Virus record (IMG/VR): IMGVR_UViG_3300033153_010326
Coordinates: 1-64,000 of that record
Reading direction: 5' to 3' (one strand)
DNA from: a virus
DNA length: 64,000 bases
Below the pieces are notes generated by a model, which saw only the letters and a program-made list of their open reading frames with translations, searched no databases and had not been told where the DNA came from. Below are positions 1 to 64,000 of the stretch, piece by piece. Each line of letters opens with the position of its first letter. Within the stretch, counting starts at the first letter, position 1. The position numbers and the translations under genes are program-made.

Positions 1-87
1 CTTCCACTGTCTTTTACTGTTAATTCATAAGTTTTTTTAGTATTTCTTGCAATTTTTAAGTCTAACCACTTACTCACGAAAGTCCTC

Positions 88-777
88 CTATACAGAATTA
101 AATCTTTTTATTTTATTACCTAATTTCTTAAATTGTTTTAATTCTTTTTCCCAAATAATTAAAGTCTTATATCCATATTTTTTATAAGTTTTAATTCTTC
201 TTTTATGTGATTTCTTTTGTTTAGGTAAATTATGCCAATAATCACCATACATTTCAATTATTTTCTTTTGTCCATTTATATTAACAAAATCAGGACAAAA
301 ACTTCCAATTATTAAGTTCCCATTTCCAACAAATTTATATTCTTTAGGTAATATATATTGTAATAATTTATATAACAATTTTTCAGATTTGTTAGGAGAT
401 TTCTTTAACGACTTTGATAATTTCTTTCGCATTTTACTATTATACTCTTTATCTTCCCATTTTAATTGTTGAGCACAACTACCACATCTTTTATGTCTAT
501 AATCGCTTAATTCTTCACCACATTCACAAAAATAAACCTTAGAACATCTACCATCTATATAGCTCGGATTATTTTTACCTTTTCTTTGTTGGCTCATTTT
601 TATTTTTGTTTCTGTAGTATGATACTTTCCAAATCTGGGATGATTTTTTCCTTTCATATTTGGTCTTTTTTTACCAAATATAGGATTTAATTTACCCTTT
701 TTAGCACAGGAACTGCATCTGCCTAATTTTGAACTTTTTGTTATTTTTTTACCGCAATCCTTACATTTTCTTTTCAT
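88..777 (-). CDS. NUMOD3-repeat homing endonuclease, Vsr/DUF559-like nuclease domain
   Basis: NP.FGK / HTTETKIKMS NUMOD3 motifs; C-terminal PDF...IIEMYGDYWH...LIIWE motif. Confidence 0.75.
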   Translation of the reverse strand: MKRKCKDCGKKITKSSKLGRCSSCAKKGKLNPIFGKKRPNMKGKNHPRFGKYHTTETKIKMSQQRKGKNNPSYIDGRCSKVYFCECGEELSDYRHKRCGSCAQQLKWEDKEYNSKMRKKLSKSLKKSPNKSEKLLYKLLQYILPKEYKFVGNGNLIIGSFCPDFVNINGQKKIIEMYGDYWHNLPKQKKSHKRRIKTYKKYGYKTLIIWEKELKQFKKLGNKIKRFNSV

Positions 778-780
778 TTT

Positions 781-1347
781 TTAATTAAACCTCAAAACGT
801 CTAAATCTCCAACACCCATAGAAAACCTATTTAAAACTTTTTCTAATTTTTGATATTTGGTTAATTTATTATTGTATACTACTGTAACTGAATTTGGTAA
901 AATATATTTAGTCCAATCTGGATTAATTAAAATAGAAGAAACAATAGCTATTACATCTATTGTTCTATTATCTGGAGTAGGATAAACAGCATTAGATTCT
1001 ATTTCATAATCAGTAGAACCATATCCAAATAAACTCATCCATACTAAAGCAGACCTTATATAACTTATTAATTCTGTATCACTATATTTATAATAGGTAT
1101 AATTTACCTCTATATTATCTTCTTCCGCTAATCCTGTGGTTGTAATAGTAATTTTATTAGTTGTAGAATTAAAATCATAATCTCCTGTTCCTATTTCTAC
1201 ATTATTAACTAATACCGTAGTAATAGAAGTTATATTTTCTTCAGATATTGTAAAAATATTGGTATCGCTATAAGTAAAAGTTTCAAAATCAGTCTTCAAA
1301 TTATCTTCAATTAATGAACGAATTTTAGTCCTAATTTTTGTAAGCAT
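781..1347 (-). CDS. putative head-tail adaptor / virion protein
   Basis: Position downstream of the capsid gene; KIRSLIED...YSDTELISYI pattern typical of adaptors. Confidence 0.5.
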   Translation of the reverse strand: MLTKIRTKIRSLIEDNLKTDFETFTYSDTNIFTISEENITSITTVLVNNVEIGTGDYDFNSTTNKITITTTGLAEEDNIEVNYTYYKYSDTELISYIRSALVWMSLFGYGSTDYEIESNAVYPTPDNRTIDVIAIVSSILINPDWTKYILPNSVTVVYNNKLTKYQKLEKVLNRFSMGVGDLDVLRFN

Positions 1348-1349
1348 TA

Positions 1350-1805
1350 TTATATTCCTTTTTCACTAGTTAATTTTGGTCTACATAATAATATTTCTTT
1401 TCCACGACTTGCTATATAATTATAATGATTGCGTTTTTTTAATAATACTTTTCTTATAGGATTAATTTTTTTTATTTTTATCCATAAATCATATTCTGGT
1501 AATTTCCAATCTAAATATTTAATTAATTGGTCTGCTAATTCCATATCATTGCATAAAGGTTTTACATAAATTCTTTTAGCATTATCAGAAAATCCTGTTA
1601 TAAATAACATTCCTTTATCTTTTTCCCATACTATTTTATCACCCTTATTTAAACATTCAAAAAACAAATCTTTATTAGCTTTTATCATCAATCTTAAATT
1701 ATTACGAGTAATATACATATCCCCATATAAATCCGTAATATTATCTATAAGATTAATCAATATAGATTTTTCTTCTTTAGTAATTTTTTGTGTAAATTTA
1801 ATCAT
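1350..1805 (-). CDS. hypothetical protein (start revised to ATG at 1805)
   Basis: The longer ORF start overlaps the capsid terminator; AGGA precedes MIKFTQ. Confidence 0.5.
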   Translation of the reverse strand: MIKFTQKITKEEKSILINLIDNITDLYGDMYITRNNLRLMIKANKDLFFECLNKGDKIVWEKDKGMLFITGFSDNAKRIYVKPLCNDMELADQLIKYLDWKLPEYDLWIKIKKINPIRKVLLKKRNHYNYIASRGKEILLCRPKLTSEKGI

Positions 1806-1825
1806 TTTATTTCCTATTTTTTTAA

Positions 1826-1855
1826 TAAAGTGGAAGGGGTAATTAGCCCCCTCCA
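1826..1855 (-). terminator. intrinsic terminator after the major capsid gene
   Basis: Minus strand TGGAGGGGGC-TAAT-TACCCCTTCCA followed by CTTTATT. Confidence 0.65.
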
Positions 1856-1869
1856 CATAAAAACAATTT

Positions 1870-2916
1870 CTATGCCACAGCTAGAGTTGCATCACTTGTG
1901 CAAATCGCAATCGGGTTCACGATAGCCATAACTAAACTCTCATAAGCAAAAACTCCATATGCTAACAAGTTAGAAAGCGAACTTCCCGTAGTACCAGGGT
2001 CAGCTATAACAGGAGTAGGTGTAACTATAACTGCTCTCTGAGCCTTATCTACATCAGCACCCATCAATCTAGCTATATTTTCAGGTATTCTCTTCCTTAT
2101 AAACTTAATAGGCTTACCTTTAGACAATCTTGAATTCCTAGCAACCATTATCATATGATTGGTATTAAGTATAGCTGTATCAGTAGCTGTTCCCCCATCT
2201 GTCTTATTATACTGTACTTTACCAAATACCTTAATTATCTCTACACCAGCTTCTTTCAATCTTGCCTTTAACGTAATATTATAATTAAACGAAGCAACAT
2301 TATCCTTATCATAAGTATCTATTTTCTCTTTAACAGTAGAACCAACCAAAAGTATATAACTATCACCATAATCTTCAAGCTTATGTTTCATAGCTATAAT
2401 AACATCATACAAATCGTCTCCAGATTCCGCATCTCTAGATTGAATCGCAGAACTAGATGGTAGATTATCTTTAAAACTTCCAGCATCAGTAGTATTTTCT
2501 ATAGCATTAATAAGCAAAGTCAATTCTCTCTTATCAAGACCTCTAGTTATCTTTTCTTTCTTTCTAGCAAGTACCTGAGTATCAGGACTGCCTAGAACAT
2601 CTTCTACATTAACATATTCTAATCTTGAATTAAATCCCTGAAAAGATATCTCAGTATCTCCCAAAGGACTTTTCTTAACAGGGGTTATTACTCCATCACC
2701 ATCAACAACTAAAATATACTCTGCTTCATCATCAACATCTGAATAAGTATAAACATGTTCTCCAGGTTCAGCAGGTTCAAGAACATCGGCTATAGCATTT
2801 ATTTCAAAAGCTACAGGCAATCTTTCATCTATAGGTTCCCCTATAAGTCTAGCTACTTCCATTGAATCACCAGGCATCCTAGCAAAACTCTGTTCTAAAT
2901 TCTTATCATTCTTCAT
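1870..2916 (-). CDS. major capsid protein (probable HK97 fold)
   Basis: 348 aa, directly after protease/scaffold, strong RBS, followed by a terminator; C-terminal YGVFAYESLVMAIVNP pattern. Confidence 0.8.
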   Translation of the reverse strand: MKNDKNLEQSFARMPGDSMEVARLIGEPIDERLPVAFEINAIADVLEPAEPGEHVYTYSDVDDEAEYILVVDGDGVITPVKKSPLGDTEISFQGFNSRLEYVNVEDVLGSPDTQVLARKKEKITRGLDKRELTLLINAIENTTDAGSFKDNLPSSSAIQSRDAESGDDLYDVIIAMKHKLEDYGDSYILLVGSTVKEKIDTYDKDNVASFNYNITLKARLKEAGVEIIKVFGKVQYNKTDGGTATDTAILNTNHMIMVARNSRLSKGKPIKFIRKRIPENIARLMGADVDKAQRAVIVTPTPVIADPGTTGSSLSNLLAYGVFAYESLVMAIVNPIAICTSDATLAVA

Positions 2917-2986
2917 AAATATTATCTCCTTTTATGTTATTTATTATTATATCTTTATTTCCTAATATCTTTAGGTTAATTATTTT

Positions 2987-3601
2987 CTAGTCTTTATAAC
3001 CAAATGCGTCTTTATTAATCTTCTTTTGTATATTAGTGTAATAATCTTTTCCTTTTTCAGGTTTAATCCCAATTATATCATTAGCATTTTCTTTTTCTGC
3101 TTTTAGCTTTGCATTTTCTAATTCTAACTTAGCCTTTTCAAATTTATCTTCATTTAAAATATCTTCATCAGATATTTCATAACTGCCTATTTCAGCACGT
3201 CTTGTTAGAATTTCTTTAGCGTTTTCAGCATACAATTTTACCTGTTTCTTAGCTTCAATAAGCTGTTTAGCAACTTTCTTTATACCATTTTTAAGAATTC
3301 CTTCAGTTTCCAACTTTGCAGTTGTAATAGAATTCTCTAAATCTTTAATCTTTTTAATAGCTTTCCTAAGAGTTTTTGTCTTAGGATATTTTTCAACAGT
3401 AGAGACTTCAATTTTTTCTTCGGCTTTAGGAGCTTTTTCCTCTGGTTTAACAATTTCTTCTACTATCTCTTCTTTAACAACAGTTTCAGGTTTTTCCTCT
3501 TTTATCGCCTCAGATTTTTCAATATTAACCTCTACTTTAGGTTCTTCTTTGACTTCTGGTTTTTCTTCAGAAGTCTTACCATCTTTTATAACATCTTTCA
3601 T
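2987..3601 (-). CDS. nested scaffolding protein (internal in-frame start)
   Basis: AAGGAGG-AAACACA-ATG in frame at 3601, followed by an E/K-rich coiled coil. Confidence 0.6.
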   Translation of the reverse strand: MKDVIKDGKTSEEKPEVKEEPKVEVNIEKSEAIKEEKPETVVKEEIVEEIVKPEEKAPKAEEKIEVSTVEKYPKTKTLRKAIKKIKDLENSITTAKLETEGILKNGIKKVAKQLIEAKKQVKLYAENAKEILTRRAEIGSYEISDEDILNEDKFEKAKLELENAKLKAEKENANDIIGIKPEKGKDYYTNIQKKINKDAFGYKD

Positions 3602-4783
3602 TGTGTTTCCTCCTTTTTCCGAATTTTTAGATATATCTATCCCTACTATTTTTTCTATTTTCATGTAGGTTTTTTCACTTTTTATATCATAAGAAAATAC
3701 TAATCCACATCTATTACATTTTACTTCTTTAGTTATTGATTTTGAAGTACCCAATACTTCATTAATTTTTCCACACTGATAACAAGCTATTTTTCCTATA
3801 TATAAATAAGATAAACCTGGAACCTTGCTTTTAGCTTTTTCTTTAGCCCATGTTATTTTATAAGTTTTTCCACACATAGATTCATTTAAACATTTAAGAG
3901 TAGCTCCTTCTTTATCTCTAGCAAGAATTTTCCAATGACTAGATTTACAACTAGGACATATAATTTGAAAATCTTTCTTTTGAGGGGGATAAATCATATT
4001 TCCCTCTTTATTAACAATAGCTAAACAACTTGGGCATTTTATTTCCGAAGCTTCTAGAGATTCAAATTCACTATTACAATTAGAGCATTTAATTTTTAAT
4101 TTTTGTAAAACTGGAACTGTTACTGTTTTAGTATTATCGTCTGCTATAATTAATTCATCTTTTTTATGAATTGAAGCATAAACTAAATCCTTTGCTTTTT
4201 CCATTCTTTTCATAGCTAACTGCAAAACTTTAGCATCTTTAAATGCAGGTTCTTCTGTCAATAAAATAGCTCCTCCTGCTATTTCTTGCTGTAATAACTC
4301 ATAAGTTCCATCTGCAAGATTTCTTCTTTTGTTTTTAGGACACCAAATTTCATAGCTAGTGGTAAGTTTTTTCTTTTTAAATAAAGTTTTAAAATCTTCC
4401 CATTCTTCATCAAAATTAGATTTATAAATAACTCCATATCCAATAACTTTATCCTGTTTCTGATTATAACTATAATCTATATAATGCCCTACTACATATC
4501 TTCTTTGATGGTCTATATTAATAGGTTTACCTATCATAGAAGGTAATGCTTTTAAAAGAGGTTTTTTTGGTAATCTGGCATTGTTTTTATTCGCTTTATT
4601 TGCAAAAGCATAAGTGCATTTAAATCCTGCTAAATCGGTGTTATTTTTTAACTCATAACCTTTCGTTTTAGCTATAGAGAGTATATCGTTTTTTTCTTTG
4701 CCTTCTTCTAAAAATTCAATTTCAGAATTTATTTCCCAATCTTTTAAAAATTCTTTTACTTGTTTATTCGTAATTAGTTCCAT
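2987..4783 (-). CDS. prohead protease with zinc ribbons fused to scaffold
   Basis: ANKN..GKPINIDH..VVGH..TSYE..GGAIL..PAF protease motifs; repeated CxxC pairs; acidic coiled-coil C-terminus. Confidence 0.75.
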   Translation of the reverse strand: MELITNKQVKEFLKDWEINSEIEFLEEGKEKNDILSIAKTKGYELKNNTDLAGFKCTYAFANKANKNNARLPKKPLLKALPSMIGKPINIDHQRRYVVGHYIDYSYNQKQDKVIGYGVIYKSNFDEEWEDFKTLFKKKKLTTSYEIWCPKNKRRNLADGTYELLQQEIAGGAILLTEEPAFKDAKVLQLAMKRMEKAKDLVYASIHKKDELIIADDNTKTVTVPVLQKLKIKCSNCNSEFESLEASEIKCPSCLAIVNKEGNMIYPPQKKDFQIICPSCKSSHWKILARDKEGATLKCLNESMCGKTYKITWAKEKAKSKVPGLSYLYIGKIACYQCGKINEVLGTSKSITKEVKCNRCGLVFSYDIKSEKTYMKIEKIVGIDISKNSEKGGNTMKDVIKDGKTSEEKPEVKEEPKVEVNIEKSEAIKEEKPETVVKEEIVEEIVKPEEKAPKAEEKIEVSTVEKYPKTKTLRKAIKKIKDLENSITTAKLETEGILKNGIKKVAKQLIEAKKQVKLYAENAKEILTRRAEIGSYEISDEDILNEDKFEKAKLELENAKLKAEKENANDIIGIKPEKGKDYYTNIQKKINKDAFGYKD

Positions 4784-4799
4784 TATTTCCTCCTAAAAT

Positions 4800-5321
4800 T
4801 TATGGAGTTTTCCATTGTATTTGACTTGATTCAAATTTAATTTTATCTTTTTTTATTGTATATAATTTTCCATTAGGAAGTTCTACTTCAATTTCAATAT
4901 TAGTATTATTTATAGTATCAAAATTAGCAGTTTCTCCGGCATTTATATAAATAGAAAACTGTCCTAAAGAAGGTTTAGTTATTTTAATTTGATTATCATT
5001 TCCTCCTGAATTAGTTGTAGCTTTTTTTATTGAATGTTTTTTATTATCATAAATCTCACATCTAATTTTCCATCCAGATATATCTTCTCCAGCATTAGCT
5101 TCAAATTCAATACTGTCTCCTACATATATATTAGTTATCATTACCCCCCCCCCCCTTTCTTCTTTTATATTTAAAGAAATAGTTTTTCTAATAGGAAGTA
5201 AGGTAATTTGTTTTTTCTTATTTTGTAATGTTACATTAAGAGGATATTTAATTTTATATATAGTTGTAATATCTCCCATTATTTTTCCTAATATTCCTTT
5301 CGTAACAAACCCCATGCTCAT
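4800..5321 (-). CDS. putative virion protein; two ORFs joined through a G12 tract
   Basis: C12 on the + strand at 5144-5155; C-terminal part resembles a BppU-N-like beta domain. Confidence 0.5.
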   Translation of the reverse strand: MSMGFVTKGILGKIMGDITTIYKIKYPLNVTLQNKKKQITLLPIRKTISLNIKEERGGGVMITNIYVGDSIEFEANAGEDISGWKIRCEIYDNKKHSIKKATTNSGGNDNQIKITKPSLGQFSIYINAGETANFDTINNTNIEIEVELPNGKLYTIKKDKIKFESSQIQWKTP

Positions 5322-5340
5322 AATTATTTTTTCCTTATTT

Positions 5341-7332
5341 TTAAATTTTCTTTACTTTGTAATTTTTTACAGTATTTTCTGGATTATATTCTACTATAAC
5401 TTGATAATTTCCTATAGCGTCAATATCATTTTCTAAATCATTAGCAGAATTATAAATTTTAATTTTACAACTTGTCAAATGTCCTCCAGCATAAATAGTA
5501 TCAAATACTCTGAAATTTTCTTGAGCAAGTCCTAAACATCGTTTCACTAAACTTTCTATAGATGATAAATCCGCTTTATATTCTGATTTTTTATTTATAA
5601 TTTCAGGATATATTTTATCTGTTTCTAATTTTATATTTTGTAAATCTTTTCCAAAAGAACTAACTATATTGTGATTTGTTTTTAATTCATCCCATACAGC
5701 ATCTGCTACATCTTCTGGACTTACAGCACCTAAAATATTTAAAGTAACATTTTCTGTATGGTCGCTTATTTCTACTACTATATGTTGAGTTTGGAAACCT
5801 ACTTTATCAAAAATAATATCTCTATCAGAATCATAATATTCATATTCCCAAGTAAAAGGGCTATTTTTTAATTGCCAATCTGAACCATCATCAGGCAAAA
5901 ATTGTAAATTAGCTAGGTGATTTCCATCTTTATCTTTTACATTAAAAGTTACTATATATTTTTGAACCGTTATATTTAAATCGTCTATTGTTTCTTTACT
6001 AGATTGGTCTATAATTTTTAATTGGCAATTTATAACTTCGATATTATTAAATATATACTGAAAATTTCTAACAGCTTCTTGTAAAGTTCCATATTCTCCT
6101 TTTGGGATATTAATCCAACCGCTTTCTTCAATATTATAATAAGCTACTGCTTGTTCTATATCTCCATCAGGGTCAGATATTGTAGCATCCAAAAAGGGTT
6201 TTATTGTATTATGGTCTTTGCAAATTTTATCTTCTCCAGCATAAACTATTGGAGGACTTCCTACTAATGCTGTAAATTCTAACACATCTAATTCTATTTG
6301 TTGTTCTCCATTGCTTATCAAAAAAGCTTTAAATAATATTTTTTCATTAGTAATAGGAAAAGCCTCTATATTATTATGAATAGTATTAACATCATTATAT
6401 TGTGTTGAAGTTACAGCCCAAACACTACCGTTCCAATATCTCCAATTTGCTCCATCATCATCTGATAATTGATAAGCTATACTTCCTTCATTTCCAATTT
6501 CTAAAGTTTCTACAAATGCTGTAAATTGTGAAAGACCAGATAATTCCCAAGAAAGTTTAGGTTCTATAGTAGGTTTATCTAAAGAATATATATTTTCAGG
6601 GATAGTATATCCTGGTGTGTAATTACTTGTATGTTGTACCGTATTAAAAATAATTAAATCATTTAATTTAAAATTAGCAGTTAATGTAGTTTCTGGATTA
6701 TTGCCTATTCTAATTATTCCTATGTTTGTATCTCTAGTTCCTGTTTCTAAATTAGTAGTACCCCATTGTACTCCATCAATAAATAAACGAGTAGCTCCAA
6801 TACTAATATCCCAATTAAACTCTATTTCATATTCCACTCCCAATACAGGATTCCAAGAAGGTAAATTACTAGCTATAATAATATTTTCATTTTGGTCATA
6901 GATTACTATTTTAATATCTCCAGAAGTTTGTTGTTGAATTTGAATCATGTTTTTTCTATCATTATCAGCTTTAAAAGTAGAAAATATAACTGCTGTTGAA
7001 GTAGGGTTTTCAGACCAATTAGGAGTAATTAAAAATCTAATACATCCTGTTTGTATTGCTGAAATTATATTATCTCCGTTATAATCTACATATCTTAAAT
7101 CATTATGAGCCAAATCCAATTTTCCTGTCAAAACTGAAGCTCCTCCCACAGAAATTCCAGTTAAATTCCCTTTACCCCAATTAAGATTTATATTATCAGT
7201 ATAAGTCGCTCCACAAGTATAATAATCAGGAATTACTGTTTTTAAACTTACTATTCCATCCAAAATATTAATTTTATCTGAATCATATACATATTCAGAA
7301 GGATTTTCAAAATTATATATTTTATTCGCCAT
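5341..7332 (-). CDS. virion structural/fibre protein with LamG-like and PKD/Ig-like domains
   Basis: RLFIDG..IRIGN..LNDLIIFN LamG pattern; PIVYAGED..ISDPDGD Ig-like motif; VADAVWDE motif. Confidence 0.6.
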   Translation of the reverse strand: MANKIYNFENPSEYVYDSDKINILDGIVSLKTVIPDYYTCGATYTDNINLNWGKGNLTGISVGGASVLTGKLDLAHNDLRYVDYNGDNIISAIQTGCIRFLITPNWSENPTSTAVIFSTFKADNDRKNMIQIQQQTSGDIKIVIYDQNENIIIASNLPSWNPVLGVEYEIEFNWDISIGATRLFIDGVQWGTTNLETGTRDTNIGIIRIGNNPETTLTANFKLNDLIIFNTVQHTSNYTPGYTIPENIYSLDKPTIEPKLSWELSGLSQFTAFVETLEIGNEGSIAYQLSDDDGANWRYWNGSVWAVTSTQYNDVNTIHNNIEAFPITNEKILFKAFLISNGEQQIELDVLEFTALVGSPPIVYAGEDKICKDHNTIKPFLDATISDPDGDIEQAVAYYNIEESGWINIPKGEYGTLQEAVRNFQYIFNNIEVINCQLKIIDQSSKETIDDLNITVQKYIVTFNVKDKDGNHLANLQFLPDDGSDWQLKNSPFTWEYEYYDSDRDIIFDKVGFQTQHIVVEISDHTENVTLNILGAVSPEDVADAVWDELKTNHNIVSSFGKDLQNIKLETDKIYPEIINKKSEYKADLSSIESLVKRCLGLAQENFRVFDTIYAGGHLTSCKIKIYNSANDLENDIDAIGNYQVIVEYNPENTVKNYKVKKI

Positions 7333-7498
7333 TATAACTCCTTAAATAATTGAATCAACCTTTTTTCTAGCTCTAATGCTGGAATTTTTAAAGAAGCATA
7401 CCAAATTGGTTTAGCTATTTTTAATTTCTCAAATAATTTTTTAATATTTTGCCATTGTTTTAATATTTTTTGTTTGTCTAACATTCTATTTCTCCTAA

Positions 7499-8101
7499 TT
7501 ATAATACATCAATTGCCATTAAAATATTAGTTATGTCTTTCTTCGCTTTTATTATTCTGTTTTTATTTAAAATATATAATTTTTTTCCTATTATTTCTGA
7601 AGACCTACTTAAATTGAAGCTCTTTTCAGCATTTATTGATTTTTGTAAATTTGTTTGGTATAGTTTTTTTCCTTTTATTGTTCTGCAATCATTTAATTCA
7701 AATCTTTTACTTCCTCTAATATTTAGGGGCTTCAAAACATTAAATTGTTTTTGTCCCCTAATATCTAAATTAAATTCAGTTTTAGCGGATAACAATCCTT
7801 TTAATACATAATCTATATTTAATTTTCTTTGAATTTTTCCTATCAATTGATATTGTTTACTATAAATAAATGATTTCTGTCCTACGATATTATATACTAT
7901 TTTAGTATCAAATGATTTTTCCCCAACTATTTGAATAATTAACTGAATTTCTCGAACTATAGGAGACCCTCCACGTCTTATTATAGGAGTTGGAGGAGTA
8001 GGTATTCTTACATGTTTTTTATCTAATATACCTCTAGTAGTGAGGGACAAAACTTTTCTAAGAGCAAGTATACCTTTTGTAATTAGAGAAACGGGTCTCA
8101 T
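7499..8101 (-). CDS. hypothetical virion-associated protein with I.G.K repeats
   Basis: About 13-aa periodic IxGxK repeats; located in the head module. Confidence 0.45.
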   Translation of the reverse strand: MRPVSLITKGILALRKVLSLTTRGILDKKHVRIPTPPTPIIRRGGSPIVREIQLIIQIVGEKSFDTKIVYNIVGQKSFIYSKQYQLIGKIQRKLNIDYVLKGLLSAKTEFNLDIRGQKQFNVLKPLNIRGSKRFELNDCRTIKGKKLYQTNLQKSINAEKSFNLSRSSEIIGKKLYILNKNRIIKAKKDITNILMAIDVL

Positions 8102-8104
8102 ATT

Positions 8105-8749
8105 TTATGCCTCTAAAACTTTATAGGTTTGCATATTACCATCAGCATCGTATGTAGCCACCACAGAAAATACTCCAATTGCATTATTATCATTATTACA
8201 ATCCGATGAATTTGCATATATTTTAATTTGAGCAGAAGTCATTACTGTAACTTCTTTTATTTTAGTATATACTGGAGAAAAAATTCGATAATTTGATTGT
8301 GTTAATCCTTTTATTTTTAAAAGAATTTCCTGCATTGAATCTGTTCCAGTCTCTGAAATATAATCCCATACTGCTTGTGCAACATTAGTTAAATCAGCTA
8401 TAGCATCTGCATCTTCTAAATGTTGTCCTGCTTTATCTCCTCCTAAATGACTAGTCAAATTTTCATCCCATACTCTATCTTCTATAGCTTCTTCTACTAT
8501 AATACTATCCTGTCCATTTTCATATCCATTTGGTGTTTCATAAAATACCCTATATTGTCCACTATCTGAAATGGTAATAGAAGTTTTATATATATTACCT
8601 TCCTCTGTAAGATTACCCGATTGGATACTAACATTGGTATCGCTATTTCTAACATCGTATCCTATTATCAATCCTGAAACAAATTCTCCATCGCTATCTA
8701 TTATAGAGATTTCTAAAAAATATTCTTGTCCTTTTATAAATGTTTTCAT
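8105..8749 (-). CDS. putative virion protein, paralog of the 5341-7332 C-terminus
   Basis: Shared GL.Q.N.R.F...Y...TS..IKIY..S.D..ND..AIG domain and VWD motifs. Confidence 0.55.
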   Translation of the reverse strand: MKTFIKGQEYFLEISIIDSDGEFVSGLIIGYDVRNSDTNVSIQSGNLTEEGNIYKTSITISDSGQYRVFYETPNGYENGQDSIIVEEAIEDRVWDENLTSHLGGDKAGQHLEDADAIADLTNVAQAVWDYISETGTDSMQEILLKIKGLTQSNYRIFSPVYTKIKEVTVMTSAQIKIYANSSDCNNDNNAIGVFSVVATYDADGNMQTYKVLEA

Positions 8750-8964
8750 ATTATTGTAAATTACTCGCTTTTAAAATATATAATAACAAATGTCCTATTT
8801 TCTTTAATACTTTTTTAGCAGAATTTAAATCTACTACTTGAGCTTCAATATATTCATCTATTTTAGCAGGGGTTAGTTTGTTTAGAAAGCTTAGTTTTAT
8901 ATTCTTAATTGCTTCTCTATTTTTTGGACTCCGAAGTCTTTTTACTCCCATACTATTCTCCTTT

Positions 8965-11900
8965 TTATGACCATGCTAGTCCTGTTGCGTGTGCTTTTAA
9001 ATGCTTGTTGTTAAATGTTTGAATTTTATATCGTATATCAGTTCCACTTCCAATACCAGTTTCAGTTAAATCTACTATTCCTGATAATATTTTTTTAGGG
9101 CTTTCAACTGTTCCTTCATTTGTTAAAGTTACTTCAGCCCAGGTTGAGCCATCATCTTTTGAAATATAAGCTTTAATATCTGTACCGATTGTAACTGCAT
9201 CTACATCTTCTTCCCATAAAACTATTCTAGCATTTTCAGGGTCTGTTACAGCAATAAAGGTTTCAGAAATCAAAGTCATATTAGTAATATCTTCAGGATT
9301 ATATAAAGCTGTTATTTCCTCTTGAGTTAGAGCTTTATTATAAATTTTTACCTCGTCTATTTTTCCTTTAAAATAATCTTGAATACCAAATCCTATTAAT
9401 AAATCTTCTGCATTATCTAAATCATAATCTGCTATTGTAAAAGTATCCGATTCTGCTACTAAAACTGCATTTACATATAATTTTAAAGTTTTACTTGTAT
9501 TATTTTTTACAGCAACTATGTGTTGTTTTCCACTATTTAATTCATAATCATAAGTAGCTACTTTACCTGTTTTCCACTCATATAAACTACCATTTAAAGC
9601 AGTTCCTTCATAAAATTTTCCATCATATACTACAGAAGACCACATGCGACTTCCATTTCCTAACTTCCCTGCTACTTCTACCCAAGCATCAGTTCCATTC
9701 CATTCATAAAGTTTACCATTATTAGCAGTTCCTCCATATAATTTTCCATTATATACAGTTAAAGAATAAATTCGACTTTCTGCTCCTAATTGAGGAGCTA
9801 CTTCTACCCAAGCACTTGTACCGTTCCACTCATAAAGTTTACCAAATAAACCAGTTCCTCCATATAATTTTCCATTATATACTGCTAAAGAATAAATATA
9901 AGCTTCTGTTCCTAACTTCCCTGCTACTTCTACCCAAGCATCAGTTCCATTCCATTCATAAAGTTTACCATTTACGTTAGTTCCTCCATAAAGTTTTCCA
10001 TTATATACTGCTAAAGAATAAATATAAGTTTCATCTCCTAATTGAGGAGCTACTTCTACCCAAGCATCAGTTCCATTCCATTCATATAAACTACCAGTTA
10101 CATTAGTTCCTCCATATAATTTTCCATTATATACAGTTAAAGGATAAATACGAGTCACTGCTCCTAATTGAGGAGCTACTTCTACCCAAGCATCAGTTCC
10201 ATTCCATTCATAAAGTTTACCATGTTCTCCAGTACTTCCATAAAGTTTTCCATTATATACTGCTAAAGAAAAAATATAAATTTCATCTCCTAACTTCCCT
10301 GCTACTTCTACCCAAGCACTTGTACCGTTCCACTCATAAAGTTTACCATTAGGATAAGTACCACCATATAATTTCCCATTATATATAGTTAAAGAATAAA
10401 TATAACTTTCATCTCCTAACTTCCCTGCTTTTGCTGTCCAAGTATTATCAGAATGATTATTATCCATTCCAAAAGAAAGTTGTCTCTGATTATAAGTATT
10501 ATTTTTTATATTTAAATTAAACCCTACTTTATTTGCTTTATCAAATTTATTTATTATATCTCCTATCACATCTGTTAAATCAGTATCAGTATCAATCCAA
10601 CATGATATACTAAATTCTCCAGTACCAAAATCTAATTCTGCATCATCAGATACTGAAATATAATCATCTAAACCATTAAAATCCAAAGCTAAACCATCAT
10701 GTCCTTCAGTACTTAAATCTTCTGTATTATCTCCTCCGTTTAAAGTTCCATTATGAGCACCTATTTCATCTATAACTGTTGTAGTAGCTAAATTATCATC
10801 CATTTTGTAATAAGCTATTAAATCACTATCATAAGAATAAGCATATATATTATCTAAATAAATAATATTTTCTTCATCTGCATTAAGAATATATAAATCT
10901 ATCCAATCAATATCATCTAAATTTATACCTGTTTCCTCACAAATATCCCAATTTATTGTTTTCCAAGTATCTACTTCTCCTGTATCTATTGTTACATCTT
11001 TAGTAATTGTAGTACCTCCAGTATCATGTATTCTTAATCTAAAATTAGTTCCTATTCTACTTGCTCTTATGTCAAATTTTATAGTATTATATGGTGATAA
11101 GTCTTTATTATTTCCTGTTCCAAAAGTTAATCTTACATAATCATTTAAAGATTCTGTTTGGTCAGCTACTATTTTAAGAGAATAACTACCTTGTTCTTTA
11201 ATCGTATCTTCTGAATAAACTTTTAAATTATAAGAAAGAATTTCCATCATTTCCATTTCTGCAATAGCTACCCAACTTGTACCACCATTTCTATCAGTTA
11301 TATGTATTCTATAATATCTATAAGCTGTAGAATTAGAAAAAATATAATCTGAAAACCAAGTATTTGTACCAGGGTCAGCTTCATCTGTTTGAATGTCCAA
11401 TGTATCCCAATCACTATCATTATTACTTCCTTGAAATGTCCAATCTCTCGGAGATTGTATTCCTGCTCCATCTCCTCTTGTTAAAAGTCGGTATTTAACA
11501 ATAATTTTTTCATTACTACTACCAAAATCATATTTTAACCATTGTGGACTGCCTCCTGTAGGAGCACTACTAGAAATCCAACACTCATCTCCACCTATAT
11601 CATCAAAAGCTTTAGAAGCAGGATAATTACCATCATATTCACTACTTGCAGTAGGAGTTCCTCCTATACATTGGTCAACAGTATAACCTCCACCACCAGG
11701 GTCTGAAGTTTCCCAAGCAGTTTGAGCATCATTATCATTGGTATATTCACAATAATCTATCTCTAAAATTTCCAATAAATCTGGTTCATAAAAATCACCA
11801 TCTGCATCATAAATTTGTCCACTACTTTCTACAGTATCTATTCCACTTTCATCATTATAAACATCTCTTACTCCATCTATCATATCATGTTCTGTCAATG

Positions 11901-14481
11901 AACCATTAATTGATATTAAAAAAGCATTAAGAAATATATTTTGTTCAATTCGGTCGGCAATTTTTAATTTTGAATTTTCATATTTTATAGTAAAATCATC
12001 TACATCATCTTCACTTATTCCTCCAAAATCTTCATCACTAAATCCACTATCTTGAGGTAATCCGTTAGCATCAAAACTTATAAAATTATCTTCAACTGCT
12101 CCATCTACTCCATTGTGGTCATTAGTATCATCTATGTCATGAAGTCTATCGTGTAATTGACTAAGACTAGGAGTATCAGTTAAATCATCATAAGAAACAA
12201 AACCAGCTATCCATTTTTCTATTCCAGTACTTGCGTCATAAATAAGAGAATGCCTATCTATTGGAGTACCAGATTCAAAATCTACATCATTTAATTCTTC
12301 TATATTTTTACTTGCAAAATCAGTATCAAAATCTAAACTACTATAATGATTCTGACCATCAATATAAGTTTTAATAGCTTTTTCTGTAGGAACAGCTAAA
12401 TCGCTATTTCCTCCCAAAGTACCATCATCAGAAAATTCATTAATTGCTACTCCGCTAGGAAGAGTTATTTTTCCATCACTTCCTAAAATAACATTATCCA
12501 ACCATTGATTTAATTCTGTATATTCTGCTGAAGTAAGATGATAATATTCATCAGCAGTTCCACCTTGTTTACCTGTTAAACTATTATGGTCTGATGTACT
12601 AATTTCTACTCTTGATATGACCTCACTTCGCCAATCTATATAATCATCACCTTCTTCAGTAGAAACTATTCTAGCTTTCATTACATTACTATAATTATCT
12701 CTAGTTTGGAATATTACAGTAGCTATAGGTCTTATTTCAGGAAATAATATATCATTTAAAACAAGTTCATGAATTTCTGTTAAAGCTCCTGTTTGAGCTT
12801 TATTCTTAGTATTATAAGAAGCTTGTCCTAAAATAGCTATCATCGAAGTATCTTTTTCAGTCGTAGCAAATATATGACAAAGAACAAATTGAAGATTATT
12901 AACTTCCGTTAATTGCCAAGCTCCTCCAGTATATTCATTATAAGCTAATCTATCTTCTCCAGTTGTTCCTGTTTTTATCACACTATATCCAGCATTAATT
13001 TCTTTATGCCAATTAGGAGTAGCTCCTGTCATATAATAAATAGGAAGACCTGTAGTTGAAATAATTTCAGAAATATCTAATGCTAAGTCTTCGTCTGTTA
13101 TTTTACCAATATCTATACCAAATTGAGAATGAGCATTATCGCTACCATTTTGGTCTGTATCTATAGTATTTAATCCTAATCCAGATAAATATTTTAATCC
13201 TTCTGTAAAATGAAGATAAGAGTGAGTTTCTGGACTCATGCCCTTACCATGTCTTTCTTCTCCTATATATATAGCTTCAGAATCTTCAGCACTCCAATAA
13301 ATTATACTAACTAAAGCTTTTGTTTTTATTATAGAAATTATTTGTGTATTTGTAGGATTAGCTATTGAAGTAAGAGTATCCCCATCATAATAAATTATAT
13401 GAATCCCTTCTACATCTGTTATTTGTTTAGTATCTCCTGCTGATGTATATTTTATTCCTTCTATCCAATAATCAAATCCTGCTGTTACTGTAGGTTGAAT
13501 AGATAATGTCCTATCAGGACTAGTATCTGTCCAAATTAATTCACTATCTGTTCTATTTTCAAACCCATTTTGTTTCCATTCTTCTCTTAAAGTATAATCT
13601 AATAATCCTTCATCAACATAAGTCTTAACAGCTTTTTCTGTAGGAAGAGCATCGTCAGAATTCCCTCCTAAAGTACCATCAATTGATAATTCATTTACAG
13701 TTGTTCCTGAAGCTAATTCCAATACATCTGTTATTTTTATTTTACCATTGATTACTATTAAATTATTATCAAATTCTCCATATATTAAAGGAGTAGCAGA
13801 ATCTGAATTTTCTATATATAATTTATTACTACCTAATTCATTATATCCTGCCTTATAACCTATAAATACATCCAATTCTCCATCTACATTATTAAATCCT
13901 GCATAATCTCCTAAAAAAAGACTTGAACTGGCTTTATGTTTGAACCCTGCATAAGTACCTAAATATAGGTTTGAAGCATTTGTAATTTGGCTATATCCTG
14001 CTCTCCAACCTATAGATACAATATTAGCTCCATCTTCTACACTATATCCTGATTCTTTTCCCAATAAAATACAATTATTTGCTGTTGTTATACTAGCTCC
14101 AGCATCTGTTCCTATTCTTATAGTTTCATTATTTAAAAAAGATATTGGAAAATTTTCTGCTTTCCATTTTGAAACTCCAGAATCATATCTTAAAATATCA
14201 TCATCAGAAGGGTCTCCAGTATCGAAATCTACATCATTTAATTCGGATAAAGTATCAACAAATGCTACTTGAGTATCTACATAGGTCTTAACTGCTTTTT
14301 CAGTAGGAATATTTAAATCTGAATTTCCTGCTAAAGTACCATCTACAGAACGAAGCCAATTAGCCTTCCATTTACCTTCGTCTGAATCATAATGAAATAA
14401 AGAATCATCAACAGGAGTTCCAGTATCAAAAGTAATATCCTTTAATTCTGATAAGTAACGTATAATTTTTCGTAGAATCAT
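8965..14481 (-). CDS. large fibre/adhesin-like virion protein (discoidin F5/8C, LamG, beta-propeller)
   Basis: 3x DGTL.GNSD...PTEKA.KTY.D; ASSEY..ASKAFD..WLKYDFG..FQGSN..W discoidin motif; LamG motifs; 7x 42-aa repeats. Confidence 0.75.
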   Translation of the reverse strand: MILRKIIRYLSELKDITFDTGTPVDDSLFHYDSDEGKWKANWLRSVDGTLAGNSDLNIPTEKAVKTYVDTQVAFVDTLSELNDVDFDTGDPSDDDILRYDSGVSKWKAENFPISFLNNETIRIGTDAGASITTANNCILLGKESGYSVEDGANIVSIGWRAGYSQITNASNLYLGTYAGFKHKASSSLFLGDYAGFNNVDGELDVFIGYKAGYNELGSNKLYIENSDSATPLIYGEFDNNLIVINGKIKITDVLELASGTTVNELSIDGTLGGNSDDALPTEKAVKTYVDEGLLDYTLREEWKQNGFENRTDSELIWTDTSPDRTLSIQPTVTAGFDYWIEGIKYTSAGDTKQITDVEGIHIIYYDGDTLTSIANPTNTQIISIIKTKALVSIIYWSAEDSEAIYIGEERHGKGMSPETHSYLHFTEGLKYLSGLGLNTIDTDQNGSDNAHSQFGIDIGKITDEDLALDISEIISTTGLPIYYMTGATPNWHKEINAGYSVIKTGTTGEDRLAYNEYTGGAWQLTEVNNLQFVLCHIFATTEKDTSMIAILGQASYNTKNKAQTGALTEIHELVLNDILFPEIRPIATVIFQTRDNYSNVMKARIVSTEEGDDYIDWRSEVISRVEISTSDHNSLTGKQGGTADEYYHLTSAEYTELNQWLDNVILGSDGKITLPSGVAINEFSDDGTLGGNSDLAVPTEKAIKTYIDGQNHYSSLDFDTDFASKNIEELNDVDFESGTPIDRHSLIYDASTGIEKWIAGFVSYDDLTDTPSLSQLHDRLHDIDDTNDHNGVDGAVEDNFISFDANGLPQDSGFSDEDFGGISEDDVDDFTIKYENSKLKIADRIEQNIFLNAFLISINGSLTEHDMIDGVRDVYNDESGIDTVESSGQIYDADGDFYEPDLLEILEIDYCEYTNDNDAQTAWETSDPGGGGYTVDQCIGGTPTASSEYDGNYPASKAFDDIGGDECWISSSAPTGGSPQWLKYDFGSSNEKIIVKYRLLTRGDGAGIQSPRDWTFQGSNNDSDWDTLDIQTDEADPGTNTWFSDYIFSNSTAYRYYRIHITDRNGGTSWVAIAEMEMMEILSYNLKVYSEDTIKEQGSYSLKIVADQTESLNDYVRLTFGTGNNKDLSPYNTIKFDIRASRIGTNFRLRIHDTGGTTITKDVTIDTGEVDTWKTINWDICEETGINLDDIDWIDLYILNADEENIIYLDNIYAYSYDSDLIAYYKMDDNLATTTVIDEIGAHNGTLNGGDNTEDLSTEGHDGLALDFNGLDDYISVSDDAELDFGTGEFSISCWIDTDTDLTDVIGDIINKFDKANKVGFNLNIKNNTYNQRQLSFGMDNNHSDNTWTAKAGKLGDESYIYSLTIYNGKLYGGTYPNGKLYEWNGTSAWVEVAGKLGDEIYIFSLAVYNGKLYGSTGEHGKLYEWNGTDAWVEVAPQLGAVTRIYPLTVYNGKLYGGTNVTGSLYEWNGTDAWVEVAPQLGDETYIYSLAVYNGKLYGGTNVNGKLYEWNGTDAWVEVAGKLGTEAYIYSLAVYNGKLYGGTGLFGKLYEWNGTSAWVEVAPQLGAESRIYSLTVYNGKLYGGTANNGKLYEWNGTDAWVEVAGKLGNGSRMWSSVVYDGKFYEGTALNGSLYEWKTGKVATYDYELNSGKQHIVAVKNNTSKTLKLYVNAVLVAESDTFTIADYDLDNAEDLLIGFGIQDYFKGKIDEVKIYNKALTQEEITALYNPEDITNMTLISETFIAVTDPENARIVLWEEDVDAVTIGTDIKAYISKDDGSTWAEVTLTNEGTVESPKKILSGIVDLTETGIGSGTDIRYKIQTFNNKHLKAHATGLAWS
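9570..10440 (-). repeat. seven ~126-bp tandem coding repeats (beta-propeller blades)
   Basis: Near-identical units encoding YNGKLYGGT...GKLYEWNGTDAWVEVA. Confidence 0.9.
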
Positions 14482-14483
14482 AA

Positions 14484-14789
14484 TTAACCGTATATTTCCT
14501 TTGCGGTTATATTAATTTTAGTTTTAAGTCCTTCTCGTAAAGTTACTGAGCAATCCCATCTTATTACTATTTCTTCTTCTGTTTGGGGATATAATTCCAT
14601 AGGTGCTTCGACCACAAAAACTTCATTATGGTCTATGTCTATAACTATTTCCTTAATAAATGCCAAACTATCGTTTTTTAGATAGAAGGTAAACTTTCGA
14701 GATTCTCCAGCAGGTACTATACCAAGGTCAAGAATTTCTATCTCTTTTGTTAATTCTTTATCTTCATATAATTTCAGGACTGATTCCAT
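14484..14789 (-). CDS. small Ig-like beta-sandwich protein
   Basis: LDLGIVPAGESRKFTFYLKN pattern. Confidence 0.45.
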   Translation of the reverse strand: MESVLKLYEDKELTKEIEILDLGIVPAGESRKFTFYLKNDSLAFIKEIVIDIDHNEVFVVEAPMELYPQTEEEIVIRWDCSVTLREGLKTKINITAKEIYG

Positions 14790-14804
14790 TTATTTATACC
14801 TCTC

Positions 14805-16616
14805 TTATTCGGTATCTTTGGGAGGGTTAAGTAATTTCTTTAGTAATTGTTCTTTCATTTTTGCAATATTTAAATTTTTTTCTTCTAAAACTTCTTTCAT
14901 CATTTTATTTCCAGCTTCATCCATAACATCTTCTTCAAATCCTTCCATTACTTCTTCAATCATAGATTTGCTAATTTTTATTCTAGCGGAGACCTTAACC
15001 CAACGACCTTCTTTATTTTTACGAGCTATTTTAGAAATTAAAGCCCAAGCTATTTTACTAGCTTGCTTATCATTTCCGTAAGTTTTATATGCTTGATTGA
15101 ACACCTTCATCCAAGTTCGAGCCAAACTCTTCGTCATATTATCTTTAACTCTTTTAGGCAAGTCTTTTATATTTTGATAAGGAGCTATTTCTAAATCCTC
15201 TATATTTTTAGATAAATCATAATCTTTTTTCTCATTTCCTTTTTTATCATCTGGAATAGGTACTCCTCTTTTATCAGTTTCTCCTTCTTTGCCTGGAATA
15301 TCAACTCCCATTCCTTCTCTATTTTCAGTTATTCTAGGATACATCTTTTCTTCTATACCTTCTTCAGTCTCTTTTTCTGTTCTCATAACTTCTGTCCTAA
15401 AATCAACTTCAGCAATAACTTCTACTGCTGTTTGGTTAGATATTTTTCCACCCTTCCAAAGAAGCCTTACAAGCTGTTTAAATTTATCAGTCATGAATCC
15501 TCGAACTGGAGATGCAGTAACATAAAATTCTAAATTCATCCATTTCTTATTACTTTTATTTTTCTCAATAATTTTTAAAACTAAATGATAAAGGATTTGT
15601 TTAAAATCATCAACTCCAGTTTTTACTTCCTCTATAAAAGCTTTAGGATTTAATATACTTTCTCTACGAGAACTAGAAGTTCCTTCAACAACATCTATAA
15701 AACCCAATCCTGTAAGTATGTTTCTTTCAGCAGTTTCAAATAAAGCAGGTTCAAATATATTTTTTATATCTGGAATTATATGGTCTATTTGTTCATCAAA
15801 ATTGGTAGTTCTTACTGGAGCTTTTATTCTATGGTCTCCCATATTACTAGATTTAATATCGTCCATTAATTTTTGAAATTTCTTTTTAACCTCTATTAAT
15901 TCCTCATCTTTATATATTTTTGTACTATTAATTGCAAGAGCTTCTGTTCCTTTTTTTATCAATAACATATAAGGTATAACTTGTTCTAAAACTTCAATTT
16001 CTTTATTTTTGAGAGATTGTATAATTTTCCAATTATGAAATACTCCTCTTTTAATAAGAAAAGGAGTTGGATATTTATCAAACCATCTTCCATAAGGTCT
16101 TGCAAAAATTACATCCTTTCCTAATAATTGATATTGTTTCTTTTCTGTATTGCCTATATAATAATCATAATTAAGCAAACTTATAGCATCCTCGTCTTTT
16201 TTCTTATCTTTAGCATATATACTCCCACCATCCACAAAAAACATACTAGTAGGTAGTTGTAATCCATCAAATCTATCCCATTTCATTTTTAAAACAGGAA
16301 AAGAACCTCCCTTCCATCTTTCTTTAAAATATTCTTTAGCTAAATTTTTTATACCTATAGGAATTTGCCCATCGTATTCAGTATTAACACTATCAAGCCA
16401 TTTTTGAAATATTTTATTTAAATTATCATTAGGAGTTACTATATTATAATCCACAGTTGCCGAATTAACAGCAAAATCTGTTAAAGAATCTATCAATCCT
16501 GAAACATCATCTTTTAACATAGTATTTATTTCTTGAACTTGATTATGAAAATCAGAAGGCACTGTGATACGTTTCATTAAAAATGAGAGTATATAATTTA
16601 TATAATTAGAATCCAT
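14805..16616 (-). CDS. portal protein with C-terminal ChaB-like domain
   Basis: Directly follows the terminase; 603 aa; PY..IKDLP..VK.....W..VFN.AY...A.KIAWA ChaB motif. Confidence 0.75.
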   Translation of the reverse strand: MDSNYINYILSFLMKRITVPSDFHNQVQEINTMLKDDVSGLIDSLTDFAVNSATVDYNIVTPNDNLNKIFQKWLDSVNTEYDGQIPIGIKNLAKEYFKERWKGGSFPVLKMKWDRFDGLQLPTSMFFVDGGSIYAKDKKKDEDAISLLNYDYYIGNTEKKQYQLLGKDVIFARPYGRWFDKYPTPFLIKRGVFHNWKIIQSLKNKEIEVLEQVIPYMLLIKKGTEALAINSTKIYKDEELIEVKKKFQKLMDDIKSSNMGDHRIKAPVRTTNFDEQIDHIIPDIKNIFEPALFETAERNILTGLGFIDVVEGTSSSRRESILNPKAFIEEVKTGVDDFKQILYHLVLKIIEKNKSNKKWMNLEFYVTASPVRGFMTDKFKQLVRLLWKGGKISNQTAVEVIAEVDFRTEVMRTEKETEEGIEEKMYPRITENREGMGVDIPGKEGETDKRGVPIPDDKKGNEKKDYDLSKNIEDLEIAPYQNIKDLPKRVKDNMTKSLARTWMKVFNQAYKTYGNDKQASKIAWALISKIARKNKEGRWVKVSARIKISKSMIEEVMEGFEEDVMDEAGNKMMKEVLEEKNLNIAKMKEQLLKKLLNPPKDTE

Positions 16617-16648
16617 AATTTCTCCTATTTATTTTTTCCATACTTGGT

Positions 16649-18277
16649 TTAATCAAAACTAGTACCGCTTCCCATTTCACTTCCATTTATAGATTTTATA
16701 TCATTAAAATTTCTAAGTTTCCATAATACAATACTAAAAACTCTAAAAGCATCAAATAAATGGTCTCCTATACTACTAGGACATAAGAATTTTTTTCTTT
16801 GACCAGTTATAGTAGATATTACAGCATTAAGCATTTTATCAAATCTATAATCCATCGGTAACTTAAATTTTTGATTATAAAGTAAATGTTTCAATCTTAC
16901 AACTGACCATTCAGACATAAACTCTTCTTTATAAATTGGCTTACCATCTTTAATAATCTCTTTACCCTTCTTATCTTTTTGAAATCCTACTTTAACTTTA
17001 CTATTTCCAGCATATCTAATAACATGTTCAATACCATAAAGGTCTTCTAATTTATCGGATAAACTCCTACCAAAAGCTTCTCCACATTCTATACCTATAA
17101 TATTTGCTTTAGTATTTTCAATTATATATTGAAAAATTGCTATTTGTTGTTCTAATTTAAGATTATAAAGACTTATATTATATAAATACCTATATGTATC
17201 ATTCACTTCTGAAATAATAATTATATCAGTTCCACCAGCACCATCGCCGACATCAGCACAAACATAAATATTTTCGGAATTTTTAGGACGTTCCACCGTA
17301 ATTATATCTTTAAAATTATTAAATCTTTCTTTTCTAATTTCAAATCTTTTAATTTCTTTATTTTCTAAATAATTTTCTCTTACCAAATCCATATCAAACT
17401 CAACCCTACCAGATTCTATAATCTCTCCTTCAACAAATACTAAATAATCAGTAGAACTTTTACCACCATATTGTTTCTCTTTAGCTTTTCTTTTCTTATC
17501 AGTCCAAGACCACCGATTCACGTATTGGGGTAAATTTAACCGTTTTTTTCTATTCTCTAATTTATAAAAAGCCTCACCTGCGGGCATATGTTTAGTAAAA
17601 TTTGTCATACCAGCAAAACGCTCAATCATTCCAACTTCAGCCGTCGCCTCAATTCGTTTCTTAAAAGACTTCTCACTCTCAAATGAACTTTCCTCCATCC
17701 ATAGCTTCTTAAAATGCTTCTGAAAAAATTGACTTCCTTCATCTTTTCTGGCTTTTATATTCATATTAACACCTGTCAAAACCCAGCCATTTTTAGCTGT
17801 CATTTTATAATTTGGATGAGCACGAATTTGACCAGATAACCATTCTTTTAAAATTGGATGTCTTTTTAAAGCATCTGCTATAGTATCTAATACTCCTCTC
17901 AAATGTATTAAATCAAGAGATGTAAATCCACAAGGATAACCATCGTCGTGTAACATGGAAATAGGAACATCTAATAATTCAGTTACGAGGGTTTTGCCGA
18001 ATAACCTGGCTCCGTAGTTATAAATATCCGCAACATTTTTTCTTAGCTCAAAAGTTTCGGGGTCGGAAAGACTATGGTATTCCTGCATAGCATCGAAATC
18101 ATAAAGTGGCTCTTGTGAGAGCATTGGGATTTGATAATTCCGTATATTACCAAAACGCTCTTCATCAAATTGGGTTAGATTGTCAAAGTTGTTAAAGAGA
18201 CATTCAATAAGAATTTCTGGTGTGTGCCAAGCCTCGCAAAATTCTAACTCTTCCAAATTTAGTTTTTCAAGCAACAC
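16649..18277 (-). CDS. terL: terminase large subunit (start revised to GTG at 18277)
   Basis: GARLFGKT Walker A, LWMEE Walker B, CADVG and DHLFDAFR nuclease motifs; GGAGG before the GTG. Confidence 0.85.
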   Translation of the reverse strand: MLLEKLNLEELEFCEAWHTPEILIECLFNNFDNLTQFDEERFGNIRNYQIPMLSQEPLYDFDAMQEYHSLSDPETFELRKNVADIYNYGARLFGKTLVTELLDVPISMLHDDGYPCGFTSLDLIHLRGVLDTIADALKRHPILKEWLSGQIRAHPNYKMTAKNGWVLTGVNMNIKARKDEGSQFFQKHFKKLWMEESSFESEKSFKKRIEATAEVGMIERFAGMTNFTKHMPAGEAFYKLENRKKRLNLPQYVNRWSWTDKKRKAKEKQYGGKSSTDYLVFVEGEIIESGRVEFDMDLVRENYLENKEIKRFEIRKERFNNFKDIITVERPKNSENIYVCADVGDGAGGTDIIIISEVNDTYRYLYNISLYNLKLEQQIAIFQYIIENTKANIIGIECGEAFGRSLSDKLEDLYGIEHVIRYAGNSKVKVGFQKDKKGKEIIKDGKPIYKEEFMSEWSVVRLKHLLYNQKFKLPMDYRFDKMLNAVISTITGQRKKFLCPSSIGDHLFDAFRVFSIVLWKLRNFNDIKSINGSEMGSGTSFD

Positions 18278-19005
18278 AATTTTTCCTCCATTATATAAGT
18301 AAAATAAGCATACCAATAATCTCTATTTCCATTCGCTCTAAGATTACATCCAGTACAAGCAGTAATCAAATTATATTCTTTACAATTTGTTTTATCATAA
18401 TCAATATGATGAACATCTAAAACTCTTCCATGAACTACAATATGTTCTTCTTCAGTCATACCACAATTTTGACATTCGAAATTATCTCTAGTTCTTATTT
18501 TATATTTAAATCGTTCATTAAATTCTATAGGATACGGAGCATAACCTTGACCATGAATATAATTTCCAGACAATTTCCCAAATTTACCATAATTAGAAGC
18601 ATTTCTTGGGTCTTTATTTCTATTTTTTTGAGAACAACTAGGACATCTACCTTGTCCTTTTAAAGCTGTAGTTAAATGTATTTTATTATTACAGTTTTTT
18701 TCTTTACAATAATATTCTTTTATATATTTTCCATCTTTATAATTATAATTTTTTTCTCCATAATAATGTTTTAAAGTTGGATAATATCCTCTTCGTTTTA
18801 AAGTATCGCTTTGTTTCTTTCTTGATGCTAAAGTACGTTTAAATCCTTTTCTTCTTTGAATATTAAATTTCTTTAAATAAACTAATATAGTCTTTCTATA
18901 AATATTAGTTTCATTTGCTATAATTTGGCAATTCTTTTTTAAACAAGTATAATGTTTAATTAAAAACTTTTTTGTCAAAATTGATTTTATTCTTTTATTT
19001 CTCAT
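18259..19005 (-). CDS. HNH homing endonuclease between terS and terL
   Basis: RDNFECQNCG...VHHIDYDK.N....NLITAC..CN. Confidence 0.85.
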   Translation of the reverse strand: MRNKRIKSILTKKFLIKHYTCLKKNCQIIANETNIYRKTILVYLKKFNIQRRKGFKRTLASRKKQSDTLKRRGYYPTLKHYYGEKNYNYKDGKYIKEYYCKEKNCNNKIHLTTALKGQGRCPSCSQKNRNKDPRNASNYGKFGKLSGNYIHGQGYAPYPIEFNERFKYKIRTRDNFECQNCGMTEEEHIVVHGRVLDVHHIDYDKTNCKEYNLITACTGCNLRANGNRDYWYAYFTYIMEEKLCCLKN

Positions 19006-19008
19006 CTT

Positions 19009-19653
19009 TTACTCCTTAACAATTTTCTTCTTTAACCAATCGACATAATCAGTATGAACATTAAGAATGTCAGCTATCTCTTGTTTTGTAATTTTACCTT
19101 TTTTATATACTTCCCATAACTTTTGATTATATAAGGTTTTATCTCTAAAAAATGGATGTTTCTTAGCATCATAAATATCTGTACGGATATTTAAAATAAT
19201 CATCTTTTCGCAAAATGGACAAGGAAAACTCCTACTCGCTTGTCCCACTTCTTTTTTCCATAGTTCAAACTTCTTTTTTAGTATTTGAATATAAGTGAAA
19301 GGGTCATTCTGCTTCTTATCTTCATACATCCCTAATTTATCTCTTAAAGTCAAAATTCTCTCTAAATTAGTATCAAGAGCGTAAGTCAGAGATTTAGGGG
19401 CTATTTGACCTTTATTTTGATTAGTAGTACCTTTAGGAGATGCTTTTTTAATATCGTCTTCTAAATCTTCAATCTTTTGCTTATATCTAATTTGCAACAT
19501 TTCACGAAACACCAAATCTTCCAAAAGCTCTAAATCCGCTAGGCTCGTAATATGGTATTGGTGTTGATATTGTTCAAATTTCTTCTTACCTTTGTTCTTT
19601 TCAATTCTATTTAAGCCAATTCCTTGAAACTTATAGGATTCTTTGTTAGGCAT
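19009..19653 (-). CDS. putative terminase small subunit
   Basis: First gene of the packaging operon; helical with CPFC and C-terminal HTH (TKQEIADILNV). Confidence 0.55.
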   Translation of the reverse strand: MPNKESYKFQGIGLNRIEKNKGKKKFEQYQHQYHITSLADLELLEDLVFREMLQIRYKQKIEDLEDDIKKASPKGTTNQNKGQIAPKSLTYALDTNLERILTLRDKLGMYEDKKQNDPFTYIQILKKKFELWKKEVGQASRSFPCPFCEKMIILNIRTDIYDAKKHPFFRDKTLYNQKLWEVYKKGKITKQEIADILNVHTDYVDWLKKKIVKE

Positions 19654-19672
19654 ATCTTTCTCCTATGTTAAT

Positions 19673-19701
19673 AAAAAAACCGTTCTTAATTTAAGAACGG
19701 T
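19673..19701 (-). terminator. intrinsic terminator in the leader of the packaging/head operon
   Basis: Minus strand ACCGTTCTTA-AAT-TAAGAACGG followed by T7. Confidence 0.75.
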
Positions 19702-19771
19702 AACTTGTTTATCTATATGTGTTTATATTTTTTTTAAATTATAATTTAATATATAGTTCTCTCTACTATAT

Positions 19772-19804
19772 AGTATACCACATAAACCCCTCCAAGTGCA
19801 AGTG
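19772..19804 (-). promoter_or_regulatory. promoter, TTGCAC-N18-TATACT class
   Basis: CACTTGCACTTGG...TGTGGTATACT; one of four copies. Confidence 0.7.
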
Positions 19805-19890
19805 AATTGGGTACTTATTTTAAAATAAATAGAAAAAAAGGGCTAGATTTTACTCTAACCCTTTTACTATCAACAGTTTATATCAAAAAT

Positions 19891-20049
19891 CTACTTTTTT
19901 ATGCCAAAAACTCCTCTAACCCCTTTCGCCACGAAAGAGGAAAGCCACTCTATCAAATTTCCCACTAGCTCCACTCCTCTAGCAATATATTCACCTGCTA
20001 TTTGAAGCCCTGCTAAAACCTTCTTTAAAACCTCAAGAATCTTATTCAT
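19891..20049 (-). CDS. 52-aa amphipathic helical peptide (not in ORF track)
   Basis: MNKILEVLKKVLAGLQIAGEYIARGVELVGNLIEWLSSFVAKGVRGVFGIKK; GGAGGT RBS upstream. Confidence 0.6.
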   Translation of the reverse strand: MNKILEVLKKVLAGLQIAGEYIARGVELVGNLIEWLSSFVAKGVRGVFGIKK

Positions 20050-20055
20050 TATGAT

Positions 20056-20832
20056 TTACCTCCATTTTTTTAATAAATTTTTAATTCTCTCTTCTGCTAT
20101 CTTACAATATTTAAAGTCTAATTCTATTCCTATAAAATTTCGTTTTGTATTTATACAAGCTAAAGCAGTAGTTCCTGAACCTATACAATTATCTAATACT
20201 AATTCTCCTTTATTAGTATAAGTTTTTATTAGATATTCAAAAAGAGCTACTGGTTTTTGAGTGGGATGTAATGCTTTTTTTCCTATAATATTAGGAAATT
20301 CTAATACATTATGAGGAAATCCTGTAAAAGCCTCATATTCTTTACCAATTTGATTAGGTCTGGCTCCCATTGTTCTTCCATGTGCTACAGCAGTTATTTT
20401 TTTCTTTCCTATAGATTTTATTCCTTGAGGATTATATATCATTCTTTTATCTCCTAATAAAGACAAATGTCCCATTGGAGCTTTACTAAAAACACAACAT
20501 TCTTCTATTGCAGTCATAGGTTTATTTTTTGCATGTTGCCAACCATTAGGTTTAGATTTCTTCCAATACCAACAATATTTAAACCTTTTTATATTAGAAG
20601 TAATAAGTAAAGTTGTAAAAGGTTGACTAGCTGTTAATATAATCACACCATTATCTTTAATTATTCTTTCATATTCTTTCCATAATTTATTAAAAGGAAT
20701 AATAATATCCCATTTACAAGCGGTAGTTCCATAAGGTAAATCACAAAGTATCATATCAATACTTTTATCTTTAATTTTTTTCATAACTTCCAAACAATCT
20801 CCACAAGTAATCTTATTTATTAATTCTTTCAT
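20056..20832 (-). CDS. DNA N4-cytosine/N6-adenine methyltransferase (beta class)
   Basis: DLPYG catalytic motif, HPTQKP, VLDNCIGSGTT SAM-binding motif. Confidence 0.9.
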   Translation of the reverse strand: MKELINKITCGDCLEVMKKIKDKSIDMILCDLPYGTTACKWDIIIPFNKLWKEYERIIKDNGVIILTASQPFTTLLITSNIKRFKYCWYWKKSKPNGWQHAKNKPMTAIEECCVFSKAPMGHLSLLGDKRMIYNPQGIKSIGKKKITAVAHGRTMGARPNQIGKEYEAFTGFPHNVLEFPNIIGKKALHPTQKPVALFEYLIKTYTNKGELVLDNCIGSGTTALACINTKRNFIGIELDFKYCKIAEERIKNLLKKWR

Positions 20833-20845
20833 CTTTTCTCCTTAT

Positions 20846-21472
20846 TTATTTTTTAGGATATTCATAATTAAAATTCCTACCCACTACCTTAAAATACTTA
20901 CTATTCATAATATCTCTCGGAGAAATATAACCTGTGTTAATAGATATACAAATTAAAACTCTCCATATATCTAGCCAACATCTCCATATCACTTCCGAGC
21001 ATATGAGTTTTTTTTCGGAATCTAGCGGATTTGGGAGTCTTTTTAGAAATTTTCTTAATATTGGATTTTTGATTAATTTAGCAAGAACAAATAACCCAAT
21101 CATCGGAATGAAAGACAAATAATCGTAACCCTGCCCCAGCCTCTTGTTTATCCAAACTATAGTATGTCTCTTTTTAGTAGGGATGAATCTTTTTTTATAT
21201 CTTTTAAAAAGTACGTTTGTTGTTTTAGAGTTTATCCAATATTTTATAGGTTCGATTGCTAGACCTTTTAATCCAGCATGGGCTACCTTAATTTTATTAA
21301 TATCAGTATTTTCTTCCACAATAATTCCACAATGATTTGGAAGAAAAAAGTTAGGGTCTTCGCCTCCATTTTGGAGCATACGAATAGCCTTACTCATAAT
21401 TGAAAATTTAGAACGACTGTCAATGAAAACCAGCATACCAAACTTGATTTCCGAAGCTTTAATATTTCCCAA
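20846..21472 (-). CDS. permuted papain-like NlpC/P60 (YiiX/YebB-like) hydrolase
   Basis: NHCGII ... GQGYDY ... LICSE (His before Cys). Confidence 0.75.
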   Translation of the reverse strand: MGNIKASEIKFGMLVFIDSRSKFSIMSKAIRMLQNGGEDPNFFLPNHCGIIVEENTDINKIKVAHAGLKGLAIEPIKYWINSKTTNVLFKRYKKRFIPTKKRHTIVWINKRLGQGYDYLSFIPMIGLFVLAKLIKNPILRKFLKRLPNPLDSEKKLICSEVIWRCWLDIWRVLICISINTGYISPRDIMNSKYFKVVGRNFNYEYPKK

Positions 21473-21729
21473 AATTATCTCCTCGCCATTTACATACTAA
21501 TTTATAAGCTTCTACAATATGAGAAGCCGACATTCGCCCAAAAGTAGGAAAAACTTCAATTTGCCAACAAGCATATTTAGGGTGGTAAAAACTTATTCTA
21601 TCACAACAACCAAAAAATCCACGTTCTTCTGAAAATATAATCATATCATCTTTTTCAGTTACTCTATAGCCTATTCCACAAATATTAACTTCTTCAGGAA
21701 TTTGTATTTTATTTTTCATAATTTTTTCC

Positions 21730-21875
21730 TATGTGGTGATGGAGGGGAGTTGACAAATAGTATAATCTTCACTCCCCTTATGAGGAATTATTAATTAAAA
21801 TCAAGCAGTTTCAAAGCATACCAGATATTAATTAACCTTACCCCTTTCAGCAGGAATCCATCAAGTTCCCACACA
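21730..21875 (-). ncRNA. candidate multi-stem structured RNA
   Basis: Nested pairings TGTGTGG/CCACATA, TGATGGA/TCCATCA, TTAATTAA/TTAATTAA, GGGGAGT/ACTCCCC. Confidence 0.5.
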
Positions 21876-21910
21876 GCATCTTATATGACTATTATTATAT
21901 GATGCCAAAA

Positions 21911-22180
21911 TTATATTTTATCTATTGTTTTGCCTTCGTTATTCATAATATAACATACTCTGTCTGTAATTATAGTCCTAAAATGGCTCTTCAAAGTCTC
22001 AAGATTAAGAGCTTTTACCTGTTTATCTCCTTTTTGTCCTACAGGTTCTGCTTCTAAAAGAATAACAGCTTCCTTTTTCTTTGATACACTAACACTATTC
22101 CAAGAACAATATTGTGAATGTATTATCTCACACTCAAAATACGACCACGAATCTACATCATTTTTTACTTTAACTATCAT
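21911..22180 (-). CDS. conserved phage hypothetical protein
   Basis: C-terminal YIMNNEGKTIDKI motif; purine-rich leader. Confidence 0.55.
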   Translation of the reverse strand: MIVKVKNDVDSWSYFECEIIHSQYCSWNSVSVSKKKEAVILLEAEPVGQKGDKQVKALNLETLKSHFRTIITDRVCYIMNNEGKTIDKI

Positions 22181-22223
22181 AACTGCCTCTCTTTCTGTTT
22201 ATCTCTCTCCCTATTTCAATTAT

Positions 22224-22862
22224 TTATATGAGACCAAAATTTTGTAAATTAGATTCCATTAATATTTTTATATTTATATTCGGATACATTCTTTTAAATT
22301 TTTTAATTTTATTTTTAGCTTTATCACTAAAATAACCCTTAACTTCTATATATAACTTCCATTCAGGAATATAAAAATCTGGAGTATAAGTACAATCTCC
22401 TAAATCAAAAGTCTTAGATTCATACTTCCATTTATATCCACTTAAATCTAAAAAATAAGCGAATTTAATTTCCCAAGAACTTCTCATCCATATTCTTCTA
22501 TATTTTCCCCATTTTGGATAAATAACTTTTCCATAAAAAGGATTATTTACGCCAGAAATATTTCTTTGTTTCATTCTTAATTTACTTGCACAAGAAGGAC
22601 ATCTACCTTTACCATAAAGTCCAGAAGCAACACTAATTTTCTTATCACAATCTTTACAATAATAATTTTTATCTATTACTCTTTCATCTTTCCAATTTGG
22701 ATTATTTTTTTTAGAAACATCAGCATGGTTTTTACTTATTTGTTTTTTTGATGCTTTAGTGTGTTTTTTTCCATAAAAAGGATTATTTTCGTTTCTATAT
22801 TCTCCTCTTATAGATTTACAAGATGCACATTGACAAGTTTTATTTTTATGTTTTTTTCTCAT
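22224..22862 (-). CDS. NUMOD3 + PD-(D/E)XK homing endonuclease
   Basis: NPFYGKKHT; MRSSWE...YTPDFY...YIEVKG. Confidence 0.8.
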   Translation of the reverse strand: MRKKHKNKTCQCASCKSIRGEYRNENNPFYGKKHTKASKKQISKNHADVSKKNNPNWKDERVIDKNYYCKDCDKKISVASGLYGKGRCPSCASKLRMKQRNISGVNNPFYGKVIYPKWGKYRRIWMRSSWEIKFAYFLDLSGYKWKYESKTFDLGDCTYTPDFYIPEWKLYIEVKGYFSDKAKNKIKKFKRMYPNINIKILMESNLQNFGLI

Positions 22863-22872
22863 ATTAGAATTT

Positions 22873-23703
22873 TTATTTAAGCCAAAAACCTTTTCTCCTT
22901 TCTTTATTTGTTAAATCCCCCACCGTCTTAATATTTTTCTTAACTTCTTCCCATTCTCTTTCATCACAAATATCTACCATATAAATTCCATCCATAAATG
23001 TACGATTTAGCTCTTTGTAGCTCATTGTTCCATAACCTTTATTTCCCCATTGACCCCATGAATTCTTGAAAGATACTCTTTGAATATCATCATTATAAGA
23101 AACTATAACTATAGCGTGTCCCCCCATAGCTCCTTTTAATCTATCACAAAAGGTAGAATCAGGGATTCTCCCTTCCTTTTGACGTTTCCAATTACGATAT
23201 ATTTTAACTCCTATCTCTACAGGTGCTTTCACCAAACATGCTTTAAGCTCCTGCAAATTAGAAATTCGGGTATAACCTGATTCTATCTTAAAAATTTCAG
23301 CAGATTTGTCTGCTCCTTCTAAAGGTTCTCCTACTTTACCTGCAATATATTTCCAGTACTCCTCTTCACAAACTCCATTTTTCACTAATACTTTTGCGAT
23401 TGCAATTAAAGTTGTGCCTTCCTGGTGTCCTGATGCTCTTTTTGCCTTTTCGTATAAATAGCGTTCGCTCAAATCTATAAACCTACCGTAATCTATCTTC
23501 TCTTGAAATTCCTTTACGGCAATTCCAGCGAAAGAAGCACAAGCCCCCTCTGCTCCTTGATTCTTAACAGGAGACATTTGAGATGTCCAATCTACTTTTT
23601 TTGGTAATTCCTTCAATTCCTTTTGAATTAAGCTAGTACACAAATAATCTGTCGGCTTTAGTTTCGATTTATATAGTCCAAAATTAGGGTTTATATTTTT
23701 CAT
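22873..23703 (-). CDS. papain-family (C1A) cysteine protease
   Basis: VDW..PVKNQG..GAC.SFA; GGHAIVIVSY; KNSWG.WG..GY. Confidence 0.9.
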   Translation of the reverse strand: MKNINPNFGLYKSKLKPTDYLCTSLIQKELKELPKKVDWTSQMSPVKNQGAEGACASFAGIAVKEFQEKIDYGRFIDLSERYLYEKAKRASGHQEGTTLIAIAKVLVKNGVCEEEYWKYIAGKVGEPLEGADKSAEIFKIESGYTRISNLQELKACLVKAPVEIGVKIYRNWKRQKEGRIPDSTFCDRLKGAMGGHAIVIVSYNDDIQRVSFKNSWGQWGNKGYGTMSYKELNRTFMDGIYMVDICDEREWEEVKKNIKTVGDLTNKERRKGFWLK

Positions 23704-25450
23704 TTCTTTCCTCCATAAATTCGATTAACTATTTTTTCTATTGCTTTAGTATCTTTTGCTAATTCCATACAAAAATTTTTTATTCTATATTTCGATAAAA
23801 GTTTTCTTATTTGTTTTAATTCTTCTAAATCATCATTGATGCAGTCGCACCAAATATATTTTCTCATCTTTTTTACGCATTGTTTATGTGCCATTATTTA
23901 TCCTTTATTTAATAGTTCTCTTTCCCATCCATCTGAATATCCTATATGATAAATAAAATTACCTAGATAACATAAATATATTAATGCAGTTATAATTAAT
24001 ATTATATCTCTCATTTTTTATCTCCTTTATTTAAATATTTGTCGAATTAATAATGTATTCTAATTTTTTTATTTTTTCCAATAATTTTTGATTAGTTTCT
24101 TGGGCTTTTAATAATTTTTGGGATACTTCATTAAATTCAAGAAATCTTCTAGTATCTTTACAACTTTTATCCTCTATTTCTTTTTCCAATTTTTCTTCTA
24201 AATCCATTTTATCGCAAACTATTTTGCTTCTATCTTTAGTTAAATAAAGTATTTCAGTTTTAAGATTTTTTATGAATTTTTCAGCTATTTCTAATTTTCT
24301 TTTATAATTAAAACATTCAACACATGTACTATCATCTAATTTCTTTAATTCTTCTTGAGCTTTTTCTAATTCCATTTTAAGAGTAACAATTATATCATTT
24401 GCATCTGATTTTTCAGCTTTAAGGTTTTTTATTTCCTTCTCAAGTCCTTTTTGATAAGTAGCATAATGTTTTATTAATTTTTTGATTTCATAATCTATAT
24501 CAGAAAGAGCGTAAGCTATATCATAATTCATAACATCATTTACTTGAGGCTTATCTGCATTTTGGGCATAACCTAAATTCCACAATTTTTTTAATATCTT
24601 GAAAATCGCTTCTCTAATTTTATCATCCATTAGATTATTCTCCTTTAATAACTGTTACTTTTATCATTTTTTCTTATCATTTTAGGAATTTTAACAAACT
24701 TTCTACACTTATAGCAGAGTCCGTAGCCATCTACATAGGCTTCTTCTTCACAATAACTACATTTAAGCATGATATTTCTCCTCTTATTCTACATGTTCTA
24801 TAATTTTATAAAAAGAAAAATCAATATTAACTATTTCCAATGCTTTTAAAACACTTTCAGCATCTTCTCTACAATCAAATCCTTTAATACATCTATAATT
24901 ATCTCCCCAAGGAGCTGGTGTTAATTCATAAATTGCAAATATTTTCATTTTTCCCTCCTATTTACATTCATCCGCACAATCTTGGATAGCTTGATTTTTA
25001 ACACACTCTTCACAACCACTTTCAGAAGCATCTGTATAATTGTGATTATGCAATGTCATCATCTCCTCAAACTTAACTTTAAGGTCGGAAAGAGCATATC
25101 CTATACTTGCTTCTACTCCTCCCATATAAACAGGATGTTGAATATTATGTTTCATTTTTTCCAATATCTGCCTTACAGTCATCTTCTTCCTCCTTATTTA
25201 CATTCATCCTCTTTGCTTAAATCAAAATACTCTGCCCCTCTAATAACCTGACGTTGAAACTCGCTAAAAAGCTGTATCGCTTTACGAGTGGTTTTATCCA
25301 ATTTTAATTGTCTATAGAACTGTCCTTTCCCATCTTTCATAATCTATTCCTCCATAACTCCCTTACTAAAATTCTCTTACTAGTATATTTATTGTTCTTT
25401 TTATATCCATATAACCATCTAAATATTTTCTTTAACCGTTTTAGTATATT

Positions 25451-27181
25451 TTATTCCTCTTTTTCTTCAGGATAGTAATGTATTATTTTTCTATCTACTA
25501 TCTTTACTCCACAAGTACATCCATAACTATAATTTATTGTTACATTAACTTGAATAGGATTTTCATATCCTACTTGAGAAATAGGGTCTATTGGAAAAAT
25601 TTCCCAAGAAGTCTTAATCATTATTTTATTACATTTTGGACATTTATATATCTTTGTCTCTGATTTTTTGTTATCATCAATTATTTTCTTTTTAATATCA
25701 GAATGGTCAAGCAAATATACAAGAGCTTGTTTAAATGCTGAAAGTTTTTGACATTGATTTTCGTAAGTAAAACTTGCTTTATTTTCAAATCCGTCTTTGC
25801 AATGAATATCCTTTACTAAAATAGCAGAACCTATTCCATTATGACAACAAATACTAAGCCAATAAGGATGACGATAATGAGTAATTTCCTGCATTATATT
25901 ATCTGCTTCCTCATCCCAACAAGTAACTTTATCAATCCTTGCTCTAAGTTCATCATACTTATCCACTTTAACCTCCTCTTTAACTTTACAATCTAATACA
26001 TCCAAATGCTTTTCTTCTATTTTATAACCTTCTAACAGGCTCTTTAATACCTTTACCATATTCTCTTCAGCAGTAATAGCTTCTTCTTTGGTATTTGCTT
26101 GTTGAATTTTTTTCCAAGCCGAACCCTCTTTATCGCATTTTTGATTTGCTATCTTAAGTGGACATTTTTGGCAATCTAGGTTTTTTTCTCCACCAAAGTT
26201 AAAACATAAAGCACAATCTACAGCTTGATAACTTATTATTTTTTCACCAATAAGGAAATATTTTACCCCACAGTCAGAAATAAATTTTCCTTTTAAAGTT
26301 TTTAATTTATGTAAATTATCCTCATGATGAATAATACTATCTATAATTGCTTTAGTAGTTGATTCATCATATTTTGGTGTAGTGTTAGGGATTTTTTTAA
26401 GATATTCAGTTGTTAAAGTAGAACACCAACCTTCGTTTTCTTTATTTTGAAAACATAAGGCATTAGTATCGGAATATTTTTTTCTTAAAATACCTTTTTT
26501 CCCTATATAACAACTTTTACAACGACCTCTAAAGTGACATTTAGGTAATTTAATTATTTCTACAGGGTCTCCTTCTTTAAACTCTTCTTCTATCTTTTTT
26601 AAACCATTAATACCTATTAAAATTTCTGCTCTTCTATCTTCTAATCGTACAAGAGCTATTGAAGGATTATGGTAAGGACTTCTTAAGTGTGGAGCTATTT
26701 TTACAATATGACCAGTTTCTCCATTTATAGCTCTTTCTCCATCTATCCAATCTTTTGCTCCCATAGATTTCGCCTGTTCAATATACTGAAAATATCCCGC
26801 TCCTTTGTTAATTATTTCAACTCTATCTCCTACCTTTAAATTCTCCATACAATCCTCCATAATTATTTTTTTTTCATGTATATTACCAATAATTTTAGCA
26901 TGTTTAAATTTAATATTATAAACTCCTAAACTTCTAATATCTAATATAGCTACTTTTAAATTTTCTCCTCCATCTATACTTATTTCTAATATATCCCCTT
27001 CATATATATCCGTTCCATCTCTATCCTGCTTTCCAATATATTGCCCTACCGTAATTACTTGAACTTCATATTGTTCTTTATTCTTATCAAAAATTAAAGG
27101 ATAATCTCTACCTTGTAATAAATCCCCATAAGCCCATTTACAACCATATATACATAATCCTCTAAATTTATTTTCTCTCAT
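25451..27181 (-). CDS. YopX-like domain fused (via an A9 run) to a multi-domain hypothetical protein
   Basis: KFRG..W.YG..TVGQYIG..D..G..IYEGDI..IIGNIHE YopX motif; internal GGAGG + ATG at 26848. Confidence 0.6.
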   Translation of the reverse strand: MRENKFRGLCIYGCKWAYGDLLQGRDYPLIFDKNKEQYEVQVITVGQYIGKQDRDGTDIYEGDILEISIDGGENLKVAILDIRSLGVYNIKFKHAKIIGNIHEKKIIMEDCMENLKVGDRVEIINKGAGYFQYIEQAKSMGAKDWIDGERAINGETGHIVKIAPHLRSPYHNPSIALVRLEDRRAEILIGINGLKKIEEEFKEGDPVEIIKLPKCHFRGRCKSCYIGKKGILRKKYSDTNALCFQNKENEGWCSTLTTEYLKKIPNTTPKYDESTTKAIIDSIIHHEDNLHKLKTLKGKFISDCGVKYFLIGEKIISYQAVDCALCFNFGGEKNLDCQKCPLKIANQKCDKEGSAWKKIQQANTKEEAITAEENMVKVLKSLLEGYKIEEKHLDVLDCKVKEEVKVDKYDELRARIDKVTCWDEEADNIMQEITHYRHPYWLSICCHNGIGSAILVKDIHCKDGFENKASFTYENQCQKLSAFKQALVYLLDHSDIKKKIIDDNKKSETKIYKCPKCNKIMIKTSWEIFPIDPISQVGYENPIQVNVTINYSYGCTCGVKIVDRKIIHYYPEEKEE

Positions 27182-28684
27182 TATTCTATTCCTAATATTT
27201 TTTGGTGTATTTTTTTCACTTTATTTTGGTCTATTGTAATATTTACCCAAAGCTTACCATCCTTAATATAACTCTTAGATATTTTCCCTATTCTTTTGCT
27301 TTTCAAAGTAACTTTCTCATCTGCAAATTCTATTTTTTTAGTTCTAATATTAAAATATATATAATCACCTAATTTCATAATTATCCTCCCCAATAAACAA
27401 TACAACCTGCATAAGTCAAAATAATTATAATAATTAATATCAATTTAAGAATACTAATAGTAGCACCTTTTTCAATATAATCCATTCTATCCCAATCCTC
27501 ATCTTTATCTTTTCTTCTTCCTTTTGAAGTATCTTTATTTACTCCCCATATAAATTTTTTATTACATTTATAACATTTAGGAAAAACTACGAAAGTATTA
27601 GTACAATTATGATAATTACATTTAGGACAATCCCAATAATATATTTTTTCTATTACATAATCTACTTTTTTAAGTTTTTTTGAATATTCCTCATCAAACC
27701 TCTTACGGAATTCTTTATCCTTCATCAACTTATCCATATAAGTTTTATTTTTTTTCATTTCTTAAATATCCTTATAATTTACTTTTTTAAGTTTTGGCAT
27801 TATTTACTCGTTTTTAATTGACGTTCTATAATCTTTTGGATTTGTTTTTGTTGAGTCTCCCAAGTATAATCTTTAGCGTGATATCCAAACCAGTGCTCAA
27901 AAGATTTCCATACCTTAGTCCAATTAATTTTCTTTTTCATTTTTTCTCCTTCTCTGGATATTTCATTGTTCTATCTATATTAGAATCGGAAATAAAAGCC
28001 CAATAAATAAGAGCACTATATAAAAATATTCCTATTATTATACTTCCAATAATATAATTTGCCATATTTATTCCTTTTTATTTAGAAATAGATTAAACCA
28101 AATCTAATAAAAAATATTCCTATAGTAATCAATATAACATATTTCCAACCATCTACTTTAGTAGAATACATTATACATATAGTACCTATACCCATAAATA
28201 CAAAATTTATAAAAAGCTGTATTAAATTCATTTTATTTTTGTAACTCCTTTTCCTCTTTCATTTTTTTAATAAGTTTAGATAATCATATAAGTTCTTCAT
28301 GAACCTGTTTTTTTAATTTCACTATTATCTCCTTTTAAAATCTTTTTTGAGTAAGCCAACTTCTGCTAAAACATCTCTTTGTAATCATATATATATAATC
28401 AACTATAGTCACTTTCTACGAAAAAGTGGCTTAAACTGATTTTATTCCTCCTTACTTTAAATTATTGCTAATAGGTTCTTACCTAGAAACGTCTTTCTAG
28501 GTTAGTAACATCCCTATTCGCTAACGGATTCATTATCAAATCTTCAGGTATACCTGACGTTACACGACTAATAATGAAGGGCTTCCATATTGTCAAAGAG
28601 AAGATGGAGAGGGTTTTTAACGATTTATGAGAACTTTCAGCTCAGTTGCACTCTCCATAGTTATCATCTTCTTCTCTATAATTA

Positions 28685-28717
28685 AGTATACACTACAAAG
28701 TCCTTCAAGTGCAAGTG
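28685..28717 (-). promoter_or_regulatory. promoter, TTGCAC-N18-TATACT class
   Basis: CACTTGCACTTGAAGG...GTGTATACT at the head of the leftward arm. Confidence 0.7.
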
Positions 28718-28719
28718 AA

Positions 28720-30050
28720 TAGGGTATTTATTTTTAAATCCCTTAAAAAGCCCTTATATCGCATTTCGACACAAATCCCCTAACTAACCCCCTATCCCTT
28801 TCTAACTCTTTACCTACCCCCTTATCTGCTCCCTTAAACCCTATTCCTACCCTTACCCCTAACCTCTATATACCCCTTCCAATTAGTCCAGTATACTTGA
28901 TTAACCAAAATGTTAATTAGCTGTATTTACCCTCACAATAAATATGCTCCAAACCAACTCCTGATTAAGTTATCTCACTCCTAATATCTCCCTTATTAAA
29001 ATATGTTAAATAAAACCCTTCAATATCATACATAAACTTGTATAAATCCATACATATCTTTGTATACTTTATATATCCTATTACTAATGAATTACTAGTA
29101 TCTACTAATTTAGTAATATAAGTTTAGACATTAATCTAGACAATATGTCTAAATTTTATTAATTTATATTTAATAAAAGTTGACATCTATCAAGCAAATG
29201 TCAACTATAAGTTCGATTTTTATTATTAATTGATTAATTCATAAGTCCTTCATTCATCAGCATTTATGATTAAAGTCAGGCATTTGTTGTGATTTGGGGC
29301 GAAAAAGTGCTAAAATAGGGGTACTTATTGGGTGAAAAGGGGTGCTAATGCTAAGTTTAAGGGTCAATAGGAGGCTGTAAACCCTATAAAAAGGTAGTTG
29401 CTAATTAAGACCCTATACCCTTTATTGTTGTAAGTCCTTATGATATAACGATAGGCGTTATCAATAATAGATGATTATAGATATAGGTTTAATAAAGTGA
29501 TAATATTTGATTAAAAATTCAGGTCTTTTTTTTATTATAACTCATTACATTATAATAACTTACATCAATTAATTAATTAATTCATAACTCGTTATATTAC
29601 AACCATTTATAATTTAATCATCACAAATTGCTTATTTATACTAGTCTTATTTAATTAGCTTACTATTGTATTATTATTAAGCTTGTATTTAATTATTAAC
29701 ATAGTGATTATAGCATTATTTAATGAGGTATTAGCATATTATTATGATATATTTAGGGTATTATTTTAGTATTATTTACAAGAGTATTGTGGCTTTATTA
29801 GTTTATTATTTATAAAGTATCTATGGAGTTATAGTATTGTTATTATGAGCTTATTATAGTATAAAGAGTTTATAGTCTTATGGTCTTATTATGGTATTAT
29901 AATGGGCTTATTGGGATAGGTTTAAGGGGTAATTTAAGGCTTTGTTACATGGTAAGGTATAAGATGATTGATTACTGATTAAGAGCTTGTAAGGGGCTAT
30001 TAGATGGGTATTGTATAAGGTAATTGTTAATAATACAAAAAATAGATTTA
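28720..30050. other. non-coding hub at the strand switch (candidate origin, packaging site or genome end)
   Basis: No ORFs; C-rich then G-rich tracts, inverted repeats, four 25-bp quasi-palindromes. Confidence 0.5.
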
Positions 30051-30054
30051 GGGC

Positions 30055-30083
30055 TTGCCTTTTGATATTTTGTTATGTATACT
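30055..30083 (+). promoter_or_regulatory. sigma70-type early promoter
   Basis: TTGCCT-N17-TATACT. Confidence 0.7.
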
Positions 30084-30128
30084 TAGAGTAGGCACACAAA
30101 ACGGAGGTATAACAAAAGGATTAATAAA

Positions 30129-30602
30129 ATGACAAAATTAAAGGTATTAATCATGTATACTAAAAGACAAATAAAACGTAAGCAATTAATAAAAAAGATA
30201 TATAATGATTATATTAACAGTATATCCGAAATACAAAAAAATAAGAGATTATTAAAATTTCGAATAGTAGATAAAAAATTAAACCATTCATATTGCCAAA
30301 AAAATTATAGCAAAATAGATAATCGTATTATATCTATAATTATTCAAATTAATTTAAAAGATATCGCTTATTTGTCAAAAAAAGGATATTCTAATAAATA
30401 TTATTTAAATAGAGATAATCTATTATCTTTTACTAAAAATAACAAAAAATTAGGTTTACATTTTGCCATTTTACATGAAATAAAGCACGCTATAGATTGT
30501 TTAAATTATAGCATTGATAATAATACAAAAAATAATAACCATGAAAAACAAGCTGATATTTTTGCTATTAATCATTTAAAATATAAAGGTATGATAAAAT
30601 GA
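30129..30602 (+). CDS. HExxH zincin-like protein
   Basis: ILHEIKH ... EKQADIFA. Confidence 0.65.
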   Translation: MTKLKVLIMYTKRQIKRKQLIKKIYNDYINSISEIQKNKRLLKFRIVDKKLNHSYCQKNYSKIDNRIISIIIQINLKDIAYLSKKGYSNKYYLNRDNLLSFTKNNKKLGLHFAILHEIKHAIDCLNYSIDNNTKNNNHEKQADIFAINHLKYKGMIK

Positions 30603-31428
30603 CAAAATTAATTGAAGGCAATTATTATAAGATAAAAGACTATAATAAGCCCTTAAAATTCATAGATATTATTAAAATGAATTATATATGTGATTATTGT
30701 AATACAGACCATTATAATAAAGTTTTACCTAATTTATACTTTTTTGAGATTACAAAAAATAATTATACTAAATACGGTACATCTTGCATTAAAAAGGTGT
30801 TATTATGACAAAACTAGATTATCCATGCTATAATTGCAATAAAAAATCCGCTTGTATTAGGGCTTGTAGCCTTTTATATAGGTATTTATATATTAGTATA
30901 AATAAAAATGGGTATTTTATTAATAAGGGTTTTATGCTTCAAAGTTTAAAGGATAATCAAAAATTAAATGTAGTATAACCTAAGACGGTATAATTATGAA
31001 AAAAATAAAAATAATAACATGCCCTAAATGCCAAAAAAGTTATGAAAGCGATAATAATTTAACTGCTATAATACTTTATCCTGACGAAATAAAATGCGTA
31101 TTTTGCGGATATACTTGGAAAGATAAAAAATAACGTAACATAACAAAATGGAGGTGTTATTATGATAACAAAAGATAATATTTTAGAGGTTGTAAAGTCT
31201 ATAGGTAAAAAAGACAAAAAAAGAATACGAAACAATTGGAAATTTGAGTATATTGTTTTGTATCTTTGTGTAGTTAATGTAGGAAGTTTTGTTACTATTA
31301 GATTAACGAATGATTATAATAGATATAAAAATGTAAGTAAAGACGGCAATTGTATATTATCAATTGATGATGATGTTTTTTTAAGTATAAAATAATTTTA
31401 AATATAACATAAAAACGGAAATAAAAAA

Positions 31429-31692
31429 ATGACAAAATTATATCGAATTTATACCGAAGATAAAAAATTACCTATTATTAAGTCAATAGTCAATAAATAC
31501 TTTAAAGGTTATACAATTATCAAAACCTCTGGCGTTTGGTATAATAAGTCTGAAAAAAGTGTCATAATTGAGCTTATAGCCACGTCTAAAGATATTAAGA
31601 AGGTAAAGACCATAAGTCAAGAGATAAAGGCAGTCAATCGCCAAAAGGCGGTATTATTGACTATTAGGGATATTAATAGTCAATTAGTATAA
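31429..31692 (+). CDS. PII-like ferredoxin-fold protein, possible SAM lyase / DUF3574-like
   Basis: F.GYTI....G.W....E.S..IE......I...IK....Q.AV pattern. Confidence 0.45.
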   Translation: MTKLYRIYTEDKKLPIIKSIVNKYFKGYTIIKTSGVWYNKSEKSVIIELIATSKDIKKVKTISQEIKAVNRQKAVLLTIRDINSQLV

Positions 31693-32748
31693 GGGGTATA
31701 TCATGGCAATTATAAGGTTAAAAAATTATGAGTCAAAAAAAGAATATAAAAAACTAATAGTCAATTATTATCTAATAAAGGTATTATGTTATTATTATGC
31801 TATAGGTTTTATTTGTTTATTGTATTATGTGATTAATTGTTATAATTAAAAGGGGCTATACAATGGAAAAATTAAAACTTTATCATCTAAGTAATAAAAA
31901 TATTAATAATCATATAAGTATAAATTATTTTTGTGATAATAATTATACTTTAAACGATTATAAAAGCAGTAAAATCAAAAGAGCTTTTTATTATACGAAT
32001 TTAAAAAACATAGAATACCATTTTAAATTTTATAAATACCTTTACACTGTAGAGATAAACAAAAAACATATTTATAATTTAGACATAGACACATTAAAAT
32101 TAAAAAATAAATTTAATAACATTAATGATTTATTAATTTATTTAAAAAAAAGATATACTGGAATTTTTTATAGTATAGGTAATTTAAAAATTGCGGTATT
32201 ATTTAAAAGTATAAAATACAAAAATAAAGTTTTGAATGTAGCATAACAAAAAGGAGGTGAGTAAAATGAGAAAAATAACTAATTGTAATAATTGCGGGAA
32301 GTTTATCAACATTGATAAGGCTTCAATAGATATTAGAAAAAACAAAAAAATAAAAGTCTATTGTAAAAATTATAAATGTGAAAAATAAAAACTTTAACAA
32401 TAACCTATAATAGATTGGAGGTGATATTTATGTATAGTTTACAATACATCAACGCAATCAATACCGAAAAAACACAAGAAGCTAAAAAAGCAAAACTACA
32501 ACCTTTTATTGCTGAAGTTGATGGAGATATTAGGGTAAACTATTGTCCGTTTTTAGCTAATTATTTGCCTGAGGGGTATGAAATAGTTAATACCTTTTTT
32601 GTAGATAGTTCGGGCCTTGGAAGAGAAAACGAATTAGCTTTAACTTTTAAACAATTTTTAACAAAAGTTAAAAGGGGTTTTGGCTATGCAATAGCGGAGG
32701 CTGGGCAATTTCAGCTTTACATTAACGAGTATAAAAAGATATAAATTT

Positions 32749-32770
32749 AAAGGGGCAATTTTGCCCCTTT
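32749..32770 (+). terminator. intrinsic terminator-like hairpin
   Basis: AAAGGGGCAA-TT-TTGCCCCTTT after a stop codon. Confidence 0.6.
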
Positions 32771-33164
32771 GCAATTATCTTATTACAGAGGTATTATACC
32801 ATGAAAAGTATAATAGTTTTGATTATTATAGGTATTATAATCTATTGTTATGTAAAGAGGTTATAAGGGAGGTGTTGTTATGTTATGGAGGTTATCAAAG
32901 TCAGAAATAATAAAAGCATTGTATAAACTGTATCAAGGCAAGGTAAAGAGTTTTTATTTGCCTAGTGGTTTATACCTTTGGGCTACGCTATACAATGGTG
33001 AGGTTATAACTGTACATGATTATCAGATACCAGGGGCGTTGTAATTGCCTAGTTTTAAGGGGCAAATTAACGAGTTTAGGGCTTGGGGTATACTTTAGGT
33101 CTTACAATTTAAAAAGGTCTTAGAGAGGCTATAACAGGCTATAAAAAATTTTTTCAAAGTAATG

Positions 33165-33280
33165 GATTTAGTAGAAAAAAAAATACTAGGGTATTAAATT
33201 TTGTAGAAAAAAAAAGTTGAGTAGTAAATTTGATAGAAAAAAAAATTCTAAGGCAATAGATTTTATAGAAAAAAGTTTAT
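33165..33280 (+). repeat. four ~31-bp phased TAGA(n) A-tract repeats
   Basis: ATTTnnTAGAAAAAA recurring about every 31 bp. Confidence 0.65.
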
Positions 33281-33529
33281 AAAGTTTTTAAGAAGTAAAC
33301 TTATACAAGAGGTTTAAAAAGTTCTTTCTAAAGTAGTAAAAGAAGAAAACTTGTTTTCAAGGTTTATAAAGTTTTTAGAAACAGAAAAATTTTTGGATTT
33401 TTTTCCAATATGTAATCCCTAAAAACTACTGAGTTTTTTATACAATATGACAATATCGTAAACTGCTAGACTTTTATATAGGTATATATAATATACAAAA
33501 ATTAATAATACAAAAGGTTGATTTTAAAT

Positions 33530-33558
33530 TTGACTTTTTAAAAATAATATGGTAAACT
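33530..33558 (+). promoter_or_regulatory. sigma70-type promoter
   Basis: TTGACT-N17-TAAACT with extended TG. Confidence 0.65.
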
Positions 33559-33914
33559 TGATTTAGAAAACGGAGGTATTAAAATGAATAATTATAAACC
33601 TACTATTGAACAAGCTATTATAGATTTAAAAGAAATCAAACAACAATGGCAAGAAATAATACTTTCTAAAGATAGTTGGCGAATTGGAGCAATTGATAAA
33701 ATAATTGATGAAATTTCTTCTTATCAAAAACAAATTAAAGTTTTAAAAATAAAATTATCACAAGAACAGGAAAGAATAATTACTTGTTGGTGTGGTAGGA
33801 CTTATCAAATAAACGACTTAGTTGACTTGTCAGATGAATAAGGAAGGTATAAAGGGCAAGTTACCCCTGAAATACCCCAACTTGCCTCCCTTCCTCTAAC
33901 AAAAGGATAATACA

Positions 33915-34310
33915 ATGTTAAGATACCATAAAAAAATATACTTTCCTAAAGATTATATACCTAAATTAAGAAATATGACTGAAATATTAAACTATTCTCA
34001 ATGGCAATATACTGCTCATTGTATAGACCGTATTAAGAATAAAGCATATAATTTACAAGAGGTGTTAAGATTTATTAAAAATATGATATTACAAGTTGAA
34101 AATATATTTGAGTTTTATACCAATAGTTTTAATTTTATTACTAGAATATGCTATCGTATACCTTATAATAAGGATATAGACCTTATATTAATAGTAGGAG
34201 AAGGCAAAAAACTTATAACAATTTATTACAATGCTAGAAGCGATAAGCACTTTACTTTAGATAAAGCCCTATATGAAAAAAAAATTAATAAAACAAAAGA
34301 TAGATTTTAG
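33915..34310 (+). CDS. possible RelE/DUF4258-like RNase-fold protein
   Basis: YTAHCIDR ... DLILIV....LITIY pattern. Confidence 0.35.
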   Translation: MLRYHKKIYFPKDYIPKLRNMTEILNYSQWQYTAHCIDRIKNKAYNLQEVLRFIKNMILQVENIFEFYTNSFNFITRICYRIPYNKDIDLILIVGEGKKLITIYYNARSDKHFTLDKALYEKKINKTKDRF

Positions 34311-34313
34311 ACC

Positions 34314-34341
34314 TTGACAAAATTCAAATATAGAGTATACT
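34314..34341 (+). promoter_or_regulatory. sigma70-type promoter
   Basis: TTGACA-N16-TATACT. Confidence 0.7.
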
Positions 34342-34351
34342 TAGTATTGCC

Positions 34352-34506
34352 TATTGAGAGAGGTATTAAGGTTAATTAAATTGAGGCTCAACTAGAAGCC
34401 TATATAATAAGTATTATAAAATTAGGCGAATGAATTGAAGGTTTTGAACCTTACTTACTTATTCTAGTAGAGATTAAAAATTTCCATATCTCGTATCTCT
34501 CTCAAT
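34352..34506 (+). ncRNA. candidate structured leader RNA
   Basis: 14-bp closing stem TATTGAGAGAGGTA/TATCTCTCTCAATA plus inner stems; starts just after the promoter. Confidence 0.6.
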
Positions 34507-35249
34507 ATTTTAAAAGAAAGGATAAAATAAAATGTATAAAACCATAGCAGAAGTTAAAATAGCTAATAAAAATAAAGGATATTTTTTCTTTTCTCCTGAT
34601 ACTATGAGATTTTTTAATAGTGAAATTGAAAGCGAAATTATAAAAGGCAAATATTTCATCACTTCTGAAAGAATGAAATTATCAATGCCTAAGTTATATA
34701 CTATAAGAGAAGCAAAAGAAAATGGAAGTATTGATACTGTAGGGAATTTTCAACAATATACAATTAAAATGAACGCCCTTTTATTTATTAAAAATTATTT
34801 ATAATATTAATAAAAGGATAAATCATGAAATATAAAATAAAAACCAATATAGATACTAGGGGTGTAGCCGAAGATAATATTCTTTTAAAAAAATATCCTT
34901 TTTTAAATTTAATTCAAAAATACCAATATGATGAAAATTTATGTATGAATTATGCTTTAAATACTGATGAAGATTTATCATGCACCGAAGCATTTGAAAT
35001 TATTAAACGAGATTATATACAAATACCTTTAGAGATAGCAAAGGAAGAAGATTTAATAGTTTACCATGATTATAATGAAATTGATGATGATGAATTTGTA
35101 GAACATTTTGCAATTATAAAAGAAGTAAATAAAACTTTAGATAGTATTATTATAAGGAGTAAGTGGGGTAGAATGGGCATATATGAAACTAATATATATA
35201 ATGTACCTAATATATATGGCAATAGAATAACTATATGGAGAAAGAAAAA

Positions 35250-35433
35250 ATGAAATCTCAAATTATGTGGGCTTGGTATGATAATGATACAAAGACCTTT
35301 ATGTATATATATATATATATATGAAGCAAAATTTCAAGTTGAAATGTGTTCGCCTGATGGATTTAAATATAAACAGAAAATCGGACAAGGTAAAATAGTA
35401 AAAGTGACTGTTAGTAAATGGAGGGCGAAATGA
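35250..35433 (+). pseudogene. small gene frameshifted by a (TA)n microsatellite
   Basis: A 19-nt TA run puts TGA in frame; +2 or -4 nt restores an ORF whose stop overlaps the next ATG. Confidence 0.6.
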
Positions 35434-35909
35434 AACTAGATAGAGATAAAATAATAGAAGTAGGATTAGTTGAGAAATTTGCAAAATCTAAGTATATTAA
35501 AAATAAATTAACAAAAATTTTTAATTATTATAAAGAAGAATATCAATTAAATACTACATTTGAATATTATAATTATCATAGACACCGTAATTTTTATAAT
35601 ATTACTAAAGATATGATAGGTATATCAGAAGAAGGTATACATCATGATTTAAATCAGTTAGTTTTGTTAGAAGTTAATAAGATAGATAATTTTTTAGATA
35701 TGGCTATTTGGTGTTTATTACACGAAATAAAACATTCTATTCAATATCATTATGATAGAGAAAAAAGTGAAACTTATGATGGATTGTATACAAAAATACT
35801 ATATAGCTTTAATTACACTTTTGAAGAACGAGCTAAAAGATATAGACAAATACCCTTAGAAAAAGAAGCTGATGAATTTGCTAATCAAGAAATTAATAAA
35901 TGGAGATAA
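35430..35909 (+). CDS. HExxH zincin-like protein
   Basis: LLHEIKH ... EKEADEFA; start at 35430 after GGAGG. Confidence 0.65.
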   Translation: MKLDRDKIIEVGLVEKFAKSKYIKNKLTKIFNYYKEEYQLNTTFEYYNYHRHRNFYNITKDMIGISEEGIHHDLNQLVLLEVNKIDNFLDMAIWCLLHEIKHSIQYHYDREKSETYDGLYTKILYSFNYTFEERAKRYRQIPLEKEADEFANQEINKWR

Positions 35910-36224
35910 AACTATGACAAAATTTAAAGCAGTATTAGGGCTTATAACTTTATTTGTAGGGGGTTTTATAGTTTTAGGGTTTACTATGTGGCTTGGTTAT
36001 AATACTTGGGTATATATGTGTATTGATTGGATAATTAAGTAATAGAAAGGAGATAAATAAAATGGTAAAAATACATGCTACTTGGTGGATATGGTATAAG
36101 TATTTATTACCTACAAGATTAACTCTTAAATCTAATCCTAGAATACATAGATGGTTATTTTGGGTATGGTAAAAATATTTTTCTTTCTCGTCGGAGTTAA
36201 TAAAGAAAAAGGTAGAAATAGAAT

Positions 36225-36253
36225 TTGACTTTTGTAGGATTGTATGGTATACT
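36225..36253 (+). promoter_or_regulatory. sigma70-type promoter
   Basis: TTGACT-N17-TATACT with extended TG. Confidence 0.75.
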
Positions 36254-36473
36254 TGATTTAGAAATAAAGGAGGAAAATAAGATGAAAATAAACATAGGAT
36301 ATTTTAATGCTGTAAAAGAAAAAGTAAGATTAGAAAGTTATGAATGTGGATTATACGGTCAGATAAAAAATAAATATAGAGTTATATTTTGCAAAGATAG
36401 TAAAGAATTTGTTACTCAAAGAAAATTTAAAAACGGTTGGCTTTGTTTACATAACTAATATAGGAATATAATA

Positions 36474-36872
36474 ATGAAAAATAAAATAGGTAAAATACAT
36501 AAAGAAACCTTCATCCGTTGTCAAGGAAATTGTCAAGTGTGTGTTTATAAAGACGGAAATTGTCAACTACAAAAAATTATTAAGAAATATGGATTAGACC
36601 ATATAAGAAATTTGGTATATAATGAAAAAATAGATATACCTGTAAAGATTAAAAGAGGTAGAGGTAGACCTCGCAAGATAAAAACATCATCAGAGGAAAC
36701 CCTAAGACAAGCTAAAGAAACGCTTGGGAAGGGCATACATAGAGGATTTGTATATATTAAATGTATAAGATGTGGAGAAGAAAAAACAATTCATACTCAA
36801 AATAAAGAGCTATATACAGAAGAAATTAAAAAGAATTTTATATGTGTTACTTGTAAAGGAGGAATAAAATGA
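36474..36872 (+). CDS. AT-hook, Cys-rich DNA-binding protein
   Basis: KRGRGRPRK; CxxC pairs. Confidence 0.6.
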   Translation: MKNKIGKIHKETFIRCQGNCQVCVYKDGNCQLQKIIKKYGLDHIRNLVYNEKIDIPVKIKRGRGRPRKIKTSSEETLRQAKETLGKGIHRGFVYIKCIRCGEEKTIHTQNKELYTEEIKKNFICVTCKGGIK

Positions 36873-37204
36873 AAGCTATAGAATTATTGGAATATATATT
36901 ATTTAGATTACCTATCTATAACTTAGAATATTTATCTCTTGAAGATATAGCAAAAGAATTTAAACTATATGATAAATATAAACCTGAAAGCACACAGGAG
37001 GAAATAGCTGAATTTTTATTGCAAAATTTCAGAAAAGGAGGAGAAAATGGCTAATAGAGAAGAAAGAATATTAATCGAGGAATTAGTAAAAGATATTGAT
37101 ACAGATATGCAAGACGAAAGTTATCGTAAGTATGCTTCAAGAGAATTAGAAGTATAATAATTAGGAAAAGAATTTTTAACTCAACTATAAAAGGGAGGTT
37201 TAAG

Positions 37205-38008
37205 ATGTGTAAATTTTTTAGTTTAGTATCTAAAGGGAATGGTAAAGCATTATATTTTGATAGTGAGTTAAGGAAAAGGTGTAAGGATGGGGATTTAAAA
37301 GATAGGAATTATGAAGTTGATAGTCATACCTCTATAGCTGATTATTATGGTTATAAAGGTATGATGGAGGATAGATTAAATAAATATGAATATAATCCTT
37401 TAACTAAGAAATTTACTATAGACCAAATAAATACTAAAGATGACTCTGAACAGATAAAGGTATTTTGTAATAGGTTAAATTTTAAGAAGATTATACCTGA
37501 ATTAAATTCACATCCCATTATTAATCCTTTAATAGATATTAAAACTTTAAAGGTTACTAAAAAGGATAAAGAATTATTAAAGGAATGGATAAAGGTTAGG
37601 GATAGTGTTAAGGGTAGTATTGTCGGTAGTGTTAGGGGAAGTGTTGGGGGTAGTGTTAAGGGTAGTATTGGGGGTAGTATTTGGGATAGTATTTGGGGAA
37701 GTATTGGGGATAGTGTTGGGGATAGTGTTTGGGGTAGTGTTGGGGGTAGTGTTTGGGGAAATGTTGGGGGTAGTATTTGGGGTAGTGTTTGGAGTAGTGT
37801 TTGGGATAGTATTAGGAGTAGTGTTTATGCTTATATATCCTCTTTCTTTGATTTAAAACAATACAAGGGTATTAAGCATAAGGAAGGTGTAAATCCTTTT
37901 CAATCTGCTATAGACCTTTGGAATAGAGGTTTAGTACCTGGTTTTGATGGTAAAATTTGGAGATTACATGGTTATAAAGGTAAGGTGTTATATGAAAAGA
38001 AAAGATAA
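37205..38008 (+). CDS. hypothetical protein with S(V/I)(W/G)(G/D) tetrapeptide repeats
   Basis: 12-nt tandem repeat at ~37600-37825. Confidence 0.7.
   Translation: MCKFFSLVSKGNGKALYFDSELRKRCKDGDLKDRNYEVDSHTSIADYYGYKGMMEDRLNKYEYNPLTKKFTIDQINTKDDSEQIKVFCNRLNFKKIIPELNSHPIINPLIDIKTLKVTKKDKELLKEWIKVRDSVKGSIVGSVRGSVGGSVKGSIGGSIWDSIWGSIGDSVGDSVWGSVGGSVWGNVGGSIWGSVWSSVWDSIRSSVYAYISSFFDLKQYKGIKHKEGVNPFQSAIDLWNRGLVPGFDGKIWRLHGYKGKVLYEKKR
37600..37825 (+). repeat. 12-bp degenerate coding tandem repeat (about 19 units)
   Basis: AGT RTT DGG GRT-like units. Confidence 0.85.
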
Positions 38009-39081
38009 TCGTGTTTAGGGTTGCTGTCTTAATTACTACTGGAACAACTGGCAAGAGCTTTGATACTAGAGAGCAAGCTGACGAGTGGCTTCTATCTATG
38101 ATGGATAAGCATAATATTAAAAAGTTTAGGATTAAAGATTTAGATATTAATACTGTAATAGAAACAGAACGAGGTCGGAGGGATAAAAAGGAGGAATAAA
38201 ATGGATTTGTATATAATATTTATTCAAAGAAAAGAAAGATATGAAGGACAATATGGAGTAGAAGCAGTTGAAATTGCTGACGAATATACCTATGCTGATA
38301 ATCCTGATTGGTTAAATCATAAATTAGAGGTGTGGCAAGAAGCAGAGGATATTATAAAAGCAGAAATAGTTACTGTAAAAATAAATGAAACAGAAGTGAA
38401 GGAAATTCTTTTTCCTTCTAAAATTTTAAAAGGAGATATAAAAAAGGAGAAATAGAAAATGAAAAAACACTTATTATTTTTTCCTAGTCAAATCAATTTA
38501 TTTTTTCCATCTTATCCCTTTCTTTTAATGTGTAAAAAAACAACTCATAATAGAAATATAGTTACTAATTTGCCTAATAAAACTACTTGTAAACTATGTA
38601 AATGAGCTTTAAAAAAGGAAAGAAAAGTGTTAAATAAACTATTAAAAGAAATAAAAAAATGGAAGGAAATTAATATGAATATAGATGATTTTGTATTTGT
38701 ATTTATAAGTTGTATAGCATTAGGTATATTGGTATTTATTGCTTTAACTTTAAATGATTTGGTAAATTTGTTTAGAGAATGAGTAAACAAGGAGGAATAA
38801 AATGATATTAGAAATAACTACTGGAATAGAAAATTTAACAAAAGAAACATAGATAAAAATTTGGAATTTAATAGAAGAAGGCTTTACAAGTGGAATAGGT
38901 AGTCCTATAGGGATTAATTGGATATTAACAAAGGAAGAATAAAATATGACTAAAAAAATAATCTATATTTCTGATATTCCTATGTTTAAATGCGATACTC
39001 CAAAAAAACGATATAAATTACAAAATCGGCTAAAAAGAATATGGAAAAATATCACTATGAGAATTGTTGGAGATAAATATT

Positions 39082-39546
39082 ATGACTAAAAAACAATTAG
39101 TAAATGAATTAATAAAATATAAAAAACTTTGTTTAGTAGACACTTTAACAAAATTATGGAATAGAAGAAAACTAAATAAAGATGTAGATATATATTTATC
39201 TAAACAACTAAGATATAATACTTGTTATAATATAGTAATGATTGATATTGATAATTTTAAACAGGTGAACGATACTAAAGGGCATTTAGAAGGCGATAAA
39301 GTTTTAATAGCTGTAGCTAACATACTTAAAAATAACATTCGTAAACATGAAGGCTGTTACAGGTTGTCAGGTGATGAATTTATTTTAATAGTAAAAGGAA
39401 ACAATCCTATGGGTGTAATAAAAAGAATAGAAAAAAGATTATCAAAAATTAATATTAGTATAAGTTATGGTATTAGTTTTATACAAGAAGGAGTGTTAGA
39501 TTTCATAGATAGAGAAATGTATAAAAATAAAAGGAGGAAAAAATGA
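39082..39546 (+). CDS. stand-alone GGDEF diguanylate cyclase
   Basis: DTLT.LWNRR, MIDIDNFKQVNDTKGHLEGDKVL, YRLSGDEF, ISISYG. Confidence 0.9.
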   Translation: MTKKQLVNELIKYKKLCLVDTLTKLWNRRKLNKDVDIYLSKQLRYNTCYNIVMIDIDNFKQVNDTKGHLEGDKVLIAVANILKNNIRKHEGCYRLSGDEFILIVKGNNPMGVIKRIEKRLSKINISISYGISFIQEGVLDFIDREMYKNKRRKK

Positions 39547-39887
39547 TTATAGGATATTTTGCTAGAACATTTAATAAAAACCATAAATCTTTATCTACAA
39601 AAACTCATATAGTCCATGATGATAAAATATTATGTGGCTATAAACCTCATAAATCTATGCAGTTTCAATGGTGTGCAAGTGTAAATTCTTTAGAATATTT
39701 AGAATGTGAAAAATTACAAAGTAAAGAAAATTTAAAAATAGGAGAAAAAAATGATAGGTATATGTAAACAATGTGGAAAATGTGAAGATATGACACTTGA
39801 AGAAGCAAAAAGCCCTGGGTGCTTATGTTCTGAATGTTTTAAAAAATATGAGAGTGATGCTTGTGGGAATATAAAAAGGAGAAAATA

Positions 39888-41003
39888 ATGTATGTATTAG
39901 GATTATTTGGTATTATGTTTTTAATTTGGTTTTTTGGATTTTATAAATCTTCTGATAATACAGAAGGAAGTATACAAATAACTTCTGTAACAGATGAAGA
40001 AGCGATTAATCATATAAACGCTTCAAAAGATGAAGCGTTAAAAGTAGAAATTAAAGATAGTAAATTTGACCATACTAGAATTATACCCTATGAAGGAGAA
40101 ACTATAAATCAATTTGAATTTAGACCTCAAACATGGGAACAGTTTATAGGTCAAGAAGAAGCTAAAGCTAGAGCCAAAACTATTATAAAGAAAGTGAAGA
40201 AGAATATTAGAGGACATTTAATTTTAAGTGCTATCAAAGGACATGGTAAAACTACCTTCATAGAACTTTTAGCTAAGAGTATGAGAGCTAGATTGATTAA
40301 AAGGATAGGCAAGCAATTAAATGAAGATAGTTTAATTGATATAATAAACGAAATAAACTCTTGTCCTGAAAAAGAGGTAATATTTTTTATAGATGAAATA
40401 GATACTATGGATTGGAAAATTTTAAAGATTTTAAATCCTATTATAGAACAGTTTGAAATTAATGGAAAGAAAATAAAGCCCTTTGTATTTGCAAGTGCAA
40501 CCATTAACAAGCATACTTTAATTAAAAATAATCCCGATACGCTTGACCGAATTCCACATCATATTCAATTTCATAGATACACTGCTAACGATATAAGTAA
40601 AATTATAACTCAATATAAAAATCATTTATATACTGATGAAAATATCCCTAAAGAAGCTATTGAAGTTATTTCTCATTCTTGTAAATTTAATCCTAGAACT
40701 GCTATAGCATTATTAGAAGATTATATTATAGAAAGAAATATGAATATAGTTTTAAAGAATAATAAGATTATAAGGAATGGTTTAAATGATATTGATATAT
40801 CTGTCCTAAAAATATTAAACAACTCTACAAGGGCTATAGGGGCGAATTCTTTGGCTATGCAAGTAGGTCTATCACAAAATCAATACATAAGAGAATTTGA
40901 ACCTTTTTTAGTAGAATTTGGATATATTGCTCGTATTCCGTCAAGAATAATAACACAACTGGGAAGAATAACATTGGAGAAATTAAATGATAAAATTAAC
41001 TAA
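39888..41003 (+). CDS. RuvB-like AAA+ ATPase with N-terminal transmembrane segment
   Basis: RP.T.EQFIGQ, GHGKTT, FFIDEI, PRTA, GL..ID, EPFL...G; hydrophobic N-terminus. Confidence 0.8.
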   Translation: MYVLGLFGIMFLIWFFGFYKSSDNTEGSIQITSVTDEEAINHINASKDEALKVEIKDSKFDHTRIIPYEGETINQFEFRPQTWEQFIGQEEAKARAKTIIKKVKKNIRGHLILSAIKGHGKTTFIELLAKSMRARLIKRIGKQLNEDSLIDIINEINSCPEKEVIFFIDEIDTMDWKILKILNPIIEQFEINGKKIKPFVFASATINKHTLIKNNPDTLDRIPHHIQFHRYTANDISKIITQYKNHLYTDENIPKEAIEVISHSCKFNPRTAIALLEDYIIERNMNIVLKNNKIIRNGLNDIDISVLKILNNSTRAIGANSLAMQVGLSQNQYIREFEPFLVEFGYIARIPSRIITQLGRITLEKLNDKIN

Positions 41004-41517
41004 TAAAGAAAAATATTGGTTAGCAGGATTTATTGATGGTGATGGTTGCATAGCTATAAGATTAGGCTATATATCACATAAAAGAAAAAAATTTAAATTA
41101 TATAAAACCTATAGTTATATTAGACCTTCGGTAGAAATAGGAAATACCGATAAAAATGTTATAAAAGAAATTTCTAAATTATTAAATTCTAAATATAGAA
41201 CTATAAAAAGAAAAAGAGGATATAAAAACTTTTATATTATTACATTATCAATTAAAAGCAGTATAGAATTATTAATCATTATTAAAAATTCATTAAAAAT
41301 AAAAAAACCTCAAACAGAACTATGTTTACATTTATATAAAACTTTTAGTAATCATAAAAGAACAATTCAAGGAAGATTTAGAAAATTAGATAAAAGAACT
41401 ATAAAAAAGAGGTTTTATTTATACAAACAATGTAAACTTTTAAATAAAAGAGGTAAACCAATAATAAATAAAAATCAATTATTAAAAAAATTAAGAAAGG
41501 AAGGGTTAATAAAATGA
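40987..41517 (+). CDS. LAGLIDADG homing endonuclease
   Basis: WLAGFIDGDGCI; L.IKK.Q. Confidence 0.9.
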   Translation: MIKLTNKEKYWLAGFIDGDGCIAIRLGYISHKRKKFKLYKTYSYIRPSVEIGNTDKNVIKEISKLLNSKYRTIKRKRGYKNFYIITLSIKSSIELLIIIKNSLKIKKPQTELCLHLYKTFSNHKRTIQGRFRKLDKRTIKKRFYLYKQCKLLNKRGKPIINKNQLLKKLRKEGLIK

Positions 41518-42324
41518 AGAAACAAAAAATAATCAAAACTTATTTTCCAACTTGTCCTAAAAATTTAAGAAAATATTTTAAAATTTCTTGGATAGATAAA
41601 TCAATAACAGAATTAGAAGATATTTATAAAACAAACAATCGTAAGTTGAATAAACATTGTAAAACTGCTTTACTCTATTATATTCACTATAATTATAAAG
41701 AAATAGAACAATTTGCAATAGAAAGTTATACTTCTCCACTTTTATATTTGGCTTTTAATAAATGTTTAAACCTGCTTGAAAATATAGAATTGTATAGTTA
41801 TTTATTACTTACAGCACTTTTAATTCTCAAAAAAACAGAAACTAGCAAAAAATTTCCAGAATTGAAACTATATTGCGAAAGGAAATTAAATGATAGTATA
41901 TAAATGGGTACATAAAAAAGGCGATAAATATTATAGCTTAATGAATTTCGGCTTTACTAAACTATCGGAAGAATTTAAAACAAATCAACCTCCTTACGAA
42001 CTTGGAAAGAGTTATAATAATATTCATAAAGAATATAAAAGTTTAATGCTACAATTTAGAAATAAAAAAGGATATATACCACAATATATTAAAAAAGGTT
42101 TTTATTTGTGGATAAATAAAAATACTAAGCCTAATAAAAAACAATTAGATAGAATGAAAATATTAGGAGGAGAGATTAATGCAGTATTAGAATGTTATAT
42201 TTCTATAAATGATATACTTTCTTATGAAAGAGGAAATAACTGTATAAGAGTAAGCAAAATGAAAATAATAAGGGAAATATGATAAACATAATCCACAGTT
42301 TAGAGTATTAAAAGAGGAATTATT

Positions 42325-43152
42325 ATGATACAGAAATATAAAGAATGGTTAGAAACTATACAAAGACTATCTCCTAATACTATTCAATCGTATTTAGGTA
42401 GAGTTGGGATTTTATCTAAGTATATAAACTTAAATGAATTAAATGAGGAAAATATTAATCAATTTTTGATTAGTTATACTAAAAATAAATCTAAAAGTAC
42501 TTTCAATGGTTACATTAATACTATAGCTTCTTTACTAAAATTTCTAAAAAAAGATATTAAATTAAATCAACAAGTAATTATTAAAGAACATACTCCTAAC
42601 TACATTACTGAAAAAGAATTTTTAGAAAGGTTAATACCAGTTGTGGAATATTATTGCGAAAGTAATGCTTTACAAATGAAAAGTTTATTATATTTTATGT
42701 TCTATACAGGGGCTAGATTATCCGATATAAACTATCTTTTAAGACAAGACATTGACTTTAAAAATAAATATGTAACCTTTAGAAGTGGAAAAGGAGATAA
42801 GGATAGAGATGTTCCTTTATTAGATTGTGTTATAGAATTATTACAAAAATATTTTAATGTAGAAATAGAAGAAATCAATGCTTTTAATGTTAAAGCAAAC
42901 ACTTTAAGAAAAAGGTTAATTAGTATTAGAGAAATATTGGGAGATTTAAAATTTACTGCCCATACCTTAAGACATTCTTATGCTATGTGGTATCTTAACG
43001 AATTTAGGGGTAATATTAGAAACTTACAATTAAATATGGGGCATAATGATATTAAAACTACTATGAAATATTTAAACATAAAAAATAAAGATAGGATAGA
43101 GGGTTTTAAAACTAAAGAAAAAGAATGGAAGAAAAGAACAAAAAGAAGATAA
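42325..43152 (+). CDS. XerC/D-like tyrosine recombinase
   Basis: TGARLSD, GKGDKDR, HTLRHSYA, MGH..IKTTMKY. Confidence 0.9.
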   Translation: MIQKYKEWLETIQRLSPNTIQSYLGRVGILSKYINLNELNEENINQFLISYTKNKSKSTFNGYINTIASLLKFLKKDIKLNQQVIIKEHTPNYITEKEFLERLIPVVEYYCESNALQMKSLLYFMFYTGARLSDINYLLRQDIDFKNKYVTFRSGKGDKDRDVPLLDCVIELLQKYFNVEIEEINAFNVKANTLRKRLISIREILGDLKFTAHTLRHSYAMWYLNEFRGNIRNLQLNMGHNDIKTTMKYLNIKNKDRIEGFKTKEKEWKKRTKRR

Positions 43153-44171
43153 AAATGAAAAAATATGATGTATATTGTCCTTTTTGTCAAAATCTTTTAA
43201 AAAATTGTGAAAATTATGTTAAATGTAATAATTGTAAAACTAAAATTAAAATAATTTATACTATAATCCCTTGTAAAAATTGTAATAAACAAAAATTTAT
43301 AAGTTATATTCAAAAAAACGATAAAGCAACTTATTGTAATAATTGTGGACATATGATAAAACAATCTAAATTAGTTGCTCAAAATATTTTAGAAGAAAGA
43401 TTAAAATTTAAAACTACTATACCTAAAGATTATTGGACAGATATACAAATAGACTTATATAAAATAGGAAAAGGAGAAAAAATATGATATATACTAAACA
43501 ATCTATATGGACAACTTGTGATGGAAGAAGAATACCTTATGATAAATTAGAAGATACTCATTTAGCAAATATAATAGATTTTATAGAAAAAAGTAAATGT
43601 CCGACATTTGAAATTTTAACAATATTAAAAAACATTGCTAAAGAAAGAGGGTTAAAAAAAGAATTTTTAGAAAGGTCTCAAATTCCTTATAAAAATAAAT
43701 ATAATAAATGGGAAATATATAACTTTAAAAATCATACTTTCCAAAAAATAGAAAAATAAAAAAGGAATAAAATATGAAAGAAAGAATGAAGCTATTAAAA
43801 AAATTAGATAAACTCCGGAAACAATTAGATATTGTTGTTAATGGAGACCAATATTGTAATGAATATAAATTAGAAGAAAGAATAAAAGAATTAGAAAATA
43901 GATTAAAAATAAAAAATATTTAACTCCTTTAATATAAAGAAGTTATATAAAATCTAATATAAACTCCTATTATAAATATATATAGTAATCAATAATTAAG
44001 ATTAATTAAGACTAATATATCTTTTTATTATTTATATAACTATATAAATAGAACTTACTTAATTGCTCAATAAGAATATATTATTGATAAAAGAAGGTGC
44101 ATATATCGGCTACCTTTTGATTTTCTTAACAAATTAATAAGAAAAAAGGTAGTTATATTGTACCATTTTAC

Positions 44172-44201
44172 TTGCACTTGAACTAGATTGTATGGTATAC
44201 T
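44172..44201 (+). promoter_or_regulatory. promoter, TTGCAC-N18-TATACT class
   Basis: ACTTGCACTTGAA...TATGGTATACT. Confidence 0.75.
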
Positions 44202-45825
44202 TATAGTGAGTAAATTTATTGAAAGGAAAATTTATAATGGTGCATTTAAAAAAAGTAGGGAAATTATTTCAATTAAGTTTTTTTAGAGGAGGAACGGAAT
44301 TAGTTTACGATATGAATTGGAAAGAGATGGTAGTATTATTTTGTTTAGTTTCTTCAATAATGTGTAAATTTGTAAAGTCAAAGAAAAAATAAGAAGTATG
44401 GGCGTTGACTGTGTCGATAGCTCCTCTGCTTCTTAACTAATAAAAATAAGGAAATAATATGGGAGCATTAATAACAATTACAAAGGTTGAACTAAAAAAT
44501 GATAAAGCTAAAGTTACTTTTGAATATAATAATGATTTAAAAGATACTATTTGTAATTACTATGGAGTTAAGAGAGCTACTAAGGCTAAGATTAGAGATT
44601 TCTTCCTTCAAGCGGTGATGGAGGGAGTTATGAAACACAAGAGAAGGGGATTAGGTAGAGATAATGAATAAGAAAATAAGGGAGATATTAAAAGGATATA
44701 AATTAGGAGAACATGACAGAAGAAGCGGTTTACGCTTTGAACTTTATGATACTGACCAAGCTCTTTTCGTCATAGAACAAGAGATTAAGAGATGTATGGG
44801 GGAAGATATACCAAGTGTGTATGATATAAAAACAGGCAAAAAGCACATTGAGCAATATAATGAAGGATATAGTCATAGAGCCAAAAACTTTTGGGAGGCG
44901 TGGAGAGGAAAGAAATGAAATATATAATTATATTAATAATGATGATGGCTTTTATATTTCCTATGAAAGAAGTTAAACCTTCTTCTAATATTGAAACTAT
45001 TGTAGATAAAATGGAACAATGGCAAAGAGATAATTTAGAAAAGAAAGCGGAAAGATTAGATAGGATTAGGCAAATTATTAATATAAGAGATAGAGTAGAA
45101 GGTAAAATAAAGAAACCTAAAAAGCCCAAGAAGCCTAAAAAGGAGAAATAAAGTGAAAGTTATTAATTTGATAAAAAATAATGAAAAAATAAATTTATGG
45201 GAATTTAGCAGGTAATATGAAAGTAATATTAATTGTGGGAGATAAAATTGAGGAATATAAAAAGAAAGTAGGATTTTGGACAGAAACTCATTATAGAAAA
45301 ATAGATTATAAGAGGAAGAAATGAAAGATAAAGATATAAAATTATTCTCAAAAGCGATACATAACGCAAAAAAAGTTATACAAGATATAGAAACAGAAAG
45401 ACAAAAAGCACATGAAAAATTAAATAAATCAATACATACTATAAAACAAGTTCGTAATTCTCATGATAAAAAAATGAAAAAATTAACAGAAGAAGTTAAA
45501 GAAATATTAGATGAAGTTTATGAATTGTTTGAAGATTTGTATGAAGAAAAAACAGGAGAATAAAATGGATAATGATTTTGTTTTAATTAGACTTGAAAGA
45601 TTAGCAAAAAAAATATCAACTTTAGAGGGAACTCTTTTAACTACATCTAATATGTTAGAAGATAAGGATAACAAAGATTCTGTTTATTATGCAAAAGAAA
45701 ATATAGAAGGAGTTGCAGAATTTTTAAATGATATAAGAAATGACGTAGATTTATTGTGCGAACAAATTAATAAAAAAGAAACAGGATTAGATTTGGAAAA
45801 TCCATTTTAAAGGAGAAAACTAAAT

Positions 45826-46194
45826 ATGCCTTATATCTCAGCGAAAAATGATAGAAGAAAGAAATTAAGACATGGAGAACCTGCTTTAAATGCAGGAGAG
45901 TTAAATTATCAAATTTTCTATTATATTAAACATTATGATTGGAGAAAACATCACCAAATTGATTATACAATGATACAAACTATACATAAATTTGTTAATA
46001 AATTTTTAGGAAAAAATCCTAATTACCAGAGGTGGAATGATATGACAGGTTGTTTGATAAGATGTTATAAAGAAATTAAAAGAAGGTTGAATATAAATGT
46101 TAAGGAGATATTGATAGAGATTATGGAAGATTATGATAATGAAATTGCAAGATACGAAGATACTAAAATTATTTCTAATTCGGATGTAGAGTAG
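45826..46194 (+). CDS. conserved phage protein (MPYI...GELNY type)
   Basis: MPYI, GELNY, YE..KI..N.DV motifs. Confidence 0.55.
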   Translation: MPYISAKNDRRKKLRHGEPALNAGELNYQIFYYIKHYDWRKHHQIDYTMIQTIHKFVNKFLGKNPNYQRWNDMTGCLIRCYKEIKRRLNINVKEILIEIMEDYDNEIARYEDTKIISNSDVE

Positions 46195-46467
46195 GAGATA
46201 ATATGAAACTATTAGCTACTAAAAAAATGAAACAATTATTAAGAAAAGGAAAATATTTAGCAAAAAAAGATAAACTTAAAGTAACTAGTCCAGATTATAT
46301 GTATATGCTTATAAATGATACTCTTAAAAACGGATGGCATTATAATGTGGATTTATCTTATTCTGGAATACATGTATATGCTTTTAAACCTCCTTTGGAT
46401 TTTAGGGCTAGACCAGCAGATTATTATTTAGCAAGTAAATTTAAAAAACGAAAAGGAGGTGGTTAAT

Positions 46468-47144
46468 ATGATAGGTAAGATAATTAGAATCTTAAAATTC
46501 AAATTATTCTATACCTATCTTTGAAGCTAGCAGGAGCGATTGAGTTTGATACCAAAGATGGTGGTCAAACTTGGAGGAATAGTATAACTATTCCTTTAGA
46601 TGAAATGGGAATTTATGTTGGAGACCCTGTAAAGACTGAACCTGTTGCTACTGGTATGGATGTTATGGAAGCTCAAAATAAATTTAATGGGTGGATTCAA
46701 TCAGGTAATTATGATATATTTGAAAAGATGTTTACAAGAATTGTTCAAAAAGATATTAGATTAGTTAATAGAGCAGATTTTTTGATTGTTCATTTATTTC
46801 CTGATATACCTACTACTGGAACTATTCACGAAATGGCTTTAGCGTGGATGCAAAAGAAACCTATATATTTAATATGGAAAGATGCTAAGAGCAAATTATC
46901 AAAGTGGGCATTATATTTAGTTATTTCTTCAGGAGGGCGATTATTTGATAGTGAAAATAAACTTACAGAGTTTATAAGGGTAAAATATAATCTTAAAAAT
47001 CAAAGTTTTAGAGTTCAATTTATTCAAATTATAAAAGCCATAAGTAGACTTATAGAGGAAAATTTATATAATTTAAAAACGAATAGTAATGGTAATCAAG
47101 AAAAAATTAAACAGGACTTAGAAAAGAAAGAGGAGAAGAAATAA
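46468..47144 (+). CDS. nucleoside 2-deoxyribosyltransferase-like protein with interrupted 5' end
   Basis: (Y)LAGAIE..WR..DP..D...V.RADFLIV..TTGT.HE..A...KKPIY; the strong RBS and ATG at 46468 are out of frame with the body. Confidence 0.7.
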
Positions 47145-47860
47145 TGAGGCGATTTAAAGGAGGAGCTACCAGAAATAATGATGAAAATAAAAATGATTAT
47201 GATGGTTTTTTATCTTCCATGGTATTAAACAAATATGACCAATTTTTAGAAAGAGAAAATCAAATTGCATGGGCTTCTGGTTTGTTTGAAGGAGAGGGTT
47301 GTGTTTTTAAAGCTACTACAAAAAACAAACATGCTCGTTTAGAAATTAAATTAACAGATGAAGATGTATTACAAAGATTTTTAAAAATTGTTGGATATGG
47401 AAAAATATATGGGTCTTATTGGGCTAAAAAAAGTACAAAACCTTATTGGTCATGGCAATGCAACAAAGACCAAGAAACTATAGAAGTATTAAAATTACTT
47501 TATCCTTATTTAGGAACAAGAAGAAAAAATAGAGTAAAAGAAATTTGTTCTATAGAAAGACTTGCTGAAATAAATGCAATGCCTCCTTTAGTTATAAAAG
47601 CTTTTGGTGATTATATGACTAAACATAGAAAACAAGCAGATGGAAAGTTAAGACCAAGTGATAATTGGAAAAAAGGCATACCTCAAGAAGCTTATTTCCA
47701 ATCAGCATGGAGACATTTTTTAGATGTATATTTGCATCATAAAGGATATAATGATAAAACTACAGAAAATCTAGAAGATTCTCTTTGTGCATTGATTTTT
47801 AATATAATGGGATATTTGCATGAATTATTGAAAAATAAATTATTGAAGGATAAAAAATAA
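47144..47860 (+). CDS. dATP/dGTP diphosphohydrolase-like (DUF5664-type) protein with in-frame LAGLIDADG insertion
   Basis: GATR...K.DYDGFLS / PLVI..F..YM.KH...DNWKKGIP...SAWRH flanking WASGLFEGEG. Confidence 0.75.
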   Translation: MRRFKGGATRNNDENKNDYDGFLSSMVLNKYDQFLERENQIAWASGLFEGEGCVFKATTKNKHARLEIKLTDEDVLQRFLKIVGYGKIYGSYWAKKSTKPYWSWQCNKDQETIEVLKLLYPYLGTRRKNRVKEICSIERLAEINAMPPLVIKAFGDYMTKHRKQADGKLRPSDNWKKGIPQEAYFQSAWRHFLDVYLHHKGYNDKTTENLEDSLCALIFNIMGYLHELLKNKLLKDKK

Positions 47861-48386
47861 AATGATAAATCTATCTTATGAAAAACAAATAAATATGCTT
47901 GTTAAAGATGTTGTAAAATGGATGAGATTAACATTTGTTATGTTTGTAGTAGGTTTATTTTTAGGAGTAATATTATTTTAATAGGAGGAAGAGATGTTAG
48001 GTTATGAATGTCCTAAATGTGGTACTGTAAAATTCCCTGATGGAAAAGGATGTCAATGTGGGGAGAGTTATGGTGCTTTAAAAGTAATTCGATTAAAAAA
48101 TACATTGAAACCAAAAAAAGACAGAGAATATTATGGAGAAAGAGATTATGACTAAAAAAGAACAATTAATAATTCAATATATATTATATGCAATGGAATA
48201 TATGAAAGAAGCAAGTAAATTATGTACTAAATTACCTGAGAAAGAAATTAAGTACTTACTTGAAGATTATTTATATATTATAGGAAAATCAACTCAGGAA
48301 TTAGGAATAGGGTTGGCAACTTTAGGAACTGATATTTCTAATTCTGGATTTGAAAAATTGATGAAAAAACTAATGAGGAAACGTAA

Positions 48387-48602
48387 ATGAGAATAATTGT
48401 AAAACAAGTAAATAATAAAGATAGACAAATGGAGGAATTAGAAAAAGCTCTTAAAAAGCTTAAAAAGAAGCTTGATAAGGAGGGAGTATTTAAACTTTTA
48501 AGACAGAGGAAATATTTTAGTAAACCTAGTGAAATAAGACATATGAAATTAATGAAAATATTACATGACCAGAAAAAAAGGAAAAGACGTGGAAAGAAAT
48601 AA
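48387..48602 (+). CDS. rpsU: ribosomal protein bS21
   Basis: LEKALKKLKKK..KEGV....RQRKYFSKPSE.R. Confidence 0.85.
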   Translation: MRIIVKQVNNKDRQMEELEKALKKLKKKLDKEGVFKLLRQRKYFSKPSEIRHMKLMKILHDQKKRKRRGKK

Positions 48603-49428
48603 AGTTATTATAGTTGACTATTCTATATTTATGTTTAGGGCTATATTTGCAGGGAGAAAAAATAAACAAATGACACCTACTTATAATTGTGTTAATATGA
48701 TAGTCTCATGTTTAAGAAAAATAGGAGTAGAACCTACAGATAAAATTATACTTGCTTGTGATTATGGAAGGTCATGGAGAAAAGAACTTTCTAAAGAATA
48801 TAAAGCTGATAGAGAGAAAAAAAGAAAACAATATAAAGATATTGATTGGGATAAAAGATTCAAAGAATTTAATCAGTTAATAGAAGATTTAGATAAAAGT
48901 ACAAGTTGGTTAGTGGTAAAAGAATGGAGTTTTGAATTTGATGATTTTGCGAGTGTTGCTCCAAGATATTTTAAAAATAATGAGATTATCATTATTTCTT
49001 ATGATAAGGATATGGAGCAACTTTGTAGTTATCCTAATGTAAAATTGTTTTCTCCTTTGATAAAATACAAAGGAAAAAAAGGAGCTTATAAATTAGTTGA
49101 AGACCCTTATAAAGTATTAGCTGATAAAATTGAAAAAGAAGCTTCTGATAATTTAAAAAGTAAAATTGTTACGACTAAAGACTATGAATTAAGAGAAACT
49201 TTAGTTTCATTATTAAAACTACCAAGACATATTGAAGAAAAGATTGTAGAAATTTATTCTAATTTAAAAGAAAAACAATATATAGATAAAGATAGAATTC
49301 CATTTAAAAAAGATTTAAAAAAAAGAATTATTAATTTATATAATGATAAAAAGAATATTGTAGATTATGAGGAATGTATTGAATATATTGCTAAAAAAAG
49401 AAAAGGAAAAAAGAAATGCAAAAAATAA
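48565..49428 (+). CDS. 5'-3' exonuclease / RNase H (flap endonuclease family)
   Basis: IIVD, ACD...SWRK....YKADR, EFDD, SYDKDMEQL. Confidence 0.85.
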   Translation: MTRKKGKDVERNKVIIVDYSIFMFRAIFAGRKNKQMTPTYNCVNMIVSCLRKIGVEPTDKIILACDYGRSWRKELSKEYKADREKKRKQYKDIDWDKRFKEFNQLIEDLDKSTSWLVVKEWSFEFDDFASVAPRYFKNNEIIIISYDKDMEQLCSYPNVKLFSPLIKYKGKKGAYKLVEDPYKVLADKIEKEASDNLKSKIVTTKDYELRETLVSLLKLPRHIEEKIVEIYSNLKEKQYIDKDRIPFKKDLKKRIINLYNDKKNIVDYEECIEYIAKKRKGKKKCKK

Positions 49429-49929
49429 AAGTATATATTAATAAGAATGGAAGAAGACAATTGACAAAAGCAATATTAATAAAAGAAAATAAGAAAACTG
49501 TAATTGTAAAATTAAAAGGTGGAAATATTATTAAACGAAATAAAGTAAAAGATTTAATTAAGGAGGAAAATAATGGATAATAAAGTAGGAAAGAATTATC
49601 AGAAACAAAAAGTAGTAGAAATACCAGAACATTATTTAGATTTAATTGAAGACGAATACAAACATCAAAATAAATTATTAGATAAAATGTTAAATGTTTC
49701 TATGAAAATTGCAAGATTTGAAGAAGAATTGGAATCAGATAAAAAGACCCAAAAACAGGTTAGAAATGAAATATTAAAGATTACTCAATCTAAAAAACGA
49801 ATTTTAAGTAAAATTCATAAGAAATTGGGATTAGATAAAGAGAAACAATATCGTTGGGAATTTACAGGTACATCTTTTATAGGTACGTTGGATTCTAAAA
49901 CAAAAGAAAATAAGAAGGAGGAAAAGTAA

Positions 49930-50694
49930 ATGAAATTTAAAGTAGCTATAATTAAAGACGGTCAACAGCTTATTAAATTTGTATTAGATGATGGTGAGGA
50001 AATTTGGGCAGAAACTTCTCAAAAGGTTTATGATTTTGCCAAGAAGAATTTTGAAGAAAATGAAATTTGTGATTTTGATTATGAAGAAAAAGACGATGGT
50101 AGTTATTATGTAGATAGAATCCTAAAGAAAGAAGGAGGAAGTTCTTCTAAACCTTCTCCTAAGAAAAGAGGCAGAGGTAGACCTAAGAAATTTTCTTCTT
50201 CAACATCAGGAAAAGTTTGTGAGTGCGGTACAGAAATAAAAAATGCTAAATATAGTCAATGCTACGAATGTAATCAAGCAAAGAAGAAAACGAAATCAGA
50301 AGGTGGGAAGTATTGTGAATGTGGTACTGAGATAAAGAATACTAAGTATGATAAGTGTTATGAGTGTAATCAAGCAGGAAAAGAAGAAAAATCAGATGAT
50401 AAGAAATATTGTACATGTGGAACAGAGATAAAAAATCATAAGTATGATAAATGTTATAATTGCAACAAAGAAAATAAAGGTTCTTCTGGTTCTGGAAAGC
50501 CTGATTATGAAAAAGGTGCTCCTTATGGTTCTGTAACTGAAGGGGAAGCAATTAGAAGAAATAAATTAGCAGTATTGGGAAGTATAGCTTCTGCTATAGG
50601 TACTGCTATGGCAGGTCAAGTAGAAGACGCAGATGCTCTTATTGATATGATTATTGAAGCACATAAGAAGATTTATAAGGAATTGTTTGGATAA
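49930..50694 (+). CDS. putative ssDNA-binding protein with AT-hook and three Zn-finger repeats
   Basis: OB-like N-terminus (inferred), KRGRGRPKK, 3x C.CGTEIKN.KY..CY.CN. Confidence 0.55.
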   Translation: MKFKVAIIKDGQQLIKFVLDDGEEIWAETSQKVYDFAKKNFEENEICDFDYEEKDDGSYYVDRILKKEGGSSSKPSPKKRGRGRPKKFSSSTSGKVCECGTEIKNAKYSQCYECNQAKKKTKSEGGKYCECGTEIKNTKYDKCYECNQAGKEEKSDDKKYCTCGTEIKNHKYDKCYNCNKENKGSSGSGKPDYEKGAPYGSVTEGEAIRRNKLAVLGSIASAIGTAMAGQVEDADALIDMIIEAHKKIYKELFG

Positions 50695-51176
50695 AATTAA
50701 GATTTATTGTCTCGTAAGTAGTTAAGATTTGTCGCATCGGACAATAGTGCTGGAATCCATTTTTTAACGAAAGCGAGACATATTGTATAAAGAGGATAGG
50801 ATTAATTTTTCGGAACTCGATTACGCGCTTAGACGCAGGAACATGAAAACTATGATTACGCAACTCATTGATAATACTGGACTTAGAGATAAAGCTACTA
50901 AACAATATATTTATATTTTATATATGACAAGAGCTGTGAAAACTGAACATTTACATGAATTACTTGATAAAGTTATGGAGAACTAAAATGTTTGGATGGC
51001 TGATAGGAGATGTTACTAAAGATGTAGTAGTTTTAATGAATGAAATTATCCAAATAATGAAAATTATGCTGATAGGTGGAGGGGTTTGTTTATTTATTAT
51101 TTGGATAACAATTATATTTAAAAAATGATTATTCGTATAAGTACATTAAATTAACACTTTAGTTAATTAACTGTAT

Positions 51177-51656
51177 TTGAAAATAAAAGGAAGAAATGTG
51201 AATAAATCTATTTTTTTTAGGAAAAAAGTAAAAGAACTAGCTTTATTAAATAATATTAAAGAAGATATTGTTATTAGACAAGATAATAGATTAGGAGGTT
51301 ACTTAGCGTGTACTAGATTATATTTATATTCAGATACACAAGAACCTGTCTATTTAATTACATATAATGCAAAATTATTTAAATATAAAACTAAATTACA
51401 ATTAATGGCTTTAGCTTTACATGAATTAGGGCATATTAAATTTAGACATGAATATAAGTATAGTTTTAAAAATACTACAAAAAAACAATTAATTCGTATG
51501 GAATACGAAGCGGAAAAATTTTCTTTATTATATATAAAAAATCATTACTCTAAATATTTTAAAAAAAGAATAGAGCTTTTAAAAAATTATATTACTAATG
51601 ATAATGTTATTTATAGAGAAGCTTTTTATAAATTAGCTAAAGAATTTGATAAATAG
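51177..51656 (+). CDS. HExxH zincin-like protein
   Basis: ALHELGH ... EYEAEKFS. Confidence 0.65.
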   Translation: MKIKGRNVNKSIFFRKKVKELALLNNIKEDIVIRQDNRLGGYLACTRLYLYSDTQEPVYLITYNAKLFKYKTKLQLMALALHELGHIKFRHEYKYSFKNTTKKQLIRMEYEAEKFSLLYIKNHYSKYFKKRIELLKNYITNDNVIYREAFYKLAKEFDK

Positions 51657-52028
51657 GAGAAATTATGTATTATTTTTTATATAGTTTAATGTTAATAGGT
51701 TTTATAGGGGTATCAGTACAAGCTCCTGATTTAAGGTCGAAAGTTATTGGGATTTTGTTGGTTGTGGTGAATGGGTTAATTTTTTGGAGATAATAATATG
51801 AAATATAAATTTTATGTATATAAAGTAATAGGAGAAGCGGAAATATTTACTGAAAATCAACCTAATAAAGAAGAAGCTAGAGAATTTGTAATGAAAAATG
51901 CTAAACATCTTAATTATAAAAGACCTGGTTATTTTTATATGTTATTAAATAAAAGACCAAAGGTGGTGAAATGATTATTTGTAAATATTGTAAAAGAGAA
52001 ATACCTAATAAAAATCTTATAACTAAAA

Positions 52029-52499
52029 ATGGATGCCGATGGTGTTCGGCAGAATACCATCAAAATAAAAATAATGAAAAAATTAAAGATAAGTAAAAAA
52101 GATTTAATAAAAGCTTATAATATTGATAGATTAAAACTTCAAGAAATTTGTATTAGATTTGCTTGTGGAGAAACTACTGTAGTTAGATTATTAAAAAGAT
52201 ATAAGATTTTTAAAAGAGGAATGGTATCATCTATAGGAAATAAAAAGTATACTTCTAAAGGATATATTTTAATTTTATTACCATTTCATCCTTTTAGTTC
52301 AAAACGAGGATATGTTAGAGAACATAGATTAATGATGGAAAAGTATCTTGGTAGGTATTTAAAAAGAGAAGAAGTAGTTCATCATGAAAATGATATTAGA
52401 GATGATAATAGGATTGAGAATTTAAGATTATTTTCTAATCAAGGTAAGCATAACAAGTTTCATAGGAATCGTGTTAATAAAGAAAAAGGCAGTTTCTAA
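52029..52499 (+). CDS. HNH homing endonuclease
   Basis: YVREHRLMME..LGR.L...EVVHH.N..RDDNRIENL. Confidence 0.9.
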   Translation: MDADGVRQNTIKIKIMKKLKISKKDLIKAYNIDRLKLQEICIRFACGETTVVRLLKRYKIFKRGMVSSIGNKKYTSKGYILILLPFHPFSSKRGYVREHRLMMEKYLGRYLKREEVVHHENDIRDDNRIENLRLFSNQGKHNKFHRNRVNKEKGSF

Positions 52500-52501
52500 A
52501 C

Positions 52502-52531
52502 TTGCACATGAAGCCTAAAGTATGATATACT
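52502..52531 (+). promoter_or_regulatory. promoter, TTGCAC-N18-TATACT class
   Basis: ACTTGCACATGAA...TATGATATACT. Confidence 0.7.
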
Positions 52532-53534
52532 AGTAGTAAGGAGAATATAATGACTGATGAACAGATACTTAAAGAGGTTATAAATAAAGTAGTTAAGAAT
52601 GGATTAAAAGAAATAAATGGACTTCCCTATAATAAAGAATGTTTTTATAAGCCACATAAGAAGTTTCAGCAAATAGCTTTTGAGAATTTAGCAAAAGAGT
52701 TGCTTAGAAATAATAATTATATAAAGTTTATTTTTTCTTCTGAATTTGCAAAAATTTATTGGGGTGAAAATATTCCTATTAGAGAAGTAGGAAAAGGAGA
52801 TAAAATTGTAGGTTATGATATACCAAAAAAAGGCAGATTAAAATATTGGCAATATTATCAACATAAAATGTTAGATGAAATACAAGCTGGAAGAAATCTT
52901 TTAAAATATTTGGAGAAATTTTTATGAAAACGAGTTATTTAATTACTATTCCCTTTAGAATTATAGCAACTCTTTTTATATTAATAGTATCTATAATGTC
53001 AATACCAAACATGTTTTTAAATATTTTTTTAAGAGAAATGGAAATTATTTGGAGAAATAAATAATGAAAATTACTTCGCTTAAAGTAAAAAAGAAAGTCC
53101 GATTAGCAAGTATAAAAAGACTTAAAAATAATATAAAGGAAGTTGTTCATAATTGTCTTCTTGATATAGAAAAATATATTGTGGAAGATGTTATGAAATG
53201 TTTGAAAAAGGATGGAATTATTTATGCGAAAAACACGAAGAAAAATAGAAAGAAAAATACGAGGTGAAATAAGTAAACCTAAAAAGAGAAAGAATTGTAT
53301 ATTAAAACATTTAGATTCTTCAATAACAAATAGGTTTACTCGGATTCAATCTTATCTTATATTAATAGTAGATACTTTATTTATGATAATTTGTGCATAT
53401 TGGGCTTATTATGAAATATTTGTAAGGAGATAAATTGAAAAAATTAACTAAAAAACAAATAAATAAATGTAAACAACATTTGAAAATGAAGATGAAATTT
53501 GTATAAATTATATAGTTACAGGGATAGATAAAAA

Positions 53535-53816
53535 ATGAAAAAGAAAAATAAAGGTAGAGATTTTGAAGAAAAAATTAGGAAAACTATCGCAAGCGGAAAC
53601 TTATGGTTTGATAAGGGAGATATAAATACAGAAAATTTTTTAATTGAAACTAAATATACAGATAAAAAAAGTTTTAGAATCACTGAACAAATAATTAATA
53701 AAATATGGAATGATGCTCTCGATAGTAACAGACTTCCTCGCATAGTTATAGGTATACCAAAGAACGAAAGAGAACTATTTGTATTGACATGTAATATCCA
53801 TGTTATTAAAAAATAG
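53535..53816 (+). CDS. Hjc-like PD-(D/E)XK nuclease / Holliday junction resolvase
   Basis: KGRDFE ... KGDI ... LIETK. Confidence 0.7.
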   Translation: MKKKNKGRDFEEKIRKTIASGNLWFDKGDINTENFLIETKYTDKKSFRITEQIINKIWNDALDSNRLPRIVIGIPKNERELFVLTCNIHVIKK

Positions 53817-53825
53817 GAGATAAAA

Positions 53826-54848
53826 ATGAAAATTGCAAATAAGAAATTGTTCATAGAACTTTATAATTCAGGTAAAAGTGATTGTGAAATTTCTCAATTA
53901 TTAGAAATAGGAGAAAGAACAGTTTCTAGATATGCTCAAAATTTAAGAGCAAAAAACCAAATTAAATCTAGAAAAGAATTGCAAATTAATTCTAAAGTGA
54001 ATTTAGATAAAGTTAAGGACATAGATATAGAAAAAAATTTAAAACAAGCTCAAACAGATTGGAAAATACCAAAAGGAACTAAAAAAACAGATTCTATAGA
54101 TACTTTTAAAAAATGGCTTTATGTAGCAGACCAACATGTACCTGAACATAATGTTCCTGCTAATAGAGCTATTCATAAATTAATGGATGATATTAAATTT
54201 GATGGATTTCGTATTGTAGGAGATTTTATGGATATGTCTCCGATTTCTCATTGGAACGAGCATAAACGCAAAACTCTTGAAACACAAAGATTAAAGGAGC
54301 ATTATATAATAGGTAATGTTCTTTTGGATGAATATGATAAAAGATTACCTAAAAATTGCAATAAAGGTTATTTTTGGGGAAATCATGAGAATTGGTATAA
54401 TGATTTAATAGAAAAACTTCCAGTATTAGAAGGAATGTTAAATCCTACAGAAGAGCTTCGTCTAATAGAAAGAAATTATAAAGTTTATGAAAATCAAAAT
54501 CATATTGAAAGAATAGGCAGACTTTCAGTAACACATGGAGTATATGCTAATGTTCATGCAGTAAAAAAGCATATTGACGAATTTAAAACCAATGTAATGT
54601 TTTTTCATACTCATAGAATAGGTTCAAGGTCTTCAAGTTCTCCTGCTAAAGAAATAGCTATTATAGGATATAATGTAGGATGTTTATGTGATAAGAATCC
54701 TGATTATCTTAGAAATAGACCTAATAAATGGAGTCTTGGTTTTGCTATTGTTTATTATTTACCAAATGGATTCTTTTTTGTCCAAAATATAAGAATTATT
54801 AAAGGAAAATTTATATATAATAATAAACTTTACGATGGGAATATATAG
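53826..54848 (+). CDS. calcineurin-like metallophosphoesterase with N-terminal HTH
   Basis: DQH, GDFMD, GNHE, THG, HTHR. Confidence 0.85.
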   Translation: MKIANKKLFIELYNSGKSDCEISQLLEIGERTVSRYAQNLRAKNQIKSRKELQINSKVNLDKVKDIDIEKNLKQAQTDWKIPKGTKKTDSIDTFKKWLYVADQHVPEHNVPANRAIHKLMDDIKFDGFRIVGDFMDMSPISHWNEHKRKTLETQRLKEHYIIGNVLLDEYDKRLPKNCNKGYFWGNHENWYNDLIEKLPVLEGMLNPTEELRLIERNYKVYENQNHIERIGRLSVTHGVYANVHAVKKHIDEFKTNVMFFHTHRIGSRSSSSPAKEIAIIGYNVGCLCDKNPDYLRNRPNKWSLGFAIVYYLPNGFFFVQNIRIIKGKFIYNNKLYDGNI

Positions 54849-55416
54849 AAAATAAAGGAGGATAATTATGAAACTACATGTAGAGAATATATTATCACCT
54901 TACTATACTATAACTGATAAAAAATCAGGAAAAAGGATTCCTTTCTGTGTTTGGGCAAATGATAAGCAGGGAGTTTATAACTGTTATAAAACAGATAAAA
55001 ATAAAAAAGTTGTTGTAAATAAAGAAAACAAAGTTGTAACCGAAACAATAAATAAACCTATTAAGATTATTAGAAATTGTTCATGGATTTATATGTTTTT
55101 TAATTCTATGGTAAGAATTTTTAACCAATTAAGATTACTTAAAAAAATTGAAAGGAGAAAGAAAAAATGTCTAAACCTTACCCCAAGTATGAAAAAGTAG
55201 ACAAAGATACCATAAAAATAATAATGGAAAGAGTACAAGATGTTCCAATACAAAGAATATTAAACAATAGGGAAGTATTGCTGGCTCAAAAAGCAGAGAT
55301 AGAAAAACAATTAGAAAATATTGCTGAAATTATTAAAACAGCTAAAAAATTAGGTATAGATACTACTCTTAAACTTAAACAAGAAGATAAGAACTTTAAA
55401 AAAGGAGGAAATAAAA

Positions 55417-56040
55417 ATGGGAAAGAAAATAGATAAAAATATGAATTTACATATTAAAATTGCTAAAGGTATAAAAGAACCTATTAATGTTTATACTATT
55501 CCAGAATATTTAAGAGAAAATGCTTTTATAAAAGAGGCAACTCCAGAGTCTCGAAGTTATATTATAGAAGCTAAAAAAGTTACTTATATAGATGGTGATG
55601 GTCGTTTAAGTAGAGTTAAAGCAGATTATTATGGAGATTGTGAAATTCCTTTTTCTGGATTGAATTCTAATTTAGAATATATGTCTATAGAAGGGGTGCT
55701 TAAAGGGAATAATGAAGAAGAATTAAACGAAATAAGAATAAAAATAGCAACAGTTATGGATGTAAAAGAAATAAATTTATTAAAATTATTAAGAAAGAAA
55801 ACTATTTTTTCTTGGATTTTTAGAAAGAAAGAAAACAGATATTTTATTTTTATAAAAAGAGGGGTTCCTAGAGAATTAGCAAAAAGTATGGGATTTTCTG
55901 AAAAAATTATGTTAAGAACTCCGATTGTTAATCCTTGTCCAGTTAGTATGTCAGATACAACAAAAGGAATAAAACCAAATACTTTAGCTTATGGAGTCTA
56001 TGGTTACGAATCTTACATTATGGCATTAGTTGAGGTATAA
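55417..56040 (+). CDS. internally deleted paralog of the major capsid protein
   Basis: Collinear similarity to 1870-2916 (DGDG..GD.EI.F.G.NS.LEY; LAYGV..YES..MA.V). Confidence 0.8.
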   Translation: MGKKIDKNMNLHIKIAKGIKEPINVYTIPEYLRENAFIKEATPESRSYIIEAKKVTYIDGDGRLSRVKADYYGDCEIPFSGLNSNLEYMSIEGVLKGNNEEELNEIRIKIATVMDVKEINLLKLLRKKTIFSWIFRKKENRYFIFIKRGVPRELAKSMGFSEKIMLRTPIVNPCPVSMSDTTKGIKPNTLAYGVYGYESYIMALVEV

Positions 56041-56293
56041 ATGACCAAAAAAACTTTTAAGATAAGAACTCCTATTTGGAAGACTATGAGCGTAGGATTA
56101 GCAGAATATAAGTTAGCTGATATGAATTATGTGGAGATTATATATAGAGCTAATTCTGGAAGAAAATTATTTCCAGATAAATATAGAATTTCTAAAGAGA
56201 AAGTTTTGAAGTATCCAACTCAGTTTGTAGGAGTAAATTTAAGAATTATTCCAATAGAAGATTTAGAAATTGTAAAAAAAAGGAGGAAATGAA

Positions 56294-56527
56294 ATGGGAA
56301 AGATTAATTATATAAGAGTATCGTCTGTAAAGGGACTTGTAAAGGAACTTGGTCGTAGAAGTGGTAAGGATTTTTTGGAAGAGTTAGATAGAGTAGTTGG
56401 AGAAATAGTAAAAAGAGCTTCTAAGAAAGAAAGTAAGAAGAAAACTTTAGATGCTTCAGATGTTAAAGTAATTGTAGATTCTATGGTAGTAGGAGTACCA
56501 GAAGAAATGGTTAAGGATTCTAAATAA
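56294..56527 (+). CDS. histone-fold protein
   Basis: I..S.VK.LVKE.G.R....F.E.L...V..IV..A......KKTL.A.DV matches the prokaryotic histone pattern. Confidence 0.7.
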   Translation: MGKINYIRVSSVKGLVKELGRRSGKDFLEELDRVVGEIVKRASKKESKKKTLDASDVKVIVDSMVVGVPEEMVKDSK

Positions 56528-56726
56528 TTAAATATTGAGGGAGTTATTTGTAAGCGACCTGACCCCTCCCTCAGTATTATTTTTGGAGGATAAAAAATGG
56601 CTAATAGAATAATTAGAATGAGAAAATGGAGAGCTTCTGGTCATAAGCATAAGAAGAATAAGAAGAGCGTAGCTGACAGAAAAATAATTAAGAATCTTCT
56701 TAAAAAACATACCATAAAGGAAGTTT

Positions 56727-58739
56727 ATGGAATATAAAAAAATCATCTTATCAAAATTGCTTATCTATTTAAAAAATAAAAAAGTAAAATTAAGTAGAGG
56801 TAATATAAAAACTTTAAAATGTCCCAAATGTGGTAAGACTGCTAATATTATTCCTAATGTTAATGAAATTAATTGTTTCGTTTGTAAGCCAAAGAAATTG
56901 TTAAATCGTTACTGGAATCTTATAGATATAGTAAGAATAATAGAAAAAGATAAAGAAAGTTGGGATGATGAAAAGATTTTACAATATTTAAAGGAATATT
57001 TAGATATTAAAGTTACTACAGAAAAAGATAATCAAGCTATTGAAGATATTTTAAATAAGTATCAAGAATGGGGATTTGATTTAGTACCTATACATGCTAA
57101 TGGTAAAGTTCCATTTGAAATAAAAGATTGGACTATTATACCTCATAAAGAAATATATGAATGGAAAAATTGGCTAAATGATGGTCTTAATATAGGAGTT
57201 AAAACTGGTAAGAGAAGTAATATAACCGCCATTGACATAGATGCTTTAACTAAAGAAGAAAAGAAAGAAATAAGAACAAAGAAAATTTCAAAAGAAAGAT
57301 TAGAAGAATTGATGCAATTAAGACAAGACAGATTAGATAAAGTTTATAAAGAAATGGGAGATATAGTAGGTAATCCTTTAGTACAACATAATCTTGGAGG
57401 TCATCATTTAATTTATCAATATGAAGAAGATATTCGCAAAACTTATATTAAGGTTCAAGATATTCATTTAGATATAGAAAATAATGGAGGTTATATTTTA
57501 CTTGCTCCTTCAAAAGTAGGTAACAATGATTCTAGAAGTTTTAAAGAAAATACAACACCACCTAAAATGCCTGACAAATTAAAACAATTTATATTATCAA
57601 AAATGAAACCTTCTAATAAAACTTATAGTGAAGGTATTATAGAGGATATAAAAACTGAAGATTTTAAAATAGACCCAAAGAAATTTATGTTAAAAAATAA
57701 TCAATTGGAAGGATGTTGTAATACTGAATTTATAAAACTTGGAGGGATTTTACGAAAGCAATTAAATATGAAACAAACAGGTTATGTTCTTAATGTTTTA
57801 AATAAACATATTTTAGAAAAACCAATGGAATCAAAAATGGTAAGAGCAATGTTACAAGAGTTAAATAAATATTCTCAATTTGACGAGACAGAATTAGCTC
57901 ATAAAATTTTAGAATATTTAAAAGATTGTGTAGAAGAAGCTGGTAGAATAGAAATAGCTATGGCAGTAGTTGGAACAAATAGAGGAGAAGATAAAAAGAG
58001 AGTAGATAAAGCTCTTCAGTATTTAATTAGAGAGAAGCAAATTGTAAGAAATGGCAAAGCTTATGAAATTATTGATGATTCGGAATGGACTGAAGAATTT
58101 ATGAATACAGGAATTCCTATAGATTTTAAGATGCCTTATTTTTATGATACTATGTATTTTCACGTCGGAGACCTTCTATTAATTGGAGCTTCTCCTGCAA
58201 TAGGCAAAACTCACATTTCAGTAAATATTATCAAACAATTAGTAGACCAAAATATTAAACCTTATTATGTATCATTGGAAGGAGGGAGTCGCTACGCAAA
58301 AATTGCGAAACAATTAGGATTAAAAGAAGGAGATTTTTCAATTAAAGAAACTTCTAATCCTAATAAAATAAAATTAAAAGATGGAGCAATAACTATTATA
58401 GATTGGATATGTCCTCGTAATTATGCAGAAACTGACAAAGTTTTACAAAATTTAGCTGACAAAGTAAGAGAAACTAAAGGAATATTAATAATTTTTGTTC
58501 AATTAAGAAAAAATGATACTTGGTTAGCTCCAGACCTTATTAATCAATTTCCATCATTTGCTTGTAGATATACTTATGATAAAGAAGATGATGGAGAATT
58601 TGGGAGATTTCATATAGATAAATTGAGAGATGCTAAAGTTAAAATTAAGAATCATAAAATACCTTGTAAGTATTCATGGGATACTAAATTATTTAAGAGG
58701 GTGGATGAATTAGATGAAGATATTAAAGAGACTGGTTAA
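56727..58739 (+). CDS. primase-polymerase / helicase fusion
   Basis: Zn finger; GKVP..W..NIGVKTG..IDID..GG.H..GGYI..APS Prim-Pol motifs; GASPAIGKT Walker A. Confidence 0.85.
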   Translation: MEYKKIILSKLLIYLKNKKVKLSRGNIKTLKCPKCGKTANIIPNVNEINCFVCKPKKLLNRYWNLIDIVRIIEKDKESWDDEKILQYLKEYLDIKVTTEKDNQAIEDILNKYQEWGFDLVPIHANGKVPFEIKDWTIIPHKEIYEWKNWLNDGLNIGVKTGKRSNITAIDIDALTKEEKKEIRTKKISKERLEELMQLRQDRLDKVYKEMGDIVGNPLVQHNLGGHHLIYQYEEDIRKTYIKVQDIHLDIENNGGYILLAPSKVGNNDSRSFKENTTPPKMPDKLKQFILSKMKPSNKTYSEGIIEDIKTEDFKIDPKKFMLKNNQLEGCCNTEFIKLGGILRKQLNMKQTGYVLNVLNKHILEKPMESKMVRAMLQELNKYSQFDETELAHKILEYLKDCVEEAGRIEIAMAVVGTNRGEDKKRVDKALQYLIREKQIVRNGKAYEIIDDSEWTEEFMNTGIPIDFKMPYFYDTMYFHVGDLLLIGASPAIGKTHISVNIIKQLVDQNIKPYYVSLEGGSRYAKIAKQLGLKEGDFSIKETSNPNKIKLKDGAITIIDWICPRNYAETDKVLQNLADKVRETKGILIIFVQLRKNDTWLAPDLINQFPSFACRYTYDKEDDGEFGRFHIDKLRDAKVKIKNHKIPCKYSWDTKLFKRVDELDEDIKETG

Positions 58740-58953
58740 GAATTGGGTTTGGGTATTAATATTTATGTTTTATGGTAGTATAATAGGATTGTTGATTTTA
58801 GAAAATATAGGAGTATTTAAATCATGAAAATTATAGCTTATTGGTTAGCAAAATCATGTAGGAAATTTAAATTTAAAATAGAATATTATAAACATATGAG
58901 AACAATAGAAATAACTTTGCCTCTGTGGAATATTCTTATTTTTTGGGGGAAAG

Positions 58954-59544
58954 ATGTATATTAAAAAAATAAAAAAATCTAATGTGGAAACTTTCTTAGG
59001 TGTAAAGCTAAAAGATAATATGGTTGCTCTTGGAGCAGATACAGCAGTTTATCATACAGCATTTGCAATTATTAGAACTACTGATACTTATTTAATTTTA
59101 GAAAGTTTAGAAAAAATCGAAGTTCCTAAATTAGCTAAAAAATCTACTATAGAACAAAGATTGAAAAATTTAGATTTATACACCGAACAGTTAGATGACC
59201 TAAAAAACAAATGGTCAAAATTATATAAATTTGATTATACAAAAATCGAGGACTGTTATTATGCTTTTAGCGTTTTGACAACTAAATCTCTAGCTTATAA
59301 TTCTATCCTAACTTATGATAGATTAAAACGAATTTCTACATATACAACTTTAATAATGCCAAATTCGGCTAGAGCTAAAATTAAATTTAAGAAATCTAAA
59401 AAGAAAATGACTAAAATTGAATTTAAGAATGAAATTATAGATTATGTAAATTTAGCTTTGGGATTAGAAATTACTAATAATGATGAAGCAGACAGTATCA
59501 TATTAGCATTAGCTGGATTAGTGGAGGGATATTATGGGAAATAA
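58954..59544 (+). CDS. RuvC-like resolvase
   Basis: LGADTA..HTAFA, IED, NNDEADS. Confidence 0.75.
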   Translation: MYIKKIKKSNVETFLGVKLKDNMVALGADTAVYHTAFAIIRTTDTYLILESLEKIEVPKLAKKSTIEQRLKNLDLYTEQLDDLKNKWSKLYKFDYTKIEDCYYAFSVLTTKSLAYNSILTYDRLKRISTYTTLIMPNSARAKIKFKKSKKKMTKIEFKNEIIDYVNLALGLEITNNDEADSIILALAGLVEGYYGK

Positions 59545-59705
59545 ATTTTATAAAAAATTAGAAAAAATTAAAGGAAAAGTATTAAAAGATATTAGAACTG
59601 GATGGTCAGGAGCAGAAATAGAATTAGAGTTTGAAGATGGAACTATAGCGGAGTTAAGTATATTAAGATACCCTGATGGTACTATTAGTGAAAAAATATT
59701 AGAAA

Positions 59706-60680
59706 TTGAGGAAAATAATGGCAAATAAAGACCTAGATAAAAAATTATCAGACTTAGAAAAGAATTTTGGATTAGTTAGAGGCTCTTCTAATGATAAACT
59801 ATATGAGACTATTAGAGTAGGAATTTATGCACTGGATTATGTAATTGGAGGAATAAAGGTAGTTGAGGGTGGACACAAAGTTGAGTTTTACGGGAATGAA
59901 TCTAGTGGAAAAACTACGTTTTTATTAAAGACTGTAGCCAAATATCAATCTTTAGGTAAAATTTGTGTTTGGATAGTTTCTGAAAGTTTTGATGAAAATT
60001 GGGCTAAACAAATGGGAGTAGATGTAGATAAACTTTTAAGATTTTTTCCTGATTCAGTAGAACATGCTTGTGATAAAATTCTAGATTTAATACCTGAAGT
60101 AGACCTTATTGCAGTAGATAGTGTAGCTTCTTTAGTACCTGAAGCAGAATTAAAAGGAACATTAAGCGATAAAACTAGAGGAGCACAAGCAAAAGCTTAT
60201 TCAGAATTTACTAGAAAATTATATAAAAAAATTGCTCATGAAACTACAACTCTTATTTTTATTAATCAAATTCGGGAAAAGATGAATGTGATGTGGGGGA
60301 ATCCAGAGGACACCCCTTGCGGTAGAGCATTAAAATTTATGTATGATACTAGAGTGATATTTAAAATTGGTAAACCTATAGATGTAGGACAAGGGAAAGA
60401 TAAGGTTAGAATTGGAACGGAATTAAAAATACATGGATATAAAAATAAAAGAGGGGTTTCTAAACGTACTGCCTACATTAATTTTTTCTTCGAGGATGGA
60501 GAAATAGAAAATGATATAAGTTTACTTCATGCTGGTATTAAATATTCTGTTATAGAATTTACTGGTCAAACTTATAAATTTGGAGATAAGAAAGCTAGGG
60601 GGAAAGATAAATTTATGAAAATCATGACAGACAAGGATTGGAATAAAGTGGAGGAATTAGTATGGAAAAGACTAAAATAA
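59706..60680 (+). CDS. recA: RecA/UvsX-like recombinase
   Basis: GNESSGKTT, VDSVA.LVP.AE, IFINQIR, TP.GRALKF. Confidence 0.9.
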   Translation: MRKIMANKDLDKKLSDLEKNFGLVRGSSNDKLYETIRVGIYALDYVIGGIKVVEGGHKVEFYGNESSGKTTFLLKTVAKYQSLGKICVWIVSESFDENWAKQMGVDVDKLLRFFPDSVEHACDKILDLIPEVDLIAVDSVASLVPEAELKGTLSDKTRGAQAKAYSEFTRKLYKKIAHETTTLIFINQIREKMNVMWGNPEDTPCGRALKFMYDTRVIFKIGKPIDVGQGKDKVRIGTELKIHGYKNKRGVSKRTAYINFFFEDGEIENDISLLHAGIKYSVIEFTGQTYKFGDKKARGKDKFMKIMTDKDWNKVEELVWKRLK

Positions 60681-61852
60681 AAAAGATTCCTGATAGATGG
60701 TATCATAGAGTCAAAGGATGGAAATATAGTAGGGATTGTAAATGTTATTATAGGTCAGATTTTCAAAGTCCTCCTTTTATGTATTGTTTAGGAAATAGAA
60801 TGATACATGCTGATTATGGTTATGATAGTTATGGAATTTATTGGACAGGTTCTACAAGTGAAGCTTGGCATGGGGGGTATAGAGGTAATGATTTAGGAAA
60901 AGCTATAAGATGGGTAAGAGGAGCTAGACATAAAAAATTAGGTTGTTATTTATGGGGAGATAAATATGAAAAATAAAACAGTAGAATGTTATTGTTGTCA
61001 TAAAGAATACGAACTTAAAGATATTACAAAAATTTATGCTGGAAAAGATGAATATAGATTTGTATGTAAAGGATGTAATAATTTAAAAGATATACCAATA
61101 GGAATAATAGGAGACAAATAAATGAAAGAATATTATTGGGTTTCTACTTCATTTGCAACATCCATGATAACTATAGAAGAAGGAATTATTATAGATTCAG
61201 CACCAGTATGGAGAGAGTTTATAGAAACTAATTTTAATAAATTTTTAGAATGGTTAGAACAAAAAGGAGAAGTTAAATGGAAACAAATAGGATAGAAAGA
61301 ATTATTGAAGGTTTAAAATTAATAAATTCTAAAGCGGAAGTAATATTAAGAAGAGAAGTTATGGAAGCTGATTGTTTAAATTTTTCTGAATTAGCTGATA
61401 AAATGTCAAATCATATTAAAAATATTTGTAATCAATTAATTAAGGAAATTAAAAATGGAAACAAATAGGATAGAAAAAAGAGCTAAAGAAATTTTAGCAG
61501 AATTTCCTCAAATAAAAGAACAACCTGTTTCTATAAGTGGAAACTTCCATTTAGGAGAGACCATAGAACAACATTTAGAAAGATGTAAACAGAAACCTAA
61601 TCTAGAGAAAGCAAATAAATTTCTTTTAGATATTAGAAAGGAGAATTGGTAACATGAAAATAATATTAGAATATGAAGGCAATGGAGAATTAAGAAGAAG
61701 AGTTCAAATAGATACAGATGCAGAATCAATTCATAATGTTATGAATGAAATTGAAAATGCTTTGATTGCTTATGGATTTCATCCAGATACTGTAAAAGAT
61801 GGGTTTTTAGGAAAAGCGGAACAAATAGAAAATAACAAAGAAGGAGAAAAAA

Positions 61853-62305
61853 GTGGATTATAAAAAACTAGAAAAATATTTTAAAGAAGAAGAAACTTTA
61901 GAAGAAGCTTTAGATTATTTAGAGAAGCCTATTAAAAAGGTTACTTATTGGGCTAATCTATTTCAAAAAGGAATTGTTCATGATAATCCTGAAGAAATTA
62001 ATAAAGCTATAATAGAATTAGCTGGAGCATATTCAGATTTAAGAATTGCTTTAGGATTGGCAAATTATTATAAGAAACATAAAGAATTAGAAAGATATAT
62101 GGAAATAAAAACTGAAATAGAGAACGAAGGAGAAAAAAAATTCGTTTCCGCTTCAGCAGAAAAAGAAGCTCAAAAAGATACCATGCCTTATCGTAGAGTT
62201 AGAAATATTATAAGAGCACATAAAGAATCTGCTGATAAAAGTATAACCGCTTTACAAAATGTTAATAATAATTTAGATAAAGAAATGAGAAAGAATCCTG
62301 AATAA
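61853..62305 (+). CDS. possible UvsY-like recombination mediator
   Basis: Helical protein near RecA; weak pattern only. Confidence 0.3.
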   Translation: MDYKKLEKYFKEEETLEEALDYLEKPIKKVTYWANLFQKGIVHDNPEEINKAIIELAGAYSDLRIALGLANYYKKHKELERYMEIKTEIENEGEKKFVSASAEKEAQKDTMPYRRVRNIIRAHKESADKSITALQNVNNNLDKEMRKNPE

Positions 62306-62886
62306 TAAGGAGAAAGATTTATGGATAAAAGGCAGAAGGAAATAGTAGAGGATAGGATTAAACTTTTGGGCGAACTCAAACCTTCAATAAAAGAGGACAA
62401 AGATGAAGCAGATGCCCTTAAGAGTTTGCTTGCTGAGGTAGACAGTATCAAAGCAGAACGAGATGAATTAGCATGTGATACAACTGCTGTAATCAAGCTT
62501 CTTGAAGAACAACTCGCCCAAGCTAAGGCAGAGGTGGAGAGGTTGAAGAAGATGGCATACGAAGGAAGTGAGTGGGAAAAACTTAGCTTGGGTTGGAGTA
62601 AGAAATATCATAATTGCCTAGCCGAACTCTTTAAGGCTAAAGAGGCTTTAGAAGTCAAATTCGGTATGTGGTTATGTCCTACTTGCGGAAGAGGCGCCCC
62701 GAGTGGAAGAAATTGTCATAATTGTCTTGAACTAGAGATAGCTCGTATCAAGGGTATAACGGTGGAAGAGTGGATAACAATAGTAGAAACTACTCGTAAA
62801 AGAATATTGGATGGAACAATGGTAGGAGAATTATTTTCAGATGTAATAGCCACAGCCATAGTTGAAAAGATACAAGGAGGTAAATA

Positions 62887-63366
62887 ATGAAAGATTCTAG
62901 TAATATTTTTAAGGTGTGGGGGACTCGCAATAGAATTCTTTTAACAGATACTTGTGAAATAGATTACCTTAAACTTAAAGCTAATACCTATTGCTCCCAA
63001 CATACACATGAAAATAAAATAAATTTATTTTATGTATTAAAAGGTAAGGTTAGAATTGAGAGTGAATTTGGTAAAGTAGTTTTACAAAAAGGGCAGGGAT
63101 TTGAAGTAAGCCCTCCTTTAAAACATAGATTCGTGGTTTTGGTAGATTCTGAAATGGTAGAAATCGCATTTGTAAATAAAGGAAAAATTGATGCTAATGA
63201 TATTAAAAGAGAAAAACAAGGTGGTAGAATAATTAAAGGTAAATATATAGGTATACCTGAATTAAGAAAACAAGGTTATTTAGAATTAGATAATACAGAT
63301 TCTCAACCTTCTACTGAAGGTAAACCTACAATAATTAAACTTGGAGAACAAAAAGATGTTAATTAA
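62887..63366 (+). CDS. cupin-domain protein
   Basis: KVWG..CSQHTH..K...FYVLKG...V.P...HRF. Confidence 0.75.
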   Translation: MKDSSNIFKVWGTRNRILLTDTCEIDYLKLKANTYCSQHTHENKINLFYVLKGKVRIESEFGKVVLQKGQGFEVSPPLKHRFVVLVDSEMVEIAFVNKGKIDANDIKREKQGGRIIKGKYIGIPELRKQGYLELDNTDSQPSTEGKPTIIKLGEQKDVN

Positions 63367-63465
63367 ATATTGTAATTGTAAAAAACCAGCTTTAGCAGGG
63401 ATGCTTACTAAGAATAAAGAACAACAATGTGCTAAGTGTGGAAAAATTATTAAAAAGAGGATAAA

Positions 63466-64000
63466 ATGAAACTTATAAATATTGCGAATGAGTTTAGGTC
63501 AATTTATTTATTCTGTAGAGATGATGCAGGAAAATTAAATATAAAAACGATTAATAGTTTCTTTCCTTATTATTACATCCTCGATGATGATGGTTCTTAT
63601 CTAAGTTTTACAGGTGAACCCCTTAGAAAAGTAATTGTATCTGCTCCTCATGAGATAGCTCAAAATAGAACTGATAGTTCTTATGAAGCTGATATTCAAC
63701 TAACTAAAAGATATTTAATAGATAAAATAGATAAATTAGAAAAAACTAAAATTAAATATTCTTTTATTGATATAGAAATTTTAACAGATGAAAAACCCAA
63801 TGTTCAAATAGCGAATAAACCTGTAAGTTGTATTTCCGTATATAATTCCTTTACTGATGAAATTAAAACTTTCTTCTTAAAAGATTATGATAGTGATGAA
63901 AGGGAAATGTTAGAAGATTTTGTAGTGTATATGAAATCGGAAGCATTTGATTTATGGTTAAGTTGGTTTGTAGATTTTGATTATGATTATTTATTTCATA
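63466..64000 (+). CDS. family B DNA polymerase, N-terminal part (runs off the window)
   Basis: Read by hand: F.PYYY, YEADI..RYLID, ExoI FIDIE, ExoII-like W..DFD..YL. Confidence 0.8.
   Translation, partial: MKLINIANEFRSIYLFCRDDAGKLNIKTINSFFPYYYILDDDGSYLSFTGEPLRKVIVSAPHEIAQNRTDSSYEADIQLTKRYLIDKIDKLEKTKIKYSFIDIEILTDEKPNVQIANKPVSCISVYNSFTDEIKTFFLKDYDSDEREMLEDFVVYMKSEAFDLWLSWFVDFDYDYLFH

Follow-up and report, generated by a model that had tools for sequence, protein, structure and literature searches.

A conserved Leu-stop break linked to an HNH endonuclease gene in a viral deoxyribosyltransferase-like gene, a candidate natural stop-hop

To our knowledge, programmed translational bypassing in bacteria and phages is represented by essentially one well-studied example, T4 gene 60 and its homologs. 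The bypass in gene 60 reportedly lies within a MobA HNH homing endonuclease element. It was described that this bypass travels with the MobA endonuclease and that some phages keep it after the endonuclease has been lost (Manning and Atkins, bioRxiv 10.1101/2022.08.31.505936), and pairing of the exiting mRNA was proposed as the driver of forward bypass (bioRxiv 10.1101/2024.12.09.627546). Synthetic stop-hops in Escherichia coli need matched codons flanking the stop (Weiss, Dunn, Atkins and Gesteland 1987, cited in PMC5009743), and no natural stop-hop was known according to a 2016 review (PMC5009743). At a prfB-type site, an mRNA hairpin can replace the duplex between the Shine-Dalgarno (SD) sequence and anti-SD in vitro, and forward slippage at CUUUGA on 70S ribosomes is stimulated, in the absence of RF2, when a hairpin re-folds beside the E site (PMC6321510). 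Bypass inserts of Magnusiomyces capitatus mitochondria, termed byps, are summarised in 10.1101/2022.08.31.505936.

The locus described here lies in the window, which covers the initial 64 kb of a virus record of 104,368 bp bearing direct terminal repeats. Here, a gene for a putative nucleoside 2-deoxyribosyltransferase-like enzyme is interrupted near its 5' end by a leucine codon and a stop. The break is very probably a conserved, selected recoding site that belongs to an HNH homing cassette. As in T4 gene 60, the stop lies directly 3' of the proposed take-off codon, a matching landing codon follows downstream and a stem-loop precedes the take-off; the insert is located close to the gene's 5' end, immediately after an HNH gene with which it moves as a single cassette, the endonuclease has been lost from some carriers that kept the putative bypass, and the proposed purpose is the tolerance of a target-shielding insert. 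In contrast to gene 60, the gap is 3 to 5 nt instead of 47 and 6 to 8 nt instead of 50 would be moved, there is no room for an A-site take-off stem-loop, an internal SD or a forward slippage barrier, and the hairpin directly adjoins the take-off codon and extends over the entire upstream open reading frame (ORF) of only 14 to 18 codons, so that the nascent peptide is very short. The host gene is a different one and the endonuclease does not split it, take-off is from Leu CUN and not from Gly GGA, and the cassettes show no sequence relation, being alike in outline only (HNH and MobA were not compared).

The in-frame relatives CUU UGA CUU, CUG UAA CUG and CUU UAG CUA have exactly the form of the synthetic stop-hops. 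Those were artificial, of low efficiency and without stimulators, whereas the present site is natural, conserved and provided with a dedicated hairpin, and in the window it spans 8 nt with a change of frame. The prfB (RF2) +1 frameshift site shares the identical UAU CUU UGA and an RNA duplex just 5' of it, SD:anti-SD in prfB and an mRNA hairpin here. Unlike in prfB, the productive frame here is +2; the +1 frame from CUU UGA closes after 6 codons (the initial annotation had given a stop after 7). No SD-like sequence was found in 46500-46518, so that the internal SD of a prfB-type site is lacking, and relatives use CUG UAA, which has no +1 slip potential. The byps resemble the present inserts as short mobile inserts in conserved coding sequence that are tolerated through translational bypass, but they are mitochondrial, 27 to 55 nt long, spread like GC clusters and have no adjoining endonuclease gene.

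Gene layout at the break and the enzyme family

The virus genome has a G+C content of 26.8%, and no tRNA genes were found in it. The features at the break, in window coordinates, are as follows.

46203..46466, + strand: 87-aa ORF without a Pfam or PHROG family, located where relatives carry the HNH gene
46454..46460, + strand: Shine-Dalgarno sequence AGGAGGT, 7 nt 5' of the mini-ORF ATG (46468)
46468..46524, + strand: mini-ORF, 18 codons plus TGA, the enzyme's authentic N-terminus (N-terminal helix and most of strand beta-1)
46470..46519, + strand: hairpin, 50 nt, from the G of AUG to the C of the take-off codon
46519..46521, + strand: proposed take-off codon CTT (Leu 18), CTN in 10/10 broken alleles versus 3/17 unbroken
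46521..46523, + strand: TTG in the body frame, overlapping the stop as TTGA, site of a rival +2 re-pairing or restart
46522..46526, + strand: proposed untranslated gap TGAAG, with the stop TGA (46522-46524) directly 3' of the take-off codon, then 2 bases
46527..46529, + strand: proposed (inferred) landing codon CTA (Leu); decoding would restart at GCA 46530
46530..47144, + strand: deoxyribosyltransferase-like body, from AGAIE to the stop, intact and under purifying selection

The mini-ORF translates as MIGKIIRILKFKLFYTYL and has the 3' end TAT CTT TGA at 46516-46524; the ribosome-binding site, the ATG and the end of this frame were found exactly where the initial annotation had placed them. 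The continuation of the enzyme in another frame as LAGAIE was likewise confirmed, the body being open in the +2 frame from TTG 46521 / CTA 46527 to 47144, with 207 codons from the TTG and the beginning (M)KLAGAIE. Full-length homologs read ...KLKLFYTYLAGAIE..., and deleting 8 nt from the window gives the exact family sequence, as had been proposed for the beta-1 motif. Altogether, 64 homologs were found, mostly of 210 to 250 residues, and their N-termini read M(FAKIIKFLKL)KLFYTYLAGAIE; the mini-ORF is therefore the family's own N-terminus up to the Leu of YLAG.

The homologs carry both of the families PF05014 and PF15891, for which the truncated ORF scores just under the cut-off (27.5 versus 28.8 and 23.6 versus 30, respectively). 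The AlphaFold model of a full-length homolog (pLDDT 93) matches the structures of NDT, YtoQ and DNPH1 with a probability of 1.0 and a TM score of about 0.6 to 0.7 (target-normalised). By profile and predicted fold, the product can be placed in the nucleoside 2-deoxyribosyltransferase-like superfamily, without data on catalytic residues or activity. Strand beta-1 comprises residues 14 to 20, FYLYLAG, in the homolog model, which puts the break inside a core strand. No match to the enzyme gene was found in cultured phage records (DNA or protein) or in representative bacterial genomes.

Upstream of the break, the 87-aa ORF ends in bases (AAAGGAGGTGGT, about 46452-46463) that correspond to the 3' tail of the HNH gene in relative L013. 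A homolog of this ORF is present in L012 (254-502), elsewhere in that locus. A joining of ORF 46203-46466 to the body through the hairpin was rejected: the two share a frame in the window and not in L005, and the shared frame is thus a coincidence. In a contig from a marine metagenome run, 46163-46746 is replaced by 275 other letters between 46162 and the sequence at 46747, that is, the stretch is substituted in a relative.

Recurrence of the break, hairpin covariation and HNH linkage

Loci fetched from viral and metagenome collections comprised 9 other distinct broken contigs and 17 distinct unbroken alleles. The break was observed at exactly the same codon in the 9 contigs and in one further, low-depth contig of the marine metagenome run, in five or six junction forms and two frames.

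CUU UGA AG CUA: window, +2 frame
CUU UGA AG CUC: L013, +2 frame
CUU UGA CG CUA: L012, +2 frame
CUU UGA CG GUA: L005, L008, L021 and L029, +2 frame
CUU UGA CUU: L038/L041 and L042, in frame
CUG UAA CUG: L036, in frame

The low-depth contig is window-like and lacks 2 nt at 46523, which probably gives CUU UAG CUA, in frame; with a depth of 3.9, and with the DNA of this run seen as contigs only, it is a weak datum. One rule covers the junctions: a Leu codon of the CUN type comes first, then any of the stops, 0 or 2 further bases, a matching Leu triplet (GUA in four loci) and GCN GGN for Ala-Gly. In 10/10 loci, the take-off codon is immediately followed by the stop (UGA in 9, UAA in 1, and UAG in the low-depth contig). 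Take-off and landing codons co-vary, with CUU/CUU in L038/L041/L042 and CUG/CUG in L036. The window has CUU/CUA, both Leu CUN codons, as reading by the same tRNA would require, and the GUA of four loci matches at two of three positions. These four GUA loci also have the Tyr codon UAC instead of UAU, and the two changes together produce a 4-bp stem (UACC-UUUGAC-GGUA) that encloses take-off codon and stop.

In every broken allele the body is intact, 200 to 247 codons long and without a second lesion, and dN/dS ranges from 0.09 to 0.33, pairs with both alleles broken included. The frame of the mini-ORF, its ATG and SD, and K[LI]FY[TV]YL were kept across lengths of 14, 16 and 18 codons, always with the stop just after the conserved Leu; the SD is retained in the broken relatives as GGAGGTG or GGGGGTG, and as GGAGTTG in L036. 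Given its recurrence in 9 other contigs, the break is, as far as the compared sequences can tell, far beyond chance. The broken alleles share cassette ancestry, and ten alleles do not equal ten independent events. A pattern scan of viral contigs for the CUU-UGA/UGG-CUU form found nothing, and the stretch was found in no sequencing run recorded as RNA.

The hairpin arms 46470-46477 and 46512-46519 reported in the initial annotation were confirmed, and the 54-nt mini-ORF folds with -16.0 kcal/mol (z = -5.8 versus shuffles). A hairpin was present in 10/10 broken alleles, with minimum free energies of -8.8 to -16 and z of -2.7 to -6.9, whereas 0/17 unbroken alleles had it. In every broken allele it is closed by a pair between the G of AUG and the take-off codon's C. 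The comparison of homologs suggested at the outset brought out covariation at four pairs: compensatory double changes were observed at stem pairs 5, 6, 7 and 11, and they entail amino-acid replacements (G3 to D or S, T to V) tolerated in the family. Since MAFFT left the 5' arms of the 18- and 14-codon forms out of register, stem pairs were counted by a script anchored on the start and take-off codons. The first nine stem positions were 89% paired in register versus 30 to 41% with the 3' arm slid. Downstream of the take-off codon, no conserved structure was found in the 10 loci, only the local 4-bp UACC/GGUA stem of the four GUA loci.

One family of zinc-finger-plus-HNH endonucleases was observed directly upstream in 9/10 broken alleles and beside 0 unbroken alleles, a linkage absent from the initial annotation. 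The cassette HNH proteins match the PHROG HNH family with values down to 1.7e-11 and are 32 to 75% identical to the L008 copy. In the window, the HNH gene is absent and the unrelated 87-codon ORF abuts the retained, SD-bearing tail; by comparison of these sequences, the window has lost the HNH gene and kept the remainder of the cassette. Between L005 and the unbroken L022, the insertion upstream of the start is the HNH gene alone, placed between a DUF6899 gene and the start codon, and the mini-ORF is the native 5' end in altered form. Downstream, the broken L021 shares 93% identity with L022, a value that drops to 90% within the first 200 nt, and the homology ends exactly at the break. In the gene tree, broken alleles occur in four clades beside unbroken ones, and because of this scatter the element was interpreted as a mobile cassette like T4 mobA/gene 60. 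Taken as comparative evidence, the HNH linkage and the patchy distribution are the pattern of a homing cassette.

Reading across the break

The cassette in relatives consists of the free-standing HNH gene just before the enzyme start, the hairpin-forming first 14 to 18 codons and a 6- to 8-nt insert, which begins with a stop codon and lies between FYTYL and AGAIE of the conserved coding sequence. The ribosome is proposed to translate the mini-ORF and pause when its P site contains peptidyl-tRNA-Leu on CUU and its A site UGA; the hairpin would then re-fold behind it and pull the mRNA forward, the tRNA would release CUU and re-pair on CUA 8 nt downstream, and decoding would restart at GCA to give the normal protein ...FYTYL-AGAIE.... 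The insert probably splits the endonuclease target and would thereby shield carriers from cutting; the target and the immunity are inferred from the analogy with T4 mobA/gene 60 alone, without cleavage data. A role of the hairpin in forward slippage is plausible from the literature on CUUUGA and gene 60, the role itself being inferred. As the start codon is also covered by the hairpin, a function in the control of initiation cannot be excluded.

As the productive event in the window, an 8-nt hop from CUU to CUA is reasonably likely, the hop and its efficiency being inferred in the absence of protein, ribosome-profiling or RNA data. The wider proposal, a natural selected stop-hop with the hairpin flush with the Leu-stop, in which 6 to 8 nt are skipped regardless of frame and which spread as the immunity module of the HNH cassette, we consider only slightly better than evenly balanced. 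A hop of tRNA-Leu over the stop was also the leading inference of the initial annotation, and it is now favored, without an experiment, by the coexistence of in-frame and +2-frame forms and by the covarying hairpin in register. Because the forms differ in frame, close cassette relatives by a 2-nt indel, a frame-indifferent mechanism fits best, and judged from the junctions this would be peptidyl-tRNA detachment and re-pairing on the next matching triplet. Several points count against the hop. The GUA landing triplet of four loci pairs with a Leu anticodon at only two positions, CUU and CUA in the window are synonymous and not identical, so that a single tRNA-Leu would have to pair with both (the phage encodes no tRNA, and those of the host are unknown), the +2-frame forms would also yield the full-length body by a slip onto UUG or a UUG start, and CUU UGA is prone to the +1 slip that is unproductive in the window.

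The in-frame Leu-stop-Leu relatives coexist with +2-frame forms, and for this reason neither a single frameshift nor a TTG start explains all of them. A +2 forward slip (equal to the -1 frame), in which peptidyl-tRNA-Leu would move from CUU to the overlapping UUG 46521-46523 and continue with AAG CUA GCA, is unlikely; in its favor, UUG stands at +2 in 7/7 +2-frame loci, including the four with GUA as the +8 triplet, and an upstream hairpin favors forward slippage at CUUUGA (PMC6321510). The product would carry two extra residues, FYTYL-KL-AGAIE, and thus an insert inside beta-1, which speaks against this slip; such an insert may be tolerated, since a database protein record reads FYTYLWLAGAIE, although the record may only reflect TGA read as W. 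By reasoning from pairing rules, not computation, UUG pairs no better than the +1 triplet UUU with the anticodon reading CUU. The slip is out of frame in CUU UGA CUU, CUG UAA CUG and CUU UAG CUA, where a hop or readthrough would have to be used, and two mechanisms would therefore be needed for one cassette family; readthrough by itself would serve the in-frame forms only. Hairpin-bridged (split) ribosome-binding sites exist in T4 genes 38 and 25. A comparable arrangement without any recoding, with the mini-ORF as a leader and the enzyme started at TTG 46521 through termination-reinitiation at UUGA or a hairpin-bridged SD, appears improbable. In its favor, the +2-frame loci, the window among them, have this TTG in frame and overlapping with the stop, the distance from the SD is about 10 nt with the hairpin folded, and gene callers placed the protein start there. 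The suggestion in the initial annotation that the hairpin brings the SD next to this TTG remains possible for the window only, because the in-frame relatives either lack the TTG or have it in another frame, with no in-frame start near the break in L036, L038, L041 and L042. Of the seven residues of beta-1, almost unchanged throughout the family, the product would also miss four or five, and the kept frame, ATG, SD and family sequence of the mini-ORF, with the stop exactly after the conserved Leu, argue against a mere leader.

That the cassette is purely selfish, and that the break inactivates a dispensable gene whose bodies are intact only owing to recent invasion, is highly improbable in our estimate. 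In its favor, homing is a fast mode of spread, as illustrated by the downstream difference of only 7% between L021 and L022, and the enzyme gene is accessory, to judge from the missing homologs in cultured phage records and representative bacterial genomes. Yet 10/10 broken alleles have bodies free of a second lesion, broken-allele pairs remain at the low dN/dS given above, and the cassette has diversified while keeping the hairpin pairing through compensatory changes, the matched flanking codons, the ORF and the SD, all of which the window still keeps without an HNH gene. An assembly or sequencing error, or TGA as a sense codon, can practically be dismissed, since nothing beyond the bare appearance of a split gene points to it: the break is present in 10 independent assemblies and one further run, the window needs a change of frame and not just sense reading of a stop, relatives have TAA and probably TAG at the same place, and TGA is an ordinary stop in the virus genome, where it ends 11/80 long ORFs. 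Recurrence, intact bodies, low dN/dS and the normal use of TGA together make assembly error, variant code and simple decay excluded or unlikely. Transcriptional slippage was rejected as the site has only three Ts.

If the stop-hop reading is true, the locus carries a miniature bypass element whose origin is independent of T4 gene 60. With a length of about 60 nt and naturally occurring variants that differ in gap length, frame, stop and flanking codons, such a compact site would then be a simple system for the study of peptidyl-tRNA release and re-pairing, and a way to study mRNA folding behind the ribosome as a driver of forward movement. It would also imply that recoding can be taken up repeatedly by homing endonucleases as a means of protecting the carriers. 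For annotation, short phage genes labeled frameshifted or stop-interrupted beside HNH genes would be neither pseudogenes nor genes to be started at the next codon.

Other mobile elements around the locus

A second, distant HNH gene is located in the window at 52029-52499 (+); its product and the cassette HNH of L013 are 38% identical over 78 residues. No obvious break was seen in the gene 3' of it (52550-52927), and a rough survey of 79 loci flanking distant HNH relatives turned up no cassette of this kind; the sole hairpin match in this survey, in L057, looks like a terminator and was rejected. In L006, L007 and L027, a 30-residue fragment at 50-139 with 67% identity to the cassette HNH lies about 1.36 kb upstream of an unbroken allele and may be the remnant of an earlier cassette.

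The neighboring gene at 47144-47860 (+) matches the dATP/dGTP diphosphohydrolase N-terminal family (PF18909) by its last 65 residues only and contains an in-frame LAGLIDADG endonuclease domain (PF00961, residues 45-131) without obvious intein blocks. In L038 (445-1146), L041 and L042 (433-1134), the enzyme gene has both the putative hop cassette and an intein-like insert after ...QDPC, and the matching database protein P0045 carries the LAGLIDADG_3 and Intein_splicing families. The enzyme gene thus appears to be a hotspot for selfish elements.

What the first reader, a model, noticed from the sequence alone, without database searches (positions are those of the whole stretch)
55417..56040. Second, internally deleted copy of the major capsid protein in the replication arm
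Seen: the 207-aa ORF aligns collinearly with the MCP at 1870-2916. Matching blocks are IAKGIKEPI/VARLIGEPI, DGDGRLSRVKADYYGDCEIPFSGLNSNLEY/DGDGVITPVKKSPLGDTEISFQGFNSRLEY, MDVKEINLL/LDKRELTLL, FIKRGVPRELAKSMG/FIRKRIPENIARLMG and NTLAYGVYGYESYIMALV/NLLAYGVFAYESLVMAIV. Roughly 120 central MCP residues are replaced by a ~17-aa basic linker. It has its own AGGAGG RBS, is intact and diverged, and lies on the opposite strand ~52 kb from the head operon. Inference: the missing block is most of the HK97 A-domain, leaving E-loop, spine helix and P-domain. Expressed before late genes, it could be a decoy for capsid-sensing immunity (CapRel-type), a poison subunit against co-infecting relatives (compare the satellite capsid homolog Ccm), or a size/assembly modulator.
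Basis: partly seen in the sequence, partly recalled or inferred. Interest (0 to 1): 0.85.

Follow-up and report, generated by a model that had tools for sequence, protein, structure and literature searches.

The report
Capsid protein copy lacking its core domain
An uncultured 104-kb phage carries, among its replication genes, a second, intact but fast-evolving copy of its shell protein with the whole central (axial) domain removed. This copy belongs to a small undescribed gene family that probably binds capsid-assembly partners and does not build the shell itself.

Summary
The 207-aa ORF (55417-56040, +) is collinearly homologous to the 348-aa ORF at 1870-2916 (-): BLASTP E 5e-14 and 1e-11, and profile-profile probability 99.95%, E 8e-38.

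The 348-aa protein is an HK97-fold major capsid protein (MCP). Its AF2 model has pLDDT 81, Foldseek gives probability 1.0 to many capsids, and the match to HK97 itself has Z 14.5.

The short form lacks MCP residues about 136-252/262 and the C-terminal tail 334-348. These are the two segments that make the axial (A) domain. It keeps the N-arm, E-loop, spine helix and P-domain sheet.

It is one of 11 protein clusters in three size classes (149-207 aa). They group apart from 61 MCPs, and all keep nine MCP-invariant core residues. A syntenic ortholog (58% identity) is intact. Neutral drift would keep that frame open in about 5e-5 of simulations. The gene evolves 2-3 times faster than its neighbours and is absent from 21 related phage records, so it is an accessory gene.

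Function is untested. My best guess (about 40%) is a non-polymerising pseudo-subunit that binds MCP-periphery partners and modulates or poisons assembly. An immune decoy is less favoured.

Earlier scan notes (AI, unchecked) report other stripped-down capsid paralogs in unrelated phages.

The parts
55417..56040 (+). Mini-MCP gene: a 207-aa paralog of the major capsid protein without the A-domain.
   Evidence: ORF seen. Homology to the MCP. Syntenic ortholog with 58% identity. Family of 11 protein clusters.
55403..55408 (+). Shine-Dalgarno sequence AGGAGG, 8 nt before the ATG. It lies inside the 3' end of the upstream 89-aa ORF.
   Evidence: Sequence read. The ortholog on L006 has AAGGAG at the same spacing.
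55453..55782 (+). N-terminal homology block (residues 13-122), covering the N-arm motif, E-loop, and spine helix.
   Evidence: BLASTP against MCP 19-135, E 5e-14. Mapped onto MCP model elements H17-24, E43-103 and H115-139.
55783..55848 (+). Junction segment (residues 123-144). It is either a linker or the retained beta-strand and turn equivalent to MCP 253-271.
   Evidence: Unaligned in BLASTP. MAFFT places it on MCP 253-271. It is conserved in the ortholog P0002 and shorter in the other subtypes.
55849..56031 (+). C-terminal homology block (residues 145-205): the P-domain beta-sheet.
   Evidence: BLASTP against MCP 272-333, 42% identity, E 1e-11. Corresponds to MCP model strands 270-332.
1870..2916 (-). 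Major capsid protein gene (348 aa, HK97 fold), the full-length paralog.
   Evidence: AF2 model with pLDDT 81 and pTM 0.77. Foldseek probability 1.0 to phage capsids and encapsulins. VIA-align Z 14-16, with HK97 1ohg_A at Z 14.5. More than 350 homologs found.
2104..2511 (-). MCP codons 136-271: the central block (A-domain) that has no BLASTP counterpart in the short form.
   Evidence: Gap. The model shows helices 143-151, 169-180, 193-205 and 216-222, and strands 184-191, 225-229, 233-236, 245-248 and 254-262.
1873..1917 (-). MCP codons 334-348: the C-terminal strand and helix. Missing from all short forms.
   Evidence: Alignments. Model elements E338-342 and H344-347.
55167..55436 (+). Upstream 89-aa ORF. 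It overlaps the mini-MCP start by 20 nt and is in the same operon.
   Evidence: ORF. Homologs on L006 and in G002.
56041..56527 (+). Two small downstream ORFs (83 aa and 77 aa) that fill the same variable slot before the primase-helicase gene.
   Evidence: ORFs. Both are present on L006 and absent from the same slot in G002. The 83-aa ORF occurs in three relatives that lack a mini-MCP, and the 77-aa ORF in none.
56727..58739 (+). Prim-Pol/DnaB-like primase-helicase gene, which marks the replication module.
   Evidence: Pfam PF09250, E 1.1e-11.

Best explanation
The ORF encodes a real 'mini-MCP', maintained by selection. It is a paralog of the phage's HK97-fold major capsid protein from which the whole axial (A) domain has been removed: both the central block and the C-terminal strand. 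The N-arm, E-loop, spine helix and P-domain sheet remain.

It belongs to a small, fast-evolving accessory family found in uncultured AT-rich phages of about 100 kb. In the two genomes where the DNA is available, it sits in a variable slot of the replication-gene operon.

The A-domain forms the hub of every pentamer and hexamer, so this protein cannot be a shell subunit. It does keep the MCP family's invariant P-domain and spine-helix residues, and also the conserved N-arm motif, which in MCPs serves only contacts between molecules.

The most likely mechanism is therefore a non-polymerising pseudo-subunit. It would bind something that normally docks on the periphery of a capsid subunit: another MCP, the scaffold/protease or the portal. 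By doing so it would modulate or block procapsid assembly, either the phage's own timing or the assembly of a co-infecting relative.

Shown: homology, the domain-level deletion, family conservation, selection for an open frame, accessory distribution.
Inferred: folding like the MCP periphery, binding to assembly partners, early expression.
For: Homology to the MCP:
- BLASTP E 5e-14 and 1e-11.
- hhalign probability 99.95%, E 8e-38.
- The genome holds only these two HK97-like genes.

MCP fold and domain map:
- AF2 pLDDT 81 with spine helix 115-139.
- Foldseek and VIA-align matches to capsids, including HK97.
- The missing parts, 136-262 and 334-348, together make up the helix and five-strand-sheet domain.

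Family:
- 11 short forms of 149-207 aa share the same deletion. One subtype also lacks E-loop residues 56-89.
- F92, S97, Y101, I123, D128, E131, R275, R294 and E326 are kept in 11 of 11. The N-arm proline P28 is kept in 10 of 11.
- The short forms are one group in the tree, with UFBoot 100 and SH-aLRT 99.

Selection:
- The ortholog on L006 is syntenic, intact and has a ribosome-binding site.
- In neutral simulations at the observed divergence the frame stays open in 5e-5 of runs.
- ML omega is 0.17.

Fast, accessory evolution, as expected for genes in conflict or modulation roles:
- dN is 0.30 against 0.09-0.20 for six neighbouring genes.
- P0125 and P0153 are 74% identical, while the MCPs on contigs of the same lengths are 89% identical.
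- The gene is absent from 21 related records, eight of them at least 95% complete.
- The closest relative that has the primase region carries a different small ORF in this slot.

Position: in the + (non-structural) arm, 28-88 kb.
Against: - No structure could be obtained for the short form itself. Every attempt to model it gave pLDDT under 50, so the claim that it keeps the fold rests on homology.
- No binding evidence of any kind exists.
- NG86 omega is 0.70 (95% CI 0.48-1.00), so the pairwise data alone do not exclude very weak constraint.
- An assembly poison made from the phage's own early operon would also threaten its own capsids unless its amount or timing is controlled. No such control is visible.
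- The short form has lost the MCP's acidic surface charge, so its surfaces are not simple copies of the MCP's.
- Genomic context is known for only two carriers.
Confidence: 0.4

Rival explanations
1. Anti-defence decoy or shield. Made early, the mini-MCP would occupy host sensors that recognise capsid protein (CapRel-type, Avs-type) without activating them, or would cover newly made MCP so that sensors cannot see it.
For: - Its location in a variable early-operon slot, its sporadic distribution and its rapid evolution are typical of counter-defence genes.
- It retains MCP-like P-domain and N-arm elements.
- Many defence systems sense the MCP (bioRxiv 10.64898/2026.01.04.697583).
Against: - Avs7, Avs8 and Avs10 are reported to bind mainly the penton/hexon-forming face of the A-domain, by shape and charge complementarity. 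That domain is absent here.
- Overall charge has shifted from acidic (pI 4.6 for the matching MCP parts) to basic (pI 9.3), which makes for poor mimicry.
- The host and its defence systems are unknown.
Confidence: 0.2
2. Neofunctionalised protein with a job unrelated to capsids, for example a nucleic-acid-associated or replication-associated factor. It would have reused the spine-helix and P-sheet scaffold.
For: - It is embedded in a tight operon with the primase-helicase gene and small basic proteins.
- pI is 8.5-10.1 across the family.
- The constraints typical of MCP surfaces have been lost.
Against: - Basic pI is the genome-wide norm, with a median of 9.45 in this arm, so it carries no information.
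- Retaining the MCP's N-arm motif and invariant core residues is more easily explained by a capsid-related interaction.
- No nucleic-acid-binding domain was detected.
Confidence: 0.15
3. Minor virion component. It would be a cement-like or site-specific accessory subunit that docks between capsomers or at a special vertex through P-domain-type contacts.
For: - It keeps the elements that make contacts between capsomers in HK97-like shells (with the established HK97 topology).
- Capsid-protein homologs with specialised positions are known: T4 gp24 (own knowledge) and Ccm pentamers (PMC8569155).
Against: - It is encoded about 52 kb from the head module, in the non-structural arm.
- It is missing from 21 relatives whose MCPs are 34-72% identical to this one, so their capsids do not need it.
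- It evolves faster than the MCP.
Confidence: 0.1
4. A decaying duplicate with no function, or a spurious ORF.
For: - NG86 omega is 0.70 with an upper confidence bound of 1.0.
- All attempts to model the fold gave low confidence.
Against: - 11 intact members in three subtypes share conserved blocks.
- An intact syntenic ortholog with a ribosome-binding site exists.
- The probability of keeping the frame open under neutrality is about 5e-5.
- Nine MCP-invariant residues are kept in all 11 members.
- ML omega is 0.17.
Confidence: 0.05

Closest known systems
The phage's own HK97-fold major capsid protein (348 aa, 1870-2916) and its unnamed metagenomic family
   Same: - Clear sequence homology over the N-arm, E-loop, spine helix and P-domain.
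- Nine family-invariant residues are conserved.
   Different: - Lacks the entire A-domain and the C-terminal tail.
- Basic where the MCP is acidic.
- Encoded in the replication arm.
- Accessory and faster-evolving.
Ccm of SaPIbov5, a satellite-encoded capsid-protein homolog (PMC8569155, PMC5052747)
   Same: A diverged homolog of an HK97-type capsid protein, encoded outside the head operon, that acts on capsid assembly.
   Different: - Ccm is a complete HK97-fold subunit that forms the pentamers of small capsids.
- Ccm is encoded by a satellite and acts against its helper phage.
- The gene here is in the phage itself and lacks the domain needed to form a capsomer.
T4 gp24, the vertex paralog of the major capsid protein gp23 (own knowledge)
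   Same: A paralog of the MCP within the same phage genome.
   Different: gp24 is full-length, late-expressed, encoded next to gp23, and forms the pentameric vertices. None of this applies here.
Other stripped-down capsid paralogs noted earlier in this scan (e1-4858151, e1-5952528, e1-5318773, e1-3272148; AI notes, unchecked)
   Same: Intact, diverged, reduced copies of a phage's own capsid protein encoded away from the head module, with unknown function.
   Different: - They are in unrelated genomes and families, and sequence look-ups found no shared words.
- Some carry export signals or lack the N-arm and E-loop instead of the A-domain.

Membership tests
HK97-fold major capsid protein (functional shell subunit) | Sequence or profile homology to an established HK97-fold MCP | tested here: met
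   hhalign probability 99.95%, E 8e-38 to the MCP family. That family's fold is confirmed by AF2 with Foldseek and VIA-align.
HK97-fold major capsid protein (functional shell subunit) | Complete fold including the axial (A) domain, which forms the centres of pentamers and hexamers | tested here: not met
   All 11 short forms lack MCP residues about 140-252 and 340-348.
HK97-fold major capsid protein (functional shell subunit) | Gene lies in the head-morphogenesis module | tested here: not met
   It lies in the + arm between a metallophosphoesterase gene and the primase-helicase gene, 52 kb from the MCP gene. The position is the same on L006.
HK97-fold major capsid protein (functional shell subunit) | Core gene present in every related genome | tested here: not met
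   Absent from 21 of 21 related IMG/VR records, each of which has the full MCP.
Ccm-like capsid-redirecting homolog | Encoded by a satellite or PICI that exploits a helper phage | tested here: not met
   The gene lies inside a 104-kb virus record rated 100% complete, with direct terminal repeats and its own MCP.
Ccm-like capsid-redirecting homolog | Full HK97 fold able to form capsomers that co-assemble with the helper's capsid protein | tested here: not met
   The A-domain is absent. Ccm occupies pentamers (PMC8569155).
Ccm-like capsid-redirecting homolog | Alters capsid size or blocks phage assembly | not testable with these tools
   Needs co-expression and electron microscopy.
Capsid-mimic immune decoy (hypothetical class) | Retains the surface that MCP sensors recognise | tested here: inconclusive
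   - The A-domain face bound by Avs7, Avs8 and Avs10 is missing, and the charge is not conserved.
- Sensors directed at the P-domain or N-arm cannot be excluded.
- The host is unknown.

The most novel reading that the evidence does not exclude
Mini-MCPs may be a previously unrecognised class of capsid pseudo-subunits. These would be domain-deleted copies of the shell protein that phages keep in their early gene sets as weapons or shields. They would cap the peripheral contact surfaces of capsid subunits to sabotage the assembly of competing relatives, or mask capsid protein from host sensors. The reduced capsid paralogs noted elsewhere in this scan might then be parallel inventions of the same strategy.
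Probability: 0.3. Interest if true: 0.85.

Novelty: new variant of a known kind. Interest (0 to 1): 0.66.

Why it matters
Capsid-protein paralogs known so far (T4 gp24, satellite Ccm) are complete subunits that enter the shell. A conserved paralog that has lost exactly the capsomer-forming domain cannot be a building block. It keeps the peripheral elements and sits among replication genes, which points to a regulatory, interfering or protective use of the HK97 fold.

If it binds the MCP or the scaffold, it would be a natural, genetically encoded assembly inhibitor or modulator. It would also be a handle on which surfaces drive the association of capsomers. If it acts on host sensors, it would be a new counter-defence principle.

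The finding also documents a large, unnamed lineage of AT-rich ~100-kb phages whose MCP matches no Pfam or PHROG family and no GenBank phage.

Tried and rejected
- AF2 of the short form with its two-sequence alignment gave pLDDT 32 and was unusable. The ESM Atlas's own model is equally poor (pLDDT 0.32), and its feature search returned no usable hit.
- Complex prediction on MCP plus short form gave no verdict: score 0.00, partner fold uncertain, controls not run. This is not evidence either way.
The contigs of P0124, P0125, P0144, P0148 and P0153-P0157 could therefore not be read, and the pairing of P0125 with P0058 and of P0153 with P0097 rests on equal contig lengths only.
- Pfam, PHROGs and PDB searches found nothing for either protein: Pfam and PHROGs sequence scans, and a PDB search with the MCP family profile.
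- tblastn against GenBank phages found no match for the short form, P0125 or the MCP.
- Scans of viral contigs and genome contigs for short forms returned only full MCPs or nothing. The first metagenome scan chose poor patterns. The second, with a motif pattern, found L006.
- The idea that charge reversal shows DNA or MCP binding was dropped. The whole proteome is basic.
- A quick-tree AU test suggested that the local-origin topology was better. This was an artefact of an incomplete search. On the careful tree that topology is 26 lnL worse, though not rejected (p 0.144).
- Linkage of the mini-MCP with the 83-aa and 77-aa neighbours as a module was rejected for the 83-aa ORF, which is present in three records without a mini-MCP. 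It is undecidable for the 77-aa ORF.
- Promoter and terminator scans were uninformative, with fewer hits than in shuffled sequence.
- Literature searches found no described HK97 paralog without an A-domain. The 'MCP paralog' hits concern other folds.

Full report
**1. Observation**

The window is the first 64 kb of a 104,368-bp IMG/VR virus record with direct terminal repeats, rated 100% complete. It has 27% G+C. The 207-aa ORF at 55417-56040 (+) and the 348-aa ORF at 1870-2916 (-) both exist.

BLASTP aligns them in two collinear segments:
- short 13-122 with long 19-135, 34% identity, E 5e-14;
- short 145-205 with long 272-333, 42% identity, E 1e-11.

A profile-profile comparison of six short forms against 61 full-length homologs gives probability 99.95%, E 8.4e-38, as one collinear alignment with one large gap.

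AGGAGG lies 8 nt before the ATG and overlaps the end of the preceding ORF. A search of the whole genome finds only these two related genes.

**2. The long protein is an HK97-fold capsid protein**

It has no Pfam, PHROG or PDB sequence match and no relative in GenBank phages. It does have more than 350 metagenomic homologs of about 320-350 aa.

An AF2 model built from 61 sequences has pLDDT 81 and pTM 0.77. Foldseek matches hundreds of phage capsids and encapsulins at probability 1.0. VIA-align gives Z 14-16, including HK97 gp5 (1ohg_A: Z 14.5, model 21-345 on chain 120-383).

**3. What is missing**

The model's secondary-structure elements, in order, are:
- N-arm helices;
- E-loop strands (43-103);
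- a long spine helix (115-139);
- a block of four helices and five strands (143-262);
- the P-domain strands (270-332);
- a C-terminal strand and helix (338-347).

In the canonical HK97 topology, the block after the spine helix and the C-terminus together form the axial (A) domain, with its five-stranded sheet (description in PMC5701804; the rest is my own knowledge). The short form lacks exactly these two parts. The deletion therefore maps to one discrete domain.

The 22-residue junction (short 123-144) aligns, weakly, with the MCP strand and turn at 253-271. It is conserved in the ortholog, so it may be retained structure and not a new linker.

**4. A family, not a one-off**

A search of 1.84 billion representative proteins with the short-form profile, followed by a word-based search, found 11 short-form clusters. 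P0170, P0141, P0142 and P0152 are MCP fragments and were excluded.

There are three subtypes:

| Subtype | Members | Length | MCP residues covered |
|---|---|---|---|
| A | window, P0002 | 197-207 aa | 10-135 and 253-335 |
| B | P0124, P0125, P0153-P0155 | 178-187 aa | 14-139 and 263-339 |
| C | P0144, P0148, P0156, P0157 | 149-155 aa | as B, but also lacking E-loop 56-89 |

The common core is therefore the N-arm, spine helix and P-domain sheet.

Among MCP positions conserved at 90% or more that lie in the retained parts:
- F92, S97, Y101, I123, D128, E131, R275, R294 and E326 are identical in all 11 short forms.
- P28, in the N-arm motif, is kept in 10 of 11.
- R274, M285, G286 and P302 are nearly always kept.

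The N-arm is modelled with low confidence. In HK97-type capsids it serves contacts between subunits or with the scaffold (own knowledge). Its conservation in the short forms hints at a retained protein-protein contact; this is an inference.

**5. Origin**

The careful maximum-likelihood tree (LG+C20 PMSF, 72 rows, 175 shared columns) puts all 11 short forms on one side of a branch, with UFBoot 100 and SH-aLRT 99.

Forcing the window-type pair to group with the window's own MCP clade costs 26 lnL, but the AU test does not reject it (p 0.144). Long branches are also involved. A single old deletion event is therefore favoured, and the shared deletion boundaries agree with that, but it is not proven.

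**6. Selection and tempo**

A metagenome contig (L006, 8.9 kb) is syntenic with window 51.4-59.5 kb. It carries the ortholog P0002 (58% identity, same architecture, AAGGAG ribosome-binding site) in the same position.

- Nucleotide p-distance is 0.26. Simulated neutral descendants keep the frame open in 5e-5 of runs, or 0.003 at half the distance.
- dN is 0.30, against 0.09-0.20 for six flanking genes.
- Omega depends on the method because dS is saturated and the codons are AT-biased: NG86 gives 0.70 (CI 0.48-1.00) and ML gives 0.17. Neighbours give 0.12-0.29 (NG86) and 0.01-0.22 (ML).
- In a second lineage, P0125 and P0153 are 74% identical, while the MCPs found on contigs of identical lengths (100,671 and 101,501 bp) are 89% identical.

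The gene is thus kept open and conserved in blocks, but it evolves 2-3 times faster than its surroundings.

**7. Distribution and context**

Twenty-one related IMG/VR records, eight of them at least 95% complete, contain the full MCP but no second copy. This holds with both the 2-sequence and the 6-sequence profile.

In the closest relative that includes the primase region (G002, MCP 72% identical), the homolog of the upstream 89-aa ORF is followed by an unrelated 80-aa ORF and then a small basic ORF and the primase-helicase gene. The mini-MCP and the 83-aa and 77-aa ORFs are absent. The 83-aa ORF occurs in three records without a mini-MCP, and the 77-aa ORF in none. The gene therefore occupies a variable slot in the replication operon.

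Genome-wide, the - arm (88-104 kb and 0-28 kb) carries the structural genes. The + arm (28-88 kb) carries replication and glycan-modification genes (and earlier notes).

**8. A control that removed an argument**

The short forms are basic (pI 8.5-10.1), whereas the MCP and its matching parts are acidic (pI 4.6-5.0). However, 85% of + arm ORFs have pI above 8, with a median of 9.45. The correct reading is that the short form has lost the MCP's selected acidity. It has not gained a special positive charge.

**9. Mechanism**

A subunit without an A-domain cannot sit in a capsomer ring. What it keeps are the elements that in HK97-like shells contact neighbouring subunits, neighbouring capsomers and the scaffold.

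Combined with its accessory distribution, rapid evolution and non-structural location, my best explanation (about 0.4) is a non-polymerising pseudo-subunit. It would bind an MCP-periphery partner and modulate or poison assembly.

The rivals are:
- An immune decoy or shield (0.2). This is weakened because Avs7, Avs8 and Avs10 bind the A-domain face by shape and charge.
- A capsid-unrelated new function (0.15).
- A minor virion component (0.1).
- A decaying duplicate (0.05).

No binding or structural evidence for the short form could be obtained.

**10. Comparison and novelty**

The closest known cases are complete capsid-protein paralogs. Ccm of SaPIbov5 forms pentamers in redirected capsids (PMC8569155). 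T4 gp24 forms vertices (own knowledge). The present gene fails the defining features of a shell subunit and of a Ccm-like protein (see the membership table).

Literature searches found no description of an HK97 paralog lacking the A-domain.

Earlier AI notes of this scan report other reduced capsid paralogs in unrelated phages. They share no sequence with this family, and I did not test them.

I rate this a new variant of a known kind, with interest 0.66.

Noticed in passing
Pfam gives no hit even at E<=1. It is present on L006 (80% identity) but in none of 21 related records.
   Followed up: partly
window 53826-54848 (+): A 340-aa protein with an N-terminal LuxR/GerE-like HTH fused to a phage metallophosphoesterase (PHROG 221, E 8e-30). 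tblastn found no match to it on L006, where a 374-aa ORF occupies the position; a 372-aa ORF lies at the same place in G002.
   Followed up: no
window 2987-4783 (-): A 598-aa protein directly upstream of the MCP gene. It has several CxxC zinc-ribbon motifs (weak Pfam hit PF09723) and a long Lys/Glu-rich C-terminal half. No protease or scaffold family was detected, but it could be the scaffold.
   Followed up: no
window 1870-2916 (-) and relatives: The MCP family has more than 350 metagenomic members, many on contigs of 80-110 kb. It matches no Pfam, PHROG or PDB sequence and has no relative in 50,697 GenBank phage records. This is an unnamed, uncultured phage lineage.
   Followed up: partly
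whole window: The genome has 27% G+C and no tRNA genes in the window. The predicted proteome is strongly basic (median pI 9.0-9.45), while the MCP is acidic (pI 4.8).
   Followed up: partly
window 56597-56737 (+); L079 6802-7023: A small Arg/Lys-rich ORF (46 aa here, 73 aa in G002) lies directly before the primase-helicase gene, overlapping its start here. By eye the two share a conserved HKHxKKSVAxRK-like stretch.
   Followed up: no
window 14805-16616 (-) and 25451-27181 (-): The structural-arm proteins carry a ChaB domain (603 aa, E 1.5e-8) and a YopX domain (576 aa, E 3.5e-6).
   Followed up: no
P0136 (2473 aa, metagenomic): This giant protein matches residues 41-81 of the short-form profile in 13 repeated stretches (E 9e-10). 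It is probably a repeat resembling the DGDG-containing E-loop segment. I did not examine it.
   Followed up: no
L004 1547-2470 (-): A full-length MCP (51% identity to the window's MCP) carries the exact ten-residue motif FSGLNSNLEY, which is otherwise typical of the window-type short forms.
   Followed up: no
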